In this document: positions 1 through 64,000 of the stretch, piece by piece
Position numbering within the stretch: the first letter of the stretch is position 1
Layout of the letters: each line of letters starts with the position of its first letter
From: Gloeobacterales cyanobacterium
GTDB taxonomy: Bacteria; Cyanobacteriota; Cyanobacteriia; Gloeobacterales; PMM-0068
Direction of reading: 5' to 3'
Assembly: GCA_038245785.1 (NCBI GenBank)
Contig: JBBRSB010000028.1
Coordinates: forward strand, 1-64,000
DNA: 64,000 bases
Notes under the pieces: generated by a model
What the model was told of the DNA's origin: nothing
What the model saw: only the letters and a program-made list of their open reading frames with translations
The model's database searches: none
Translations under genes and position numbers: made by a program

Positions 1-84
1 CACGCTATCTACTGCTTGGATGCCTAAGCTTTCTAGAATCAATGTGCGGTGCATGTCATAAGCTTGAGCCTCTTTGCAGCAAAG

Positions 85-262
85 GCTCCCCTCCCTAGGC
101 GAAGCCTTCCCGCAGGGTGGGGAGCTGGCCCGCAAGGGCCTAAGGGGTTGGATTACAGCCTTTCCAAGAATGAATCAGCTCTGCCAACTTACCCTTCGGG
201 AAGCTAACGCTATGAGGGATTTGGGCTTCCCTGAGCGTCAGCCGAACGGGGGCGGTTCAAAT
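85..262. repeat. Composite of short dispersed GC-rich hairpin repeats (SDR/REP-like)
   Basis: Shares GGGGAGCTGGCCCGCAAGGGCCTNAGGGGTT and CGGGAAGCT..CGCTATG.GGGATTT.GGCTTCCCTGAGCGTCAGCCGAAC with 60201-60375. Confidence 0.8.
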
Positions 263-367
263 GATGCATAACCGCTAAGATGATCGAGGGCCAAAGTCAG
301 GTATGAGCTCTAAGTACACGCAGGTTTTCTCCTGAGCATGTGAAATACAAAACAAAGCAGGCCATCT

Positions 368-2632
368 ATGACTTTTGAAGAGACACGGGACCCACACAAG
401 CTCATTGATCCCTCCAAGCCCCAAGTCGGCGGCGGTTGGCCTGTTATCGAGTACTGGGCAGAAAATACGTTAAGCCCAGAAGGCCCTGAAATCTGGAAAA
501 AGTTGTTTCATCACCATGCCTGTAAGTCCTGTGCTTGGGGGACAAGCGGATTCACCAATGAGTTGGGCCAGCCGCTACAGCGCTGCATGAAAGGTTTAGA
601 AGCAGAAAAGGGTGATATTCAAAAAGGGATCGCTCCAGACTTTTTCTCGCGCCACTCTCTAGAAGAGCTAAAAATGCTCAGCTCTTATCAGGCAGAGCGT
701 TTGGGACGATTTAGCTATCCGGTGATTTTGCGTGCAGGCAGCAGCAAATACGAACCGATTGGTTGGGAAGAAATCTATAGCATTGCCCAAACGGCTTTTC
801 AAAACTCGCCAGAGCGAATTGCGTCCTACAGTTCTGGCCGCAGTTCCAATGAAGCAGCTTTTACGCTGCAACTGATGATGCGGGCTATGGGTTCCGAGAA
901 CTTAGCAGATTGTTCCGACCTGTGCCACGTCCCTAGTACCCGCGCCTTGAACAAAATGTTTGGCACTAAAACTTCGATTGTGCAACTGGAAGACCTGCAC
1001 AAGGCTGACTGTTTCGTTATGGTCGGATCGAACGCACCGGCCAATGCCCCGCGCCTGATGAACGAATTAAAAGATCTGCGTGCCAGGGGAGGACGAATTC
1101 TGGTCATTAATCCTGTGGTTGAAGTGGGACTGGTCAAATTTGCTTCACCTGCAGAGGTCAAGTCGCTCGTTCTCGGCTCCGACATCGCTTCTCTGTACCT
1201 GCAGCCTCACCCTGGTAGTGATGCCGCCTTATTTCTCGGTATCCAGAAATGGTTGATTGAAAACGATCGAGCGGATCTGTCCTACCTCAAGGCGCACACC
1301 CTGGATTGGGAAAAGGTCATCCAGCATGCTCAGTCCCTCGACTGGCAGACAATTACCCAAATATGCGGCATCTCTATGGATGAGATTGCTGCGGCTGCCC
1401 AGATGATTGCAGACTCAAAGCGTGTGATCTTTAGCTGGGCGATGGGGATTACGCAGCAGGCAAATGGGGTTGAAAATGTAATGGCGATTGCCAATACAGC
1501 ACTTTTAACCGGAAATGTGGCGAAAGAAGGAGCTGGATGCATGCCCATCCGTGGGCATTCCAATGTACAGGGCTTCGGATCCATGGGAGTCACCATCGAA
1601 CTGAAGGAAACCATCCGAGAGGCTTTAGAAAAGCTTTTAGGCAAACCGCTTAGTCGGGTTCCTGGCTTTAATACTCGCAAGCTGGTGCGTGGTTGTGAGG
1701 CAGGACAGGTTGACAGCCTGCTGTGTCTGGGAGGAAACCTATTCTCTGCTAATCCAGACAGTGACCAGGTCCGTCGGGCCTTAAGCCGTGTCAAAACAAT
1801 CATCTACCTATCGACCAAACCCAATCTTGGCCATTTCCATGGACTGGCGGCGGAGCAGACCATCATTATTCCAGTCCTAGCTCGCGGTGAACATAACTAC
1901 GTCACCACGGTCGAATCGGGCAATAACTTTGTGCGGCATAATGAGCCTGGGAGTACTCATCTGGATCGTCGTTATGTCATCTCTGAAATTGAGTTCCTAA
2001 CCAATCTCGCCTATAGCGTGCTCGGCAAAGCGCCGATCGATTGGCCTAAGATGCTTGACCCTGAATATATTCGCCAACTGATTGCTACGATCATTCCTGG
2101 CTATGGAAAAATTGCTGACATTGGTAGTACAGGTAAGGACTTTACGATTGAAGGCCGCATCTTGCACGACGGAGTATTCCCGACACCTACGGGCAAAGCA
2201 TCGATGTTTGTCACGCCGTTGCCTGAACTAAAACAGTTATCAACTGCAGCATGGAGTGTCGAAAGAAACCCCAAAGCCAAGCAATTCACGCTCATAACAG
2301 CCCGTTCCTATAGCCAGCACAATACCGTCGTCTATAAGCCAGGAGACTATTATCGGGGGATGCCCCACCGCAATTGCTTAATGATGCATGCTGAAGATGC
2401 AGTTCAAGAAGGCTTTAAAGAGCATGACAAAGTGACTGTTGAGGGCAAAGTTGGCCAGCTTTTAGAGGTGGAAGTGATTTTCGGAAATATCAAACGTGGA
2501 TCAATTATGATGTTTTACCCTGAGACAAACGCTATCATTCATCCAGAAGAAGACTCCCAATCTGATATCCCTGCCTTAAAATGCAATCCGGTATTGGTTT
2601 ATCAGGCAGATAGAGCATATAGCGTTGTATAA
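368..2632 (+). CDS. FdhF/YdeP-family molybdopterin oxidoreductase
   Basis: 754 aa; CKSCAWG, YSSGRSSNEAAF, DCSDLCH, PIRGHSNVQG motifs and C-terminal RSYSQHNT dinucleotide-binding domain. Confidence 0.88.
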   Translation: MTFEETRDPHKLIDPSKPQVGGGWPVIEYWAENTLSPEGPEIWKKLFHHHACKSCAWGTSGFTNELGQPLQRCMKGLEAEKGDIQKGIAPDFFSRHSLEELKMLSSYQAERLGRFSYPVILRAGSSKYEPIGWEEIYSIAQTAFQNSPERIASYSSGRSSNEAAFTLQLMMRAMGSENLADCSDLCHVPSTRALNKMFGTKTSIVQLEDLHKADCFVMVGSNAPANAPRLMNELKDLRARGGRILVINPVVEVGLVKFASPAEVKSLVLGSDIASLYLQPHPGSDAALFLGIQKWLIENDRADLSYLKAHTLDWEKVIQHAQSLDWQTITQICGISMDEIAAAAQMIADSKRVIFSWAMGITQQANGVENVMAIANTALLTGNVAKEGAGCMPIRGHSNVQGFGSMGVTIELKETIREALEKLLGKPLSRVPGFNTRKLVRGCEAGQVDSLLCLGGNLFSANPDSDQVRRALSRVKTIIYLSTKPNLGHFHGLAAEQTIIIPVLARGEHNYVTTVESGNNFVRHNEPGSTHLDRRYVISEIEFLTNLAYSVLGKAPIDWPKMLDPEYIRQLIATIIPGYGKIADIGSTGKDFTIEGRILHDGVFPTPTGKASMFVTPLPELKQLSTAAWSVERNPKAKQFTLITARSYSQHNTVVYKPGDYYRGMPHRNCLMMHAEDAVQEGFKEHDKVTVEGKVGQLLEVEVIFGNIKRGSIMMFYPETNAIIHPEEDSQSDIPALKCNPVLVYQADRAYSVV

Positions 2633-3145
2633 GAAATAGGAATTAATTGCTATACACTTTTGATTAATTTGTTAAGTACTCTTCAATAGTTATAAAGAAG
2701 CCCAGTTTATAATCTTCAAACGTCAGTACCTCGGGCGGTTCCACTGAAAGGTTTAGCTTTCCTTAGGTAACTGTAAAGTAGGGGAAACGACAAAAACCCT
2801 ACACCATCAACCATAAACTGGGCCTTTATATCTCAGGTCACTCGCTACCCTGCTATCGTTCTCCTTTGGGTTTGCAATTCGTAAACATGCACCGCAAAAT
2901 GTTTACTGTGACCGTGCAGATAGCTGAAATTAACTACCTGCTTGTTTCTATTATGTTTTAGGCAGCCGGGATAATCATCTTGCGTTAGAGGGATCATCCT
3001 CTCTTACTTTTGACAGATACTAATTTCTAGCATTTGACAAATCTGTAAAAATTTATCTTTGTATCGATTTTTACAGATTCTCTAACTGCTAAAAGAAAGA
3101 TATAACTCTTGCGAACTCAAATGAATAAAAGAAGAAAGATTTTTA

Positions 3146-3630
3146 TAGGTCTAACAGGTGAACAATGTTAGGGGGGTGATTGAACTACTCAATCGTGACC
3201 TCTCCGGTACCTACCTGCTACTTATTAAAACCAAGAAAGCCTAGTGGGATGTGTAGGGGCCACAGTTTCGAATGCTGCTAAAACTGTGGAATGAACAGAG
3301 TGAACCCTAATGCACAATCTTGACAGCTATACAGAACGAACACGCATACTCGGCGGCTATCCTGTTGCTACCGCTGCCGAGTTTTTACAAATGGCCTCTA
3401 TTCAGAAAAATCCTGAGGTGGAATCTACGACGCTCCAAATGGTAGATAGTTTGCTCAAGGACCACGAGCCGCTCATCTGTTCTTTGCGTAAGCATATCAA
3501 CATGTGTAGTGAACTCTATAACGATAGAGGAACGGGGCGGATTTTCTAGCAGTTCTAATGGAACGTCATAAGCATGTGGCATAGATACTTCGTTCTTCCC
3601 TAGTGCGTGCCTTTATTGAAGGAGAACCTT
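3146..3630 (+). pseudogene. dps: Dps (DNA-binding ferritin-like) pseudogene
   Basis: Manual translation: VIELLNRDLSGTYLLLIKTKKA*WDV*GPQFRML.. / ..ERTRILGGYPVATAAEFL.. / ..DFLAVLMERHKHVA*ILRS..FIEGE; several in-frame stops and frameshifts; ends approximate. Confidence 0.85.
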
Positions 3631-3861
3631 TTGATATGGACGGGCATTTCCTCATTTAAAAAAAAGAATGGAACAATTCTGATAGCTCGTTAAGCCTGCT
3701 CTAGCTCAATATCATCAGCTGTCTAATCTGGCCAATCTGGTTTGATAAATCTTACTTAGGAGAAGAATATTCTAATGCAGACTATTACTAAAGATAGATA
3801 ACGATTAGTTACTTAGTTGTTACACTTAATATTAAGTAAACGTTGATTTGGGAGCAAGCTT

Positions 3862-4089
3862 ATGCAAACTGACAGAGAGCCAAGAGGCAGGAACATCGTC
3901 AATGATCCTTTAGACGCGAACTACGACCGCAATGCGTTTCGCTTCGGATTTACGCCACAGGCAGAAATCTGGAACGGCCGCTTTGCCATGATTGGTTTTG
4001 TTGCTTATCTATTATGGGACCTTGGCGGTTACAGTGTTCTCCGTGATGTGTTGGGATTGGTTGCTGGTAGCGGTTTTCCTGGTAAATAG
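3862..4089 (+). CDS. hli: High-light inducible protein (HLIP, chlorophyll a/b-binding family)
   Basis: FGFTPQAEIWNGRFAMIGF (ExxNGRxAMxG) motif; GGAG SD. Confidence 0.92.
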   Translation: MQTDREPRGRNIVNDPLDANYDRNAFRFGFTPQAEIWNGRFAMIGFVAYLLWDLGGYSVLRDVLGLVAGSGFPGK

Positions 4090-4122
4090 TAGTCTCAATG
4101 AAAAGCCATCATTTTAGTTAAA

Positions 4123-4157
4123 AGGCCCTCTATCATCTAGTATAGGGGGCTATTTTT
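4123..4157 (+). terminator. Rho-independent terminator after first hli
   Basis: GGCCCTCTAT..ATAGGGGGCT stem followed by TTTTT. Confidence 0.6.
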
Positions 4158-4349
4158 GAATAATGTCACATAAGCAACAGTAGTATACAGATACTTCTTA
4201 AATAAACAGCCTAATGCTTTTAAACATCCAATTTTATCTTACTTAAGAAGAGAGATTTCACCTAGAAACTATTACTAAAGATAGACAGAATGTAGTTGCT
4301 AAGCTTGATATACTTGTCAATAAGCAAACGTTGTCTTGGGAGTAATTTT

Positions 4350-4583
4350 ATGCAATCCGAAAGAGATCCAAAGGGAAAAATAGTTGCGCATGATCCACTA
4401 GACTTGACTCATGATAGGAATGCGTTTCGTTTTGGTTTTACACCACAAGCAGAGATTTGGAATAGCCGCTTGGCGATGATCGGCTTTGTTGCTTATTTAC
4501 TGTGGGATCTAGGTGGTTACAGCGTTCTTCGTGACGTACTAGGCGTAGTTTCTGGTAATGGAGTAGGTGCGCCTCCAATGTAA
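4350..4583 (+). CDS. hli: High-light inducible protein (HLIP), tandem paralog
   Basis: FGFTPQAEIWNSRLAMIGF; start moved to ATG 4350 by homology with the first copy and GGAG SD. Confidence 0.92.
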   Translation: MQSERDPKGKIVAHDPLDLTHDRNAFRFGFTPQAEIWNSRLAMIGFVAYLLWDLGGYSVLRDVLGVVSGNGVGAPPM

Positions 4584-4609
4584 TTCTTTAGCAAACATCT
4601 ATTGAGTAG

Positions 4610-4647
4610 GAAAGAATCCCTCTGTCAATTGACAGAGGGATTCTTTC
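4610..4647. terminator. Perfect 38-bp palindrome, likely bidirectional terminator
   Basis: GAAAGAATCCCTCTGTCAA|TTGACAGAGGGATTCTTTC between convergent hli and fasciclin genes. Confidence 0.75.
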
Positions 4648-4708
4648 TTGCATAAAAAAGGGGCTTTGTATCCCCTATTTCTTTGTAAATTCTAAAGCTG
4701 ATAAAACC

Positions 4709-5287
4709 TTATTTAGGCATCAAGACTCTGTCAATAGAGTGAATAACTCCATTGCTGGCCACCATATCGGCTTTAACAATGGAAGCACCGTTGACCGTCA
4801 TTTTTTTACCTGACTGCTTGAAAGTTAACAGTGTGGATCTTGCTGTAGCTGAGTTACTGCCTTGTGCAACCAGGTCTTTAAACAAGATTCTCTCGGGTAT
4901 TATATGGTATGTCAAAACTTTTCTCAGCTTTCCTCGATTTTCCTTCTTCAGTAAGCTCGCCAATTGTCCCTTAGGTAGTTTAGCAAAAGCCGCATCTGTA
5001 GGAGCCAAAACAGTTGAAGGACCCTCATTCTGTAGTGCCTGTTGTAGGCCTGCAGCTTCTACCGCTTTGATAAACGTTTTAAAACCTCCCGCCTGTGCAA
5101 CCTGAAAAATATTTTTAGAGGATGTTTTAACAGCAGAAGGAGAAGTAGGAGCTGGTTTAACATCAGTGGGTTGTTTTTCAGTGGTAGGCTGTTTTGCAGT
5201 TTCCATGGGTGCTGCATTTACGTTAGCAACAGATACAGTCATCAAGATGGCTGCCATTCCTAATCCCAGCAAATGTTTAGATAGCAT
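4709..5287 (-). CDS. Secreted fasciclin (FAS1) domain protein
   Basis: Signal peptide; TVLAPTDAAF, LTYHII and NGVIHSIDRVL motifs. Confidence 0.92.
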   Translation of the reverse strand: MLSKHLLGLGMAAILMTVSVANVNAAPMETAKQPTTEKQPTDVKPAPTSPSAVKTSSKNIFQVAQAGGFKTFIKAVEAAGLQQALQNEGPSTVLAPTDAAFAKLPKGQLASLLKKENRGKLRKVLTYHIIPERILFKDLVAQGSNSATARSTLLTFKQSGKKMTVNGASIVKADMVASNGVIHSIDRVLMPK

Positions 5288-5485
5288 AGGTTCAATTATC
5301 TCCTAAATCAATATTTATCCCGAACAATGTAAACACGTTTGCCATACGCTCACCTACGATTAAAATGGGTAGAAGTGATATACACCTCTACCCTGCGAAG
5401 GATATTTGAAGTCATTCATCTGGGCTGACCAACGCTCACTCAGCTCCGTAGGCTATAACGATAATTCAGACAACGATTTTAGAGA

Positions 5486-6055
5486 TCAGTCGATCAGCTG
5501 TAGATCATATTGTTCAGCTTGACGTTGCTTCTCTGCATAAACACGATGAGCCAGATCGAGCAATTCCTCTTCATTCATATCGGTCTCTGCACCCTTGAAA
5601 ACATAATCTTCCTCTTCACGGACGTGATTCTCCAGTGCCGCCTGTAGTTCCTTCAACGCGGCCATGCCTTCTTCAGTATCTACACCAAGCGCACGAATAT
5701 CTTCCAACAATTCCTTAGCTTCTTTGTGCTCCTCAATATTCTGTGGAATCCACTTTGCCGCACTTGGATATTGAGCAACAGTTGGATAGAATACTGCTTC
5801 TTCAGTATTTGCATGAACCGTCAGGACTTTGTATAGAACTCCAAAGTTTTCAATCTTGTCCTCAGGACTGGAGCTGTTGTTTATATCTGCGAACAAGCTA
5901 GCAAGACGGTCGTGGTCCACTTTCAGCAACTCGAAAACATCTTCAATGTCTCTTGCCCCAGATTCATTACGGGAAGGTTGATCAAGGTTGGTTGGCATCC
6001 CCGCTCTTAGGGAATCTGGCGCCATGCTTGACCCTTCAGTTGGTTGATTAATCAT
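5486..6055 (-). CDS. Hemerythrin/HHE cation-binding domain protein
   Basis: LKVDH..H..EEAVFYP..EEH..HVREEE; start placed at ATG 6055. Confidence 0.85.
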   Translation of the reverse strand: MINQPTEGSSMAPDSLRAGMPTNLDQPSRNESGARDIEDVFELLKVDHDRLASLFADINNSSSPEDKIENFGVLYKVLTVHANTEEAVFYPTVAQYPSAAKWIPQNIEEHKEAKELLEDIRALGVDTEEGMAALKELQAALENHVREEEDYVFKGAETDMNEEELLDLAHRVYAEKQRQAEQYDLQLID

Positions 6056-6371
6056 GGAAAACCCCTTTTGCATTTGCTCCTAATCCTATGTAGCTGAAGT
6101 GATTTTACCCTCATACCAGAGAGAGAAACAGGATGTAATAGATGCATCTTTAGGAGTATTTTGACTAAATTCTTCCGTTGGAGAGAGCTCTTTCACTGAG
6201 GCGTAGTTTAGCTTTAAAGGCACATATCCAGTGGGTTTGTGCAAAATATGAATGTGCAGCAGTAGATAGATGGTTTACAACTCCTAACCCACTCAGCATG
6301 GACAAAAGAATATTTCAAGGCGACTGACCACGTCTACTTACTTTTTCAAAGTTTTCGGGAGAAACAAAATA

Positions 6372-7235
6372 ATGGCTAAAAAAAGCGCTGAGAAGCAACC
6401 GCCGCAAAAACAGAAGCAGCAACCGGGTATCGAAAACCAGATGACATCCAAACCCATATCAGATGATCCGCAGTACAAGGGTGCAGACAAGCTTAAGGAC
6501 CGCGTTGCCCTAATCACAGGCGGGGATAGTGGCATCGGTAAGGCAGTCGCTATTCTCTTTGCAAAAGAGGGTGCCGATGTGGCCATCGTGCATCTAAACG
6601 AGTACGAGGATGCACGAATGACTCAACGCGCGGTTAAGGATCTTGGCCGTCAGTGCGCAATCTATACCGGAGACATCGGGAGCGAAGCATTCTGCAAAAA
6701 ATGTGTTGAAAATACTGTTCAAGAATTTGGACACCTAGACATTTTGGTCAATAATGCAGCCGAGCAACATCCGCAAGAAAATATTGAAGATATCAGTGCT
6801 GAACAATTAGAGCGCACTTTTCGTACTAATATCTTTTCGTACTTCTTTATGACCAAAGCAGCACTGCCCCACCTTAAGCCCGGCAGTACTATTATCAACA
6901 CCACTTCTGTGACGGCTTATAAGGGCAGCTCACATCTACTGGATTATTCTGCAACTAAGGGCGCCATCGTTTCCTTTACCCGCTCTTTATCTCAGTCGCT
7001 TATCAAAAAAGGGATTCGAGTCAACGGGGTAGCACCTGGTCCTATTTGGACACCGCTTATTCCAGCTTCTATGAAACCCGAGCGCGTAGCAGCTCATGGC
7101 TCCTCTGCGCCCATGGGCCGAGTTGGCCAACCGGAAGAAGTAGCACCCTGTTTTGTATTTCTTGCTTCAAATGATTCTTCCTATATGTCCGGTCAGATCC
7201 TACATCCCAATGGTGGCGAAGTGATCAATACCTGA
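6372..7235 (+). CDS. SDR-family oxidoreductase (general stress protein 39/YhdF-like)
   Basis: TGGDSGIG, NNAAEQ and YSATK motifs. Confidence 0.93.
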   Translation: MAKKSAEKQPPQKQKQQPGIENQMTSKPISDDPQYKGADKLKDRVALITGGDSGIGKAVAILFAKEGADVAIVHLNEYEDARMTQRAVKDLGRQCAIYTGDIGSEAFCKKCVENTVQEFGHLDILVNNAAEQHPQENIEDISAEQLERTFRTNIFSYFFMTKAALPHLKPGSTIINTTSVTAYKGSSHLLDYSATKGAIVSFTRSLSQSLIKKGIRVNGVAPGPIWTPLIPASMKPERVAAHGSSAPMGRVGQPEEVAPCFVFLASNDSSYMSGQILHPNGGEVINT

Positions 7236-7305
7236 TAAGCCGTTTATACATTTATGAAAGTTAGTTACTGCTATTACTTCAGTTGGGACAAGAAGGATTT
7301 TTATT

Positions 7306-8745
7306 TTGCATATCCAAACACCCAACTGGGTCAAGCATGCTGTTTTCTACCAAATTTTTCCTGACCGCTTCTCACGTAGTCAGCATGAGCTGTATCAGTT
7401 CCCTAATCTGGAGGATTGGTCTACTCCGCCTACTTTCTATAGTTACAAAGGCGGTAATTTGTGGGGTGTTCTTGAAAAACTGGACTACTTGGCAGATTTA
7501 GGCATCACGGCTCTTTATTTAACACCTATCTTTCAGTCAGCAAGCAACCACCGATATCATACCCATGACTACTACGCAATCGATCCCATGCTTGGAGGTA
7601 TGCCAGCCTTTCAAGCATTGCTAGAAGCTGCTCACGAACACGGCATGAAAATAGTTCTTGATGGTGTCTTTAATCATGCAAGTCGCGGTTTTTTCTTTTT
7701 TCATGACATTCTAGAAAATGGTCCTCATTCTCCATGGATTGACTGGTTTCATATTCAAGGCTGGCCGCTATCTCCCTACGATAGTGAACGGCCTGCCAAT
7801 TACTTCTGCTGGGATGATAATCGTGCACTGCCCCAGTTCAACCATGCCAACCCCCAAGTTCGCGAATACCTAATGCAGATTGGTGAGCACTGGATACGCG
7901 CAGGGATCGATGGCTGGCGGCTTGACGTTCCTGAGTGTATCGAAACATCTGGTTTCTGGGAGGAGTTTCGTCAGCGGATCAAGGCTATCAATCCAGAGGC
8001 TTATCTTGTCGGTGAAATCTGGGGTGATGCCCGTTCATGGCTGGATGGTACTCAGTTCGATGGCGTAATGAATTACCCATTTGCTGCGTCAACAATTGCT
8101 TTTGCCGCTGGCGAACGGGTGCAGATGGAACATGTGCAGGGGCGCTCTTACCAGCCTTATCCAGCACTCAGTGCCGCCGATTATGCGGTCCAAATCGAGA
8201 GTCTCCTCAGTCTTTACGATTGGCAGATCAATCTAACCCAGTTGAACCTATTGGCCAGTCACGACACCGCTCGACTGCTGACCATCGCAGGAAAGGATTC
8301 TGGAAGCGTGGAACTGGCTACCCTGCTACTTTTTACACTTCCGGGCACTCCCTGTATCTACTACGGGGATGAAGTCGGTATGGAGGGAGGGATAGATCCC
8401 GATGCGCGCCGAGGTTTCCCCGCTGAAGAACAATGGGACCGGGCTCTACAGGGCTATCACCGAGATCTCATCGCCCTGCGTCATCGCTACGCCTGCTTGC
8501 GCACGGGTACCTACAAAACTAGGCACGCATCCAGCCATACTTATATATTTGAGCGACAGCTAGATGGTGAAAATCTATGGGTTGCTGTCAATGCCGCTAT
8601 GCATTCCTCTCAACTAACTTTACCGTCATTAAATGCAGAAAAGTCTATGGTTCTTTTTGGTAGTGGAAAAGCCACTGTGTCTGACGGCCACCTTCACCTA
8701 GAATTACCTGCGCGCAGCGGATTAATCATCAAAATAAATCCGTAA
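7306..8745 (+). CDS. GH13 neopullulanase/cyclomaltodextrinase-type glycosidase
   Basis: FYQIFPDRF, DGVFNH, GWRLDV, GEIW and SHD conserved regions; TTG start. Confidence 0.92.
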   Translation: MHIQTPNWVKHAVFYQIFPDRFSRSQHELYQFPNLEDWSTPPTFYSYKGGNLWGVLEKLDYLADLGITALYLTPIFQSASNHRYHTHDYYAIDPMLGGMPAFQALLEAAHEHGMKIVLDGVFNHASRGFFFFHDILENGPHSPWIDWFHIQGWPLSPYDSERPANYFCWDDNRALPQFNHANPQVREYLMQIGEHWIRAGIDGWRLDVPECIETSGFWEEFRQRIKAINPEAYLVGEIWGDARSWLDGTQFDGVMNYPFAASTIAFAAGERVQMEHVQGRSYQPYPALSAADYAVQIESLLSLYDWQINLTQLNLLASHDTARLLTIAGKDSGSVELATLLLFTLPGTPCIYYGDEVGMEGGIDPDARRGFPAEEQWDRALQGYHRDLIALRHRYACLRTGTYKTRHASSHTYIFERQLDGENLWVAVNAAMHSSQLTLPSLNAEKSMVLFGSGKATVSDGHLHLELPARSGLIIKINP

Positions 8746-8824
8746 ACTAGTATCTGCCAACGCACTATTCTATTGACTACAATAGTAATAGAGAAAGAAA
8801 GCAAAATTATCTGAGGATAATGCT

Positions 8825-9304
8825 TTGGTTAGTGAAATATCCATTAGTTCTAAGGCCCCCAAATCGAAGCAACGCAGTAAACGTTTACTTCAGTTAGTAC
8901 CCAAAAAAGTTACCAAAAAAGAGCACATTCTTGAACTCTATAAACAAGGGGTTAAGGATGTGGCAGAAATTGCTGATCGAACTGAATCCCGCACCTCTTA
9001 TGTTTCCTATGTGCTGGGCAAAGCTGGTTTACTCAAGGGCTACTTTGACCTGTATACAACTACAGCTGAAGAGCAAAACGCCTATTCACGTTATTTCCGA
9101 GGCGTGCTGGCTTTTAAGAATGAACAAGCAGCGCATACTTCTGTAGATCGCATCGACGAACTCTACCGCCGCTTTGAGCAACTAGGAGATCGTGCTGGAC
9201 AGCACCAAGCTATGGTTGTTGCTTTGACAGGCATGAACCGAGCACGCTGGAGTGGCAAAGCGAGAGAGGCCGATATCTTTCGTGGCTGGTTGCATAGTCA
9301 CTGA
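8825..9304 (+). CDS. Hypothetical protein, possible N-terminal HTH
   Basis: 159-aa ORF; KKEHILELY..VAEIADRT..SYVSYVL helix-turn-helix-like segment; start uncertain. Confidence 0.65.
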   Translation: MVSEISISSKAPKSKQRSKRLLQLVPKKVTKKEHILELYKQGVKDVAEIADRTESRTSYVSYVLGKAGLLKGYFDLYTTTAEEQNAYSRYFRGVLAFKNEQAAHTSVDRIDELYRRFEQLGDRAGQHQAMVVALTGMNRARWSGKAREADIFRGWLHSH

Positions 9305-9363
9305 TGCTGGTGGTTGGCTCTTGTGTGAGTTCCGGTTCCCTCCATTGGAGCTACGGTCTAAAC

Positions 9364-9492
9364 AGATCTTGGAATCGTCCCCCTGCCCCCCATAGCGCAG
9401 CTTCTCGGAGAGTACTTTGGGGGGTTCTGACTCAAAGTTCTCCAGAATACTCTCCGAGAAGCTTACGTTATAGGGGATTTAGAGGGCGTGCG
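9364..9492. repeat. Dispersed hairpin repeat carrying two nested ~22-nt inserts
   Basis: Matches the reverse complement of 52418-52504 except for inserts at 9393-9414 and 9448-9470. Confidence 0.8.
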
Positions 9493-9507
9493 ATCTATAA
9501 CTCCTCC

Positions 9508-11082
9508 TCAAGGGGAAGGAGCCAATGCCTGCTTAAGGTGATTGGCGAGCATTCGTGTTTCCAAACCTCCAGGAGGACTGTAGCCTGGGGCTAAAAAAGC
9601 ACGGTAGCGTGTATCTGTTTTGAGGTAAGTCTTCCAAAAGGCCGTACTGATCGCCTTGAAGCTCTGACGGGCTTGGGGGCTAGAATTTCCGAATTGGGGC
9701 AGGTTTTCTGGTACTGGAGACGTTCTATCTCCCTGCAAGCTGAAATGCGTCGCTCCCACAAGGGTCATCAGATAGGCTGGAGCCGGTAGGAGGGCAGCAG
9801 TTTTCGACTGTTCTAAAAGTGCAGGAGCTACTGTATCATCGCTCGCTGCCACCATCAGACTGGGAACGGCTACGCGGGCTAAACCTCTTTCCCCAAAAAC
9901 AACGCTACTCATAGGGCTAGCAGCAATCACAGCCTTGATCCGAGTATCTCTGAGACTCACGAGGGGGCCATCGTCTTGAGCCCGACACTGGAAAAGAAAG
10001 GACAGGTTTGGCAAAGATTCTTGGGGGCTATTGGCACAAACTTTTCTTAGATAGGGGGGATCAAGTGGTGCTCCAGCAAGAGCTAGGGCAGTATATCCGC
10101 CGAAGGAATGACCATAAACTCCCACATCCCTCAAATTCAAACGTTTCCTAAAACGAGTATCGGTTCGATTGAGCTGCGTAACATAGTTGAGCAGGTTGGT
10201 AATGTCACGAGGACGGTTTACAAATTCTTGGGGTTCTACTACTTCCTTAAGCCGTCCTGCCAACAAATCCAGCATCCTTGTTTGGTCACTGCCAGAATGT
10301 TCTGGGACTAAAACCTGAAAGCCATAGCTGGCCCAATGTTCTGCTAAATAGCGATAGGTCTCTCGGTCTTCTCCCAAACCATGAGAAATAACAATCACCG
10401 GACGCGCGCCCTTGGCTGAACTCAGATAGAGATCAGTAATTTGAGGCCGTTGGTTTTGCTCTAGACGTATCTGCTGAAAACTATAAGGGCCTTTCTCTGT
10501 GGGGTCCTTCAGCCCAGACGGTGCCGTAAAAGGTACAGTGGCCTGCTGAGTATCTGCCAATCCTACCTTGCGGGCTTCGGTCACTAGATTTTCGAGCTTG
10601 GACACAGTGTCCTGCAACTTGAGCCCATCCACATAGACCTCTGAATTGGGGAAGTTCTCTAGAAAATTGACTAGATTGATCCCATCTTCTTTTCCTGCAG
10701 AGATGATTAGCGCTGCAGAAACAGCCTTCTCCCCTGTAAGATTTGGACCAATGCGGATAATTTCGCCCACCTTCTGGAGTAGAGCGTTTCCCGACTCACT
10801 ATTCAAGAAGCTGTCTACAGGGACTACTCCCAGCTTGACTCCTCCCTGAAGAGCGGTACGCAAATTAGCAAGCTCTTGAGAATTCAGTAAAGTCGCATAG
10901 GCCCTGGTTTCCGGCGTGACCTCTCCTTCCTGGATAAAGGTCCGTACTGCAGTAATAGGAACCGAGCGCTGAAGTGCTCCATAGCTAACAACTAAACGCT
11001 CTGCAGCTAAAATTGGCTGTGATGCACACAAAGAGATACCCAAGCCTGCAAGTAAAGAGAAAAACGTACTCTTGAGGCGCAT
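9508..11082 (-). CDS. DUF1400 + alpha/beta hydrolase
   Basis: Signal peptide; SHGLG and GHSFGG nucleophile elbow; N-terminal AERLVVSYG typical of cyanobacterial DUF1400. Confidence 0.88.
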   Translation of the reverse strand: MRLKSTFFSLLAGLGISLCASQPILAAERLVVSYGALQRSVPITAVRTFIQEGEVTPETRAYATLLNSQELANLRTALQGGVKLGVVPVDSFLNSESGNALLQKVGEIIRIGPNLTGEKAVSAALIISAGKEDGINLVNFLENFPNSEVYVDGLKLQDTVSKLENLVTEARKVGLADTQQATVPFTAPSGLKDPTEKGPYSFQQIRLEQNQRPQITDLYLSSAKGARPVIVISHGLGEDRETYRYLAEHWASYGFQVLVPEHSGSDQTRMLDLLAGRLKEVVEPQEFVNRPRDITNLLNYVTQLNRTDTRFRKRLNLRDVGVYGHSFGGYTALALAGAPLDPPYLRKVCANSPQESLPNLSFLFQCRAQDDGPLVSLRDTRIKAVIAASPMSSVVFGERGLARVAVPSLMVAASDDTVAPALLEQSKTAALLPAPAYLMTLVGATHFSLQGDRTSPVPENLPQFGNSSPQARQSFKAISTAFWKTYLKTDTRYRAFLAPGYSPPGGLETRMLANHLKQALAPSP

Positions 11083-11745
11083 TTTGAGTCCTTATAATTC
11101 GGTTATGGCTTTTCAACTATTATTAGTATCGACATCGTACAAGATTCTTAGCTTTGACAGAATCTACCCTAGGAATGAGATTACAACTATACAGGCATCA
11201 ACAACAGGATATAAACTTAAAGCTTAGCTTACTTATTCTAATCTAAAGTGTTAATATTACCGACTCAATATTTGGTCTAGTTGCTGTAGAGAAATTAGTC
11301 CATATTTCCAGAGTACAATAGGCAGATAGCCACCTTCTATTTTGCACTGCTTAAGCCCTAAGCTGACTTCGGACTCAGTAACCTTCATCTCCTTCAAGAG
11401 AATAGAAATAATTTCACCATAATTCATAAGTAACAAATTCCCTTTTGGGCTCGGGATAAATCGAATGAATCAAAGGTACTGGTATCTCCGGTAAGACTCA
11501 TCTCCCCAAAGGTATATACTTATCCGTGCCTCGACCAACTTTTGGTTGCAAAGGACACAATCTGAGTTCCTCCTCTATAAGAGTAAGATAAGGAAAGCTA
11601 ATCACTACAGCCCTAAAAAATCCTGCGGAAGGTAGAGGCAGTAGGGGCATTAATTTATCAAAATGCATACATAAGTCATTCCACTACAAAGTTCGTTGTC
11701 TGCCCTCTGCAACGACTCTACGTTCTGGAGGTATGGAGATTAAAT

Positions 11746-12831
11746 ATGAGAATTGCACAAATTGCTCCGTTATCGGAACGAGTTCCTCCCCCTGCTTACG
11801 GTGGAATTGAATTAGTTGTTAGCTTACTGACTGATGAGTTGGTGCGGCGTGGCCATGAAGTAACGTTGTTTGCTTCTGGAGACTCTTTGACCCTCGCTAA
11901 ACTTGAATCGGTTCACCCTCAAGCCTTACGGTTAGACCCAGCAGTTAAAGAGCACGGCATATACGAAATGCTCAACCTCAGTCATGTATATGAGCGCGCT
12001 AACGAGTTTGATATTATTCACTCACATGTTGGTTGTGCAGCTCTGCCCTATGCTCCTCTGGTTAAGACACCTACAGTTCATACCCTACATGGTATTTTTA
12101 CTCCAGACAACGAAAAAATGTTCTCCCATGCCCGGCGACAACCCTACATCAGCATTTCTAACGCCCAGCGAGAACCCAGATTAGAACTTAACTATGTAGC
12201 TACTGTTTACAACGGCATTGATACTGATCGCTTTGCATTTTCTCCGGAGCCTAGTGATCCTCCTTACCTCGCTTTTCTTGGACGCTTATCACCAGAAAAA
12301 GGAGCACATCTAGCTATTGAGATCGCTCTTAAATCCGGTTGGCATCTAAAAATGGCCGGGAAAGTCGACGTTGTGGATACAGAATATTTTGAGACGCAGA
12401 TCGCACCGCATATCGATGGTAAACAAATCGAATACCTTGGCGAAGCGAACTACGACCAGAAATGTGCCCTGATTGGCGGTGCAGTTGCCATTCTATTTCC
12501 AATCACGTGGAGGGAACCCTTTGGCCTGGTGATGATCGAATCCATGGTGATCGGCACCCCTGTAATTGCAATGGCTATGGGTTCAGCGCCCGAGGTAGTT
12601 GTCGATGGTAAAACAGGCGTGCTCTGCCATACAGTTGAAGATTGTGTAGCAGCCATCGACCAGGTCGCCCAATTGGATCGTCGTATCTGTCGTGCACACG
12701 TTTTGCAGAACTTTGGGGCCAAGCAAATGGTAGATGGATATGAAGCTGTCTACCAAGGGCTTCTGGCTAAGAATTTTGAGAACAACGGTCATCGACGGAC
12801 TTTAGAGACGCCTAGCCTGATTTACACGTAA
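11746..12831 (+). CDS. GT4-family glycosyltransferase
   Basis: MRIAQIAP..PPPAYGGIE and EPFGLVMIESM motifs. Confidence 0.93.
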   Translation: MRIAQIAPLSERVPPPAYGGIELVVSLLTDELVRRGHEVTLFASGDSLTLAKLESVHPQALRLDPAVKEHGIYEMLNLSHVYERANEFDIIHSHVGCAALPYAPLVKTPTVHTLHGIFTPDNEKMFSHARRQPYISISNAQREPRLELNYVATVYNGIDTDRFAFSPEPSDPPYLAFLGRLSPEKGAHLAIEIALKSGWHLKMAGKVDVVDTEYFETQIAPHIDGKQIEYLGEANYDQKCALIGGAVAILFPITWREPFGLVMIESMVIGTPVIAMAMGSAPEVVVDGKTGVLCHTVEDCVAAIDQVAQLDRRICRAHVLQNFGAKQMVDGYEAVYQGLLAKNFENNGHRRTLETPSLIYT

Positions 12832-12906
12832 AAGCTGTTCTGACCAAGCCTAATGAGATTCAAGTCGCGCTCTGGAAGGGCGGGGCTTGGATCTTTGATG
12901 TGGGTG

Positions 12907-13362
12907 TTAGTGCCGAGTGTAAAGTCCAACCAATTCTGCACTATCCAGAACATGGCCTTCCATTGCTTGGATAACCTGCGCTTTGGTGGCACCAGGAGCC
13001 AAGCCCAATGTTTGGCCCAAAGCATAAAGTTTAAAGAAGTAGCGATGGGTACCGCTTGGTGGGCAAGGACCTCTATAGCCGAGCCGACCAAAATCATTGG
13101 TTCCCTGTATAGCCCCATTGTAAAGCTTGGGCTGCGTAGCGACTCTTTCTGGCAGCTTATGCGTATCGGGGGGCAAATCATAGAGAACCCAATGTACAAA
13201 AGTTTTGCCGGGAGCGTCGGGGTCATCCACGATCAAGACGAGACTGTGCGTATGCTTTGGTAAGCCATGCCACCGTAATGACGGGGAAATATTATCGCCA
13301 TCGCACGTGTAATGCCGAGAAATTGGACCACCAGGACTAAAAGCATCACTTTCGAGTTCCAT
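12907..13362 (-). CDS. YbhB/YbcL Raf-kinase-inhibitor-like (PEBP) protein
   Basis: DPDAP, FVHW and GPCPPSGTHRY motifs; start 13362 (or coupled TTG at 13389). Confidence 0.92.
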   Translation of the reverse strand: MELESDAFSPGGPISRHYTCDGDNISPSLRWHGLPKHTHSLVLIVDDPDAPGKTFVHWVLYDLPPDTHKLPERVATQPKLYNGAIQGTNDFGRLGYRGPCPPSGTHRYFFKLYALGQTLGLAPGATKAQVIQAMEGHVLDSAELVGLYTRH

Positions 13363-13385
13363 AATTTGACCCAAGAGCGTGGTTC

Positions 13386-13886
13386 TCAAAGTTGCGCTGA
13401 GTTTTTCCTCTTTGGCAGGAGCCCTTCATTGGCCAAATACTCATGCAGTTCCGAGGACTTCAGCTTGGTAAGGTTTTTGGCCAGTTCCTGAATGTGTAGA
13501 CCATCAGATACCAAAGGTATTAAAGCCTCTCGGACAAATCCCAACATGTGACGCTCTGTGACGATTACCACATGCTGAGCTTGCTGCTCTTGGATAAATC
13601 GAGCCGTTTGTTCATCAACCATTTGGGTAAAGCGCCGCTCAAATTCATCTTCATGCTGTTCTCGATGGTCACTATAGGTATGGGCAGAACCGATGGTTAA
13701 ACTATGCTCCCGTCCCGATTCTGGGCCACTCCATAAGTCTCCAGCAGAAGTTTCCTGTTCTGGATTGATCAGCGCTTCATATTCGATCAGTTTGGAACTG
13801 CGCTCAAATTCAGGAAATTCTGCTTTCTCAAGAGATAGAAAACGGGCTCGCGCACCATCCATGACAACGACACAAAATTCACTCAT
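13386..13886 (-). CDS. Host attachment protein family (AtsE/baeRF-like)
   Basis: VVVMDGARARF..FERRF..LGFVRE..ELAKNLTK; GGAG SD before ATG 13886. Confidence 0.82.
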   Translation of the reverse strand: MSEFCVVVMDGARARFLSLEKAEFPEFERSSKLIEYEALINPEQETSAGDLWSGPESGREHSLTIGSAHTYSDHREQHEDEFERRFTQMVDEQTARFIQEQQAQHVVIVTERHMLGFVREALIPLVSDGLHIQELAKNLTKLKSSELHEYLANEGLLPKRKNSAQL

Positions 13887-14028
13887 AGCTAGCTCCCTGT
13901 TTGTCCGTGGAGTCTTCAAGGCTTTCTATGGTACAAGTCTGTCTAGAAGTGAGTCGCGATCTGTTGCAAATCCTCAAACAGCATGATCAATCACTACAAT
14001 TCTGGTTCTCTGAGCTTGCGATAATATC

Positions 14029-14958
14029 GTGATTACTTCGCCAAAAGTGAGCGTAATGTCAGAGACACAGGCTTTAACCGTTGACTTTACCCAGGAAGAA
14101 GATGTTTTGCGGATTTTGCCAAATCCAGCGTTGCGATCGAGCGAAAACTTAGGGTGGAATGGTATTCATGTTCAGCAGCATCAGCAGCCTGGATGGGAAA
14201 CCCCTGAATATGCGCACACCAGGCACATGCTTCTGGTTCACAATCCTGATCGGATAGTTCAATCAGAACGTCGGTTTAATGGGCGCAGGCAGCAAGAACA
14301 ATTAGGAGGTGGCAAAAACATCGTGATTGTTCCAACAACAGTTCTCCATCAAGCCAATTGGAATCAGGAAAGTCCCTTTTCTTTACTATTTCTTGAGCCG
14401 GATTACCTAACTCAGGTTGCCCATGAATCGATTACGGCTAATCGCGTTGAACTCATTCCCCACTATGCCATGCACGATCCGTTTATTGACCAAATCGGAC
14501 GTTCGCTCACAGCAGAACTAGAATCTAATCAGTTGCATAGTCGCTTGTTTGTAGATTCGCTGACAATTGCACTTTCTATTCATCTATTGAGGCACTATTC
14601 AGACTGGCAGAAACCTTTACAGGATGACACAGGAGGACTGTCTCAGCGCAAGTTGCAGCAAGCGATTGAATACATCAATGAACACTTGGCAGAAGATCTA
14701 TCCATTGCGGCGATTGCAGATGAGCTAGCGATGAGTCAATACTATTTTTCTCGGATGTTTAAGCAATCAATGGGTGTATCGCCGTACCAATATGTCATGC
14801 GACAGCGGATTGAGCGAGCCAAATATTTGTTAAGAACGACTGCACGCTCAGTAGCAGCGATCGCCATGCAAGTCGGTTTTTCCAATCAAAATCAACTCGC
14901 CATTCAATTCCGCAAACTCACAGGCACAACACCCAGCAACTACCGCAAAAAACTTTGA
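14029..14958 (+). CDS. AraC-family transcriptional regulator
   Basis: C-terminal double HTH (YFSRMFKQSMG..VGFSNQ..FRKLTGTTP). Confidence 0.93.
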   Translation: MITSPKVSVMSETQALTVDFTQEEDVLRILPNPALRSSENLGWNGIHVQQHQQPGWETPEYAHTRHMLLVHNPDRIVQSERRFNGRRQQEQLGGGKNIVIVPTTVLHQANWNQESPFSLLFLEPDYLTQVAHESITANRVELIPHYAMHDPFIDQIGRSLTAELESNQLHSRLFVDSLTIALSIHLLRHYSDWQKPLQDDTGGLSQRKLQQAIEYINEHLAEDLSIAAIADELAMSQYYFSRMFKQSMGVSPYQYVMRQRIERAKYLLRTTARSVAAIAMQVGFSNQNQLAIQFRKLTGTTPSNYRKKL

Positions 14959-15159
14959 TTTTAACTTTAGAGAGCAGGATTGCAATAGATTTGGCAGGAA
15001 TCGATGATTAATCTTAATTCTTTCTTTCATGCTCTCACCTTAGAGTGGATTATTGCTAGATTTTGCCTCTGAAGTATCCAAAAAAATCACCAAATTGCCG
15101 ATTATCTTCTCGCTGTATCAAACGGTTTGTCAATGCAATCTGAGAGGTAAGCAAACAAG

Positions 15160-16728
15160 ATGAGCAAGGTTCTAATTGTAACCACGAGCCATGATCACTT
15201 TGAGGGAGCCAATCCCCATCCAACAGGCGTATGGATGGAAGAGTTTGCGCTGCCCTATCTGGAGCTTTTGAAGAACGGCGTTGACATAACAATTGCTAGT
15301 CCCAAAGGCGGCGCGATGCCTGTTGACCCACGGAGCTTGCCCACACTGGAGCAGGAAAAAGCGTGGCAAAGCGCGATTGCAGCTTCAAAGCAGACGGTCA
15401 AGCTATCAGAGGTAAAGTCTACAGAATTTGATGCCATCTTTCTGCCCGGTGGTCACGGTCCCATGTTTGACCTTCCTGATAATTCAGCCTTGCAGCAACT
15501 CCTTAGAGAGTTTCGAGAGGATGGAAAAATTATTGCGGCTGTCTGTCATGGACCTGCTGGGCTAGTCGGTGCAACGTTAACGGATGGAACACCACTGGTC
15601 AAAGATAAAGTACTAACCTCTTACACAAACTCAGAAGAAATCGCAGCAAAGTTGGACAAAGAAGTGCCGTTTATCTTAGAGCAGCGCTTGCGCGAGTTGG
15701 GTGCCATTTTCATCGCCCATGAAAATAAAGCAGATCATATTGAACGCGATGGAACATTGATCACCGGGCAGAATCCCAACTCTAGTGCCAGTATCGCCCA
15801 CGCGCTGGTCACTGCCCTCAACCATCAGCTTCCAGCCATTTTTGATCGCACTTCAGAAGCGATTGTACCTGCTCAAGTCGTTGCAGAATTTACAGCCAAT
15901 ACATTTCTGGAAAATATAGCGATTAACGCGCAGGGAACTCTCTTCGTCACAAGCTATGAAGAAGGCAAAATCTATCGAGTAACTCCTAAGGGTGAAAGCA
16001 GCGAATTTGCCAGTATTGATGGCAACGTTGCGGGTATTGTTATTGATCATGCAGGAGATTTGCTCGTTGCAGGTTCTATCAATGGCAAAACTTCTACAAT
16101 TTTTCACGTTAATTCAACTGGAGTTGTAGAGCCACTGATTCTCCTGCCTGAAGCCATCTTCCTAAATGGTATGACTCATTTGAAAGAGAGTCGCTATCTA
16201 GTCGCTGATTCCTATAAAGGAGCCATTTGGGAGATTGATACAATCGAAAAAACAGCCCGAATCTGGATACAACATCCTCTCTTAAGTCGTTCAGATCCAA
16301 GCAATCCATTTCCCGCAGTAAATGGCATCAAGATTTATCAAAACTCACTATTTGCCTCCAATACCCAACGTCAGTTTTTGATTTGCATTCCATTAGCAGC
16401 GGATGGGACACCCGAAACACCAGAAGTATTTCTTACCAATATCAACCTGGATGATTTCGCGTTTGATGTCCGTGGCAATCTATATGGCACAACTCATATT
16501 TACAACAGTGTGATTCGGATTTCACCCGACAAGAAAATCACAACGATTGCTAAAACAGACGAGGGCATGACGGGCAGCACATCGCTAGCATTTGGTCGAG
16601 CCCATAACAGCACCAGCATCTATGTAACCACTAATGGGGGAATGTCTTTGCCGCTGCCCACGGGAGTAGAATCGGCAAAGGTCGTTCAGCTCAACGTGGA
16701 GATTGAAGGACTTGTCTTAGGAGAATAA
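15160..16728 (+). CDS. DJ-1/PfpI glyoxalase-III-like domain fused to SMP-30/gluconolactonase-type beta-propeller
   Basis: PGGHG, AVCHGP and ITGQNP in the N-half; FLENIA, FLNGM, NGIK and DDFAFD propeller motifs in the C-half. Confidence 0.85.
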   Translation: MSKVLIVTTSHDHFEGANPHPTGVWMEEFALPYLELLKNGVDITIASPKGGAMPVDPRSLPTLEQEKAWQSAIAASKQTVKLSEVKSTEFDAIFLPGGHGPMFDLPDNSALQQLLREFREDGKIIAAVCHGPAGLVGATLTDGTPLVKDKVLTSYTNSEEIAAKLDKEVPFILEQRLRELGAIFIAHENKADHIERDGTLITGQNPNSSASIAHALVTALNHQLPAIFDRTSEAIVPAQVVAEFTANTFLENIAINAQGTLFVTSYEEGKIYRVTPKGESSEFASIDGNVAGIVIDHAGDLLVAGSINGKTSTIFHVNSTGVVEPLILLPEAIFLNGMTHLKESRYLVADSYKGAIWEIDTIEKTARIWIQHPLLSRSDPSNPFPAVNGIKIYQNSLFASNTQRQFLICIPLAADGTPETPEVFLTNINLDDFAFDVRGNLYGTTHIYNSVIRISPDKKITTIAKTDEGMTGSTSLAFGRAHNSTSIYVTTNGGMSLPLPTGVESAKVVQLNVEIEGLVLGE

Positions 16729-16730
16729 CG

Positions 16731-17048
16731 ATGCACTTCGCAATTCAATGCGTCTTGGAAAAAGACATTAACGAGAAACGGCTGGCGCTAAGGCCTACTC
16801 ACCTGCGATACTTGGAAGCTAATAAAGAGCGCATTTATTGTGGGGGTCCAACCGTGGATCTGAAAGGTAAGCCCGAAATGATGCTAATTATTCTGAATGC
16901 CTCTGATTTAGCAACAGCCGAAGCATTCATGCAAACAGAACCATACAATCAGTCCGGCATCTTTAAACAAGTCACCATTCGTGAGTGGCGACAGGTCTTA
17001 CCAGAGACTCAGCCCGGTGCGTTGTTGCGTGAAATCAACCACTCCTGA
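16731..17048 (+). CDS. YciI-family protein
   Basis: R..HL.YL, GGP and EPY motifs. Confidence 0.85.
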   Translation: MHFAIQCVLEKDINEKRLALRPTHLRYLEANKERIYCGGPTVDLKGKPEMMLIILNASDLATAEAFMQTEPYNQSGIFKQVTIREWRQVLPETQPGALLREINHS

Positions 17049-17092
17049 GATTTGCACTTTAAGTTATCTGAGTCTTAGCAAGGAATGAGTCT

Positions 17093-17722
17093 ATGAACAT
17101 TGGGGTCATTGGATCGGGAAACATTGGCGGAACCTTAGGACAGCACTGGGCAAAGGCTGGACATAAAATCATGTTTAGCTCTCGACATCCTGAAGAACTT
17201 CAGTCGATGGCCACAGAAGTCGGTGCTCAAGTCGGCACGATCGAGGAAACGGCAGCCTTTGGTGAGGTAATTTTGCTGGCAATTCCGTTTGGTTACATTG
17301 CCGAAGTTGCCCAACAGGTTGGGCCATTGAACAACAAAATTCTCATTGATGCGACCAATCCCTATCCTCAGCGAGACGGCGACGTCGCACGGCAAGTGAT
17401 TGCAGACCCTTCGCAAACAGCCACGGGTTACGTCGCCAGCCAATTTACGGGCGCTCATACCGTCAAAGCCTTTAATTCCATCTACTTCAAGGTGTTGGAT
17501 GAGCAAGCATTTCGGTCTGGCGATGAACGTATTGCGGTGCAAGTATGTGGCGATGATTTACAAGCCAAGCAAACCGTGAAGCAACTGATCGCAGACATAG
17601 GGTTTGCGCCTCAAGACCTGGGCGATCTCAGTCAGGGCAGACTATTCGAGCCGGACGCACCTCTTTATAACAAAAACCTCAAAATCAGTGAGGCGGAGAG
17701 GTTACTAAGTCAGATCAAGTAA
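17093..17722 (+). CDS. NADP oxidoreductase (F420-dependent reductase family)
   Basis: GVIGSGNIG, IDATNP and VKAFNSI motifs. Confidence 0.88.
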   Translation: MNIGVIGSGNIGGTLGQHWAKAGHKIMFSSRHPEELQSMATEVGAQVGTIEETAAFGEVILLAIPFGYIAEVAQQVGPLNNKILIDATNPYPQRDGDVARQVIADPSQTATGYVASQFTGAHTVKAFNSIYFKVLDEQAFRSGDERIAVQVCGDDLQAKQTVKQLIADIGFAPQDLGDLSQGRLFEPDAPLYNKNLKISEAERLLSQIK

Positions 17723-17735
17723 GGAGAGTCTTGAG

Positions 17736-18365
17736 ATGAACATTGGAATTATTGGCGCAGGAAACATGGGCAGCGGCTTGGGTAAAATCTGGGCGCAAAA
17801 CGGACATAAGATCATGTTTAGCTACTCCCGCGACACTACGAAACTCGACAAGATTGCTCAATCGATCGGTAGTAACGCCCGCGTTGGCACACCCGTTGAA
17901 GCCGTAGAGTTTGCAGATGTTGTTGTATTATCTGTGCCCTATGGTGCAGTAGAAGATGCACTCAAAGCAGCAGGTTCACTGGAAGGCAAAATTCTTTTTA
18001 GCATTGTCAATGCGCTGTTGCCCGATATGAGCGGAATGGCAGTGGGAACGACAACTTCAGCCGCTGAGGAAATTGCTAAACGGGCAATCGGTGCCCATGT
18101 GGTTGAGGCATTACCTGTGTTTGCAGAAGTTCTCAATTCTGAGTCAAGACGCTTTGATAATCAACAAGCAACCGTGTTTTACACGGGCGATGACCAGCAG
18201 GCAAAACTAGCTGTGGCAAATTTGTTACGTGAACTTGACGTTGAACCCGTTGATGCGGGAGCGCTAAAGAACTCGCGCTATGTCGAGCCCGCCATGATGC
18301 TACTGATTCAACTGGCTTATACACAGCAGTTAGGGCAGGTGGGCTTTAAACTCCTGCAACGCTGA
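17736..18365 (+). CDS. NADP oxidoreductase (F420-dependent reductase family), second paralog
   Basis: GIIGAGNMG Rossmann motif; GDD..AK and DAGAL motifs. Confidence 0.85.
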   Translation: MNIGIIGAGNMGSGLGKIWAQNGHKIMFSYSRDTTKLDKIAQSIGSNARVGTPVEAVEFADVVVLSVPYGAVEDALKAAGSLEGKILFSIVNALLPDMSGMAVGTTTSAAEEIAKRAIGAHVVEALPVFAEVLNSESRRFDNQQATVFYTGDDQQAKLAVANLLRELDVEPVDAGALKNSRYVEPAMMLLIQLAYTQQLGQVGFKLLQR

Positions 18366-18474
18366 GCTGACAACGTCCTATTTAATGGGGAGAACTTATG
18401 TACTCTTCCGAGATTGCTCGGCGAAGAGCGGTACGTATTAGATAAAATAGAAAGCTATCCTAAAATTCATACCC

Positions 18475-21135
18475 ATGTTGACTTCGCTATCGGGTGCTCA
18501 AATTCGTGAAACGTTCCTTCGGTTCTTTGAGTCCCAAGGCCACCAAAGACTAGCCAGTGCTTCCTTAGTGCCGGAAGACCCAACGGTGATGCTGACCATT
18601 GCTGGGATGCTGCCTTTTAAGCCGATTTTTCTGGGGCAGCGGGAGCCTGATTTTCTCCGTGCTACCACTTCCCAAAAGTGCATTCGCACCAATGATATTG
18701 AGAATGTGGGCCGGACCAAGCGTCACCACACTTTTTTTGAAATGCTAGGCAATTTCAGCTTTGGAGATTATTTCAAGAAAGAAGCGATTCAGTGGGCCTG
18801 GCAGCTGATCACTCAAGAATTTAAGGTGCCGCCCGAGCATTTGGTGGTCAGCATTTTTGAAGAGGATGATGAAGCCGAAGCTATTTGGCGGGATGTAGTG
18901 GGTGTTTCTCCCAAGCGCATTATCCGCATGGGAGCCGCTGATAATTTCTGGGAATCTGGACCGACGGGACCTTGTGGGCCTTGCTCCGAAATTTATTTTG
19001 ATTTCAAACCAGAAGCTGGAGATGACCACATCGATCTCGAAGATGACGACCGCTTTCTCGAAATCTATAACCTGGTCTTCATGGAGAAAAATAAGGATAC
19101 CCAAGGGCGTCTGACGGAGCTTCCGAAGAAAAATATTGATACCGGCATGGGCCTAGAGCGAATGGCCCAGGTGCTCCAACAAGTAGATAACAACTACGAA
19201 ACGGACCTCCTGTTCCCGATTGTGCAGAAAGCAGGATTGTTGGCCGATATAGAATACGAAACCGCCAGCGAAACCCAGAAACGGGCGATGAAAGTAATCG
19301 GCGACCACATGCGGGCCGTGGTGCATCTGATTGCCGATGGCGTTATCCCTTCCAATCTCAAGCGCGGTTATATCCTACGAAGATTACTACGTCGGGCGAT
19401 TCGCTATGGCAGACAGCTGGGAATTGCCAGACCCTTTACGCCTGAGTTAGCGCAGGTTGTGATTGATGGCGCTTCCGATGTGTACCCTCAACTCCTGCAA
19501 AAACAAAGTTGGATTATGCAAAATCTCCAACTGGAAGAGCGTCAGTTTGGTCAGACCCTGGAACGGGGAGAGCGCCTTCTGCAAGAATTGATGGCGCGTA
19601 ATAGCGATAGCAAACTGATTGCCGGTCAAGAGGCTTTTGATCTCTATACGACCTATGGTTTCCCAGTGGAACTGACGCTGGAAATCGCTGAGGAGCAGGA
19701 CTTCACCGTTGATTTGGCAGAATGTGAACGGCTGATTGCTGAATTCAACCAAAGCAGCAGTGGAGAAGAGTTTGCCATTGACCTAACCAAGGCAGCGCAA
19801 GGGGAACTAACGGGCCTTGCGAAAACCGAATTCATTGGCTACGAGCAGCTAACCGCGCCCGCAAACATCTTGGCTTTATTGGATCCGAAGTCCTCTAGCC
19901 TAAAACAGGCAGAAGCAGGGCAGGAAATCCAGGTAATTTTGGACCAGACTCCGTTCTATGCGGAATCTGGCGGTCAAGTGGGAGACCAGGGCTATCTGTC
20001 TGGGACCCATGTTGTGGCGCGTGTCTTGGATGTCCAGAAGCAGGGAGATATATTCCTCCATCGTGCTCGAGTAGAACGAGGAATCTTGACGGAGGGGGAT
20101 TCGGTCACGGCGCAAGTGGATAGTGCCCATCGAAGACGGGCCCAGGCTCATCACACGGCTACGCACTTATTGCAGGCCGCCCTCAAAAAAGTAGTGGACG
20201 AAAACATCGCCCAAGCGGGTTCTTTAGTCGCTCCCGACCGCCTGCGCTTTGACTTTAACTGTCCTCGTGCACTGACGGAAGCAGAAATCCATGAAGTCGA
20301 AACCACGATCAATCAGTGGATTGTTGAAGCTCATCGCCTAGATATCCAGGTGATGCCTTTGGCCCAGGCTAAGGAAAAAGGAGCCGTAGCCAATTTCGGA
20401 GATAAATACGGCAATGTGGTGCGGGTGATTGATATGCCCGGTGTCAGCATGGAACTGTGTGGAGGAACCCATGTTGGCAACACGGTAGAATTGGGCCTGT
20501 TCAAAATCGTCAGTGAATCAGGTGTAGCTGCCGGTATTCGGCGAATTGAAGCGGTATCTGGCATGGGCGCTTTTGAATACCTTTCCGTTCGCGACCAGGT
20601 AACTAAAACCTTGGCGCAAGAACTGAAAGTACCCGTGGAAGAGTTACCTCAGCGGATGACAGCGCTACAGGCTGAACTGCGGCAAGCGCAAAAGACGATT
20701 GAACAGCTCAAGGGACAAATGGCCATTTTCCAGGCGGATGGGCTGCTCACTCAAGTTGAAATAATCAATGGCCATAAAGTCTTGGTTGCTTCTTTAGGAG
20801 ACACCGACCCAGAAAGCCTAAAAGTTGCAGCAGAACGCCTCCTCCAAAAGATGGGAGCAGGAGCCGTTTTCTTGGGTTCAACGCCTCAAGGGAAAGTCTC
20901 TCTGGTGGCGAATTTCAGTCCAGAAGTGGTGGCAACAGGATTGCAAGCGGGAAAATTCATCGGCACGATTGCCAAAATCTGTGGCGGCGGTGGCGGTGGC
21001 AGGCCCAACTTTGCCCAAGCAGGAGGGAAAGATCCAGACAAACTGGCTGAAGCGCTAACCCAGGCAAAGGTGGACCTAAAAATGCATCTCCAGTTTGGCA
21101 ATCAAACGGTTAAGAAGCCTATCGATTTAATGTGA
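18475..21135 (+). CDS. alaS: Alanine--tRNA ligase
   Basis: [33 protein letters not shown] and GGGGGG motifs. Confidence 0.99.
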
Positions 21136-22123
21136 AGTCCCGATAGGTAGAACCCCAGCTGTTGTTGCCATTGTCGTTGGGCGTACCGTCTATATTCAGG
21201 AGGGCATCCAAGTCTGTGCCGTCATATTTCCAGAACCAAGCAGAGACGGTACTTTGCTGAGTGCGTGCGGCAGCGAGGAAGTTCGCGGGATTCATAATCT
21301 CAGCGGTATTGAAGGGGCCTACTTCTCCAAACAGCATAGATAGCCCAGCCGTTTTTACGCTCTGTATACGACTTTCTACGGAAGGTTGTGTATCTCGGAG
21401 CCATTTTTCATAGGCATGGATATCAAAGCCAACATTGGTGCGTCCTGACAGCAAGGAAGGGCCGCGAGCGAGGAGAACTGATTCATCCTGCCCCGTTTCT
21501 GCTCCAGGGACCAGAACAATATTCGTTGCTCCTGTACTACGGATATTATCAACCATCGCTTTCATATCGCTCAGCCAAAGAGCATCAGAATAACCATGGG
21601 AGCGGTCGTACCAATAGGGTTCATTCCAAACTTCAAGCCAGACATCGGGTTGATTTTTAAACTGCTTAGCAATCGCTCGATACTTGGTCTTATAGCTTAC
21701 CCACCAGGAAGTTTGTGATGGATTTTGGCCTACGAATTCTGTAGCCGCAGAGCCATCCCAGCCGAAGGGACAAAGAATCGTCACTTTGCCGTTGGCGCGA
21801 TTGTCATTGACAATATTTTGGAGTGAATAAAGATAGGTTCCGCCCACATTGACGGGATAGCCCGTGAGAGGAGTATCGCGCATATTACCGATAAACTCGC
21901 GGACAATATCCACATTCCAACTATTCATATCACTACTATTTCCTCCAAATACATGCATAGCATTGGCTCCCCGCCAGGAGGTAGATACTCCATTCTTCTG
22001 AAAAGTGTTACCAACAACCGTATATGTACTCGCAGTTTGAGCTAGAGCTACTTGGGCATTCAGTACTGTACAAAGGCTAAAACACAATAACAGTGAGCTT
22101 TTTAAAGAAATAAAACATTTCAT
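21119..22123 (-). CDS. Secreted GH5 (cellulase/mannanase-type) glycoside hydrolase
   Basis: Signal peptide; EVWNEP acid/base, HAY and FGEVG nucleophile; start ATG 22123. Confidence 0.85.
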
Positions 22124-22224
22124 AATCTTCTCCGCACAAATCTCAATTAAGTATATATATACGGATAAATCAGTTGACTTTCCCTTATACAAGCTTCATA
22201 GAAGATAGAACGTGTGTGTCATAG

Positions 22225-22296
22225 AACCCCCGGCTATCGCTGTCCCCCACCCTCCGGGAAGGCTACGCCTAGTGGCAAGGGGGACTATAGGGGGTC
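22225..22296. repeat. Hairpin repeat with nested short insert
   Basis: CACCCTCCGGGAAGGCTACGCCTA (22248-22271) resembles the reverse complement of 95-120. Confidence 0.7.
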
Positions 22297-22431
22297 TTAT
22301 AAATTTCATCTAGCTACTTATTCGCAAAAACTGGATAGACGGTGTACCTGATTTTTGGATATTTCAGATGCAGTTAAAGCTTCTGAAATCTTGTTAGCTT
22401 AAGCTTATTAGCTCAGATAGGAAGATGTAGC

Positions 22432-23760
22432 GTGTTGTTCATGCCGATTGTATTGGCTGCAGGAGCTTCAGCCGGTGGCTCTCAAATCCTGGCGGCCGTC
22501 CTGTTGAGCCTTTTGATTATCTATGTCGCCAGTAAAGTTGGCGGTGAAATAAGTGTGCGGATTGGCTTGCCAGCGGTTTTGGGAGAACTGGTCGCAGGAG
22601 TCCTCGTCGGTGTCTCCGTGTTGGGCCTCTTGGTATTTCCCAGTAGGGGGGGTTCTACTTCGGGTGTAATGGAATTCATCCGCTGGACCGCTGGCCTGAA
22701 CGCGGACCAAGCCCAGAAAGTTTTTCAGACTCAGGGGGAAGTGCTAAACGTACTGGCTGAACTGGGTGTGATTATCCTGCTCTTTGAAGTCGGCCTGGAA
22801 TCGGATCTCAGGGCTTTGTTTAAGGTCGGTCCTCAAGCTGCCGCAGTAGCCGTAGTAGGCGTAGCCGTGCCTTTTGTGCTAGGGACAGGCGCTCTACTCT
22901 TGCTCTTCAAGGTACCTTTGATTGCGGCTGTTTTTGCTGGAGCCGCTTTAACGGCTACGAGTATTGGCATCACGGCCCGAGTCCTTTCTGAACTGGGCCG
23001 ATTGAATTCTACGGAAGGACAGATTATTGTTGGCGCTGCCATTCTCGATGACATTCTGGGCATTATCATCCTGGCTGTGGTGGTGGGCTTAGCCGATAGG
23101 GGCGAAGTTTCTATAGGCCGTATTGCTTATGTCACCGTAGCCGCTGGTGGATTTTTAATCGGGGCCATTTTTATCGGTCGGTTGACAGCTCCCTTCTTCC
23201 TCTGGTTGGTAGAACGACTGAGGACCCGTGGCGACTTGCTGATTTCCTCTTTGGTCTTTGCCTTTGCGCTAGCCCTGGCCGCCAATGTGATTGGTTCTGA
23301 GGCGATTCTGGGAGCTTTTGCGGCGGGGGCTGTTTTGGCAGAAACGGACAAGGGAGAAGACCTAAAGCTCCAGCTAACGCCCGTGGCGGATGTATTTATC
23401 CCGATCTTTTTTGTTGCCGTTGGCGCTAAGACCAACTTGGGCGTGCTCAATCCTGCGATAGAAGCAAATCGAGAAGGATTGGTAATTGCTTCCGTCTTGG
23501 TATTAATTGCCATTCTCGGGAAAGTCATAGCTGGCTATGCAGCTTTTGGTGGAGGAATCAACCGTTTGGCCGTTGGCGTAGGGATGATTCCTAGAGGCGA
23601 AGTGGGGCTCGTTTTTGCTGGGGTAGGAACTAGTAGTGGAGTTCTTAGTCCTGCTTTGGATGCGGCCCTGATTGTCATGGTGATCATCACAACTTTTATT
23701 GCCCCTCCCTTGCTCAGAATAGTTTTTCAACGAGAGATCCCCCGCTCTCCCCTTAACTAG
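22432..23760 (+). CDS. CPA2 Na+/H+ antiporter (NhaS3-like)
   Basis: Polytopic; ATSIGIT, GAAILDD and GMIPRGEVG motifs. Confidence 0.92.
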   Translation: MLFMPIVLAAGASAGGSQILAAVLLSLLIIYVASKVGGEISVRIGLPAVLGELVAGVLVGVSVLGLLVFPSRGGSTSGVMEFIRWTAGLNADQAQKVFQTQGEVLNVLAELGVIILLFEVGLESDLRALFKVGPQAAAVAVVGVAVPFVLGTGALLLLFKVPLIAAVFAGAALTATSIGITARVLSELGRLNSTEGQIIVGAAILDDILGIIILAVVVGLADRGEVSIGRIAYVTVAAGGFLIGAIFIGRLTAPFFLWLVERLRTRGDLLISSLVFAFALALAANVIGSEAILGAFAAGAVLAETDKGEDLKLQLTPVADVFIPIFFVAVGAKTNLGVLNPAIEANREGLVIASVLVLIAILGKVIAGYAAFGGGINRLAVGVGMIPRGEVGLVFAGVGTSSGVLSPALDAALIVMVIITTFIAPPLLRIVFQREIPRSPLN

Positions 23761-23837
23761 GTGTAGAGGAATGGTAAGCAATCTATTGCAACCTTGAACT
23801 TCCATACTCACTTAATAACTCATGTCCATCTGGATAA

Positions 23838-24506
23838 ATTGCATACAAAAATAAAATCCTGCGAACCAACGCAAAGTATTCTAAAGAGCGGAGTCTAGAT
23901 ATCAAAACACTGAAACCACATTTATTGAGAGTGTTCACAGACATCATTAGAAATGTGAAAGATGCTCCAATGCCAATAGAACGAGATGACGTGCAATTTC
24001 TCTTTTGTGGTTATTCTTGGCTTTCAAAGTCATTCGAAATTTGGACTATTTACTATTCTGAAAAAGATAAACAATTTGCAGCAAGACCAGCTAAAAATAT
24101 GCATCCCATGATGGGACAAGTTGCATTTATTGGCGATGTAGCTAAAAAAGCCAGAGCAGAATTTATAAAACAATTAAATTCATACGATGGAAAAAAACCT
24201 TTACATTTCGAGTTTGAGCCGTTTAAGATTTTGCGTGACATGCTGCGCGCTGCCGACTCCACTTCAACTATTGGTGGTGCTCCACAATTAGTTAGGATCG
24301 CAGAGCACATGAATACGAGAACGCTCGGAGTCAAATGGACTTGTGGAAATGAGTCATACACAACGATTATGGGTCGTCGTATTTTTGACTATGAAAATAC
24401 TGATAATTTGATCGTTGACCCAGTAAAAATCCGTACCGTCTAGGCCACGTTCAAACTACAGGGTCGATTTTCCAAGGCATTAGCCAGTGAAGAACTGCGC
24501 GCCTAA
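23838..24506 (+). pseudogene. 5'-truncated AT-rich foreign gene fragment
   Basis: Frame open from 23838 with no ATG near its 5' end; TAG at 24441-24443 followed by 20 more in-frame codons to TAA 24504-24506. Confidence 0.5.
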
Positions 24507-24584
24507 CAAATCAATGGTAAAAATCTCCTGCCTCTCATCGCGATCTGCGCAATGTGTGTAAAATCACTGGGGAGCAGGAATGAG

Positions 24585-25511
24585 ATGACACGCACACCGC
24601 ATGACCAGTTTGCAAAGCAATGTATGTCAGGGTTTCTAGAACCTTTTGGAAAGCCTCTGGTCAGTCGAGAAATTACTAGTGAAGTCCGTCAGGTGGATGT
24701 CTGGTTTGAACCCAATCCGGCCAGTGCTGCAGAAGCACGACAGGTTTTAGGTCTTTTGGGCCGGATGGTGGAAGGCCCCTGTCTAATAGAACCCTTTCGA
24801 AATCTAGTCCAAGCCGTGGATGTGCGCGGTTGTCTGGGAAAGCTGTTGGATGTAGAGATAGAGCTACTTCGGCAAGCAAAGCGCCAGAAGATCCCATTAC
24901 CGGACTCAGATTTACCCAGATTGTGGATTTTGGCCCCTACGGTTTCAAAGAGCGTATGGCAGGGGTTTGGGGCCGTTGAAAAAGAGGATTGGTCCAATGG
25001 CGTGTACTTTCTGTCAGCTCATCTGGGCTGTGCTTTAGTCTGTATTCACCAGCTCCCTGTCAGTGCAGATACACTATGGTTGAGGTTATTGGGCCGGGGC
25101 ACAGTCCAGAGTCAGGCAGTGACAGAACTGGTAGCCCTCCCTGCAGAGCATCCGTTCAGACGCCATACCTTGGAGTGGTCCCCGAGCGGGGTCGAGGGGC
25201 AGTTAGCAAACTTGCGCGTATCGTTGCAGGCGCGTCAAAATTTAAATAAGGATGAAAGGGGATTAATCATGAGTTTGTCACCCGTCTATGAGCGTTGGAA
25301 AGAAGAGACTTTACTAAAGGGAGAACAGGAACGGAGCCGAAAACTACTGGAAGCTGCCTTAGCTAGTCGGTTTGGGGCTGTGGACGCAGAAATGGCTAGT
25401 CTTATCCCAGCAATGGCTCAGCTTTCGGATGCAGAGCTTGCCGGGTTGATGCTACAGCTGGCGCAGCTATCCCGTGAGGAGTTACTAGAGCGCTTTGGCA
25501 GTCGCAACTAG
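24585..25511 (+). CDS. Cyanobacterial Rpn/DUF4351-like (PD-(D/E)XK-type) hypothetical protein
   Basis: MTRTPHDQFAKQ..EVRQVDVWF..EPFRN..TLWLRLLGRG family pattern. Confidence 0.75.
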   Translation: MTRTPHDQFAKQCMSGFLEPFGKPLVSREITSEVRQVDVWFEPNPASAAEARQVLGLLGRMVEGPCLIEPFRNLVQAVDVRGCLGKLLDVEIELLRQAKRQKIPLPDSDLPRLWILAPTVSKSVWQGFGAVEKEDWSNGVYFLSAHLGCALVCIHQLPVSADTLWLRLLGRGTVQSQAVTELVALPAEHPFRRHTLEWSPSGVEGQLANLRVSLQARQNLNKDERGLIMSLSPVYERWKEETLLKGEQERSRKLLEAALASRFGAVDAEMASLIPAMAQLSDAELAGLMLQLAQLSREELLERFGSRN

Positions 25512-25529
25512 CCATAAATAAAGTGCAGG

Positions 25530-26360
25530 CTACTGTGCTTGCAAAAGCCAAAATCCTGTAATCGCTTCATCCTCTTCTGACGCTTGGACAGCGATGAAGT
25601 GTAAACCCTGAAACTTAGCCATCCGTTCGACAAATTGACGGGCAGACATTTTCATTTCAGCATCTTCAAAGGTAGCCAGAATCCAACGTTCTTCGGCATC
25701 GGTTTCTAGCATGATGGCCCCGGAATCTGATTCGACATAGCTTAGGGCGGCAGGGCCTTGCTCCTCTAGCCAGCGAGCCAGGAGTTTGGCCTCTTTTCGG
25801 ATTAAAAAAAGACCAGGGATCACCGCTGTGGTCGGCCAGTCCAGCCAATCTTCCTTCCAAAAAGGAATTTCGCCATAGGGGATGGACACCTTGCGCAATA
25901 GAGAGAGTTCCGAAGCAGGCAAAGCGCTAAATCCCCAACGTTCTGGCAGGAGTTCTTCAGGACAGGCCACGGGAACGGGACGTTTGACTGGATGACTCTT
26001 GGCGGGAGGGCTATATCCTGGCATAGAAGGATATACCTGTTGTTGCCGATGGACTAACCAGCGTTGGATAGCAATAGCCCGCTGGGTTTTCCTTAAAGGG
26101 ATGAAAAGAGTCTGACAGGCTGGTTCGGCCAGATTAAAACTAGCTGTACGAAAAACGCGGATTTCTAACGGATTCCCTTCTCTTTGAGCAATCAGGTCTT
26201 TGAGCTGTATCTGAATCCAATCGGCATTTACTTGGGCAGCAGTACAGAACTTATTCAAAAGGCTCTGTCCATCGGAAGTGCAAACGAGTAGCTCCCAGAG
26301 AGGCTTTTGGTCATCGCCAATCACGGGACTGCGGTATATATCCAATTCCCAAGATTCCAT
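25530..26360 (-). CDS. Tab2/Atab2-family RNA-binding protein (DUF1092)
   Basis: WELD.Y..P..WELLVC, GLHFIAVQ and GFWLL motifs. Confidence 0.9.
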   Translation of the reverse strand: MESWELDIYRSPVIGDDQKPLWELLVCTSDGQSLLNKFCTAAQVNADWIQIQLKDLIAQREGNPLEIRVFRTASFNLAEPACQTLFIPLRKTQRAIAIQRWLVHRQQQVYPSMPGYSPPAKSHPVKRPVPVACPEELLPERWGFSALPASELSLLRKVSIPYGEIPFWKEDWLDWPTTAVIPGLFLIRKEAKLLARWLEEQGPAALSYVESDSGAIMLETDAEERWILATFEDAEMKMSARQFVERMAKFQGLHFIAVQASEEDEAITGFWLLQAQ

Positions 26361-26393
26361 GACGTTCTCAGATGCTTCCGTTCAGCTTAGACC

Positions 26394-26540
26394 TTAATGA
26401 GTTCTCAACCATAGGTAGGAGCTAACTAAGAGAGCAGTAACCCCTGCCATGAGGATCATAAAGGCGCAGTACAGGGAGCCTGCGGTGACGAGATAGGAAC
26501 GAAAGTCTAGGGTCGTGGGATTTTCAAATAAGCTATTCAT
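26394..26540 (-). CDS. Small single-TM membrane protein (48 aa), absent from the ORF track
   Basis: MNSLFENPTTLDFRSYLVTAGSLYCAFMILMAGVTALLVSSYLWLRTH; strong GAGGAGGAGG SD. Confidence 0.7.
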   Translation of the reverse strand: MNSLFENPTTLDFRSYLVTAGSLYCAFMILMAGVTALLVSSYLWLRTH

Positions 26541-26558
26541 CGTGTAAACCTCCTCCTC

Positions 26559-26918
26559 TTAGGAGTCCGGTAAAGCCACCCAGATACTCCCCTCTTGCAC
26601 ACGGGTAGGAAAAATAGTGAGGACGTGTGGTTGGGATATTTTACCGAGCACCGGCCCTATCCCTGGGGGCCAGGGGCACCAGATCTTGACATCTCCACTT
26701 TGCAAGTCAAAAGCACTGTGGTGCCAAGGACAAACAATAGCTCCGTCTGCGGTTATCTCACCTCCTTTCAAAGGTAATTTAAGATGCGGACAAGCCTTAT
26801 CCATGGCATAAATTTGGTTAGCGTGCTGGAGTAAAAGAATCTCTTGATTGCCGACTTTTATAACCTTGCGCTGGCCTTGAGCTAATTCGTTTTCAGGAAG
26901 AGCCTGGACCCAGTTCAT
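26559..26918 (-). CDS. Rieske [2Fe-2S] ferredoxin-like protein
   Basis: CPH..CPWH ligands. Confidence 0.92.
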   Translation of the reverse strand: MNWVQALPENELAQGQRKVIKVGNQEILLLQHANQIYAMDKACPHLKLPLKGGEITADGAIVCPWHHSAFDLQSGDVKIWCPWPPGIGPVLGKISQPHVLTIFPTRVQEGSIWVALPDS

Positions 26919-27242
26919 AAGTGCCTCCCTTCTATTGGCAAGTCTTTAATGTATTAGTTAACAAATATAGCAAGTTGCACTTTATTTATAGCGCGCAAAG
27001 TAATAAGTAGATGGCATCGACCTGAAGAGCTAGCCCCAGTGTTACTTTTCTTAATTTGATGTCCAAATAAATGTCAACTTTTATGGAGTTGATCCGTAAA
27101 ACAGGATACGCTCACGGATATAGGAAAGGCGGGTCTGCGCCGCCTCATGCTGCACAGGGGAATCCAGAAAATAGTGAATAGGGGTGTGTAACCAGTATCC
27201 CCCGATTAAAGCTGAGTTTTCTTTACTTGTGGTGGTGAACCT

Positions 27243-29282
27243 ATGAATGCACAAGAAGTTTCCAGAGTCCGCAATATTGCCCTTGTTGGCCCGTATTTAA
27301 GCGGGAAAACGACTCTCTTAGAAAGTCTTTTATATGTGACGGGAGCGATTACCCGCAAAGGCTCGGTAAAAGATAAAAATACAGTAGGGGATGGGGTTCC
27401 AGAAGCCCGCGACCATCAGATGGGCGTTGAAGTTACAGCAGCTTCTACCACCTATGAAGATATCCGTTTTACCTTTTTGGATTGTCCTGGCTCCGTAGAA
27501 TTTGCGCAGGAAACCTACCATTCCCTTGTGGGCGTAGATGCAGCAGTGGTGGTCTGTGAACCAGAAGCGGAGCGAGTTCTAACTTTAGCTCCGCTTTTTA
27601 AATTCCTCGATGATTGGGAAATCCCCCACCTCATCTTCATTAATAAAATGGACCGAGCAAATGCAGAATTCATGGATGTACTCCAGGCCTTGAAGACAGT
27701 TTCCAGTCGTCCTCTTGTATTACAACAATTTCCGATTGGTAAAGGTGATCACCTGGTTGGATTTATCGATTTGGTAACGGAGCAAGCCTATCAGTATCAT
27801 CCGGGGCAAGCAGCGGCTCCAATCCCCTTACCCGATGGATTAAGAGAACAAGAGCATGGTGCACGGGTGGAAATGTTAGAAGCCCTGGCTGATTTTGATG
27901 ACCATCTTTTAGAAGAGCTGATCGAAGAAATCGACCCCCCAAAAGAAGAGATTATCAAAGACCTGAAAATGGAACTGGGTGCGGATCTGATCGTGCCTGT
28001 ATTCCTGGGCGTAGCCGAGCAAGAATACGGGATTCGTCCTCTACTGAATGCCCTCTTGCGGGAAGCTCCTGATGCGATAGAGACGGCGCAGCGGCGAGGT
28101 TTATCGACGACTCGTGAGACTCCTCTGGTTCAAGTCCTCAAAACCTATGTCACACCCAATGGCGGTAAGCAGTCCTTAGTCCGGGTTTGGCAGGGAACGG
28201 TCAAAGATGGTATTTCGCTGAATGAGGTGCGGGTCGGGGGTGTTTACCGTTTGATGGGACAGCAGCAAAGTAGCTTGGGGACTGCAGAGGCAGGTGAAAT
28301 CGTTGCCCTGGGTCGCTTAGAAGGGATTAAAACAGGCGATACCCTATCTGATTCGAAAACCTTCAAAAGGCTACCAAGCGCGGAAGTGCCCACCCCTGTC
28401 TATGCCTTAGCGCTGATTCCAGAAAAGCGCAGTGATGAAGTCAAAGTCAGTAGCGCCCTGGGTAAATTGCTGGAAGAAGACCCATCTCTTACCTGGGAGC
28501 AGCACGGTGACACTCATGAAATCATCCTCTGGGGCCAGGGAGAAATTCATTTGCAAGTGGCCCTAGAACGTTTACGGCGCAAATACAACCTGTCGATGAA
28601 TACCCATCTACCGCAAGTGCCGTACAAAGAGACTATCCGCAAACCCTCTTCCGTGCGTGGGCGCTATAAGCACCAAACGGGAGGGCACGGGCAGTTTGGA
28701 GACGTTCATTTAGATATCAAACCGTTGCCCCGTGGCACAGGCTTCTCCTTCGCGGAAACGATCGTGGGTGGAGTTGTTCCCCGTCAATACATTCCTGGGG
28801 TAGAAACAGGAGTACGGGATTCTTTAGGTCATGGCCCCCTTGGATTTCCCGTGGTCGATCTTTCCGTCACCTTGACCAATGGTTCCTACCACTCTGTAGA
28901 CAGTTCTGAGCAAGCCTTTAAACAAGCTGCTCGGATTGCGATGCAGGAGGGCATGCCCCAATGTGAACCTGTCCTCTTGGAGCCAATTATCCAGATTACG
29001 GTTTCCATTCCTACGAATTTCACCTCCAATGTTCTCCGGTTGTTGACGGGGCGGAGAGGGCAAATTTTGGGTTACGAAGCCAAGCCTGATTGGAACGGTT
29101 GGGACCAAGTGGTAGCCCATTTGCCTCAAGCAGAAATGCACGACTTTATTGTGGAGCTGCGCTCTCTAACGTTTGGAGTCGGTTTCTTTCAATGGCAGCA
29201 TGACCACCTGCAAGAAGTGCCTGAAAAGATTGTGGAGAAGATTCTGACGACCACGCCTAGTAACGGGAATGGCAGCCGCTAG
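27243..29282 (+). CDS. Elongation factor G-like paralog (EF-G2)
   Basis: GPYLSGKT, DCPG, NKMD, GQGEIHL and KHQTGGHGQ; five-domain EF-G layout. Confidence 0.92.
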   Translation: MNAQEVSRVRNIALVGPYLSGKTTLLESLLYVTGAITRKGSVKDKNTVGDGVPEARDHQMGVEVTAASTTYEDIRFTFLDCPGSVEFAQETYHSLVGVDAAVVVCEPEAERVLTLAPLFKFLDDWEIPHLIFINKMDRANAEFMDVLQALKTVSSRPLVLQQFPIGKGDHLVGFIDLVTEQAYQYHPGQAAAPIPLPDGLREQEHGARVEMLEALADFDDHLLEELIEEIDPPKEEIIKDLKMELGADLIVPVFLGVAEQEYGIRPLLNALLREAPDAIETAQRRGLSTTRETPLVQVLKTYVTPNGGKQSLVRVWQGTVKDGISLNEVRVGGVYRLMGQQQSSLGTAEAGEIVALGRLEGIKTGDTLSDSKTFKRLPSAEVPTPVYALALIPEKRSDEVKVSSALGKLLEEDPSLTWEQHGDTHEIILWGQGEIHLQVALERLRRKYNLSMNTHLPQVPYKETIRKPSSVRGRYKHQTGGHGQFGDVHLDIKPLPRGTGFSFAETIVGGVVPRQYIPGVETGVRDSLGHGPLGFPVVDLSVTLTNGSYHSVDSSEQAFKQAARIAMQEGMPQCEPVLLEPIIQITVSIPTNFTSNVLRLLTGRRGQILGYEAKPDWNGWDQVVAHLPQAEMHDFIVELRSLTFGVGFFQWQHDHLQEVPEKIVEKILTTTPSNGNGSR

Positions 29283-29286
29283 CTTA

Positions 29287-29316
29287 TTGCAAATAATTCT
29301 CAAGTAGTGATACTAT
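29287..29316 (+). promoter_or_regulatory. Fur-box-like site overlapping a sigma70-type promoter
   Basis: TGCAAAT-A-ATTCTCA (12/14 to TGAGAAT-N-ATTCTCA) at 29288-29302; -35 TTGCAA; extended -10 TGaTACTAT. Confidence 0.6.
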
Positions 29317-29321
29317 TTGAG

Positions 29322-29425
29322 TAGTAGGACAACGTGAGCGCATGGGTTGTGCGTTTGTCTTCACGTGCATTCACTTACAGCAGCCCTTCTCCTGATTGGA
29401 TAATCTTGTATGGGCTGCTTTTTTT
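29322..29425 (+). ncRNA. Candidate iron-regulated small RNA (or terminated ppx leader)
   Basis: Lies between the promoter above and an AGCAGCCC..GGGCTGCT stem with a T-tract; exposed anti-SD TTCTCCT. Confidence 0.45.
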
Positions 29426-29475
29426 GTAGTTTTTCTGGTACTTATAGTTAAGTCTTTTTAGATAGGAGGCGTATA

Positions 29476-31092
29476 GTGTCTTCTCCTGTACAAGAACGTT
29501 CTCCTAATAAAACCAATCTTTCTAAAATAGTTGTCTCAGCCATCGATATTGGAACCAATTCAGTCCATATGGTGATTGTGGAAGTAAACCCGAGTATTCC
29601 CAGTTTCCGAGCGCTGGCTAGTGAGAAACAAATGGTTCGTCTTGGTGAATACTGCAAAACCACGGGCTGGCTTACGCCTGAAGCGATGCAGCGGACCTTG
29701 GAGGCGCTGAAACGTTTCCAGCAGCTATCCGAAAGTTTTGGCTCAAAAACAATGTTGGCGGTAGCCACCAGTGCGGTCAGGGAAGCACCCAATGGGGTGG
29801 ATTTTCTGCACCAAATCGAACGCACGTTAGGAATCCAAGTTGACTTGATTTCTGGACAAGAAGAGGCCCGCCGGATTTATCTTGGCGTCCTCTCCGCCAT
29901 TCCTTTTAATGGCGAACCTCATATCGTGATGGATATTGGCGGAGGTTCCACCGAGTTCATCTTGGGGGATGGCGGTGAGGCCAAGTTCTTGCGCAGTGTA
30001 AAGGTAGGTTCGGTGCGTTTGACCGACCAGTTTGTTCATTCTGATCCCCTTAGTGCTGAGGACTATGACGCCCTCAAGAAGCATGTCGATAGCATGCTTG
30101 AGCCAATGACAGAGCGGCTTTTGGCAGAAGGGCCGTTCAAGCGCATGATTGCTACTTCCGGAACCGTGGTTACCCTAGCGCAATTAGACAGTCGTAGGCG
30201 CACCAGTAATATTCCAGACACGATGAATGGTTATGAACTAACCCAGGCCAATGTTCGCCAATTGCTCAAAGAACTGCGCGGGATGAACAATCAAGAACGA
30301 CGCAAACTGGTCCCAGAGCGTCGGGCAGACGTTCTCGTTTCTGGGGCTTTGATTGTCCAGGAAGCAATGAGTCTTTTGAATGCCGAGAGTTTAATCATCT
30401 GTGAACGGGCACTCCGAGAGGGATTGATTGTCGATTGGATGATTCAAAACGGCTATATCGAAGACCGCTTGCGCTATCAGCAATCCGTGCGTGAACGCAG
30501 CGTTTATCGTCTGGTCAATAAGTTCGGGGTGGAACGGGAACATACAGAGCATTTGGCCAAGCTGACGCTCCAACTATTTGACCAAACAAAAGCACTAGGA
30601 CTGCATGCTTGGGGAAATTATGAACGCCAACTGCTCTGGGCAGCAGCTATTCTGCACAATATTGGTCATTCAATTGCCCATACTTCCCACCACAAACATA
30701 GCTACTACCTGATCCGCCATGGAGAGATGTTGGGCTACACCGAAGAAGAAATCGAAATCATGGCGAATCTAGCCCGCTACCACCGACGTTCTTCACCAAA
30801 ACGCAACCATCCAGACTTTATGAAACTTTCCAAGCAGCATCGTCAAGTGGTGCGCGATTTAAGTCCCCTCTTACGCTTGGCTTCTGCCTTAGACCGCAGA
30901 CGCAACATCGTAGTCAAAGAGGTGAAGCTAGAACGAGCAGAAGACTCTAGAGGATTGATTCTATGGATTATTCCCATGCATCCTGATGAAGACTGCTCTA
31001 TGGAACTGTGGAGTGTAGAAGAGAAAAAGAGCGTCTTTGAAGAACACTTTGACCAGGTTATCCAGGTGAAATTGCAGGGTGCTCTGAATTAG
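29476..31092 (+). CDS. ppx: Exopolyphosphatase Ppx/GppA
   Basis: IDIGTNS, ATSAVREA, DIGGGSTE and ALREG motifs; C-terminal HD-like domain. Confidence 0.95.
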   Translation: MSSPVQERSPNKTNLSKIVVSAIDIGTNSVHMVIVEVNPSIPSFRALASEKQMVRLGEYCKTTGWLTPEAMQRTLEALKRFQQLSESFGSKTMLAVATSAVREAPNGVDFLHQIERTLGIQVDLISGQEEARRIYLGVLSAIPFNGEPHIVMDIGGGSTEFILGDGGEAKFLRSVKVGSVRLTDQFVHSDPLSAEDYDALKKHVDSMLEPMTERLLAEGPFKRMIATSGTVVTLAQLDSRRRTSNIPDTMNGYELTQANVRQLLKELRGMNNQERRKLVPERRADVLVSGALIVQEAMSLLNAESLIICERALREGLIVDWMIQNGYIEDRLRYQQSVRERSVYRLVNKFGVEREHTEHLAKLTLQLFDQTKALGLHAWGNYERQLLWAAAILHNIGHSIAHTSHHKHSYYLIRHGEMLGYTEEEIEIMANLARYHRRSSPKRNHPDFMKLSKQHRQVVRDLSPLLRLASALDRRRNIVVKEVKLERAEDSRGLILWIIPMHPDEDCSMELWSVEEKKSVFEEHFDQVIQVKLQGALN

Positions 31093-31163
31093 TACAGTAA
31101 TCTCGAAACCCCACATAACGCAGATATACTAGAAGGTGTAACGTTTCTTGATGTGGATTTTCT

Positions 31164-31532
31164 GTGGTCCTGCAAGGCTATGACTACCTTTTGGGCTTCT
31201 TGCTCATCTCCTGCTTAGTGCCTCTCCTAGCGCTGACAGCTTCTTACTTCGTGCGACCAAAAGGTGGCGGAGCTTTCCGGGAGACAACCTATGAATCGGG
31301 GGTAGAGCCCCGTGGCCCGCAAGGTGGCGCTTGGATTCAGTTCAATATCCGTTACTACATGTTTGCGCTGGTCTTTGTGGTCTTCGACGTAGAAACCGTA
31401 TTTCTCTACCCTTGGGCGGTTGCTTTCAACAGACTCGGTTTATTCGCCTTTATTGAAGCCCTCATCTTTATCGCTATTTTAGTCATTGGTCTCGTTTATG
31501 CCTGGAGAAAAGGAGCATTGGAATGGACGTAA
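31164..31532 (+). CDS. ndhC: NDH-1 subunit 3
   Basis: [32 protein letters not shown]. Confidence 0.98.
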
Positions 31533-32233
31533 ACAAATTAGTTAATCCTCCGAAACAGCCGGAAGTTACAGCAGATCTGTCGAATAGTGTCATCCTGACT
31601 ACGCTACATGACCTCTACAACTGGGCACGGATGTCGAGCCTCTGGCCGATGCTCTATGGAACCAGTTGTTGCTTCATCGAATTTGCCAGTCTGCTCGGTT
31701 CCCGCTTTGACTTTGACCGCTTTGGTTTGGTGCCTCGGGCTACTCCCCGTCAGGCCGATTTGATTATCACCGCCGGAACGGTGACGATGAAAATGGCTCC
31801 GGCTTTGGTTAAGCTCTATGAGCAAATGCCTGAACCTAAATACGTGATTGCGATGGGTGCCTGCACGATTACAGGCGGGATGTTCTCTACGGATAGCTAT
31901 ACGACGGTACGTGGGGTAGACAAACTTATCCCCGTGGATGTCTATATCCCTGGATGTCCTCCACGGCCTGAGGCGATTATCGATGCCATCATCAAGTTGC
32001 GTAAGAAGATGGGCAACGAAGATTTGGGCGAACGCTACAGCCAAATCAAGCAGACCCACCGCTACTATTCGATTTCCCACCAAATGAAGGCAGTTCCAGA
32101 AATTCTGACGGGGGTTTATTTAGAATCTCCTTCTCGGTACACGCCTCCTTTGGAATTGGAAGAAGCAATTGGAACCCCGATTCCACCGGCGCTGATGGGC
32201 ATCAAAGAGAAAGAATCTATAGAGGTCAAATAA
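31523..32233 (+). CDS. ndhK: NDH-1 subunit K
   Basis: [12 protein letters not shown] and PGCPPRPE motifs. Confidence 0.98.
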
Positions 32234-32237
32234 GCCT

Positions 32238-32759
32238 GTGGTAGAAGAAGCAAACACCTCCCAGCAAGCCGCAGCAACTGCGATTGTGGAAGCAGGGCCG
32301 ATAACCAAAGAGTTGCTGGCTAAGAATTATGCCGTCGAGTTTGAGGGCACCGACCATCTGGGCTTAGAGATCGTCAAGGTCAAAGCGGCAGACCTTCTAC
32401 CCGTGGCCAATACGCTCTATAACCAGGGCTACGTCTATCTGCGCTGCCAGTGTGCCTATGACGTAGGACCTGGAGATAACCTGGTCAGCGTCTACCACAT
32501 CATGAATTTGGACCAAAAGGATCTCCGTCAGGTGCGCCTCAAGGTCTATCTTCCCCGCGATAATCCTCGGGTGCCCTCGGTCTACTGGATTTGGCGTACG
32601 GCTGACTGGCAAGAGCGTGAAAGCTTCGATATGTATGGGGTGATTTATGAAGGCCATCCCAACCTGATTCGTATTTTGATGCCAGAAGATTGGGTGGGTT
32701 ATCCGATGCGGAAAGACTACATTACGCCAGACTTCTATGAGTTACAGGACGCTTATTAG
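32238..32759 (+). CDS. ndhJ: NDH-1 subunit J
   Basis: [25 protein letters not shown]. Confidence 0.97.
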
Positions 32760-32826
32760 CTACCAGAGATAACCTTCCTCAACTCTGTATCATAAAATCA
32801 GAGAGTAAAAACAGTAGACGAACTCA

Positions 32827-33051
32827 ATGACAGACTTATTAACTCGCATCACTCAAATTCCCGGTCAGTGTGGTGGTCGCCCCTGTATCAGAGGAATGAG
32901 AATTCGGGTTAGTGACATTCTAGAGATGATGGCTGAAAACGTCAGCATTCAGGAGATCCTAGAAGACTTCCCCGACCTTGAGCTAGAAGATATTCAAGCT
33001 TGCTTGCTATTTGCTGCCCGACGTACTGATTTCACTCGACTCACTGCATGA
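32827..33051 (+). CDS. DUF433 antitoxin (VapB45-like)
   Basis: CGGRPCIRGMRIRV..DI.ACL.FA. Confidence 0.92.
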   Translation: MTDLLTRITQIPGQCGGRPCIRGMRIRVSDILEMMAENVSIQEILEDFPDLELEDIQACLLFAARRTDFTRLTA

Positions 33052-33200
33052 ACATCTGGGTTGATGCTCAGTTGCCACAGATCTTATGGTTGACCTGTGG
33101 TAATGTTACGAACCGCAACTTACGGCGTCTACTTTCACTTACTCTACCTGATGCCCTAGAACGCTTACGGCAGGGGGAGATGATTGTAGAGATTGGATAG
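33048..33200 (+). pseudogene. DUF5615 PIN-like toxin with internal in-frame deletion
   Basis: MNIWVDAQLP|QILWLTCGNVTNRNL..IVEIG* (50 aa); ATGA-coupled to DUF433; central part of the family sequence missing. Confidence 0.8.
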
Positions 33201-33211
33201 AACTTTCCAGG

Positions 33212-33571
33212 TCAGGCTGGTTCGAAACGAACTTCACTCACACGTTTGCCGGGTGCGGTCGGATCATTCCGATAGCGGATGATCAGTTTTTCAGAAGGGC
33301 GTTCCCAGGTGCAGTAAATAGATCCAGCAGCGCCTTCACAGCTAGTGGAATGCCAGTTATCAGATTCGCGCCAGGTTCGGGCGAATAGGACATTCACCAC
33401 TTCAGCCTTGGCGACCCGTTCTGCTGCTCTCTTGTCGTTCTTCCGCCAAGCTCGGTAGAGACGTTGTGCGGGGTTAATTACAGCCTCAGCGTTGCCCCTA
33501 GGGATAATTAAGGCTGAGGCGATTAGGGATGCCATAGTCAAATTGCGTAAGCGTTGGCTAAGTGTAGGCAT
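33212..33571 (-). CDS. Hypothetical secreted protein
   Basis: Signal-peptide-like N-terminus; CEGAAGSIYC. Confidence 0.65.
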   Translation of the reverse strand: MPTLSQRLRNLTMASLIASALIIPRGNAEAVINPAQRLYRAWRKNDKRAAERVAKAEVVNVLFARTWRESDNWHSTSCEGAAGSIYCTWERPSEKLIIRYRNDPTAPGKRVSEVRFEPA

Positions 33572-33728
33572 TGGTATTTCCTTGCTACCTGTTCATTATC
33601 AAGCCTGTTTTTAGTTAGTCTTTAGAGTTTATGAACATATGTCCTTATTTCATGTATCTTTAGATTGGGCGACACTGTAGTGCCCTCGCGTTATAATTCA
33701 CTCCAATTCCCACTAGATATAGAGAAAT

Positions 33729-36296
33729 ATGGGTTACGTCAGCCTGCATACCCACAGCGAATATTCCCTATTAGATGGGGCTTCTCAGCTGCCCGACCTG
33801 ATAGAGCAAGCCAAAAAATTGAATATGCCTGCCATTGCGCTCACAGACCATGGCGTGATGTATGGAGCAATTGAGCTGATCAAGCGCTGTCGCAACATTG
33901 GGATGAAGCCGATTGTCGGGGTAGAAGCCTATGTGATCAATGGAGATGTACGGGATAAGAAAGCCCGTCTTCCTCGCTATCATCAAATTCTGTTAGCCAA
34001 AAATTACCAAGGCTATAAGAACCTCGTCAAATTAGTGACGATTTCTCATCTGGAAGGATCCTACTATAAGCCCCGGATTAATAAAGAACTATTAGAGCAA
34101 TATCATGAAGGTCTGATTGTTACTTCTGCCTGCTTGGGAGGAGAAATTCCTCAGGCTATCCTTCAAGGAAAAATAGAGAGAGCCTATGAAGTTGCAGTTT
34201 GGTATAAGCGGGTCTTCGGGGATGATTTCTATTTAGAAATTCAGGACCATGGTAGTCGAGAAGACCGAGCGGTTAATCCAGAAATTGTTCGAATTGCCCA
34301 GAAGTACAAGATTAAAATAGTGGCAACCAATGATTCTCACTTCACCTGCATGGATGATGTGGATGCCCATGATGCTTTGCTTTGTATCCAAACAGGCAAG
34401 TCTATTGAAGAAGAAAATCGTCTGCGTTATACCGGAACGGAATATCTAAAATCCCGCACAGAAATGGCAGGGATGTTCCGAGACCACTTGCCTTTAGAAA
34501 TTGTGGAAGAAGCACTTGAAAACACGTTGGAAATTGCAGACAAAGTAGAAAAATATGACCAAGAACTGCTGGGCGGAATGCGGATGCCCGACTTCCCCAT
34601 TCCTCAAGGTCATACTGCGGAAACCTATCTGGAAGAATTAACTTGGGAAGGACTGAGAGAACGATTTAAAGAAATAAAGATTGTCGATCCAGAAGAGAAA
34701 GTGCCCTATGAAGAGCGGCTCAAATATGAGCTGAAGATGATGCAACAGATGGGATTTTCTACCTATTTTCTAGTCGTTTGGGACTATATCAAATATGCCA
34801 GTGACCATGGCATTCCCGTCGGGCCAGGTAGAGGTTCTGCGGCAGGTTCTCTAGTCGCCTACGCGCTGCGCATTACGAACATGGACCCCGTGCGCTACAA
34901 CTTGCTGTTTGAACGATTCCTGAATCCTGAGCGTAAGTCTATGCCTGATATTGATACGGATTTCTGTATTGAACGACGGGGCGAAATCATTGAATACGTA
35001 ACAAAGCGTTATGGGGAAGACCACGTTGCCCAAATTATTACGTTTAACCGATTAGCTTCGAAGGCAGTCTTGAAAGACGTCGCCCGAGTTATGGAAATTC
35101 CATACAGTGAATCTGACCGGATGGCGAAGATGATTCCTGTTTTCCGAGGGAAGCCTGCCAAACTAGACAAAATGATTTCTGAGGATACGCCCGCTCCAGA
35201 ATTCAAAGAAGCTTATGATAAAGACCCAAGAGTTAAGAAATGGGTAGATCTGGCCCGTCGGTTAGAGAATACAAACAAAACTTTTGGAGTTCATGCTGCA
35301 GGGGTGGTTATTTCCCGCGAACCGCTTGATGAGATTGTGCCTTTACAGAAGAATAATGAAGGTCAAGTCATCACCCAATACTATATGGAAGACATTGCAG
35401 ACTTGGGTCTGTTGAAGATGGACTTCTTGGGCTTGCGGAACTTGACCATGATTCAAAGGGCGTTAGAAATTATTGAAGCCAAGAATAAAGAAGTCATTGA
35501 TTTAGACACCCTGAGCTTAGATGATGAAAAAACCTATGCCCTGCTAGCGAAGGGAGAACTTGAAGGGATATTCCAATTAGAATCATCAGGAATGAAACAG
35601 ATTGTAAAAGATTTGCGCCCTTCAAACATTGAAGATATTTCTGCTATCTTGGCGCTCTATCGTCCTGGTCCTCTAGATGCAGGAATGATTCCTGACTTTA
35701 TTAACCGCAAACACGGTCGTCAGAAAATTCAATATGATGATCCTCTATTAGAGCCGATTCTAAAAGACACCTATGGGACTATTCTCTATCAAGAGCAAAT
35801 CATGAAAATTGCTCAAGATTTGGGAGGTTATTCCCTAGGACAAGCAGACCTATTGCGTCGTGCGATGGGTAAAAAGAAAGCTTCTGAGATGGAAAAACAT
35901 CGTGAGCAATTTGTCGATGGGGCTACCCGCAATGGTGTTAACGCAAAGACTGCAACTAATCTGTTTGAACAGATGGTTATGTTCGCGGAATATTGTCTGA
36001 GCTATGATACTGAACTACTAACCCTTGAATATGGGCCTCTATCTATCGGTAAGATTGTAGATGAACAAATAGAGTGCACGGTCTACAGTGTGAATGCACA
36101 GGGCCATCTTTATACGCAACCTATCGCCCAATGGCATCATCGCGGGGAGCAAGAAGTTCTTGAGTATTCCTTAGAAGATGGTTCACGGATTCGAGCGACA
36201 AAAGACCATAAGTTTATGACTACTAATGGTCAAATGTTCCCTATTCACGAGATCTTCGAACAGGGTCTTGATCTAGTGTGCATGGGAGGCCTGTAG
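33729..36296 (+). CDS. dnaE: DNA polymerase III alpha, N-terminal half + split intein N-fragment
   Basis: PHP (SLHTHSEYS), [10 protein letters not shown] and PDIDTDF; ends [11 protein letters not shown].. intein. Confidence 0.98.
35994..36293 (+). other. Split DnaE intein N-fragment (100 aa)
   Basis: [32 protein letters not shown]; block A Cys1 and block B TxxH; closely resembles Npu/Ssp DnaE-N. Confidence 0.97.
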
Positions 36297-36298
36297 TC

Positions 36299-37078
36299 AT
36301 GCCAACTCGCTACGGCCAGTCAACGCTCGACCAAAAACAACAAATCATCGAAATATTCAATGTTGGTGTGGAATGCCGAGAGATTCCTAAATGTTTGGGA
36401 ATCAGTGAGAGGAGTGTTTCTAGAGTCTTAATCGAAGCAGGAATTAACACTAAACGAAGAAATCGGTACACCCTGAATGAAACCTATTTTGACAAAATTG
36501 ATTCTCAGGTTAAAGCTTATCTCTTGGGACTGTTAGCAGCGGATGGCTGTGTCACTAAAACCAACTATGTGTCTTTTGAGTCTGTTGATGGAAATTTAAC
36601 TGAACTACTGAAAACAGAGCTGCAATATACTGGGGAAACTAGACTTATCTTCCCAAAAGACTATGCTCCTCACTATCGGATTAATTTTTCTTCCAAGCAA
36701 TTAGCTCACGCTCTATCTCGACAGGGTGTCCAGGTAGGGAGAGGGGAATCTGGTCTGTTCTATTTTCCCGAAACAGAATTTTTAAGTTCTTACATACTGG
36801 GCTACTTTGATGGAGATGGCTGTGCCCATGTCAATAAAGGTAGAAGTGGGGGCTCACTGAGCATCGTGGGTTCTTTAGAATTTACAAGCGAAGTGGCAAG
36901 ACTTTTAGGTGTGGGCTCTATACAGAGACATCATTCAAAACCAGTGTACTACTGGAGAATTTTTAGCCGCATCAATATACAGGCATTCTACAACTTGGTA
37001 TACAAGGTGCCTTCATTAGGATTACAGCGCAAAAAAATCAAAATTGAACAGATTTTAGGGAGCTATCGACGTGGTTAA
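36299..37078 (+). mobile_element. Free-standing double-motif LAGLIDADG homing endonuclease gene with N-terminal HTH
   Basis: AYLLGLLAADGCV and SYILGYFDGDGCA motifs; ATG 2 nt after the dnaE-n stop with GGAGG SD; LQRKK tail. Confidence 0.92.
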
Positions 37079-37178
37079 AATCATTAGCTGTACATCATTA
37101 GGGACTCAATCTGTTTATGACATTGGTGTTGAGCAGGACCATAACTTTGTTCTAGCAAATGGTTTAGTGGCTTCTAAT
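37071..37178 (+). other. Split DnaE intein C-fragment (36 aa)
   Basis: Block F VYDIGV..HNF; terminal ASN followed by +1 Cys (CFN). Confidence 0.97.
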
Positions 37179-38420
37179 TGCTTCAACAAAGCACATTCTG
37201 CTGCCTATGGATTAATTACTTATCAAACAGCTTATCTTAAAGCAAATTACCCCGTAGAGTATTTAGCAGCGCTGCTCTCTTCTGTTAGAGGAGACCAGGA
37301 TAAAGTTCAACGTTACTTGGCTGCCTGTCAGGTCATGGGCATTTATGTATTGCCTCCAGATATCAATCGTTCTGGTCCTGACTTTACGCCGGAAGGGAAA
37401 ACCATCTTATTTGGACTTGCGGCGGTTAAAAATGCAGGAGACGCTGCGGTAGATAGTCTGCTCAAAGTGCGTGACCAAGAAGGTCCATTCACTTCTCTTG
37501 CCGATATCTGTGACCGTATTGATAGTCGGGTTGTCAACAAAAGAGCCTTAGAAGCCTTGATTCGTTGTGGAGCCTTGGATACGCTCCATAGCAATCGCAA
37601 TCAGATGCTTTGTGACCTGGAACTTACTCTGGAATGGTCTATCCGCCGAGCACGAGACCGAGCCTCGGGACAAGTCAATCTTTTTGATAGCTTGTTGTCT
37701 GGAACGAGCACAGCGGAACAAATGTTTGATAGCGCTCCTAAAGGACCCATCGTCGAAGATTTACTTCCCCAAGATAAGCTCAAGATGGAAAAGGAACTGC
37801 TGGGTTTCTATGTTTCTGACCATCCCCTCAAATCCATAAGAGAAGTGGCTAGAATCTTGGCACCGATTAATCTGATTGATCTACCGGATTATCGAGAGGA
37901 AGCATCGGTCAGCGCCATTATTTTAGTTACAGAAATGAAAGTAGTGACTACGAAAAAGGGTGACCGGATGGCGATTCTGCAAGTAGAAGACCTTACTGGA
38001 AGCGCCAGTGCTATTCTCTTTCCAAAAGCCTATGAGCGCTTAAATGAATGCTTTAAGCCCGATGCCCGCTTGATGATCTGGGCCAAGGTAGACCATAAAG
38101 ATGACCAGCCTCAGTTAATCCTCAATGATGCCGAACCGATTGAGGATGTCCGCATGATTTTGGTTGAACTTTCTCCAAACCAAGCGAGAGAAATCCAAGT
38201 CCAGCATCGATTGCGTGAACTGCTGGGGAGTCAAGCGCCTGAGAAGAAAGAAGAGCTTGGATTGGTACCTGTGATTGCCCGGATTGATTTTGGACAGGAA
38301 CATCGCTTCGTTCGCTTTGGCCCCCAGTTCCGCGTCAAGAATGCAGATGCTACGGTCGCCCTTCTCAATCAATCAGGATTTAGTGCTCAAACCCAGACCG
38401 TAGTTCCTGCGGTGGGGTGA
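37071..38420 (+). CDS. dnaE: Split intein C-fragment + DNA polymerase III alpha C-terminal half
   Basis: GTG start, GGGAG SD; MVKII..VYDIGV..HNFVLANGLVASN|CFNKAHS; HhH and OB-fold regions follow. Confidence 0.98.
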   Translation: MVKIISCTSLGTQSVYDIGVEQDHNFVLANGLVASNCFNKAHSAAYGLITYQTAYLKANYPVEYLAALLSSVRGDQDKVQRYLAACQVMGIYVLPPDINRSGPDFTPEGKTILFGLAAVKNAGDAAVDSLLKVRDQEGPFTSLADICDRIDSRVVNKRALEALIRCGALDTLHSNRNQMLCDLELTLEWSIRRARDRASGQVNLFDSLLSGTSTAEQMFDSAPKGPIVEDLLPQDKLKMEKELLGFYVSDHPLKSIREVARILAPINLIDLPDYREEASVSAIILVTEMKVVTTKKGDRMAILQVEDLTGSASAILFPKAYERLNECFKPDARLMIWAKVDHKDDQPQLILNDAEPIEDVRMILVELSPNQAREIQVQHRLRELLGSQAPEKKEELGLVPVIARIDFGQEHRFVRFGPQFRVKNADATVALLNQSGFSAQTQTVVPAVG

Positions 38421-38426
38421 GGAGGG

Positions 38427-38882
38427 CTATCTTTCAACCTCTTGTTCTTGATTAATATGGATGCGATCCATGCCTTCTTTAATCCAATCAATACAATCTT
38501 GTTCACAGATGAATATTTTAGGGGCGGCGATATTATCTAGACCGTGGGGAGGATAGTGGTCATAAAAATACTTGCCTGCCATTTCAAAGATGATGATTAA
38601 GTTATCTCGATAAGTGTATCGATTTTTAAAGTAATCAGTTTCGGAAGGTGTTGCTGAATGGGTATCTAGATATTCTTTAGCAATAGTGACAATTCCTTCT
38701 GGACTATCCGTACAAAGTCCTCCTGGATTTTCTACCTGGTGGAAACGACCTTCCAGACCCAATTCAGACAATAAGATATAGGAATATAAAGGCTTATCGT
38801 GCATGAGGGAGATGGTAGAAAATCTGAAAGGAATGAGCAGATGTCCCCGATAGGAAATAGATTTTTCGTAGAGCAATCGCAT
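38427..38882 (-). CDS. Hypothetical protein, likely conserved in cyanobacteria
   Basis: 151-aa ORF with internal repeat (Y.GHLLIP / Y.DNLII). Confidence 0.7.
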   Translation of the reverse strand: MRLLYEKSISYRGHLLIPFRFSTISLMHDKPLYSYILLSELGLEGRFHQVENPGGLCTDSPEGIVTIAKEYLDTHSATPSETDYFKNRYTYRDNLIIIFEMAGKYFYDHYPPHGLDNIAAPKIFICEQDCIDWIKEGMDRIHINQEQEVER

Positions 38883-38947
38883 GTTAGTTCCCTCTAAGGG
38901 AGTGCCTATTGTAAGGGGCTTTGATACCCCTTACAACCAGCTTGGAT

Positions 38948-41137
38948 CTATAATCTGGCCACAGTAAAAGGTAAGACCGATGCTTGAGTTGGTTCATAGA
39001 TTTGGGTGACATATTCCGACACCATCCGGTCTGTATTAAACATCGGATTTAGGGTGCGGATCGCCTCTTTCATCCGAGCAATCCAGCGACGGGGCAATCC
39101 ATGCTCATCCCGGTCATAGAACATGGGGATGATCTCCTGCTCCAACTGGTTATAGAGCGATTGAGCATCGAAATCATCTTGCAGGCTAGGTTCATCAATC
39201 CCGTCGCCAATCGTCCAGCCATTCTCGCCGTTATAGCCTTCAGGCCACCAACCATCGAGCACCGAGAGGTTCATACCGCCACTAAATCCTACTTTTTGAC
39301 CAGAGGTTCCAGAGGCTTCTAGGGGACGACGAGGATTGTTGAGCCAGATATCGACGCCTTGAACCAGATTGCGACCGACATAGGCATCGTAGTTTTCGAT
39401 GAAGGCTACCCGATCGTAGAGAACAGGATTTCTAGACCATTCCATCACTTTTTGAATCAGGCGCTTACCTTCATCATCTTTCGGATGGGCCTTACCAGCA
39501 AAGACAATCTGGACGGGCCTTTTGGCACTGCTGAAGATCCGGGTTGCCCGCTCCCAATCCCGGAGGATGAGATCTGCCCGTTTGTAGGTGCTAAATCGGC
39601 GGGCAAAACCGAGGGTCAACGTATGGGGGTCCAGGAGGTTGCCGACTGCCTGAATTCGGTCTTGGTCTTCTCCTCGCTCCCGACGGGATTTGAGCACTCG
39701 ATGTCTTGTAAAGGAAACCAACCGCTCTCGCAGTGCTGCTTTATTTTCCCAAAGCTCTTCATCAGGAATTTTGTCTACATTCGCCCATACCTCGGGATCC
39801 CAAATATGCTCTTCCCAATGTTCTCCCAAATACTGGTCATACATGTTCCAGAACAGAGGGGCAATCCAGGTGCGGGCATGGACTCCATTGGTAATCGAAC
39901 CAATCGGCACTTCATCTTCAGTCTTCGTCGGATAGAGGACCTGCCACATCTTGCGACAGACTTCTCCGTTGAGTTTACTCACGCCGTTGGACGTTCGGGC
40001 GTAGCGTAGTGCTAAAACCGTCAAGTTGAAAGGCTCCCAAGGATCTCCCGCTCTGCGGGCTCCAAGATTCAGGAACTGTTCGCGATTGAGGGTGAGGGAA
40101 GGCCAGTATGAGGCAAAGAAGGTATCCATCTCATCCGGGCTAAAGGCATCGTGCCCCGCTGGAACAGGCGTATGGGTTGTGAAAACACACTTTTGGCGTA
40201 TCTTTGGTTCAGCATCCAGGAACGCCGTACCCTTATCCACTTCTTCCCGAAGCAGTTCTAAGGTCAAGAAGGCGGCATGGCCTTCATTCATGTGATAGGT
40301 AGCAGGTTCAATACCCAGTTTGCGCAGTAGGCGCACACCCCCGATTCCCAAAATGATTTCCTGGGACATGCGGGTGTCTTTGTTACCCCCGTAGAGATGG
40401 GCTGTAATCCAACGGTCTGTGGTGTCATTCTGAGGGATGTCCGTATCCAGTAGATAAAGAGGGACCCTGCCCACATCCACGCGCCACGCTTGGATTTTCA
40501 CTATCCGCTGGCGGATTCTAACGTCGACCGTAATCGGAATGCCACTCTTATCTCGGACCAGATTGATCGGCAAGTCGGTGAAGTCGGAACTTTCATAGAC
40601 TTCTTCTTGCCAACCTTCCAAATTCAAGCGCTGTTTAAAATAACCTTGGCGATAGAGAATTCCCAGGGCCACTAGGGGCACGCCCAGGTCAGAAGCAGAC
40701 TTGAGATGGTCTGCGGCCAGCATCCCTAACCCCCCAGAATACGTGGGGAGCGATTCATGCAGGCCGTATTCTGCTGAAAAATAAGCAATTTTTGTATTTG
40801 GGTCGCGCATCGTTCGCTTTGCCCAAGTGTCTTCCGCTGCCATGTAGTGGTCATAGGCCGCTACCATACGCCTGACTGTTTTCAAGTAGTTCACATCGGT
40901 AGCGAGGGCGGCTAAGCGCAGATAAGAAACTTCATTGATCATGCGCTCAGGGTTATGCTCTGTCTTCTCCCAAAGGTCAGGGTCCATTTCCCGAAACACG
41001 GTCAGTGCATCTTCATTCCAGGTCCACCAGTAGTTTTCGGAAATTTCACACAGACGGACGAGCGATTTGGGCAAGGTGGGGCAAAGTTCAGGGGGGTAGC
41101 CTTGGTCGGCTTCTACGGAGGGAGGGCTAAAAACCAT
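38948..41137 (-). CDS. glgP: Alpha-glucan (glycogen) phosphorylase
   Basis: YFSAEYG, YSGGLG, HMNEGH, ARRFSTYKR and EASGTSGQK (PLP Lys). Confidence 0.97.
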   Translation of the reverse strand: MVFSPPSVEADQGYPPELCPTLPKSLVRLCEISENYWWTWNEDALTVFREMDPDLWEKTEHNPERMINEVSYLRLAALATDVNYLKTVRRMVAAYDHYMAAEDTWAKRTMRDPNTKIAYFSAEYGLHESLPTYSGGLGMLAADHLKSASDLGVPLVALGILYRQGYFKQRLNLEGWQEEVYESSDFTDLPINLVRDKSGIPITVDVRIRQRIVKIQAWRVDVGRVPLYLLDTDIPQNDTTDRWITAHLYGGNKDTRMSQEIILGIGGVRLLRKLGIEPATYHMNEGHAAFLTLELLREEVDKGTAFLDAEPKIRQKCVFTTHTPVPAGHDAFSPDEMDTFFASYWPSLTLNREQFLNLGARRAGDPWEPFNLTVLALRYARTSNGVSKLNGEVCRKMWQVLYPTKTEDEVPIGSITNGVHARTWIAPLFWNMYDQYLGEHWEEHIWDPEVWANVDKIPDEELWENKAALRERLVSFTRHRVLKSRRERGEDQDRIQAVGNLLDPHTLTLGFARRFSTYKRADLILRDWERATRIFSSAKRPVQIVFAGKAHPKDDEGKRLIQKVMEWSRNPVLYDRVAFIENYDAYVGRNLVQGVDIWLNNPRRPLEASGTSGQKVGFSGGMNLSVLDGWWPEGYNGENGWTIGDGIDEPSLQDDFDAQSLYNQLEQEIIPMFYDRDEHGLPRRWIARMKEAIRTLNPMFNTDRMVSEYVTQIYEPTQASVLPFTVARL

Positions 41138-41267
41138 TGGTATATATCAACCTTTTGATGGAGGAAAATTTAAAATAGATGATCTACACATAGACGCTTG
41201 GCAGGGCATTTATCCACTTCTTAAGATTCTCTGAAGCTTTTCTAGAAGATCTAAAAATTAAAGTAAC

Positions 41268-43562
41268 CTAAGAGGTTTTTGCATTCCCCCTTGCCGTGGG
41301 GATTGTTGATTGTTCCAGTTGTTTGATTAAAGCCCGAGCTTCGGGTTCTTCTAAGGCCAGTCCTCCATAGCGCCACTGGACATAAGCCTCTGTAATAGCG
41401 CTCAGAACTTGGCCCTCTGAAGAGCGTATGGTTTCTAGGAATTCTCTAGGGGTTTGATGGGCTGCTTTAAAAAGACCCTGGCGGGCCAGTCGGTCTAACA
41501 TGCGCTGATAAACCCTTTCAGCCGGAGCGAGTTTAGCTAAAGCACATCGATAGCGCCAGTTTTTGAATCCCAGGACACCGCCCCAACCTGCAAAGACCAG
41601 GGCTGAAGCCCCACCCCCCAAGATTAAGCCTCCTAGCCAGCCCAAGCGCTGGACCAAAAAACCTGCCCAGACGAAAATGCCATTTAGCAACCCACCCAAG
41701 GTTCCGGCCGCAGTCGCCACGGATTGAGTGACAGGACTGGGCAAAAGTTTTACGAAAGCATTCCAGGTTTGTTCTGCCACCCCAAAGGTTTGAGCTTTAT
41801 CTGGAGTCGGTGGAATCAGCGGCCTTCCCGGTACAGGGTCAAAGGCCACCCAGCCATAGCGAGGGAAATAGACTTCCACAATCGCGGTCGCATCGGTATT
41901 CCATACCTCGTAATATCCGGTGAAAGCATTGAATGTCCCTGGCATAAAACCGGTGACCAGACGACTTGGAATGCCCAAGGAACGAAGCATGACCGCATAG
42001 GCGGTAGCAAAGTGCTCAGGATAGCCCTTCTTCTCTTTGAGAAGGAAGCTTTCTGTGACTTCTCCCTGGAAAACTTTAGGGGTGCCTAAGCTATAGGTTT
42101 GCTTGAGATACTGGGCCAGGGCCAGACTTTTGCTGTAGGTATCAGAGAATTTGGACGTGACTGCCAGAGCCTGTTGATGAATAGCCGGATTGAGATCCTT
42201 GGGCAACTGTAGGTAGGCGTTGCGGATTGTCGCAGGGATGGCAGAGGTCAGCCTGCGTAGCTGCGTTTCATCCCGGAGCGGGACCTCTGAGATAGCCGTG
42301 TAGGTCAGTCCTTCTGAAAGGTCGATCGGTGAATGCAAGATTCCTAGCTGGTCTATGCCCACCTGCTCGGTCGGAAAATAAAGTTCTTTGACCCAAGGAA
42401 CGGTAGGAATAAAGTTAGGCAGATTAGCCGTGATCGAATAGGTTTGGACAATACGTTGGGTTGGTACGGCTCCCGTTGCGCCAGAGACCAGGTTCAGGGG
42501 AGGATAGAAAACGCTGAACGGTTCTTGCCGAAAGACTTTGACTGCCTTTATCGCTGAAGCCTGCCACCCCAGTCGCGTGTACTGGTCGAAGGTGGTCATC
42601 CGCAGAAAAGATGCTCCCTGGGTCCTGACCCGCATCACCATTCTCGGAGTGAGGAAGCCTCTGAGGTTTAGATTGATACGGTCATTAAATCCGCTGTAAT
42701 AGTCTGGATTGAAGGTTTCTTGTGCCTGTTTACCGCCAGGAGCCGATGCACTGCCCCCTTTTTGCGCTGCTTTACTGGGATAGCCAGGATTATTCACCCG
42801 CGCAGGCTTAAAATCTTTGGGCAAGGGAATCGTCTGTGAAACCGGAAAGGTGCGCAGCTGATAGCCAGGGAAGCGTGGCAGCAGGACGAAGATCATTCCT
42901 CCTAAGGCCATGACGCCCAGAAAACTTCCTCCCCAAGGTAACCACGGAATTTTCGATTTAGCGCCAGCCGTGAATCCAGACAGTTTAGGACTCAAATTAA
43001 GACGAGCCCGATAATCCAACCAGAGCATTGGAATGGTTAAGGCAATAAATAGAATCAGCCAAGGCGCAAAACTCAGAGTTTCACTCAGGGTTGCGGCCAC
43101 AGCCAAAAGCACCAAACCAATCGCCATCGAATAGCCCAAGTCTTTGCGGCGAGGCAGGTCAAAGCTATGGATTACCTGCAGATGAATCAGGAGTAAGGCC
43201 AGGGCTAGCCGCGTATCGTTCAGGGACCCGAGAATATTGGTAAAGAAAAATCCCAAGGCAGCCAACATAGCAATCGCCAGCAGAAACTTGACGGGGATAT
43301 TGCGCTCTTTGCGGCGGGAATGACTAAACACTGCTCCCGCGATACTGACAGGAGCGGCCCAGATGCTCGTCCAGCTCCCAGAGGCCACATCGGTGGCAAT
43401 CATACCGACAATCACTAAAGCTTGAACCACAGCCCTCAGCGGAATAGATTCTTCGGTCGCAGTGCGTGGAAATCGGGAGAGGATCTGCTCTTCCACCCTC
43501 TGCTGCCAGGCTTTGTAGGTAACGAGACCATCTATGAGGGGCGCAAGAGGAGAGGTAGCCAT
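41268..43562 (-). CDS. TgpA-like membrane transglutaminase-family protein (DUF3488/TG/DUF4129)
   Basis: N-terminal TM bundle; MLRSLGIPSRLVTGF and GWVAFDP motifs; TPREF tail. Confidence 0.88.
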   Translation of the reverse strand: MATSPLAPLIDGLVTYKAWQQRVEEQILSRFPRTATEESIPLRAVVQALVIVGMIATDVASGSWTSIWAAPVSIAGAVFSHSRRKERNIPVKFLLAIAMLAALGFFFTNILGSLNDTRLALALLLIHLQVIHSFDLPRRKDLGYSMAIGLVLLAVAATLSETLSFAPWLILFIALTIPMLWLDYRARLNLSPKLSGFTAGAKSKIPWLPWGGSFLGVMALGGMIFVLLPRFPGYQLRTFPVSQTIPLPKDFKPARVNNPGYPSKAAQKGGSASAPGGKQAQETFNPDYYSGFNDRINLNLRGFLTPRMVMRVRTQGASFLRMTTFDQYTRLGWQASAIKAVKVFRQEPFSVFYPPLNLVSGATGAVPTQRIVQTYSITANLPNFIPTVPWVKELYFPTEQVGIDQLGILHSPIDLSEGLTYTAISEVPLRDETQLRRLTSAIPATIRNAYLQLPKDLNPAIHQQALAVTSKFSDTYSKSLALAQYLKQTYSLGTPKVFQGEVTESFLLKEKKGYPEHFATAYAVMLRSLGIPSRLVTGFMPGTFNAFTGYYEVWNTDATAIVEVYFPRYGWVAFDPVPGRPLIPPTPDKAQTFGVAEQTWNAFVKLLPSPVTQSVATAAGTLGGLLNGIFVWAGFLVQRLGWLGGLILGGGASALVFAGWGGVLGFKNWRYRCALAKLAPAERVYQRMLDRLARQGLFKAAHQTPREFLETIRSSEGQVLSAITEAYVQWRYGGLALEEPEARALIKQLEQSTIPTARGNAKTS

Positions 43563-43697
43563 GAATGAATTAAAGATAACGCTTCTAGAATGCAGGATTC
43601 CCTAGATTCCTCCCGTTCCCCAGAAGCACGGCAAGACTGTTCGGAACGCAAAGGTAAAATTTATCAAATTTAACGACACTCGAAATTTGGATGTTTT

Positions 43698-43880
43698 GTT
43701 TTGCACGCCCCCCAACCCCATAAAAACAAACCCAGAATATCGGATCGTGTAGGGGCGATTTGCAAATTGCCCCTACGACGCCATAACCTATGGGGCAAAC
43801 CCCAATTTCGGGGGCCGGGGAAATTAATAACCCAAAAATATCGTATCTGCGGATAATCTTTCTGAGGTCGATTTTGCCGA
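43698..43880 (+). repeat. Direct repeat copy 1 (GTAG REP palindrome + degenerate gvpV 3' end)
   Basis: Aligns with ~48041-48225; REP GTAGGGGCGATTTGCAAATTGCCCCTAC at 43749-43776. Confidence 0.85.
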
Positions 43881-44123
43881 TGACAGCCAAGCGCACAGCG
43901 TAATGTTCAATACACTCTTATTTGTGGCTTTTTGGCCTACCCATCTGGCCATAGTTTCTATCACGAGTGAGAAAATTTATCCGAATATTCACTTAACGTG
44001 TACTTTTTTATTTGTGGTTAAACCAGTAAAAATACTGGGCATGCTTAATTTGTGAGCCGATTCCATCTATTTAGAAGATGAACCCCCAGGCTTAACACTT
44101 TCTTTCTTAGGAGAACTTGAATC

Positions 44124-44339
44124 ATGGCTGTTGAGAAGACTAACTCTTCTTCTAGTTTGGCTGAAGTCGTTGATCGTATCCTTGACAAGGGTATCGTAAT
44201 CGACGCTTGGGTCCGCGTTTCCTTGGTAGGTATTGAACTGCTGGCAATTGAAGCCCGTGTGGTCATTGCTTCCGTTGAAACCTACTTGAAGTATGCTGAG
44301 GCTGTTGGCTTGACCTCTCAAGCAGCTGTCCCCGCTTAA
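44124..44339 (+). CDS. gvpA: Gas vesicle structural protein
   Basis: [29 protein letters not shown].. Confidence 0.99.
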
Positions 44340-44469
44340 CTCTAAGCAATTAAGGAGTCTTTGAGAATGCAATATTTCTCAAAGACTTTTTAACAGTTTT
44401 TAGCAATTTTAATGATGTAGTAAACACCAGGCTCGATCATTCTCGATGCTTGACTGAGGAGAATTCACG

Positions 44470-45444
44470 GTGACCATCGAACATACATCTTGGCTTGGAC
44501 AGATGCAGCAAGAGCGCACGCAGCGTCAGCAAGCTATGACAGAACGGCAACAGCAGGTGCGTGAGGCTTTAGCTAAAGCCCAACAGGAACGCAAACAAAA
44601 ATGTACTCAGGCAACGGCTCAACGCCAACAGTTTCAGCGTGGTCTTTCTTTGGGCATTAGCGACTTTCTAGAAGAGACTGCCAATGTCAGAATGCAGACT
44701 GCAAGCACACAAAAAATAGCCCTCCAAGAATTCCAAGGTCAGCTCCAGCAAGATGTTCAAGACCTGATGACCGAAATCAGCACGGACCGGATGATGATGG
44801 CGCAAGCGCTCATGACTGATTTGGCTGGATTCCGCAACAACCTGGTTCAAGAAGTTGCTCAGTTATTGAACGAAGACCTACCTGGCCAGCGCAAAGAAAT
44901 GCAGGCTCATGTCGCTCAGATTCAAAAAGAGACCCAGAACGAGCTCACCCAAAACCGTAAGCAAAGAGCGAAGAATAGCGCTCAGAGCGTGAAGGAACGG
45001 GCCGAGTTTGTAGACAACCTCCAGGCTGAAGTCAGCAGCATGCGTGCTGATGCCAAGGAATTAATGCTGGATATCCAGGATGAAAGCCTACAGCGCAAAG
45101 AAGAAGCCTGGGGAACGGCAACAGCCCGCCCTGCTCGCAAGAAAGCAAAACCAGCCACTAGCAAAGCGCCTCAAAAGGCTCCTGCAAAGGCTGCTGCTCC
45201 TAAAGCTGCACCTGCTAAGCAAGCTAAAGCAGCTCCTGTAGCTGATAGTCCAGTTTCTGTCCCCCACGAGAAAGAAGTGTACGACTACGTCCAAAACAAT
45301 CACGGTGCTCGTTTGGCCATGATTGAAGAGGCTTTGGGCATTAGCCGCTTTCAGGCAGTAGATGCGCTGCGTTCTCTCTTGGACAAAGGCATCTTAGTTA
45401 AGCGCGATAGAGATTACCTAACGCAGGAGGATTCTTCACGGTGA
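44470..45444 (+). CDS. gvpC: Gas vesicle protein C (helical repeats, Ala/Lys/Pro linker, C-terminal wHTH-like domain)
   Basis: Position between gvpA and gvpN; Q/E/R-rich amphipathic repeats. Confidence 0.8.
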
Positions 45445-46358
45445 GTACGGTACTTCAAACGCGTCCCCGTCAATTTGTTAATACTCCCAATGTAGAAAAG
45501 CTAGCCACTCGGGCGCTACGCTTCTTACAGTCTGGTTATTCTATCCATCTGCGCGGTCCTGCTGGAACCGGCAAAACCACCTTGGCTTTGCATTTAGCAA
45601 GTCTGCTGGCCCGTCCCACCAGTCTTATTTACGGAGACGATGAGTTCCGTACTTCCGATCTGATTGGTAGTCAATCTGGCTATACCCGCAAGAAAGTAGT
45701 GGATAACTACATCCACTCCGTAGTCAAGATGGAAGATGAACTTACCCAGCGCTGGGTGGATTCTCGGCTGACCATGGCTTGTCGGGATGGATTCACTTTG
45801 GTCTATGACGAGTTCAACCGTTCTCGCCCTGAGGTCAATAACGTTCTGCTCTCTGCTCTTGAAGAAAAGCTTTTGGTATTGCCTCCTGATTCCAGCCGCA
45901 CTGAGTACCTACGAGTTCACCCTCAGTTCCGGGCTATCCTGACCTCCAATCCTCAAGAATATTGCGGCGTTCATGCCACTCAAGATGCCTTGATGGACCG
46001 TCTGGTCACTCTCGATATGCCAGAACCGGATGAATTGACCCAACAGGAAATCTTGGTTCAAAAAGCAGGCATCGAGCGTGAAGGTGCCTTAATGATCGTC
46101 CGCTTGGTCACTGCTTACCGGGCTAAGACTTCTGCAGAAAAATCTTCTGGCCTACGTTCCTGCATGATGATTGCTAAGATTTGTCACGAGCACAACATCA
46201 GCGCCCGTCTGGAAGACCCTGATTTTCGGGAAGTCTGTGGCGATGTACTCTTTTCGCGGGCGGCTCTATCCCCAACGGAAGCGAAAACAACCCTCTGGGC
46301 CATGTTGGATGAAATGCTCAAGTCTTCAACGGTTTCAACTGCTAGGAGTAAAGCTTGA
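45441..46358 (+). CDS. gvpN: Gas vesicle AAA+ ATPase
   Basis: [18 protein letters not shown] and QDALMDR motifs. Confidence 0.97.
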
Positions 46359-46687
46359 CTGCTATAACCACATCGACACAGGGTTCGACCCTCGCGGATG
46401 TTCTAGAGCGCGTCCTTGATAAAGGCATTGTTATCGCCGGAGATATATCCGTTTCGGTGGGGTCTACTGAACTGCTCAGTATCCGCATTCGTCTCTTGGT
46501 TTCCTCCGTCGATAAAGCCAAAGAGATGGGTATCAACTGGTGGGAAAGCGACCCTTATCTCAGCAGCCAAACCCAAGCTCTGGTGGCGACCAATCAGCAG
46601 CTGATGAAACGGCTAGACACCCTAGAGACTGAACTGGCAGCGTTCAAAGCTCTGCCTGCAGCTAAGGAAGCGGTAAGGGCTGATTAG
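46355..46687 (+). CDS. gvpJ: Gas vesicle protein J
   Basis: [27 protein letters not shown]. Confidence 0.96.
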
Positions 46688-46719
46688 GCTGTCCCTTACC
46701 TCCAACTAAGGACCAAACC

Positions 46720-46911
46720 ATGATCACAATCAAAACGATGAAACAAATTGCCACGAGCAGCGCCCTTTTGGGTGCTCGTTCGTGCAGTTCCCTAAGCGGG
46801 CTTCGCTATGCCCAGCAGGAGAGACTCCAACGTCTCAGCGGACACAGTCAGATAGCCAAACAAGAGACCCGTCGCCAATGGCTCAATGGTCAGTGGCAAA
46901 AATCTAGATAG
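46720..46911 (+). CDS. Small basic hypothetical protein in the gvp operon
   Basis: AAGGA SD + ATG; 63 aa; not GvpK-like. Confidence 0.5.
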   Translation: MITIKTMKQIATSSALLGARSCSSLSGLRYAQQERLQRLSGHSQIAKQETRRQWLNGQWQKSR

Positions 46912-47023
46912 ATCGGCGGTTTGCTTGGGTACTTCTAAAGATGGAGCTGTCTTATTAGACAGACTCTATTAGATTAGCGTTTCTAAGAAACCTGACAAAA
47001 AAGTATAGGAGTGTGGAGACGAT

Positions 47024-47761
47024 ATGGACTGTAGCCTTTACTTATACGGTATCTTTCCTCAACCGGGTCCCCAAGATTTGAAGGTGCAAGGTTTGGACCA
47101 GGAACCTGTACTGACCCATGCCGTGGACAGCTTTGTCTTTCTATACTCCGAAGCTAAACAGGAGCAGTATTTAGCCAGTCGCCGCAATTTGTTGACCCAT
47201 GAAAAAGTATTAGAAGAAGCGATGCATCAAGGGTACAAGACGCTGTTGCCCTTGCAGTTTGGTTTGGTAATCAAAGATTGGTCATCGATTACAGAACAAT
47301 TGATTACGCCCTATCATGAAAAATTAGAAGCACTCTTCAAAAAGTTAGAGGGCAAGCGAGAAGTCAGTGTCAAAATTTTGTGGGAAAGCAATGAGGAATT
47401 GCAGGCTCTCATGCAAGAGAATCAACAGCTTAAAAGCAAGCGAGACAGCCTAGAAGGAAAGCAACTGGGCATGGATGAAGTGATTAAAATCGGACAATTG
47501 ATTGAGAAAGCTTTAGAAGAGCGGAAACAATCGATTATTAAATCCTTCAAAGAGCGGCTAGATTCTTTGGCCATTGAAGTAGTCCAAAATGATCCGATGA
47601 TGGATTCGATGATTTACAACGGTGCCTATCTCATCCCTTGGGAATCAGAGCCTCAATTCAATCAAGCGATAGAAACCTTGGATGAACATTTTCAGGGCCG
47701 TCTACGCATTCGCTATAACGATTTCACGGCTCCTTATCACTTTGCACAACTGGCGGATTAA
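47024..47761 (+). CDS. gvpF: Gas vesicle protein GvpF/L
   Basis: LYLYGI..HEKVLE..LPLQFG..RIRY..TAPY.F. Confidence 0.95.
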   Translation: MDCSLYLYGIFPQPGPQDLKVQGLDQEPVLTHAVDSFVFLYSEAKQEQYLASRRNLLTHEKVLEEAMHQGYKTLLPLQFGLVIKDWSSITEQLITPYHEKLEALFKKLEGKREVSVKILWESNEELQALMQENQQLKSKRDSLEGKQLGMDEVIKIGQLIEKALEERKQSIIKSFKERLDSLAIEVVQNDPMMDSMIYNGAYLIPWESEPQFNQAIETLDEHFQGRLRIRYNDFTAPYHFAQLAD

Positions 47762-47763
47762 TC

Positions 47764-47991
47764 ATGCTCTTCTCTCCCCTTTCTGGCATTATCTGGATTG
47801 CTGAACAAATCCAGGAGCGCGCTAGTGCTGAATTAGACGAGAAAGAAAACTTGTCTAAGCGACTCTTATCCCTGCAGCTGGCCTTGGATATAGGTGACCT
47901 TTCCGAAGAAGAATATGATGAAAGAGAAAATGAAATATTGATCAAGATGCAAGAAGTTGCCCAACGCGAAAGAGAAGAAAAGGCGGCGTAG
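47764..47991 (+). CDS. gvpG: Gas vesicle protein G
   Basis: P..GI.WIAEQI.ERA..LQL..D.G.LSEEEY. Confidence 0.93.
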   Translation: MLFSPLSGIIWIAEQIQERASAELDEKENLSKRLLSLQLALDIGDLSEEEYDERENEILIKMQEVAQREREEKAA

Positions 47992-48040
47992 AGGCGATTT
48001 ATTGATCGAATTTAAGGGTATCTATAATTTAGATACTCGA

Positions 48041-48225
48041 TTTTGTGCGTCCCCAATTACACAAAAACAAACCCAGGATATCGGGTCGTGTAGGGGCGAT
48101 TTGCAAATCGCCCCTACGACGCCATAACCAAATGGATAAAACCCGAATTAATCGAATCGCGACCGTTTAATAATCCAAAAATATCGTATCCACCGGCAAT
48201 CCTTCCGATGTCGATTTCACCGATA
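48041..48225 (+). repeat. Direct repeat copy 2 (GTAG REP palindrome + gvpV 3' end)
   Basis: Perfect 28-bp palindrome GTAGGGGCGATTTGCAAATCGCCCCTAC at 48090-48117. Confidence 0.85.
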
Positions 48226-48478
48226 CTTTTGATTTGGCAATAACCACCTCTCCATGATTTTCACCATTCTGCTGTAGCCTTGCCATGTGCTGCTCAAGAA
48301 CGACCATGTGCTTCTGTATTTCTTCACCACGGCGTTCCATGGTTTCTAGCTCCTGTTGGAGCCTAGACTTCTCAATGCTCAGTTTATACAGATCTAAATA
48401 GACAGAGGAGTCTGTCTTTTGGCGTGGCATGCTGCTGATTTTGGGCTGAATCTTTGCGCGACGGGCAGTGGGGCGCAT
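48167..48478 (-). CDS. gvpV: Gas vesicle protein V-like
   Basis: PKISSMPRQK..YLDLYKL.IEK.RLQQEL..FLDY; convergent on gvpG; start ATG 48478. Confidence 0.8.
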   Translation of the reverse strand: MRPTARRAKIQPKISSMPRQKTDSSVYLDLYKLSIEKSRLQQELETMERRGEEIQKHMVVLEQHMARLQQNGENHGEVVIAKSKVSVKSTSEGLPVDTIFLDY

Positions 48479-48513
48479 GGGACTTCCTTTGTGAACATGC
48501 AAAAAATATGTTC

Positions 48514-50451
48514 TTAGCGTACCCGCTCACCAATATTTTCAAACAACAAGTTGGCAGCACCCTGAATGCGCTCCAAAGGAGCGATTGAACGAGGGAGCAC
48601 AGGCAGGTGAATAATCGTCTTTTGAGGAAACAGTTGAGGGTCTACAGAGGCTTGCTCTTGATAGCGATTATGAACCGTATATCGTTGAGAAATATTAAGA
48701 TTGTCTACGGTTTCAATCAGTCTTTTCGTTTCCGCAAGAATGACGGCTTGTGCCTGGAAGACACTGATAAACTCGGTATGATTATTAGCTTTTAGATTCT
48801 TCTGGACCCGCAATACTTGCTGACGTAAGGTTCTTAAACGACTCATCAAATCCGTGTAATCGAGCACGTCTTGATATTTCATCCATAGCTTGAAAATCCA
48901 CCCCAGCCAATCTCCCAAGGCATTCGGAATTTCTAGAAAACGCAATAAATGACCCGTGGGCGCGGTGTCGAGGACAATCAAATCCTGCTCTTGCTTCTCC
49001 AGAAGCTCCATCACCGTCACTAAAGCCAAGACTTCATCAATACCCGGCAAGGCTTGCGAAACAATAGTTCGCCAAGCTTGGGGGCCATAGGCAATCGTTA
49101 CTCCACCCGTATCTTTGCCACCGCTCATCATTTCTGCCAATTCCCAGAGATAGTCTTGGCGGAATTTTTCTAGAATTGCTTTGCTGTCCACTTCTTGAGC
49201 ACTTAAATTATCGGTAATCACGGTGGCTTCATGGCTTAATTTTTGGCCTAGTGCATCTCCTAAAGAATGGGCAGGATCGATAGAAATAGCACGTATCTTT
49301 TTATCAGGATGACTCTGGGCAATACCCCAAGCAATACTGGCTGCTACGGTCGTTTTACCAACGCCGCCCTTGCCCCCCAGGATGATTAACTTGTAGCCTT
49401 CACTAAGAAAATCAGGAAAACCTGGTAGGACTTTTTGAGGCCAGTGGACAAGGGTTGCTTTTGGATGGAGGGCAATCGGTGAAATTTGGGGAAGTTGTAT
49501 ACCCGCAATTATTGTATCCAGGGCTTCCGAACCTATCGGTTCTTTTGCTTGCTGAGGAACGAGGAATAAAGGTCTTTTCTCGGCAAGGATGATGAACTGC
49601 TTAATCAGCGCTTCTTGCTCTTGATATCTATCTAAATCATTTTTTTCAGCAAGGATGCGATTAACAAACAGTCCACCGCGAGGAATCTTTAGATCCTCTA
49701 AGGCGACTAGGAAACGCTGAGTCTCTAGAAAACTCATCGGCTCTGCTATCGCTACGACTAAACAAGCGGTGTGGACAGGATTTTGCAGCAGGCTTCTAGA
49801 GGATGCTAGATCTTGCTTCATCATCGCAATAAAGGCATCTGCTTCATCCTCGATATCTCTCTTTGTGAAAGAACGCTGGATAACCCGATGTTTTTCTTGG
49901 AATAGACTGAGGGCTTCTAAAAAGTTATCTAAAAAGTCCATCAGGCCAAATAGATTCAGCGTATGACCACTGGGAGCCATATCGACTACAATTCGGTCTA
50001 TATTTTCTTCTTTGAGCAATCGCTGTATTTCTAAGATAGCCATCAGCTCATCCAGGCCAGGCCAGCTTAAATCCCAAACGGGAGCCAAATCTTTTCCTTC
50101 CACAAAGCTGCCGCGCTCTACTAGGAGTTCCAGTGTTTTTCCATAGCGGTCTTTAAATTCTTCAAGGAGGGCTTCTGCATCTAAAGCTCTGACCGAGAGA
50201 TTGGCTAAATCGGGAAGGCTCTTGGCTTCATTGTCTACTTCCAGCTTGAGAACGTCCCCCAGAGAATGAGCTGGATCGGTCGAAATTAAAAGGATTTTTT
50301 GGTCAGGAAACTGTTTTGCCCAGTGTCGAGCAAAGCCACAGGAAAGGGTTGTTTTACCGACACCCCCCTTTCCACTGAATAAAGCAAGATGAAGTGCATC
50401 ATAGGAATGCATCGAAAACGGTTGAGCTGGCGCGTGTTGTGTATGGGTCAT
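48514..50451 (-). CDS. ArsA/GET3-family ATPase with two nucleotide-binding domains
   Basis: Two GKGGVGKTT and two DPAHSLGD motifs; DMAPSGH and DTAPTGH. Confidence 0.92.
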   Translation of the reverse strand: MTHTQHAPAQPFSMHSYDALHLALFSGKGGVGKTTLSCGFARHWAKQFPDQKILLISTDPAHSLGDVLKLEVDNEAKSLPDLANLSVRALDAEALLEEFKDRYGKTLELLVERGSFVEGKDLAPVWDLSWPGLDELMAILEIQRLLKEENIDRIVVDMAPSGHTLNLFGLMDFLDNFLEALSLFQEKHRVIQRSFTKRDIEDEADAFIAMMKQDLASSRSLLQNPVHTACLVVAIAEPMSFLETQRFLVALEDLKIPRGGLFVNRILAEKNDLDRYQEQEALIKQFIILAEKRPLFLVPQQAKEPIGSEALDTIIAGIQLPQISPIALHPKATLVHWPQKVLPGFPDFLSEGYKLIILGGKGGVGKTTVAASIAWGIAQSHPDKKIRAISIDPAHSLGDALGQKLSHEATVITDNLSAQEVDSKAILEKFRQDYLWELAEMMSGGKDTGGVTIAYGPQAWRTIVSQALPGIDEVLALVTVMELLEKQEQDLIVLDTAPTGHLLRFLEIPNALGDWLGWIFKLWMKYQDVLDYTDLMSRLRTLRQQVLRVQKNLKANNHTEFISVFQAQAVILAETKRLIETVDNLNISQRYTVHNRYQEQASVDPQLFPQKTIIHLPVLPRSIAPLERIQGAANLLFENIGERVR

Positions 50452-50499
50452 TTCAAGGGAACTCTAGAGGGCGTACACACGGGACAACGAGACAAACGG

Positions 50500-52341
50500 A
50501 TGAGTGAACTATTCAAAGGCTTTGCAGAACTATTGGAACTCGCCAAGACACTGGAAGAAAAACTCGATAGTGGAGAACTTAAAGCCGATTTCCAAATTAA
50601 TTCTCGCCGCCTAGATAGTATTCCCCGCCAAGGCAATATGCCTAGCAATATCGGTACGAGTCGTATCCGTCCCAGTTCCCCCGATGTTTCTACCCCCGTA
50701 GATGTGCCCGTAACAGCGCCCTCTTCCGCTCAAACGGGTCAAGCGTCCCAGTCTGGCCCAACGGTATCCCTCAAGGATGTGGGCGGTATTTCTGAGGTCC
50801 TTAGAGAACTGAAAGAACTGGTAGAAATGCCTCTCAAACGCCCAGACCTCTTGGAGAGAATGGGCTTAGAGCCTCCCCGTGGCGTGCTTTTGGTCGGCCC
50901 TCCTGGTACGGGGAAGACTTTGACTGCCAGAGCCTTGGCTGAAGAATTGGGCGTCAACTATATCGCTATCGTCGGTCCGGAAGTGATTGGCAAGTACTAC
51001 GGTGAAGGGGAAGCGAAACTCAGAGCGATTTTTGAAAAAGCGACCCGTTCTGCACCCTGTCTGATTTTTATTGATGAGATTGATAGCCTTGCCCCAGACC
51101 GGAGCAAGGTGGAAGGAGAAGTGGAAAAGCGTTCCGTCGCCCAGCTTTTGGGCCTGATGGATGGCTTTGCCCAAACTAAAGGGGTAATTGTCCTCGCAGC
51201 CACCAATCGCCCAGACCATATAGACCCTGCCCTGCGTCGCCCCGGACGTTTTGACCGAGAAATCCGCTTTGGCGTACCGGACCGCAAAGGACGCCTGGAA
51301 ATTCTTCAAATCATGACCCGTGCCATGCCTCTGGATAGTTCGGTCAACTTGGACATGGTGGCCGATTTAGCTGTCGGTTTTGTTGGAGCCGATTTAAAGT
51401 CTCTTTGTCAAAAAGCAGCCTATACCGCTCTACGCCGTCAGGTTCCCTCCCTGGAGAGTCCTTTGCCTGAGGTAATGACGATTACGCATCCAGACTTTAT
51501 GCAAGCCCTCAAGGACATCAAACCTTCCTCGCTCCGTTCCGTGGAAATTGAGTCGCCTAACATTACCTGGGACCAAATTGGTGGCCTGGAATCGATTAAG
51601 CAGACCCTCCAAGAATCGGTAGAAGGAGCTTTGCTCAATCCAGAACTCTATCTGCGCACGGGAGCTAAAGCGCCACGGGGAATTCTGCTTTGGGGACCTC
51701 CTGGCACAGGCAAAACCTTGTTGGCGAAAGCGGTTGCTTCTCAAGCACGGGCCAACTTCATTGGGATCAATGGCCCGGAACTGCTCAGCCGTTGGGTCGG
51801 AGCTTCTGAACAAGCGGTACGAGAAGTCTTTGCTAAAGCGCGTCAGGCTACACCCTGCGTTATTTTTATTGATGAACTGGATACGCTGGCTCCTGGACGG
51901 GGCCGCTATGACGGAGATTCTGGGGTCAGTGACCGGGTGGTCGGTCAGCTCCTCACCGAACTGGACGGGGTGGAAGATTGTCCTGGGGTGCTGCTGATTG
52001 GAGCCACCAACCGGCCTGATGCCTTAGATCCTGCGCTGCTGAGAGCCGGAAGATTGGACATCCAACTGAAAGTGGACCTGCCTGATGAGCATAGCCGCCT
52101 GGCAATCCTACAGGTTCACAACCAGGGTCGTCCGCTGGAGAACGTAGACCTGGCTACTTGGGCCAACCAAACGGAAGGCTGGAATGGAGCAGACCTCGCG
52201 CTGTTCAGCAATCAAGCCGCTTTGAATGCCATCCGCAACTATCGTGCTCAAGGATTGGTAGATCCTTCCACAATTCTTATCAGCAATGATGACTTTGCTG
52301 CAGCCTATGCCGCTCTGATGATTCAGCGCCAGTCTTACTGA
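50500..52341 (+). CDS. CDC48/p97-like double AAA+ ATPase
   Basis: Two GPPGTGKT motifs, IDE Walker B, RRPGRFDRE; start set at ATG 50500. Confidence 0.92.
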   Translation: MSELFKGFAELLELAKTLEEKLDSGELKADFQINSRRLDSIPRQGNMPSNIGTSRIRPSSPDVSTPVDVPVTAPSSAQTGQASQSGPTVSLKDVGGISEVLRELKELVEMPLKRPDLLERMGLEPPRGVLLVGPPGTGKTLTARALAEELGVNYIAIVGPEVIGKYYGEGEAKLRAIFEKATRSAPCLIFIDEIDSLAPDRSKVEGEVEKRSVAQLLGLMDGFAQTKGVIVLAATNRPDHIDPALRRPGRFDREIRFGVPDRKGRLEILQIMTRAMPLDSSVNLDMVADLAVGFVGADLKSLCQKAAYTALRRQVPSLESPLPEVMTITHPDFMQALKDIKPSSLRSVEIESPNITWDQIGGLESIKQTLQESVEGALLNPELYLRTGAKAPRGILLWGPPGTGKTLLAKAVASQARANFIGINGPELLSRWVGASEQAVREVFAKARQATPCVIFIDELDTLAPGRGRYDGDSGVSDRVVGQLLTELDGVEDCPGVLLIGATNRPDALDPALLRAGRLDIQLKVDLPDEHSRLAILQVHNQGRPLENVDLATWANQTEGWNGADLALFSNQAALNAIRNYRAQGLVDPSTILISNDDFAAAYAALMIQRQSY

Positions 52342-52417
52342 AGCTTTAGAGCTTGACCGTCCCTGCTTTAGAGCCTACCGCGTACACCCAAGTCAAAGCC
52401 AACTCCAATCTTCATCT

Positions 52418-52504
52418 GAACCGCCCTCTAAATCCTCCAGAATTGGGGGACTTTGAGCACAGAACCCCCCAAGGTTGGGGGGCAGGGGGGCGATCCCAAG
52501 ATCC
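52418..52504. repeat. Dispersed GC-rich hairpin repeat (insert-free copy)
   Basis: Reverse complement matches 9364-9492 without the inserts. Confidence 0.75.
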
Positions 52505-52742
52505 GCACAACCTTCTCTATCCAGGGAAGGTTGCTTTTTGGCTATTCATCTGGGATGCTCGACTTCTCGCAAAATCTAAAGTTGCTACGTTGAGAAAAGC
52601 ATCCCCTCTATCAGGAGATGTAGGCTCTTGGAGATCACTGCTATTTTCAAGCACCGAACTCGACCGAGGTGTTTCGACGAGAGGAGGTCACTTGCTGCTA
52701 CGACAAAACCAGCACTGGGTTCACACACAGTCTCAGAATTTC

Positions 52743-52824
52743 TGGGCGGTGTTGGGTTCGAACCAACGGTGGGTTTCCCCGACGGATTATGAGCCCGCTG
52801 CCATAACCACTCGGCCAACCGCCC
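52743..52824 (-). tRNA. trnI-CAU: tRNA with CAT anticodon, probably tRNA-Ile2 (lysidine), with long variable arm
   Basis: Cloverleaf: GGGCGGT/ACCGCCC acceptor stem, D-loop AGTGGTTA, loop CTCATAA, GTTGG-TTCGAAC-CCAAC T-arm; G1:C72 so not initiator; CCA not encoded. Confidence 0.88.
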
Positions 52825-53010
52825 ATCAGAAGCCTATTATATGCGCCCTAGAGGCACCTTTTTATGCGATATAGCACAAATCGTAGGCAGTTTTTACGCT
52901 CCGTTTTGTAGCATCCTTACCCTCCAAGCTCTTTTTGAATAAGCTAGCCTGGAGTCAATTAGCGTGTTCTTAAAGAGAAATAGGCTGTAAATGAAGGAAA
53001 TTCCGTAGTT

Positions 53011-54492
53011 ATGTCTCATGATTTGATTCTGATTCTCTTGATCGCAAACAACCTTGCTGCACTGTGGCTCTTTTGCTACGGTATCAACGCCTATTGGTTG
53101 GTCTGGCGAAGACATCAGGGACCCAACCAAGTCCCCCCACAGCCCTCAGAGTGGCCTCTGGTGACGGTACAGTTGCCGATCTACAACGAATACTATGTAG
53201 CCCAGCGATTGCTCCAGTCCGTAGCTGGCCTGGACTACCCACGAGACCGCCTACAAATCCAAGTCTTGGATGATTCCACAGACCAGACCCAATTTTTGCT
53301 TCAGGACATGGTAACAAATCTTAAAGACGAAGGATTTCAGGTACAGTATCTCCATCGTCAGGACCGCAAGGGCTATAAGGCAGGCGCTCTAGCAGAGGGG
53401 ACGCACCAAGCAAGCGGGGAATTTATTGCTATTTTCGATGCGGATTTTCTTCCTTCTAGTTCTTGGTTGAAAGAGACATTACCTCATTTTCAAGACCCCC
53501 AGACAGGAGCCGTGCAGACCCGCTGGGGCCATATCAATACCGATTATTCTCTGCTGACACGCCTACAAGCCTTGGGTATTGATGGACATTTCAATGTAGA
53601 ACAGCAGGCCCGCTCCCGTAATAACTATTTTTTGAATTTCAATGGCACTGCTGGTATTTGGCGCAAAGAAGCGATTCTCGATGGTGGAAATTGGCAAAGC
53701 GATACCTTAGCTGAAGACATGGACCTCAGCTATCGGGTCCAATTACAGGGTTGGCGTCTCCAGTACGTCAATGAAGTCGTGGCCCCTGCAGAATTGCCGG
53801 TAGCGATCAATGCTTATAAGCTCCAACAATGCCGTTGGGCGAAGGGCAGTATTCAATGTGCGCGTAAATTGCTAGGGTCTGTGCTTTGGAGTCGCAGACC
53901 TGTGTTGCAAAAGATTCAAGCTTTGCTGCACCTTACAGGTTATGCTGTCCATCCTTTGATGGTGGTGATTCTACTTCTATCCTGGCCTTTACTAACTGTA
54001 GACTGGGTTCCCCAACATCCCTTAAGTATCGTTTGGGGAATCTTGATGGTCCCGGCGACGTTTGGCCCGCCTCTTTTGTATGCCACAGCCCAACGAGACC
54101 TGCATCCAAAATCTTGGATCAAACAATTGGGCACCATAGTTTTGCTGGCAGTATTGGGCACGGGAATTTCTCTATCTAATACCAGAGCCGTATTTTCTGC
54201 CCTGTTTAACCCTACGTCTACATTTCGACGGACCCCAAAGTTTGATATCCGCAATCGCTCAGACCGCTGGCAAGACAAACGCTATGTCCTTACCCTCGAT
54301 CCCGTGACTTTCGGTGAATTATTTCTATGCTGGTACGCTTTTCAGGCTGCTAGTTTGGCTTGGGAACTTCATGCTTACGGGGTACTCCCTTTTCTTATGC
54401 TTTACCTATTCGGCTATGGCTATGTAGGCGGTCTGACCCTCTATCAACAATGGCAACAGTATCGTCAAAGTTATTCTGCCTCTAGGGTATGA
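53011..54492 (+). CDS. GT2 processive glycosyltransferase (cellulose-synthase-like)
   Basis: QLPIYNE, DDS, KAGAL, FDADF, AED and QQCRWAKG (QxxRW) motifs. Confidence 0.92.
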   Translation: MSHDLILILLIANNLAALWLFCYGINAYWLVWRRHQGPNQVPPQPSEWPLVTVQLPIYNEYYVAQRLLQSVAGLDYPRDRLQIQVLDDSTDQTQFLLQDMVTNLKDEGFQVQYLHRQDRKGYKAGALAEGTHQASGEFIAIFDADFLPSSSWLKETLPHFQDPQTGAVQTRWGHINTDYSLLTRLQALGIDGHFNVEQQARSRNNYFLNFNGTAGIWRKEAILDGGNWQSDTLAEDMDLSYRVQLQGWRLQYVNEVVAPAELPVAINAYKLQQCRWAKGSIQCARKLLGSVLWSRRPVLQKIQALLHLTGYAVHPLMVVILLLSWPLLTVDWVPQHPLSIVWGILMVPATFGPPLLYATAQRDLHPKSWIKQLGTIVLLAVLGTGISLSNTRAVFSALFNPTSTFRRTPKFDIRNRSDRWQDKRYVLTLDPVTFGELFLCWYAFQAASLAWELHAYGVLPFLMLYLFGYGYVGGLTLYQQWQQYRQSYSASRV

Positions 54493-54580
54493 CCCCTCAC
54501 TCCCGGAGGGACTGAGCGATTGTGTTGAGAGTCAAGGGCTTGAACCCTTAAATCCCCTCTTCGGCCAGCTCAGCCATCTT

Positions 54581-54712
<132 letters not shown>

Positions 54713-54953
54713 TTAGTGGCCCCTGAGCCGTGTCGAAGGGCTACATCAATCCCGACCCAAATTTGGCTCATGGGTGGATCTCCAACGTGGTAAGCAGGCA
54801 GTCCCGGTCAAGACCCGCCCTTGCTCATACGGAGTTATGGTCCCAAGCGCCTGTACGGATTCCAGAGGGAGTAAGCGGCAACCTAGGCTTAGTCACGATA
54901 TCCAGCATCTAAGAGTCGTCGGTTTACCGCTCACGCTCAACATATAAGGGGTT

Positions 54954-57029
<2,076 letters not shown>

Positions 57030-57118
57030 TTAGAATGCTCTTCATTCTCATGCCCACTAACCCTGCCTGTTCCTCTGCGGATTCATGAGTGATTTATCTG
57101 CGTTTGTCTATGACTTTT

Positions 57119-58102
57119 TCACACGTTCCCCTGGACAGAACCCTGAACCCGCTGACCAAAGGTGAGCGATAGGGTCACTGCTTGATAACCAGAAGGGAGC
57201 GGTGCAAAGGGAGCGCTCTGCTGGATGGTTTCCATAGCGCTGCTGTTTGCATCTGGATCGTCACTTTGCTGAACCACCTGGGTATTGGTGATTTCACCGC
57301 TTTGGTTGAGCGTTACTCGGAGAATCGGTACCGTTCCAGCCCTGCCCCTGATTGGATTCCAGGTCCGATTGAGGCGCTGAATCGTTTCTTCACTAAAGAT
57401 ACTTAGGGCTTTCGCATCCCGTCTAGGTGAGCCCTGTTCTCCCACCCCTTGCACTAGAGGGGAAGCATCTGATTCCTGCGTCGGATCTTGAGATTGCCTT
57501 TCCGCTAATACCCCTTGTTGGCCTTTTTGGGCTGCCAAGGTCTCTGGTTGCGAAGAGATCGTTGGTTCGATTGGTTCTGAAGTGGGAGCAGTCTCTTTGA
57601 CAGAGGACCGAGCTGGAGGCGTGTAGGGTTTGGCTGGCCGCTTAAAGGGTTGAGATTTTAGGTCTGCACTGGCTGTAGTCGATTTACTGCTAGTAGAAGG
57701 ACTTGGGACAGAAGGGCGAGGAATGAGCGCAGAAAGATTCGCGGAACCTCCGAAGAGTTTGTAGCCAAGCCAGAATCCAGCGAAAGCGACCCCGACCAAG
57801 GAGACAGCATAGAGTAAATAGTTGCTGGCGAGAGGAGCGGGTTTGAAGTCTTGCCTTTGTCTAGCTTGACTTTGTTTAGCAGGGGAAGACTTTTGTTGCT
57901 GGCGATCGTAATGAGCGCGTTTTTTTGAATCAGAAAGCACTTCATAAGCCTGTTGGAGACGTTCTTTATGATTCCCCGAATCGGCCTCTGCATTGGACAG
58001 AATGCGATAGGCACCCCGGATCTCCGCCATGCTGGAATCTGGCGGTACCCCTAATATTTGGTAGAGGTCTTCATTTTTCTCGTCTTTCTGGTCAGGCAAC
58101 AT
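57119..58102 (-). CDS. J-like domain + TM + TonB/TolA C-terminal domain protein
   Basis: LYQILGV..AYEVLSD..R.HYD; TM helix; C-terminal ..SDDP..AMETIQQSAPFAPLP. Confidence 0.75.
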   Translation of the reverse strand: MLPDQKDEKNEDLYQILGVPPDSSMAEIRGAYRILSNAEADSGNHKERLQQAYEVLSDSKKRAHYDRQQQKSSPAKQSQARQRQDFKPAPLASNYLLYAVSLVGVAFAGFWLGYKLFGGSANLSALIPRPSVPSPSTSSKSTTASADLKSQPFKRPAKPYTPPARSSVKETAPTSEPIEPTISSQPETLAAQKGQQGVLAERQSQDPTQESDASPLVQGVGEQGSPRRDAKALSIFSEETIQRLNRTWNPIRGRAGTVPILRVTLNQSGEITNTQVVQQSDDPDANSSAMETIQQSAPFAPLPSGYQAVTLSLTFGQRVQGSVQGNV

Positions 58103-58185
58103 CCACAGCCACTCCTCGTCAAAATCGCTTGGGTCCTATCTCTATCTCAGAATACCAAGATACTGGAGAGGAACCCTGATAAACC

Positions 58186-59538
58186 TCAACCCCCGGCATG
58201 CTGCAGAGAAAGCGGTAAACGGTCATTCCGGACCAAATCTTCCAGACTCTCTCGTTGAAGAACTAGCTGCGATTCTCCATTCTTGACCAGGACTGCTGCA
58301 GGACGAGCAATCCGATTGTAGTTGGAAGCCATGGCGTAGTTGTAGGCTCCAGTTCCATAGACTGCCAAAATATCTCCTGGTTCCGTTGGTGCTAGGGATA
58401 CATCTTTAAGCAGGATGTCACCGGACTCACAGTGCTTGCCTGCCACGGTAACGATCTGTTTGTCAGGATGATTCATCTTGTTGGCAACTACGGCGGTGTA
58501 CTGAGCCTGATAGGTAATCGGGCGCGGATTATCCGACATTCCTCCATCTACTGAGATATAGGTCCTCACTTCTGGCACAACCTTGGTCGCTCCCAAGGTG
58601 TATGCGGTCACACAGCAGGAGCCAACCAGCGACCGTCCAGGTTCAGCAATAATTTTTGGAAGGGGAACCCGAGCCTCGCGGCAAGCCTCAACCACCCCTG
58701 CACAGACGGTCTGTACCCATGCATCAATGCTCGGCGGATCGTCTTGCTCCGTATAGCAGATACCTAAGCCCCCTCCGACGTTTAGTTCTGAAAAGGGCAG
58801 TCCAAAAGCTAACCCTTTGGCAAACCACTCCACCAAGACAGGGCCGATATCCTGATGAGGAGTGAGTTCAAAAATTTGAGAGCCAATATGGGCATGGATG
58901 CCAATCGCGCTGAGCGCCGGAGTTTGGGCAAGAAATTCAAAAACCGCAGGTACATCCTGCGGATCAAACCCGAATTTGCTATCTAGATGTCCGGTGCGTA
59001 TGTATTCGTGGGTGTGGCATTCAATCCCTGGTGTAATCCTAAGCATCACCCTCGGCTGAACTTCTTTATCGTCTGCTAGCTGAGTCAGGGTGTGTAGGTC
59101 TTGCCAGTTGTCGGCAACTACGGTTACCCCGTAGTCCAGAGCCATCTCTAGATCTTGTAGAGATTTGTTATTGCCGTGGAAATAAATGTTTTCAGTATCA
59201 GCCCCGGCGCGAATAGCCGTGTATAGTTCACCCGCCGACACAACATCGATGCCCAAACCTTCGTGCTGGACAATGGCATCGATGGCGAGCATATTCCAGG
59301 CTTTGGAGGCAAAGATAGCTAAAGATTCAGCAGGATAGTGACGTCGAAAGGCTTCTCGGTATTGGTGGCAGGCTTCTCGGAGCGTGATTTCATCAATAAT
59401 GTAGAGCGGGCTTCCGTACTGCGTAACCAATGAAGGAACATCACACCCCCCAATCTCCAAATGCCCTTGGGCATTGGTCTTGGCTGTCAGGGGAGCAATT
59501 TCTTGATTGGGGGAAGGGAAGGAACTAGGAACACTCAT
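58186..59538 (-). CDS. lysA: Diaminopimelate decarboxylase
   Basis: ASKA, HIGSQI, EPGRS, CESGD and GAY..MASNYN motifs. Confidence 0.97.
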   Translation of the reverse strand: MSVPSSFPSPNQEIAPLTAKTNAQGHLEIGGCDVPSLVTQYGSPLYIIDEITLREACHQYREAFRRHYPAESLAIFASKAWNMLAIDAIVQHEGLGIDVVSAGELYTAIRAGADTENIYFHGNNKSLQDLEMALDYGVTVVADNWQDLHTLTQLADDKEVQPRVMLRITPGIECHTHEYIRTGHLDSKFGFDPQDVPAVFEFLAQTPALSAIGIHAHIGSQIFELTPHQDIGPVLVEWFAKGLAFGLPFSELNVGGGLGICYTEQDDPPSIDAWVQTVCAGVVEACREARVPLPKIIAEPGRSLVGSCCVTAYTLGATKVVPEVRTYISVDGGMSDNPRPITYQAQYTAVVANKMNHPDKQIVTVAGKHCESGDILLKDVSLAPTEPGDILAVYGTGAYNYAMASNYNRIARPAAVLVKNGESQLVLQRESLEDLVRNDRLPLSLQHAGG

Positions 59539-59587
59539 ATTTGCATCAGAAAGATTTTATTCCTCCTGATCTTACTCCTCTGCTTAA

Positions 59588-59914
59588 CTACTCAACTCGA
59601 TTAAATTCAGACGAGAAGGCATGAAGAGGGAGAGAGAATAGGGAAGAAAACGTAAATATCGAGCAGAGTGCGCAGGTAGACCGAGCCAAACGGATCAAAT
59701 GCACCGAATCATGGGGAATATGGCTTTGACTAAACCAAGCCAGACAATATACGGTCCAGCAAGCAAAGGTCATCATCAACAGCGTATGGCGGTCTCCATC
59801 TTTCTCTGGCAACCACAGCAACAAGGCTATGCCGGATAAACAAGCGACCAAAGCAACAAGATTCAATAATCCTCGCCAATCAAAACTATTGAGAACAAGG
59901 GTAGCCTCTGACAT
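59588..59914 (-). CDS. Hypothetical membrane protein
   Basis: Three hydrophobic segments; GGGG SD. Confidence 0.6.
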   Translation of the reverse strand: MSEATLVLNSFDWRGLLNLVALVACLSGIALLLWLPEKDGDRHTLLMMTFACWTVYCLAWFSQSHIPHDSVHLIRLARSTCALCSIFTFSSLFSLPLHAFSSEFNRVE

Positions 59915-60124
59915 CTAAAACCCCCTCTAGCAGACTTTTATTCAGTAAAGTTCTTGTTAGTGTACAGAGGCTATTGCTTTCTGAATTTAAAAAATTGTTG
60001 CTTACTTTTTCCTGAAAAATGCTCCGTTTTGGGCCCTGATCCCCAGTGCATAAGGCTCTGGGGAAATGTGAAGAAGCATTGAAGAAAATAAAGAAAGATT
60101 ACCCTTACCCCTTAATTCCTGCCG

Positions 60125-60380
60125 CAGGACGCCCCCCTGCCCAACTTTGGGGGGCAGGGCTGATTCATTCTCCTGAGTCTTGAACCCCTCAGGCCCTTAA
60201 GGGGAGCTGGCCCGCAAGGGCCTGAGGGGTTCAAGACTCAAAAAGTCCCTCAGCATACCCTGTGCCTTCGGCAAGCTTCGCTAACAGCAGGCTGTCTACT
60301 TACAGAGACGCTACGCGAACGCCAACGGGAAGCTCCGCTATGGGGGATTTAGGCTTCCCTGAGCGTCAGCCGAACAGGAG
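60125..60380. repeat. Composite nested repeat with 25-bp perfect inverted repeat
   Basis: Inverted repeat 60174-60198 / 60216-60240; shares blocks with 85-262. Confidence 0.8.
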
Positions 60381-60408
60381 CGCATCAACGCAGGCGAGAG
60401 ACAGCAAA

Positions 60409-61182
60409 TTAATGACTTTCAGGTTTGGAAGAGCTCAAAATCCTGGCTGCTAACATCGCTGCTCCAAAGCCATTGTCAATGTTGACCACGCCGACGCCAG
60501 CGGCACAGCTATTTAACATGCTGAGGAGAGCCGCCAAACCACCGAAGTTTGCTCCGTAGCCGATACTGGTAGGAACGGCGACCACAGGACAGCGGACCAA
60601 ACCGCCTACAATACTGGCCAAAGCCCCTTCCATGCCTGCTACGACAATCAATACATCTGCCTGATTGAGAATTGGGGCTTTGTCTAAAAGACGATGAATG
60701 CCGGCAACGCCGAGGTCCCAAAGTCGCAGAACTTCAAATCCACACAGCTCGGCCGTCACGGCTGCTTCTTCGGCTACCGGAATATCAGAAGTGCCCGCAC
60801 TGATAACGCCGACTGTGCCCAAACGCTTTTCTAGAGGAATAGTGGCGGAATGGGCGGCACAAATGCGCGCCGTCGGGAAGTATGCTAGCTCACTGGCAAA
60901 GAGACTTTGGACCTGCTCAAAAGCTTCTGCGGTGATCCGGGTGGCCATCGCCACAGCATTGCGCTCCTGCAAGCGCTGCAAAATTTCAGCAATCTGGGCT
61001 GGCGTTTTTCCTGGTCCCCAAACGACTTCTGGAAAGCCTGTACGCACTGCCCGATGGTGGTCTACATTGGCAAATCCCAAGTCCTCATAGGACAGGTTCC
61101 TCAGTTTGTCTAAGGCCATCTCAGGGAGTACGTCTCCTTGGGAGACCCCTTGCAATAGCTGACGGAGCTGTTGTTCGTTCAA
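60409..61182 (-). CDS. larB: LarB/CpmA (AIR-carboxylase-like) protein
   Basis: DHHR..RTGFPEV, SAGTSD, AGMEGAL, PTS.GYG and VNIDNGFGA motifs. Confidence 0.93.
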   Translation of the reverse strand: MNEQQLRQLLQGVSQGDVLPEMALDKLRNLSYEDLGFANVDHHRAVRTGFPEVVWGPGKTPAQIAEILQRLQERNAVAMATRITAEAFEQVQSLFASELAYFPTARICAAHSATIPLEKRLGTVGVISAGTSDIPVAEEAAVTAELCGFEVLRLWDLGVAGIHRLLDKAPILNQADVLIVVAGMEGALASIVGGLVRCPVVAVPTSIGYGANFGGLAALLSMLNSCAAGVGVVNIDNGFGAAMLAARILSSSKPESH

Positions 61183-61266
61183 GAGTTTAATAATTTAAGG
61201 TCCTTTCTACTATAAGAACTTTAGAAACTTTTCGGGAAGACGCTATGTCTAGAGCCTGCGGGATCT

Positions 61267-62463
61267 ATGATGGGCCGTAGATTCTTGGTGGAGAAGGGGA
61301 TGCGTCGTCGTCTAGTCATACCAACCCTGATCGGGGGTATATGGATGCTCAGCAACGGAGCTTGGGGCGCGGGAAGTGAACCGGATTTAGAGCGTGTTCT
61401 CCAGGAGTTCAAAAAAACGTTGCTGCCTAATTATGGGGCAGGCGGAGTCTTTCAGGTCCAAGCCCAAAGACAACAAGGAAAAATTTTGCTCCAAGGACGG
61501 ACGCTGGGCCTCGAAGAAAAAAAAGGGCTCTTAAAAGCGATGGCGGCCTTCGGTTCTGTGGAAGATAAAATCATCACTTTTCCCTACAGTCAGCCGAAGC
61601 CGTATGCCCGCCTAGTGAGTGCCTATGCCGATATGCGCGGCGAACCGAAAGCAGATGCAGAGCTGGTTTCCCAGGCCATCCTTGGCGATAGTTTCCAAAT
61701 TCTTAGCCAGTCAGGAAATTGGCTGGAAGTATTTCGTCAATGGGACGGCTACGTTGGTTGGATTGAGATGGGAAAGCTGGCAATGCTGGATGCTGAAGCC
61801 TTCAGTACGTGGATGAAACGCCCGAAAGCAGTCTTGTTGGAAGAGATAGCCGCAGCGAATAATCAGCCACTCTATCGTGGGTCCATTGTGCCTTTAATGG
61901 ATGATTCTGCTAAAGGCTGGTCGATAGAAGCCCCGGATGGAGAAAAACTCGGTTTGGCCCGTAGTCAAGCCCGTGCTTATCAGATTAAATCCAGCGCTCC
62001 AAAACTGCAAAAACGCGTTGTCGCCATCGCTCAGCAGATTTACACCATTAGCCGCAATGCCCCCTATAGCTATTTGTGGGGAGGGACCAAAGGTTTAGAT
62101 CTAGATTGCAGCGGCTTCAACCAAACCGTATTTCGTTTAGCTGGTGTCGCTCTCCCCAGAGATTCCTATCAGCAGCAGGGATATAGCCTACCCGTAGCCA
62201 AAACTATTGACCAACTGGACGAACTACGTCCTGGTGACCTTGTCTTTTTTAACGAAAAGAAAAAGCGAGCAACCCACACCGGTATTCATGTAGGCAATGG
62301 TATCTTGATCCATTCCTCTGGGCACAACAAAGGCTTGGGCATGAATAACCTAAGAGGCGATAGCGAATACGAAAGCTTTCTTCGCAGCATCTACTGGGGA
62401 AGCGCTAGAGTACCCGCCTTGGCGAAAACAGGGTTGACGGCCAGCTTGCCGCTTTTTGTCTAG
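61267..62463 (+). CDS. NlpC/P60 (C40) peptidoglycan peptidase with SH3b-like domains
   Basis: YLWGG..DCSG..PRDS.QQ..PGDLVFF..HTGI..IHS; signal peptide; start uncertain. Confidence 0.9.
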   Translation: MMGRRFLVEKGMRRRLVIPTLIGGIWMLSNGAWGAGSEPDLERVLQEFKKTLLPNYGAGGVFQVQAQRQQGKILLQGRTLGLEEKKGLLKAMAAFGSVEDKIITFPYSQPKPYARLVSAYADMRGEPKADAELVSQAILGDSFQILSQSGNWLEVFRQWDGYVGWIEMGKLAMLDAEAFSTWMKRPKAVLLEEIAAANNQPLYRGSIVPLMDDSAKGWSIEAPDGEKLGLARSQARAYQIKSSAPKLQKRVVAIAQQIYTISRNAPYSYLWGGTKGLDLDCSGFNQTVFRLAGVALPRDSYQQQGYSLPVAKTIDQLDELRPGDLVFFNEKKKRATHTGIHVGNGILIHSSGHNKGLGMNNLRGDSEYESFLRSIYWGSARVPALAKTGLTASLPLFV

Positions 62464-62669
62464 CTCTGCCATGTAGCGGCGCTATAGCAGGACCAGATGT
62501 GACCTACCCAGCCCAGCGTCCCGAAGGAAACGAACCAGAGGATGCCGGTTACGATGAAGAAGAAGAGCGCAGACCCTATACGGCCTTGCGTCAACTGTCC
62601 GAGACCGGGCAGGAAGAAGCTAGCGACAGCAGCGATGACATTTCCTGAACTACCTTGGCGCTTGAGCAT
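62460..62669 (-). CDS. Small membrane protein (TM2-like)
   Basis: AAVASFFLPGLGQL.QGR motif; AGGAG SD. Confidence 0.75.
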   Translation of the reverse strand: MLKRQGSSGNVIAAVASFFLPGLGQLTQGRIGSALFFFIVTGILWFVSFGTLGWVGHIWSCYSAATWQS

Positions 62670-62721
62670 CTGTAACTCCTAGGCTAACTCTTCTATTTTA
62701 ACGGTTTCATTTAGCCGTTGC

Positions 62722-63357
62722 CTAGGAAGTGCCTGGAGCGCGTTCGGCTTCAATCAAACGTTGGACCATTTGCTGGGCATGATTGCGGAGCTGAGGGTCT
62801 TGGGCCTGATTTTCCACTTGAGACAATTCAGCAATGGCCTGTTCTGTCTTGGAAAGAGCCCAGAGCGCCGTGGCATGCCAGAGGCGAATCGCATCATCAT
62901 CTGGTTTATTGAGCAGCGCCGTCGCAAATTTGGACTCTGCCAGCTCATACTGTTTTGCCTCGTAGGCATTGCGGCCTTCTTCAAACAGTCGGTCTGCCAT
63001 CGCTTGCGGCGAAGTGCGCTGGCCAAGAAGCTGGTCTAGGTTGGGGAGATGTGAGACATTCACGGTTGAAGTGGAGTTAGAACCGGGCATGGCATTGTGG
63101 ACATGAATCACATTGGTGATTTGCGGCGGCATCGAAATGGCCGCAGGCAGGGCGTCGGGGTTAAACTGACGGTCGAACTTTTCGTCACTAGTGACAAGTA
63201 GGCCAATAGTTTCGAAAAAGGCAACAATGCTTGGGATAAAGGTCCAAGAGAAGACTAAGTATAAAACTCCCCAGCCGATTTGCCCCAAATAAAACTTATG
63301 GAGACCAAACCCTCCTAAAAATAAAGCAAGCAGTGCAGCGACGATTCTATTTTTCAT
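62722..63357 (-). CDS. TM2/NINE domain + TPR protein
   Basis: KNRIVAALLALFLGGFGLHKFYLG; C-terminal TPR-like helices; start ATG 63357. Confidence 0.85.
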   Translation of the reverse strand: MKNRIVAALLALFLGGFGLHKFYLGQIGWGVLYLVFSWTFIPSIVAFFETIGLLVTSDEKFDRQFNPDALPAAISMPPQITNVIHVHNAMPGSNSTSTVNVSHLPNLDQLLGQRTSPQAMADRLFEEGRNAYEAKQYELAESKFATALLNKPDDDAIRLWHATALWALSKTEQAIAELSQVENQAQDPQLRNHAQQMVQRLIEAERAPGTS

Positions 63358-63480
63358 AACGGGCTGTAGCCTGGACCACCTTTGGATATCTTTTAGTCTA
63401 ACCAACCTGGACGAAGGCTGTAGCAATACTCTACACTCCTTCAAATATGAACCTGTTTTCAGAATGGTTAGATCGCATAC

Positions 63481-63993
63481 ATGGGCAAAGCGTCTCAGGA
63501 TCTAGAGGTACATGTGTTTAATCGAATCCTTGCATCCAGCCGATATTTAATCATCGTTGCCGTTCTTGGCTCTTTTGGAGCATTTATAACCCTCCTATTT
63601 GCAGGAGCCCTACAGATTGTTTTGACCATTGTGCAGACGGTCGCGCAGCCAGACCCCACCAGTAAGGGACTCAAAGCGTTGTCTCTCTCCTTTATAGAAA
63701 TCATAGATGTATTCTTGCTCGCTACGGTCTTCTATATCGTTGCCCTAGGGCTCTATGAACTTTTTATTGATACGAATATCCAGCTTCCCGCGTGGCTCTC
63801 TATTCAAGACTTAGACGATCTGAAAAATAAGCTCGCTAGTGTCGTGATTGTAGTCTTAGGCGTTCTATTTCTTGGTAAAGCCCTAGAGCAGAAAAGTACA
63901 GATATCCTGCCCTACGGTGCAGCCGTTGCCCTGGTGATAGCAGCGTTGACCTATTTCCTCAGCCAGAAGGTCAAAAAGTCAAAGTCAGAATAG
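63481..63993 (+). CDS. YqhA/UPF0114-family membrane protein
   Basis: ID.FLLA..GLYELF..WL.I.DLDDLK.KL motifs. Confidence 0.88.
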   Translation: MGKASQDLEVHVFNRILASSRYLIIVAVLGSFGAFITLLFAGALQIVLTIVQTVAQPDPTSKGLKALSLSFIEIIDVFLLATVFYIVALGLYELFIDTNIQLPAWLSIQDLDDLKNKLASVVIVVLGVLFLGKALEQKSTDILPYGAAVALVIAALTYFLSQKVKKSKSE

Positions 63994-64000
63994 TTGCGCC

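Follow-up and report, generated by a model that had tools for sequence, protein, structure and literature searches.

The classical split DnaE intein with a free-standing LAGLIDADG gene between its halves: a probable homing cassette in a Gloeobacterales dnaE locus

Fractured genes are outlined by Dassa et al. (Dassa 2009, NAR 37:2560, PMC2677866) for about 26 loci of phage-like origin from marine and lake metagenomes, with endonucleases of the GIY-YIG or Vsr-like type. The model outlined in that paper leads from a fractured gene through endonuclease loss to genomic uncoupling. Three DnaE loci are mentioned there, at other insertion points, and the dnaE halves of cyanobacteria are described as lying at separate loci. 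In the account of Novikova et al. (2016, PMC4760082), the classical split DnaE intein (Ssp PCC6803, Npu) corresponds to PolIII-alpha insertion point a. For the cyanobacterial dnaX intein, its authors propose that a mini-intein was secondarily invaded. The homing cycle runs from empty-site invasion through fixation, endonuclease decay and loss to re-invasion. It was reportedly described by Goddard and Burt in 1999 for a yeast mitochondrial intron endonuclease.

A 64,000-nucleotide stretch of a Gloeobacterales cyanobacterium contig (hereafter the window) was analysed. At 33729-38420 the ORF listing and raw sequence revealed three tightly packed + strand genes: dnaE-n ending in IntN, a LAGLIDADG gene and dnaE-c beginning with IntC. 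The features of the locus are given below.

33669-33697, + strand: promoter-like site GCGACA-17-TATAAT, 5' of dnaE-n (consensus match alone)
33729-36296, + strand: dnaE-n ORF including IntN, 855 aa (ORF listing)
33729-35993, + strand: dnaE N-extein, 755 aa (PHP, polymerase core, fingers), C-terminal end ...MVMFAEY (family scans)
35994-36293, + strand: IntN, 100 aa (CLSYDTE...CMGGL), with Cys1 and TKDH block B (intein_Nterm, 2.3e-14)
35994-37178, + strand: cassette of IntN, endonuclease gene and IntC, 1185 nt, proposed mobile unit (X4 contig, empty alleles)
36284-36289, + strand: GGGAGG ribosome-binding site of the endonuclease, 9 nt 5' of its ATG, within the last IntN codons (sequence)
36294-36296, + strand: stop TAG after IntN (raw sequence)
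36299-37078, + strand: free-standing LAGLIDADG homing-endonuclease gene, 259 aa, ATG at 36299, TAA at 37076-37078 (PF14528, 1.5e-12)
36326-36436, + strand: N-terminal three-helix, helix-turn-helix-like region of the endonuclease, residues about 10-46 (AlphaFold2 model)
36518-36553, + strand: LAGLIDADG motif 1 YLLGLLAADGCV, acidic residue D82 (family alignment)
36791-36826, + strand: LAGLIDADG motif 2 YILGYFDGDGCA, acidic residue D173 (family alignment)
37057-37062, + strand: AGGGAG ribosome-binding site of dnaE-c, within the 3' end of the endonuclease gene (sequence)
37071-38420, + strand: dnaE-c ORF, 449 aa, GTG start at 37071 (ORF listing)
37071-37178, + strand: IntC, 36 aa, GTG start, ...LVASN, C-terminal DHNFVLANGLVASN (intein_Cterm, 8.7e-9)
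37179-38420, + strand: dnaE C-extein (CFNKAHSA...; HHH_6, OB fold) and stop (family scans)

The endonuclease ATG lies 2 nt beyond the IntN stop, in a frame different from that of dnaE-n; the dnaE-c start overlaps the endonuclease stop by 8 nt, and the two halves are 0.78 kb apart. This layout, with a 100-aa IntN and a 259-aa ORF containing two LAGLIDADG motifs, had been read from the letters in a first-pass annotation and was confirmed by the ORF listing and sequence. Family scans agree with its interpretation as a fractured dnaE operon with a free-standing LAGLIDADG gene between classical split DnaE intein halves. Both halves were matched by the NCBIfam models of cyanobacterial dnaE-n and dnaE-c (NF007079 and NF005616), and PHP, DNA_pol3_alpha and finger domains were found in dnaE-n along with intein_Nterm. 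The insertion point between FAEY and CFNK lies in the DnaE fingers region, directly before the conserved Cys-Phe-Asn-Lys. The IntN is about 53-78% identical to the IntN of 112 other genomes (from a 401-genome sample of the class) and of fetched loci, the IntC 61-86% identical to that of fetched loci, and the window IntC carries Cys-Thr where relatives carry the basic pair Arg-Lys.

The stop and start signals of the endonuclease gene divide the intein between two proteins, so that any splicing has to occur in trans. All splicing residues (Cys1, TKDH, terminal Asn and +1 Cys) are there in the translations, and the genome (98% complete, 255 contigs) contains a single dnaE and a single copy of the endonuclease. 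From the single dnaE and the intact residues we infer that protein trans-splicing would produce full-length DnaE. The three genes probably form one co-transcribed operon. The site at 33669-33697 was the sole consensus match positioned to drive all three, and a consensus scan of the + strand from 35358 to 38700 found no promoter-like site; such matches are weak evidence, since the region has 6 sites where shuffled sequence would give 10.1. The sequencing runs listed as containing the stretch included no RNA run.

Like the fractured genes as outlined by Dassa et al., the locus is a DNA-metabolism housekeeping gene carried as two adjacent same-strand ORFs, with split-intein halves and an endonuclease between them. 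Unlike them, it combines a cyanobacterial chromosome with the classical DnaE intein and site and a LAGLIDADG nuclease. No hairpin or regulatory element is present 5' of the endonuclease gene: the upstream hairpin outlined for fractured genes has no room here because the spacer is only 2 nt, and we treat it as an accessory and not a defining trait. Insertion point, half sizes (about 100 and 36 aa) and splicing residues are those reported for the classical split DnaE intein. The classical halves, however, are unlinked and have no endonuclease, while here one operon holds both with an endonuclease between, and, unlike the textbook case, close relatives lack any intein. The locus resembles the cyanobacterial dnaX intein in occupying a replisome gene, in an endonuclease frame that differs from that of the splicing domain, and in a sporadic, host-incongruent distribution with intein-free and intein-bearing alleles among close relatives. 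The dnaX intein, in contrast, is one polypeptide that splices in cis, whereas two proteins are made here. All states of the homing cycle are present among close relatives in g1 and in the Microcoleus-like genus g3. Unlike in the yeast cycle, the unit is a split intein within an essential gene of a bacterium, with a possible one-way exit if the halves unlink and exact loss becomes impossible.

The middle ORF scored 48 bits against Pfam LAGLIDADG_3 (PF14528; curated cut-off 22.5). Its AlphaFold2 model (pLDDT 83.7) gave E-DreI, I-AniI, I-Tsp061I, bI3 maturase and PI-PfuI as best Foldseek matches; 141 PDB chains were matched at E <= 0.001, and the best 50 or so of these are LAGLIDADG enzymes, inteins or maturases. 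Among 19 aligned family members spanning 56-93% identity, A81, D82, G83, C84 and V85 of motif 1 and G168-A176 of motif 2 are invariant (19/19). The N-terminal region, with model helices at H10-21, H26-33 and H37-46, is conserved in the family alignment and has a weak match to NCBIfam HTH_Cbp1 (0.0016). For the six more divergent pairs in which the dN/dS ratio was defined, it was 0.09-0.16 over all 259 codons; judged by this ratio, the gene is under purifying selection. The family comprises at least 248 clusters at 90% identity, some named just "endonuclease" by NCBI.

In the 401-genome sample the endonuclease is present in 5 of 169 genera, in five families. It lies between IntN and IntC in all nine genomes, as far as their contigs reach, in 7/7 metagenome loci (L116-L122) and in Capilliphycus; this association covers every placeable endonuclease homologue of at least 44% identity. 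The arrangement is not unique to the source genome. The first-pass annotation knew of no report of it, and a literature search likewise found no published description of an IntN-LAGLIDADG-IntC layout in cyanobacterial dnaE.

In the order of the window, 11 of 11 genomes have a continuous, intein-less dnaE. Within its genus one genome (G401) carries the cassette and the other (G402) is intein-less, with a continuous frame of 1170 aa. At the protein level the N-extein shares 95% identity with both same-genus genomes and 71-76% with the genomes of the order, and the C-extein is 91% identical to that of the empty G402 allele. Between G000 and G401 the DNA identity is 89.8% for the cassette and 86.8% for the extein; since the two have diverged about equally, there is no sign of recent movement in the genus of the window. 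No donor of the window's cassette was found, the nearest cassettes outside the genus being only 67-71% identical. The empty G402 allele may reflect cassette loss, or else a second gain elsewhere. As the relatives are intein-less, gain of the entire cassette falls within the genus or earlier. The annotation had considered nesting among unlinked-dnaE taxa with a recently inserted endonuclease: the lineage is indeed nested, but its neighbours are intein-less, and the entire IntN-endonuclease-IntC unit was inserted.

Of the 19 g3 species, nine bear the cassette; in all of the remaining ten, dnaE is continuous and free of any intein. Cassette-bearing and empty species intermingle both on the tree of the dnaE N-extein and on one built independently from rpoB-rpoC1. 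Each maximum-likelihood tree requires at least 6 state changes; with weak nodes taken as soft polytomies, the minimum is 4 (rpoB-rpoC1) or 5 (N-extein). In the cassette, G336 is 98.3-98.7% identical to G216 and G119, against 91.7-92.2% in the N-extein, and G292 and G056 share 94.6% in the cassette and 86.8% in the N-extein. Cassette and host trees are incongruent, and the cassettes are more similar than the host genes. At the level of sequence, these comparisons show horizontal movement of the cassette within g3. The dnaE gene is mosaic among g3 species, with the 200-300 nt flanking the junction 95-99% identical in all, and against this background no co-conversion tract was resolvable beside the insertion. 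Ordinary recombination of dnaE alleles could account for part of the interleaving.

The intein-less alleles of G402 and ten g3 genomes abut precisely at the junction of FAEY and CFNK, and the target site is conserved in them, with synonymous differences only. In metagenome X4, a contig of depth 77.6 joins 35991 to 37177, omitting exactly 1185 nt; another, of depth 16.5, omits 693 nt within the endonuclease, and full-length endonuclease sequence has a depth of 4.2. Decayed copies were found elsewhere: a nonsense codon in G292, a stop four codons early in G330, a frameshift in G005 and an in-frame deletion of residues ~92-231 in G401/L004. In G312 a 144-bp spacer is built from ~60 nt of the start of the gene and ~45 nt of its end; the pieces are 94-98% identical to sister Capilliphycus, and the ATG is now CTG. 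The deletion derivatives (G312, G401/L004) retain the endonuclease 3' end with the dnaE-c ribosome-binding site.

We consider it likely that the 1185-nt IntN-endonuclease-IntC unit is a selfish homing cassette that invades an otherwise continuous, empty dnaE. The endonuclease would recognise and cut uninterrupted dnaE near the junction of FAEY and CFNK, in an incoming or a resident empty allele, and repair templated by the cassette-bearing copy would insert the entire cassette. Association of the intein halves, with trans-splicing of the two polypeptides to full-length DnaE, would let the host survive. Once the cassette was fixed, selection on the endonuclease gene would cease and the gene would decay, its 3' end persisting because the ribosome-binding site and start of dnaE-c reside there; recombination could then swap the cassette back for an empty allele. 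The window's lineage would have gained the cassette when its genus arose or earlier, in an otherwise intein-less order. Cleavage specificity for the dnaE site and actual homing are predicted, with indirect support from the restriction of the family to one site, from horizontal movement within g3 and from the exact-boundary empty allele. The earlier suggestion that the unit is possibly still homing-competent fits an intact, selected endonuclease, the presence/absence polymorphism and the movement in g3.

Other readings of the adjacency were weighed. The source genome is a draft, and contigs of relatives frequently break at the dnaE locus (G005, G401), which might point to a metagenomic mis-assembly fusing separate loci. 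A second assembler nevertheless yielded an identical contig: a 22,768-nt Logan contig of run X1 (probably the source sample, hence an independent assembly and not independent data) matches 33700-38450 without a single difference, at depth 59. The same gene order recurs in Capilliphycus salinus (L003), whose chromosome is complete, in over 20 further loci, in genomes from five cyanobacterial families, and in every further genome where the endonuclease was detected. Mis-assembly of the locus is thus very unlikely, and we give it practically no weight. The first-pass annotation had proposed a relic, with the adjacency inherited vertically from the first dnaE split while elsewhere the endonuclease was lost and the halves drifted apart. 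The adjacency is the stage before unlinking that the model outlined by Dassa et al. predicts for cyanobacterial DnaE. Later stages exist as well: G312 keeps an endonuclease remnant; other genes separate the halves by 0.85-2.2 kb in G346, G017, G328 and G047, and the distance is 6-13 kb in G008, G092, G140, G276 and G398; and the halves are apparently unlinked in families f7 (45/45 with IntN) and f8 (20/20), where most drafts have them on separate contigs and any contig with both has them separated by 97 kb to several Mb. These placements were mostly compared by eye. The similar divergence of cassette and extein in the window's genus also suits a relic. Against it, the lineage is nested among intein-less relatives (11/11 in the order, 1/2 in the genus), so vertical retention needs many independent exact losses. 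The g3 cassette tree is at odds with both host trees, the endonuclease is rare among the sampled genera, and endonuclease-linked inteins are not basal on the (poorly supported) IntN tree. Acquisition within an intein-less order argues against a vertically kept relic, which we regard as improbable.

The cassette could instead be a passenger that spreads and vanishes by ordinary homologous recombination of dnaE between related species, its LAGLIDADG protein no longer working as a homing nuclease and either lacking activity or retained for some different function, for example DNA binding or aiding dnaE-c expression. The visibly mosaic dnaE of g3 indicates that alleles exchange anyway, several endonuclease copies are broken while the intein is retained, and the protein has a helix-turn-helix-like N-terminal region. 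The dnaE-c translation signals need the endonuclease 3' end and could alone preserve part of the gene; low dN/dS extends, however, over the whole 259 codons, beyond that end. Both catalytic motifs are invariant despite the divergence of the family, and its confinement to one site is what a site-specific homing enzyme predicts. We find this account unlikely.

The homing cassette reading suggests, from sequence comparisons, that the unit is gained, decaying and lost across relatives and is not a fossil of the split's origin. More tentatively, the classical split intein may persist as an active interspecies homing element of which unlinked dnaE halves are dead-end descendants, a possibility we leave somewhat in doubt. 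If so, the best-known natural split intein would be not only a frozen accident, and Synechocystis, Nostoc and most other cyanobacteria would represent the state in which the endonuclease has decayed and the halves have separated. Once the halves were unlinked, exact loss would be impossible, making the process a one-way ratchet. In other lineages, further selfish genes, for nucleases and toxin-antitoxin systems, also seem to be drawn to this split site.

The dnaE locus of the window was examined by open reading frame listing, in the raw sequence and with Pfam and NCBIfam models, and all of these bear out the three frames and the coordinates proposed in the first-pass annotation. The polymerase domains are divided between dnaE-n and dnaE-c, and a LAGLIDADG endonuclease gene lies between the intein halves.

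Features of the dnaE locus in the window
33729-36296, + strand: dnaE-n, from the ORF list and sequence
35994-36293, + strand: IntN, 100 codons; CLSYDTE directly follows ...MVMFAEY; block-B TKDH; intein_Nterm match at 2.3e-14
9 nt upstream of ATG 36299, + strand: GGGAGG, ribosome-binding site of the endonuclease gene, from sequence
ATG 36299 to TAA 37076-37078, + strand: LAGLIDADG endonuclease gene, 259 codons, starting 2 nt past the TAG stop
GTG start 37071, + strand: dnaE-c, overlapping the TAA of the endonuclease frame by 8 nt; AGGGAG 8 nt upstream of the GTG
First 36 residues of dnaE-c, + strand: IntC, ending ...LVASN and followed by CFNKAHSA; intein_Cterm match at 8.7e-9

Both NCBIfam models for the cyanobacterial half-genes match (NF007079 and NF005616, the latter above its cut-off), and the middle gene matches Pfam LAGLIDADG_3 with 48 bits against a cut-off of 22.5. 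The genome (98% complete, 255 contigs) contains one dnaE and one copy of the endonuclease. The earlier reading of the locus as a fractured operon is right: the locus is a fractured gene of the LAGLIDADG-driven kind, chromosomally encoded and placed at the site of the classical DnaE intein.

A Logan contig of sequencing run X1 (22,768 nt, depth 59) shows no differences from the window over 33700-38450. X1 is probably the source of the window's DNA, so the contig represents a second assembly and not second data. Independent support is given by the complete chromosome of Capilliphycus salinus (locus L003), which has the same gene order, with frames of 896, 257 and 448 aa, and the same order was found at every other place where the endonuclease occurs. 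Mis-assembly, a concern raised in the first-pass annotation, is thus very unlikely. Two further runs, X2 and X3, contained only short pieces of the stretch.

Both LAGLIDADG motifs and their acidic residues are invariant in an alignment of 19 family members that are 56-93% identical to the window's protein. In an AlphaFold2 prediction (mean pLDDT 83.7; one of five models confident) the protein is modelled as two alpha-beta-beta-alpha-beta-beta-alpha halves behind a three-helix N-terminal region. The best Foldseek matches in the PDB were E-DreI, I-AniI, I-Tsp061I, the bI3 maturase and intein endonucleases such as PI-PfuI, with TM-scores of about 0.5 and E-values from 3e-7 to 2e-5 for the top matches. 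Pairwise dN/dS was 0.09-0.16 in six of nine pairs; two nearly identical pairs with few changes gave 0.33 and 0.46, and the value was undefined in one pair with saturated synonymous sites. These values place the protein under purifying selection. The family comprises at least 248 clusters at E <= 1e-5 among 821 candidates. Among the best 120 of the 248 clusters nearly all proteins are 250-269 aa long, and the named sources are cyanobacteria, for example Aerosakkonema, Gloeocapsopsis, Microcoleus, Chroococcidiopsis, Ancylothrix, Chamaesiphon and Trichothermofontia. A match in genome G052 (E 7.3e-4, 27% identity over 75 residues only) was set aside.

Every placeable homologue with at least 44% identity lies between IntN and IntC of dnaE. 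Of 401 species-representative genomes sampled across the class, nine contain the endonuclease; they belong to 5 of 169 genera and to five families. All nine have IntN and/or IntC beside the endonuclease as far as the contigs reach. In G005 and G401 the contig ends inside the locus. The same flanks were present in all seven metagenome loci (L116-L122) with copies 44-66% identical. Two of these, L121 and L122, have the IntN-endonuclease-IntC order with an endonuclease 45%, an IntN 53-56% and exteins only 28-42% identical to those of the window. Given such exteins, the cassette is also present in dnaE genes without a cyanobacterial look, which, judged by these identities, are probably non-cyanobacterial.

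Any dnaE or intein match was detected in 13 of 160 fetched viral and metagenome loci; the remaining 147 contain distant relatives (26-38% identical) in other contexts. No close copy of the endonuclease was found in a phage, viral contigs yielding only relatives 26-34% identical, and a phage vector for the cassette is accordingly not supported. In two viral loci, L088 and L112, such a distant relative (26-34%) lies between dnaE pieces. Among 1692 candidates two longer proteins, P0121 and P0122, were found but no full-length cis intein containing the endonuclease, a negative that is weak evidence. P0122 proved unrelated to dnaE. P0121 (546 aa, metagenome) has a DnaE fragment and an IntN that leads, in the same frame, into a LAGLIDADG endonuclease 40% identical to the window's; from its sequence it is a split intein whose N half retains the endonuclease.

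The first-pass annotation took the locus for a possible relic of the origin of the split DnaE intein, which implies vertical retention. To weigh this reading, the window was compared with 41 genomes of its relatives. The N-exteins of both same-genus genomes, G401 and G402, are 95% identical to that of the window. In G401, IntN is followed by the beginning of an endonuclease that lacks residues ~92-231; its contig C57 and locus L004 share 119 identical overlapping bases. In G402 the N-extein match (1-758) runs on without a break in a single continuous frame of 1170 aa. Thus, within one genus dnaE is found empty, with an intact cassette and with a cassette whose endonuclease is dead. DNA identity is 93.2% between G401 and G402, and 86.8% and 87.5%, respectively, between these and the window. 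With the window as the most distant of the three, the history of the genus calls for either two gains or a single gain plus one exact loss. Continuous intein-less dnaE frames of 1157-1180 aa were found in 11/11 same-order genomes. Together with G402, these mean that the relic reading is not borne out for this lineage, and the sequence comparisons argue against vertical retention. The nesting observed comes close to the one that the first-pass annotation had considered, except that the relatives around the window's lineage have intein-less and not unlinked dnaE and that the insert is the whole IntN-endonuclease-IntC unit. Sliding-window identity of the window to G402 and G401 gave a mosaic profile with junction flanks too conserved to show a co-conversion tract.

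Movement between species is evident in g3, a second, Microcoleus-like genus, whose endonucleases are 92-100% identical to NCBI proteins labelled Microcoleus. The cassette is present in 9 of 19 sampled g3 species, and the other ten all have continuous intein-less dnaE of 1277-1307 aa. In the dnaE N-extein tree both states are mixed within each of three g3 subclades; the N-extein of cassette-bearing G119 is 97.6-97.7% identical to those of the empty G148 and G188. Because dnaE itself recombines, an rpoB-rpoC1 tree (5,795 ungapped columns) was added for the same 19 g3 genomes, G246 not included. The states were mixed again, cassette-bearing G336 pairing with empty G252 at 100% bootstrap. With outgroups and two metagenome loci pruned beforehand, either maximum-likelihood tree requires a minimum of six state changes; collapsing nodes below 95% support into soft polytomies lowers the minimum to four (rpoB-rpoC1) or five (N-extein). 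Cassette identity of G336 to G216 and G119 is 98.3-98.7%, compared with just 91.7-92.2% for the N-exteins, and between G292 and G056 the cassettes are 94.6% and the exteins 86.8% identical. Greater similarity in the insert than in the conserved gene surrounding it means that the insert has moved horizontally. Sliding-window identity of G336 to relatives with and without the cassette was again mosaic, with junction flanks too conserved to resolve a co-conversion tract. Horizontal movement of the cassette, like its distribution, the selection on its endonuclease and the exact empty allele, is demonstrated here at the level of sequence comparison.

Broken endonuclease genes occur in cassettes with intact intein halves. 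There is a nonsense codon at the invariant YYW in G292, a stop four codons early in G330 and a frameshift near the end of the gene in G005. In G312, the sister of Capilliphycus on the extein tree, IntN and IntC (L027 4572-5105, G312:C21) are separated by a 144-bp spacer that corresponds to the two ends of the endonuclease gene of Capilliphycus, ~60 nt from the start and ~45 nt from the end; it is 94-98% identical to these gene ends, with ATG changed to CTG and ~661 bp missing. The deletion derivatives in G312 and G401/L004 both keep the 3' end, with the ribosome-binding site and start of dnaE-c.

Sequence 88-99% identical to the window was found in run X4, from another study. One X4 contig (depth 77.6) joins 35991 to 37177, skipping 1185 nt, the length of the cassette, with four ambiguous bases at the joint. 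In a second contig (depth 16.5) 693 nt are skipped inside the endonuclease, and a third breaks at 36362 and resumes with the endonuclease 3' end; full-length endonuclease sequence is present at a depth of 4.2 only. The contigs may derive from several species of the genus that share the sample; in either case, cassettes are present in X4 alongside empty targets. The target site is conserved: over the 48 nt around the junction, 11 empty alleles are distinguished from cassette-bearing flanks by synonymous changes only, and the +1 Cys is native to empty dnaE.

We propose that the endonuclease would cut empty dnaE at or near the FAEY/CFNK junction and that repair would copy in IntN, endonuclease gene and IntC. 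The half-proteins would associate via the intein halves and trans-splice to DnaE. Tentatively, both halves probably come from one mRNA: no promoter-like site was found on the + strand between the genes and terminator-like hairpins at the locus are weak ones only. Among the runs listed as matching the stretch, none is an RNA run. After fixation the endonuclease would decay, and recombination with an empty allele could remove the cassette.

In a phylum sample of 401 genomes, IntN was found in 113 genomes and 56 of 156 genera. Distances between half-genes were obtained by comparing by eye the places of IntN with those of dnaE-c, the latter among 150 of 405 matches listed. Apart from loci with the LAGLIDADG gene, adjacent and co-oriented halves were found in at least four genomes (G346, 0.85 kb; G017, 0.88 kb; G328, 1.7 kb; G047, 2.2 kb). 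Among the matches listed, they are 6-13 kb apart in G008, G092, G140, G276 and G398, from 30 kb (G238, opposite strands) to several Mb apart in other same-contig genomes, and on different contigs in most draft genomes. The gap contains a Uma2-family putative restriction endonuclease (Pfam 5.6e-23) in G017 (L018 3289-3948, G017:C1), a 226-aa protein without Pfam match that reads D...EAK, PD-(D/E)XK-like by eye, in G346 (L019 2025-2702, G346:C26), and a 683-aa ORF without Pfam match in G047 (L016 1945-3993, G047:C1). In G328, G008 and G092 (L017, L020, L021), all of one genus, the interval between the halves (1.7, 6.2 and 8.2 kb, respectively) contains an opposite-strand histidine-kinase gene, possibly a stage of drifting apart.

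The apparently unlinked families are all intein-bearing (f7, 45/45; f8, 20/20), and family f3 is patchy (12/25). This pattern fits a ratchet, in which exact loss of the cassette is possible while the halves are adjacent and impossible once they are unlinked. An IntN tree was built from 37 sequences of ~94 aa (L227, L230, L232 and L120 were left out, as their IntN was not found by motif search). Most bootstraps were below 70, and the endonuclease-linked inteins formed neither one clade nor a basal group.

A continuous DnaE of 1591 aa with two cis inteins is encoded in G246 (L015 2847-7622, G246:C106). The upstream intein (ILRR/CLSGST...FIAHN/CMGKKK) has a LAGLIDADG-like stretch inside. The second is a mini-intein at the classical site, its IntN tail KQINSKSH fused directly to IntC VKIISRK, and by its sequence would represent the DnaE split intein in a natural cis form. 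According to Novikova 2016 (PMC4760082), all known inteins at the classical DnaE point are split, whereas the G246 mini-intein is contiguous.

Since 1998 it has been asked how an essential replicase gene could come to be split into two unlinked genes without passing through a lethal intermediate. For the classical DnaE intein, the locus and its relatives provide the fractured-gene intermediate in present-day chromosomes, and close relatives display every neighbouring state: empty, intact cassette, decayed endonuclease, cis-fused mini-intein and halves pushed apart by genes. The origin and spread of the best-known split intein thereby become experimentally approachable. The cassette set also offers new natural DnaE-type intein pairs and a natural cis version, as well as a new LAGLIDADG enzyme, for which a 1185-nt insertion site is defined within a conserved gene. 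In the literature, fractured genes, a fractured-gene intermediate model and cyanobacterial halves at separate loci are described by Dassa et al. 2009 (PMC2677866), whose DnaE loci use other insertion points; a 2026 preprint describes a cis-splicing cyanobacterial dnaX intein with an out-of-frame endonuclease, mentioning dnaE in passing only; and a split dnaE intein without endonuclease is noted in a Thermosynechococcus genome paper. The first-pass annotation knew of no report of the arrangement, and our search of full-text literature (subscription papers outside its scope) likewise found no description of an endonuclease gene between cyanobacterial dnaE halves or of cassette polymorphism. Linked, near and apparently unlinked halves occur in the 401-genome sample, and the arrangement, as far as we found, is undescribed though not rare in public genomes.

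Several further features of intein-bearing loci were observed. Downstream of dnaE-n in G308 (L028 900-3950, G308:C24) there are three extra partial copies of the last ~35-40 IntN codons, alternating with a 290-aa gene for an Mrr-like nuclease (by eye), a PIN-like toxin/antitoxin pair and a further pair of small genes. The arrangement is suggestive of repeated cassette integration at the 3' end of IntN, with every new arrival supplying a replacement tail. A second, isolated IntN-like copy lies in a 99-aa frame at G166:C7:119181-119426. The open frame that contains IntN of G274 (G274:C1:2895983-2896279) is 2702 aa long, which implies additional large inserts in its dnaE-n.

Association of the DnaE intein halves is generally attributed to charge complementarity. 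At window positions 37089-37094 IntC reads Cys-Thr, where g3, Capilliphycus and most relatives have an Arg-Lys basic pair, and a single basic residue remains in the window's IntC, in which association by charge may be weaker. Just upstream of dnaE-n, at 32827-33200, two small ORFs (74 and 50 aa) with a 4-nt overlap resemble a small gene pair of toxin-antitoxin type, of which the second member may be truncated.
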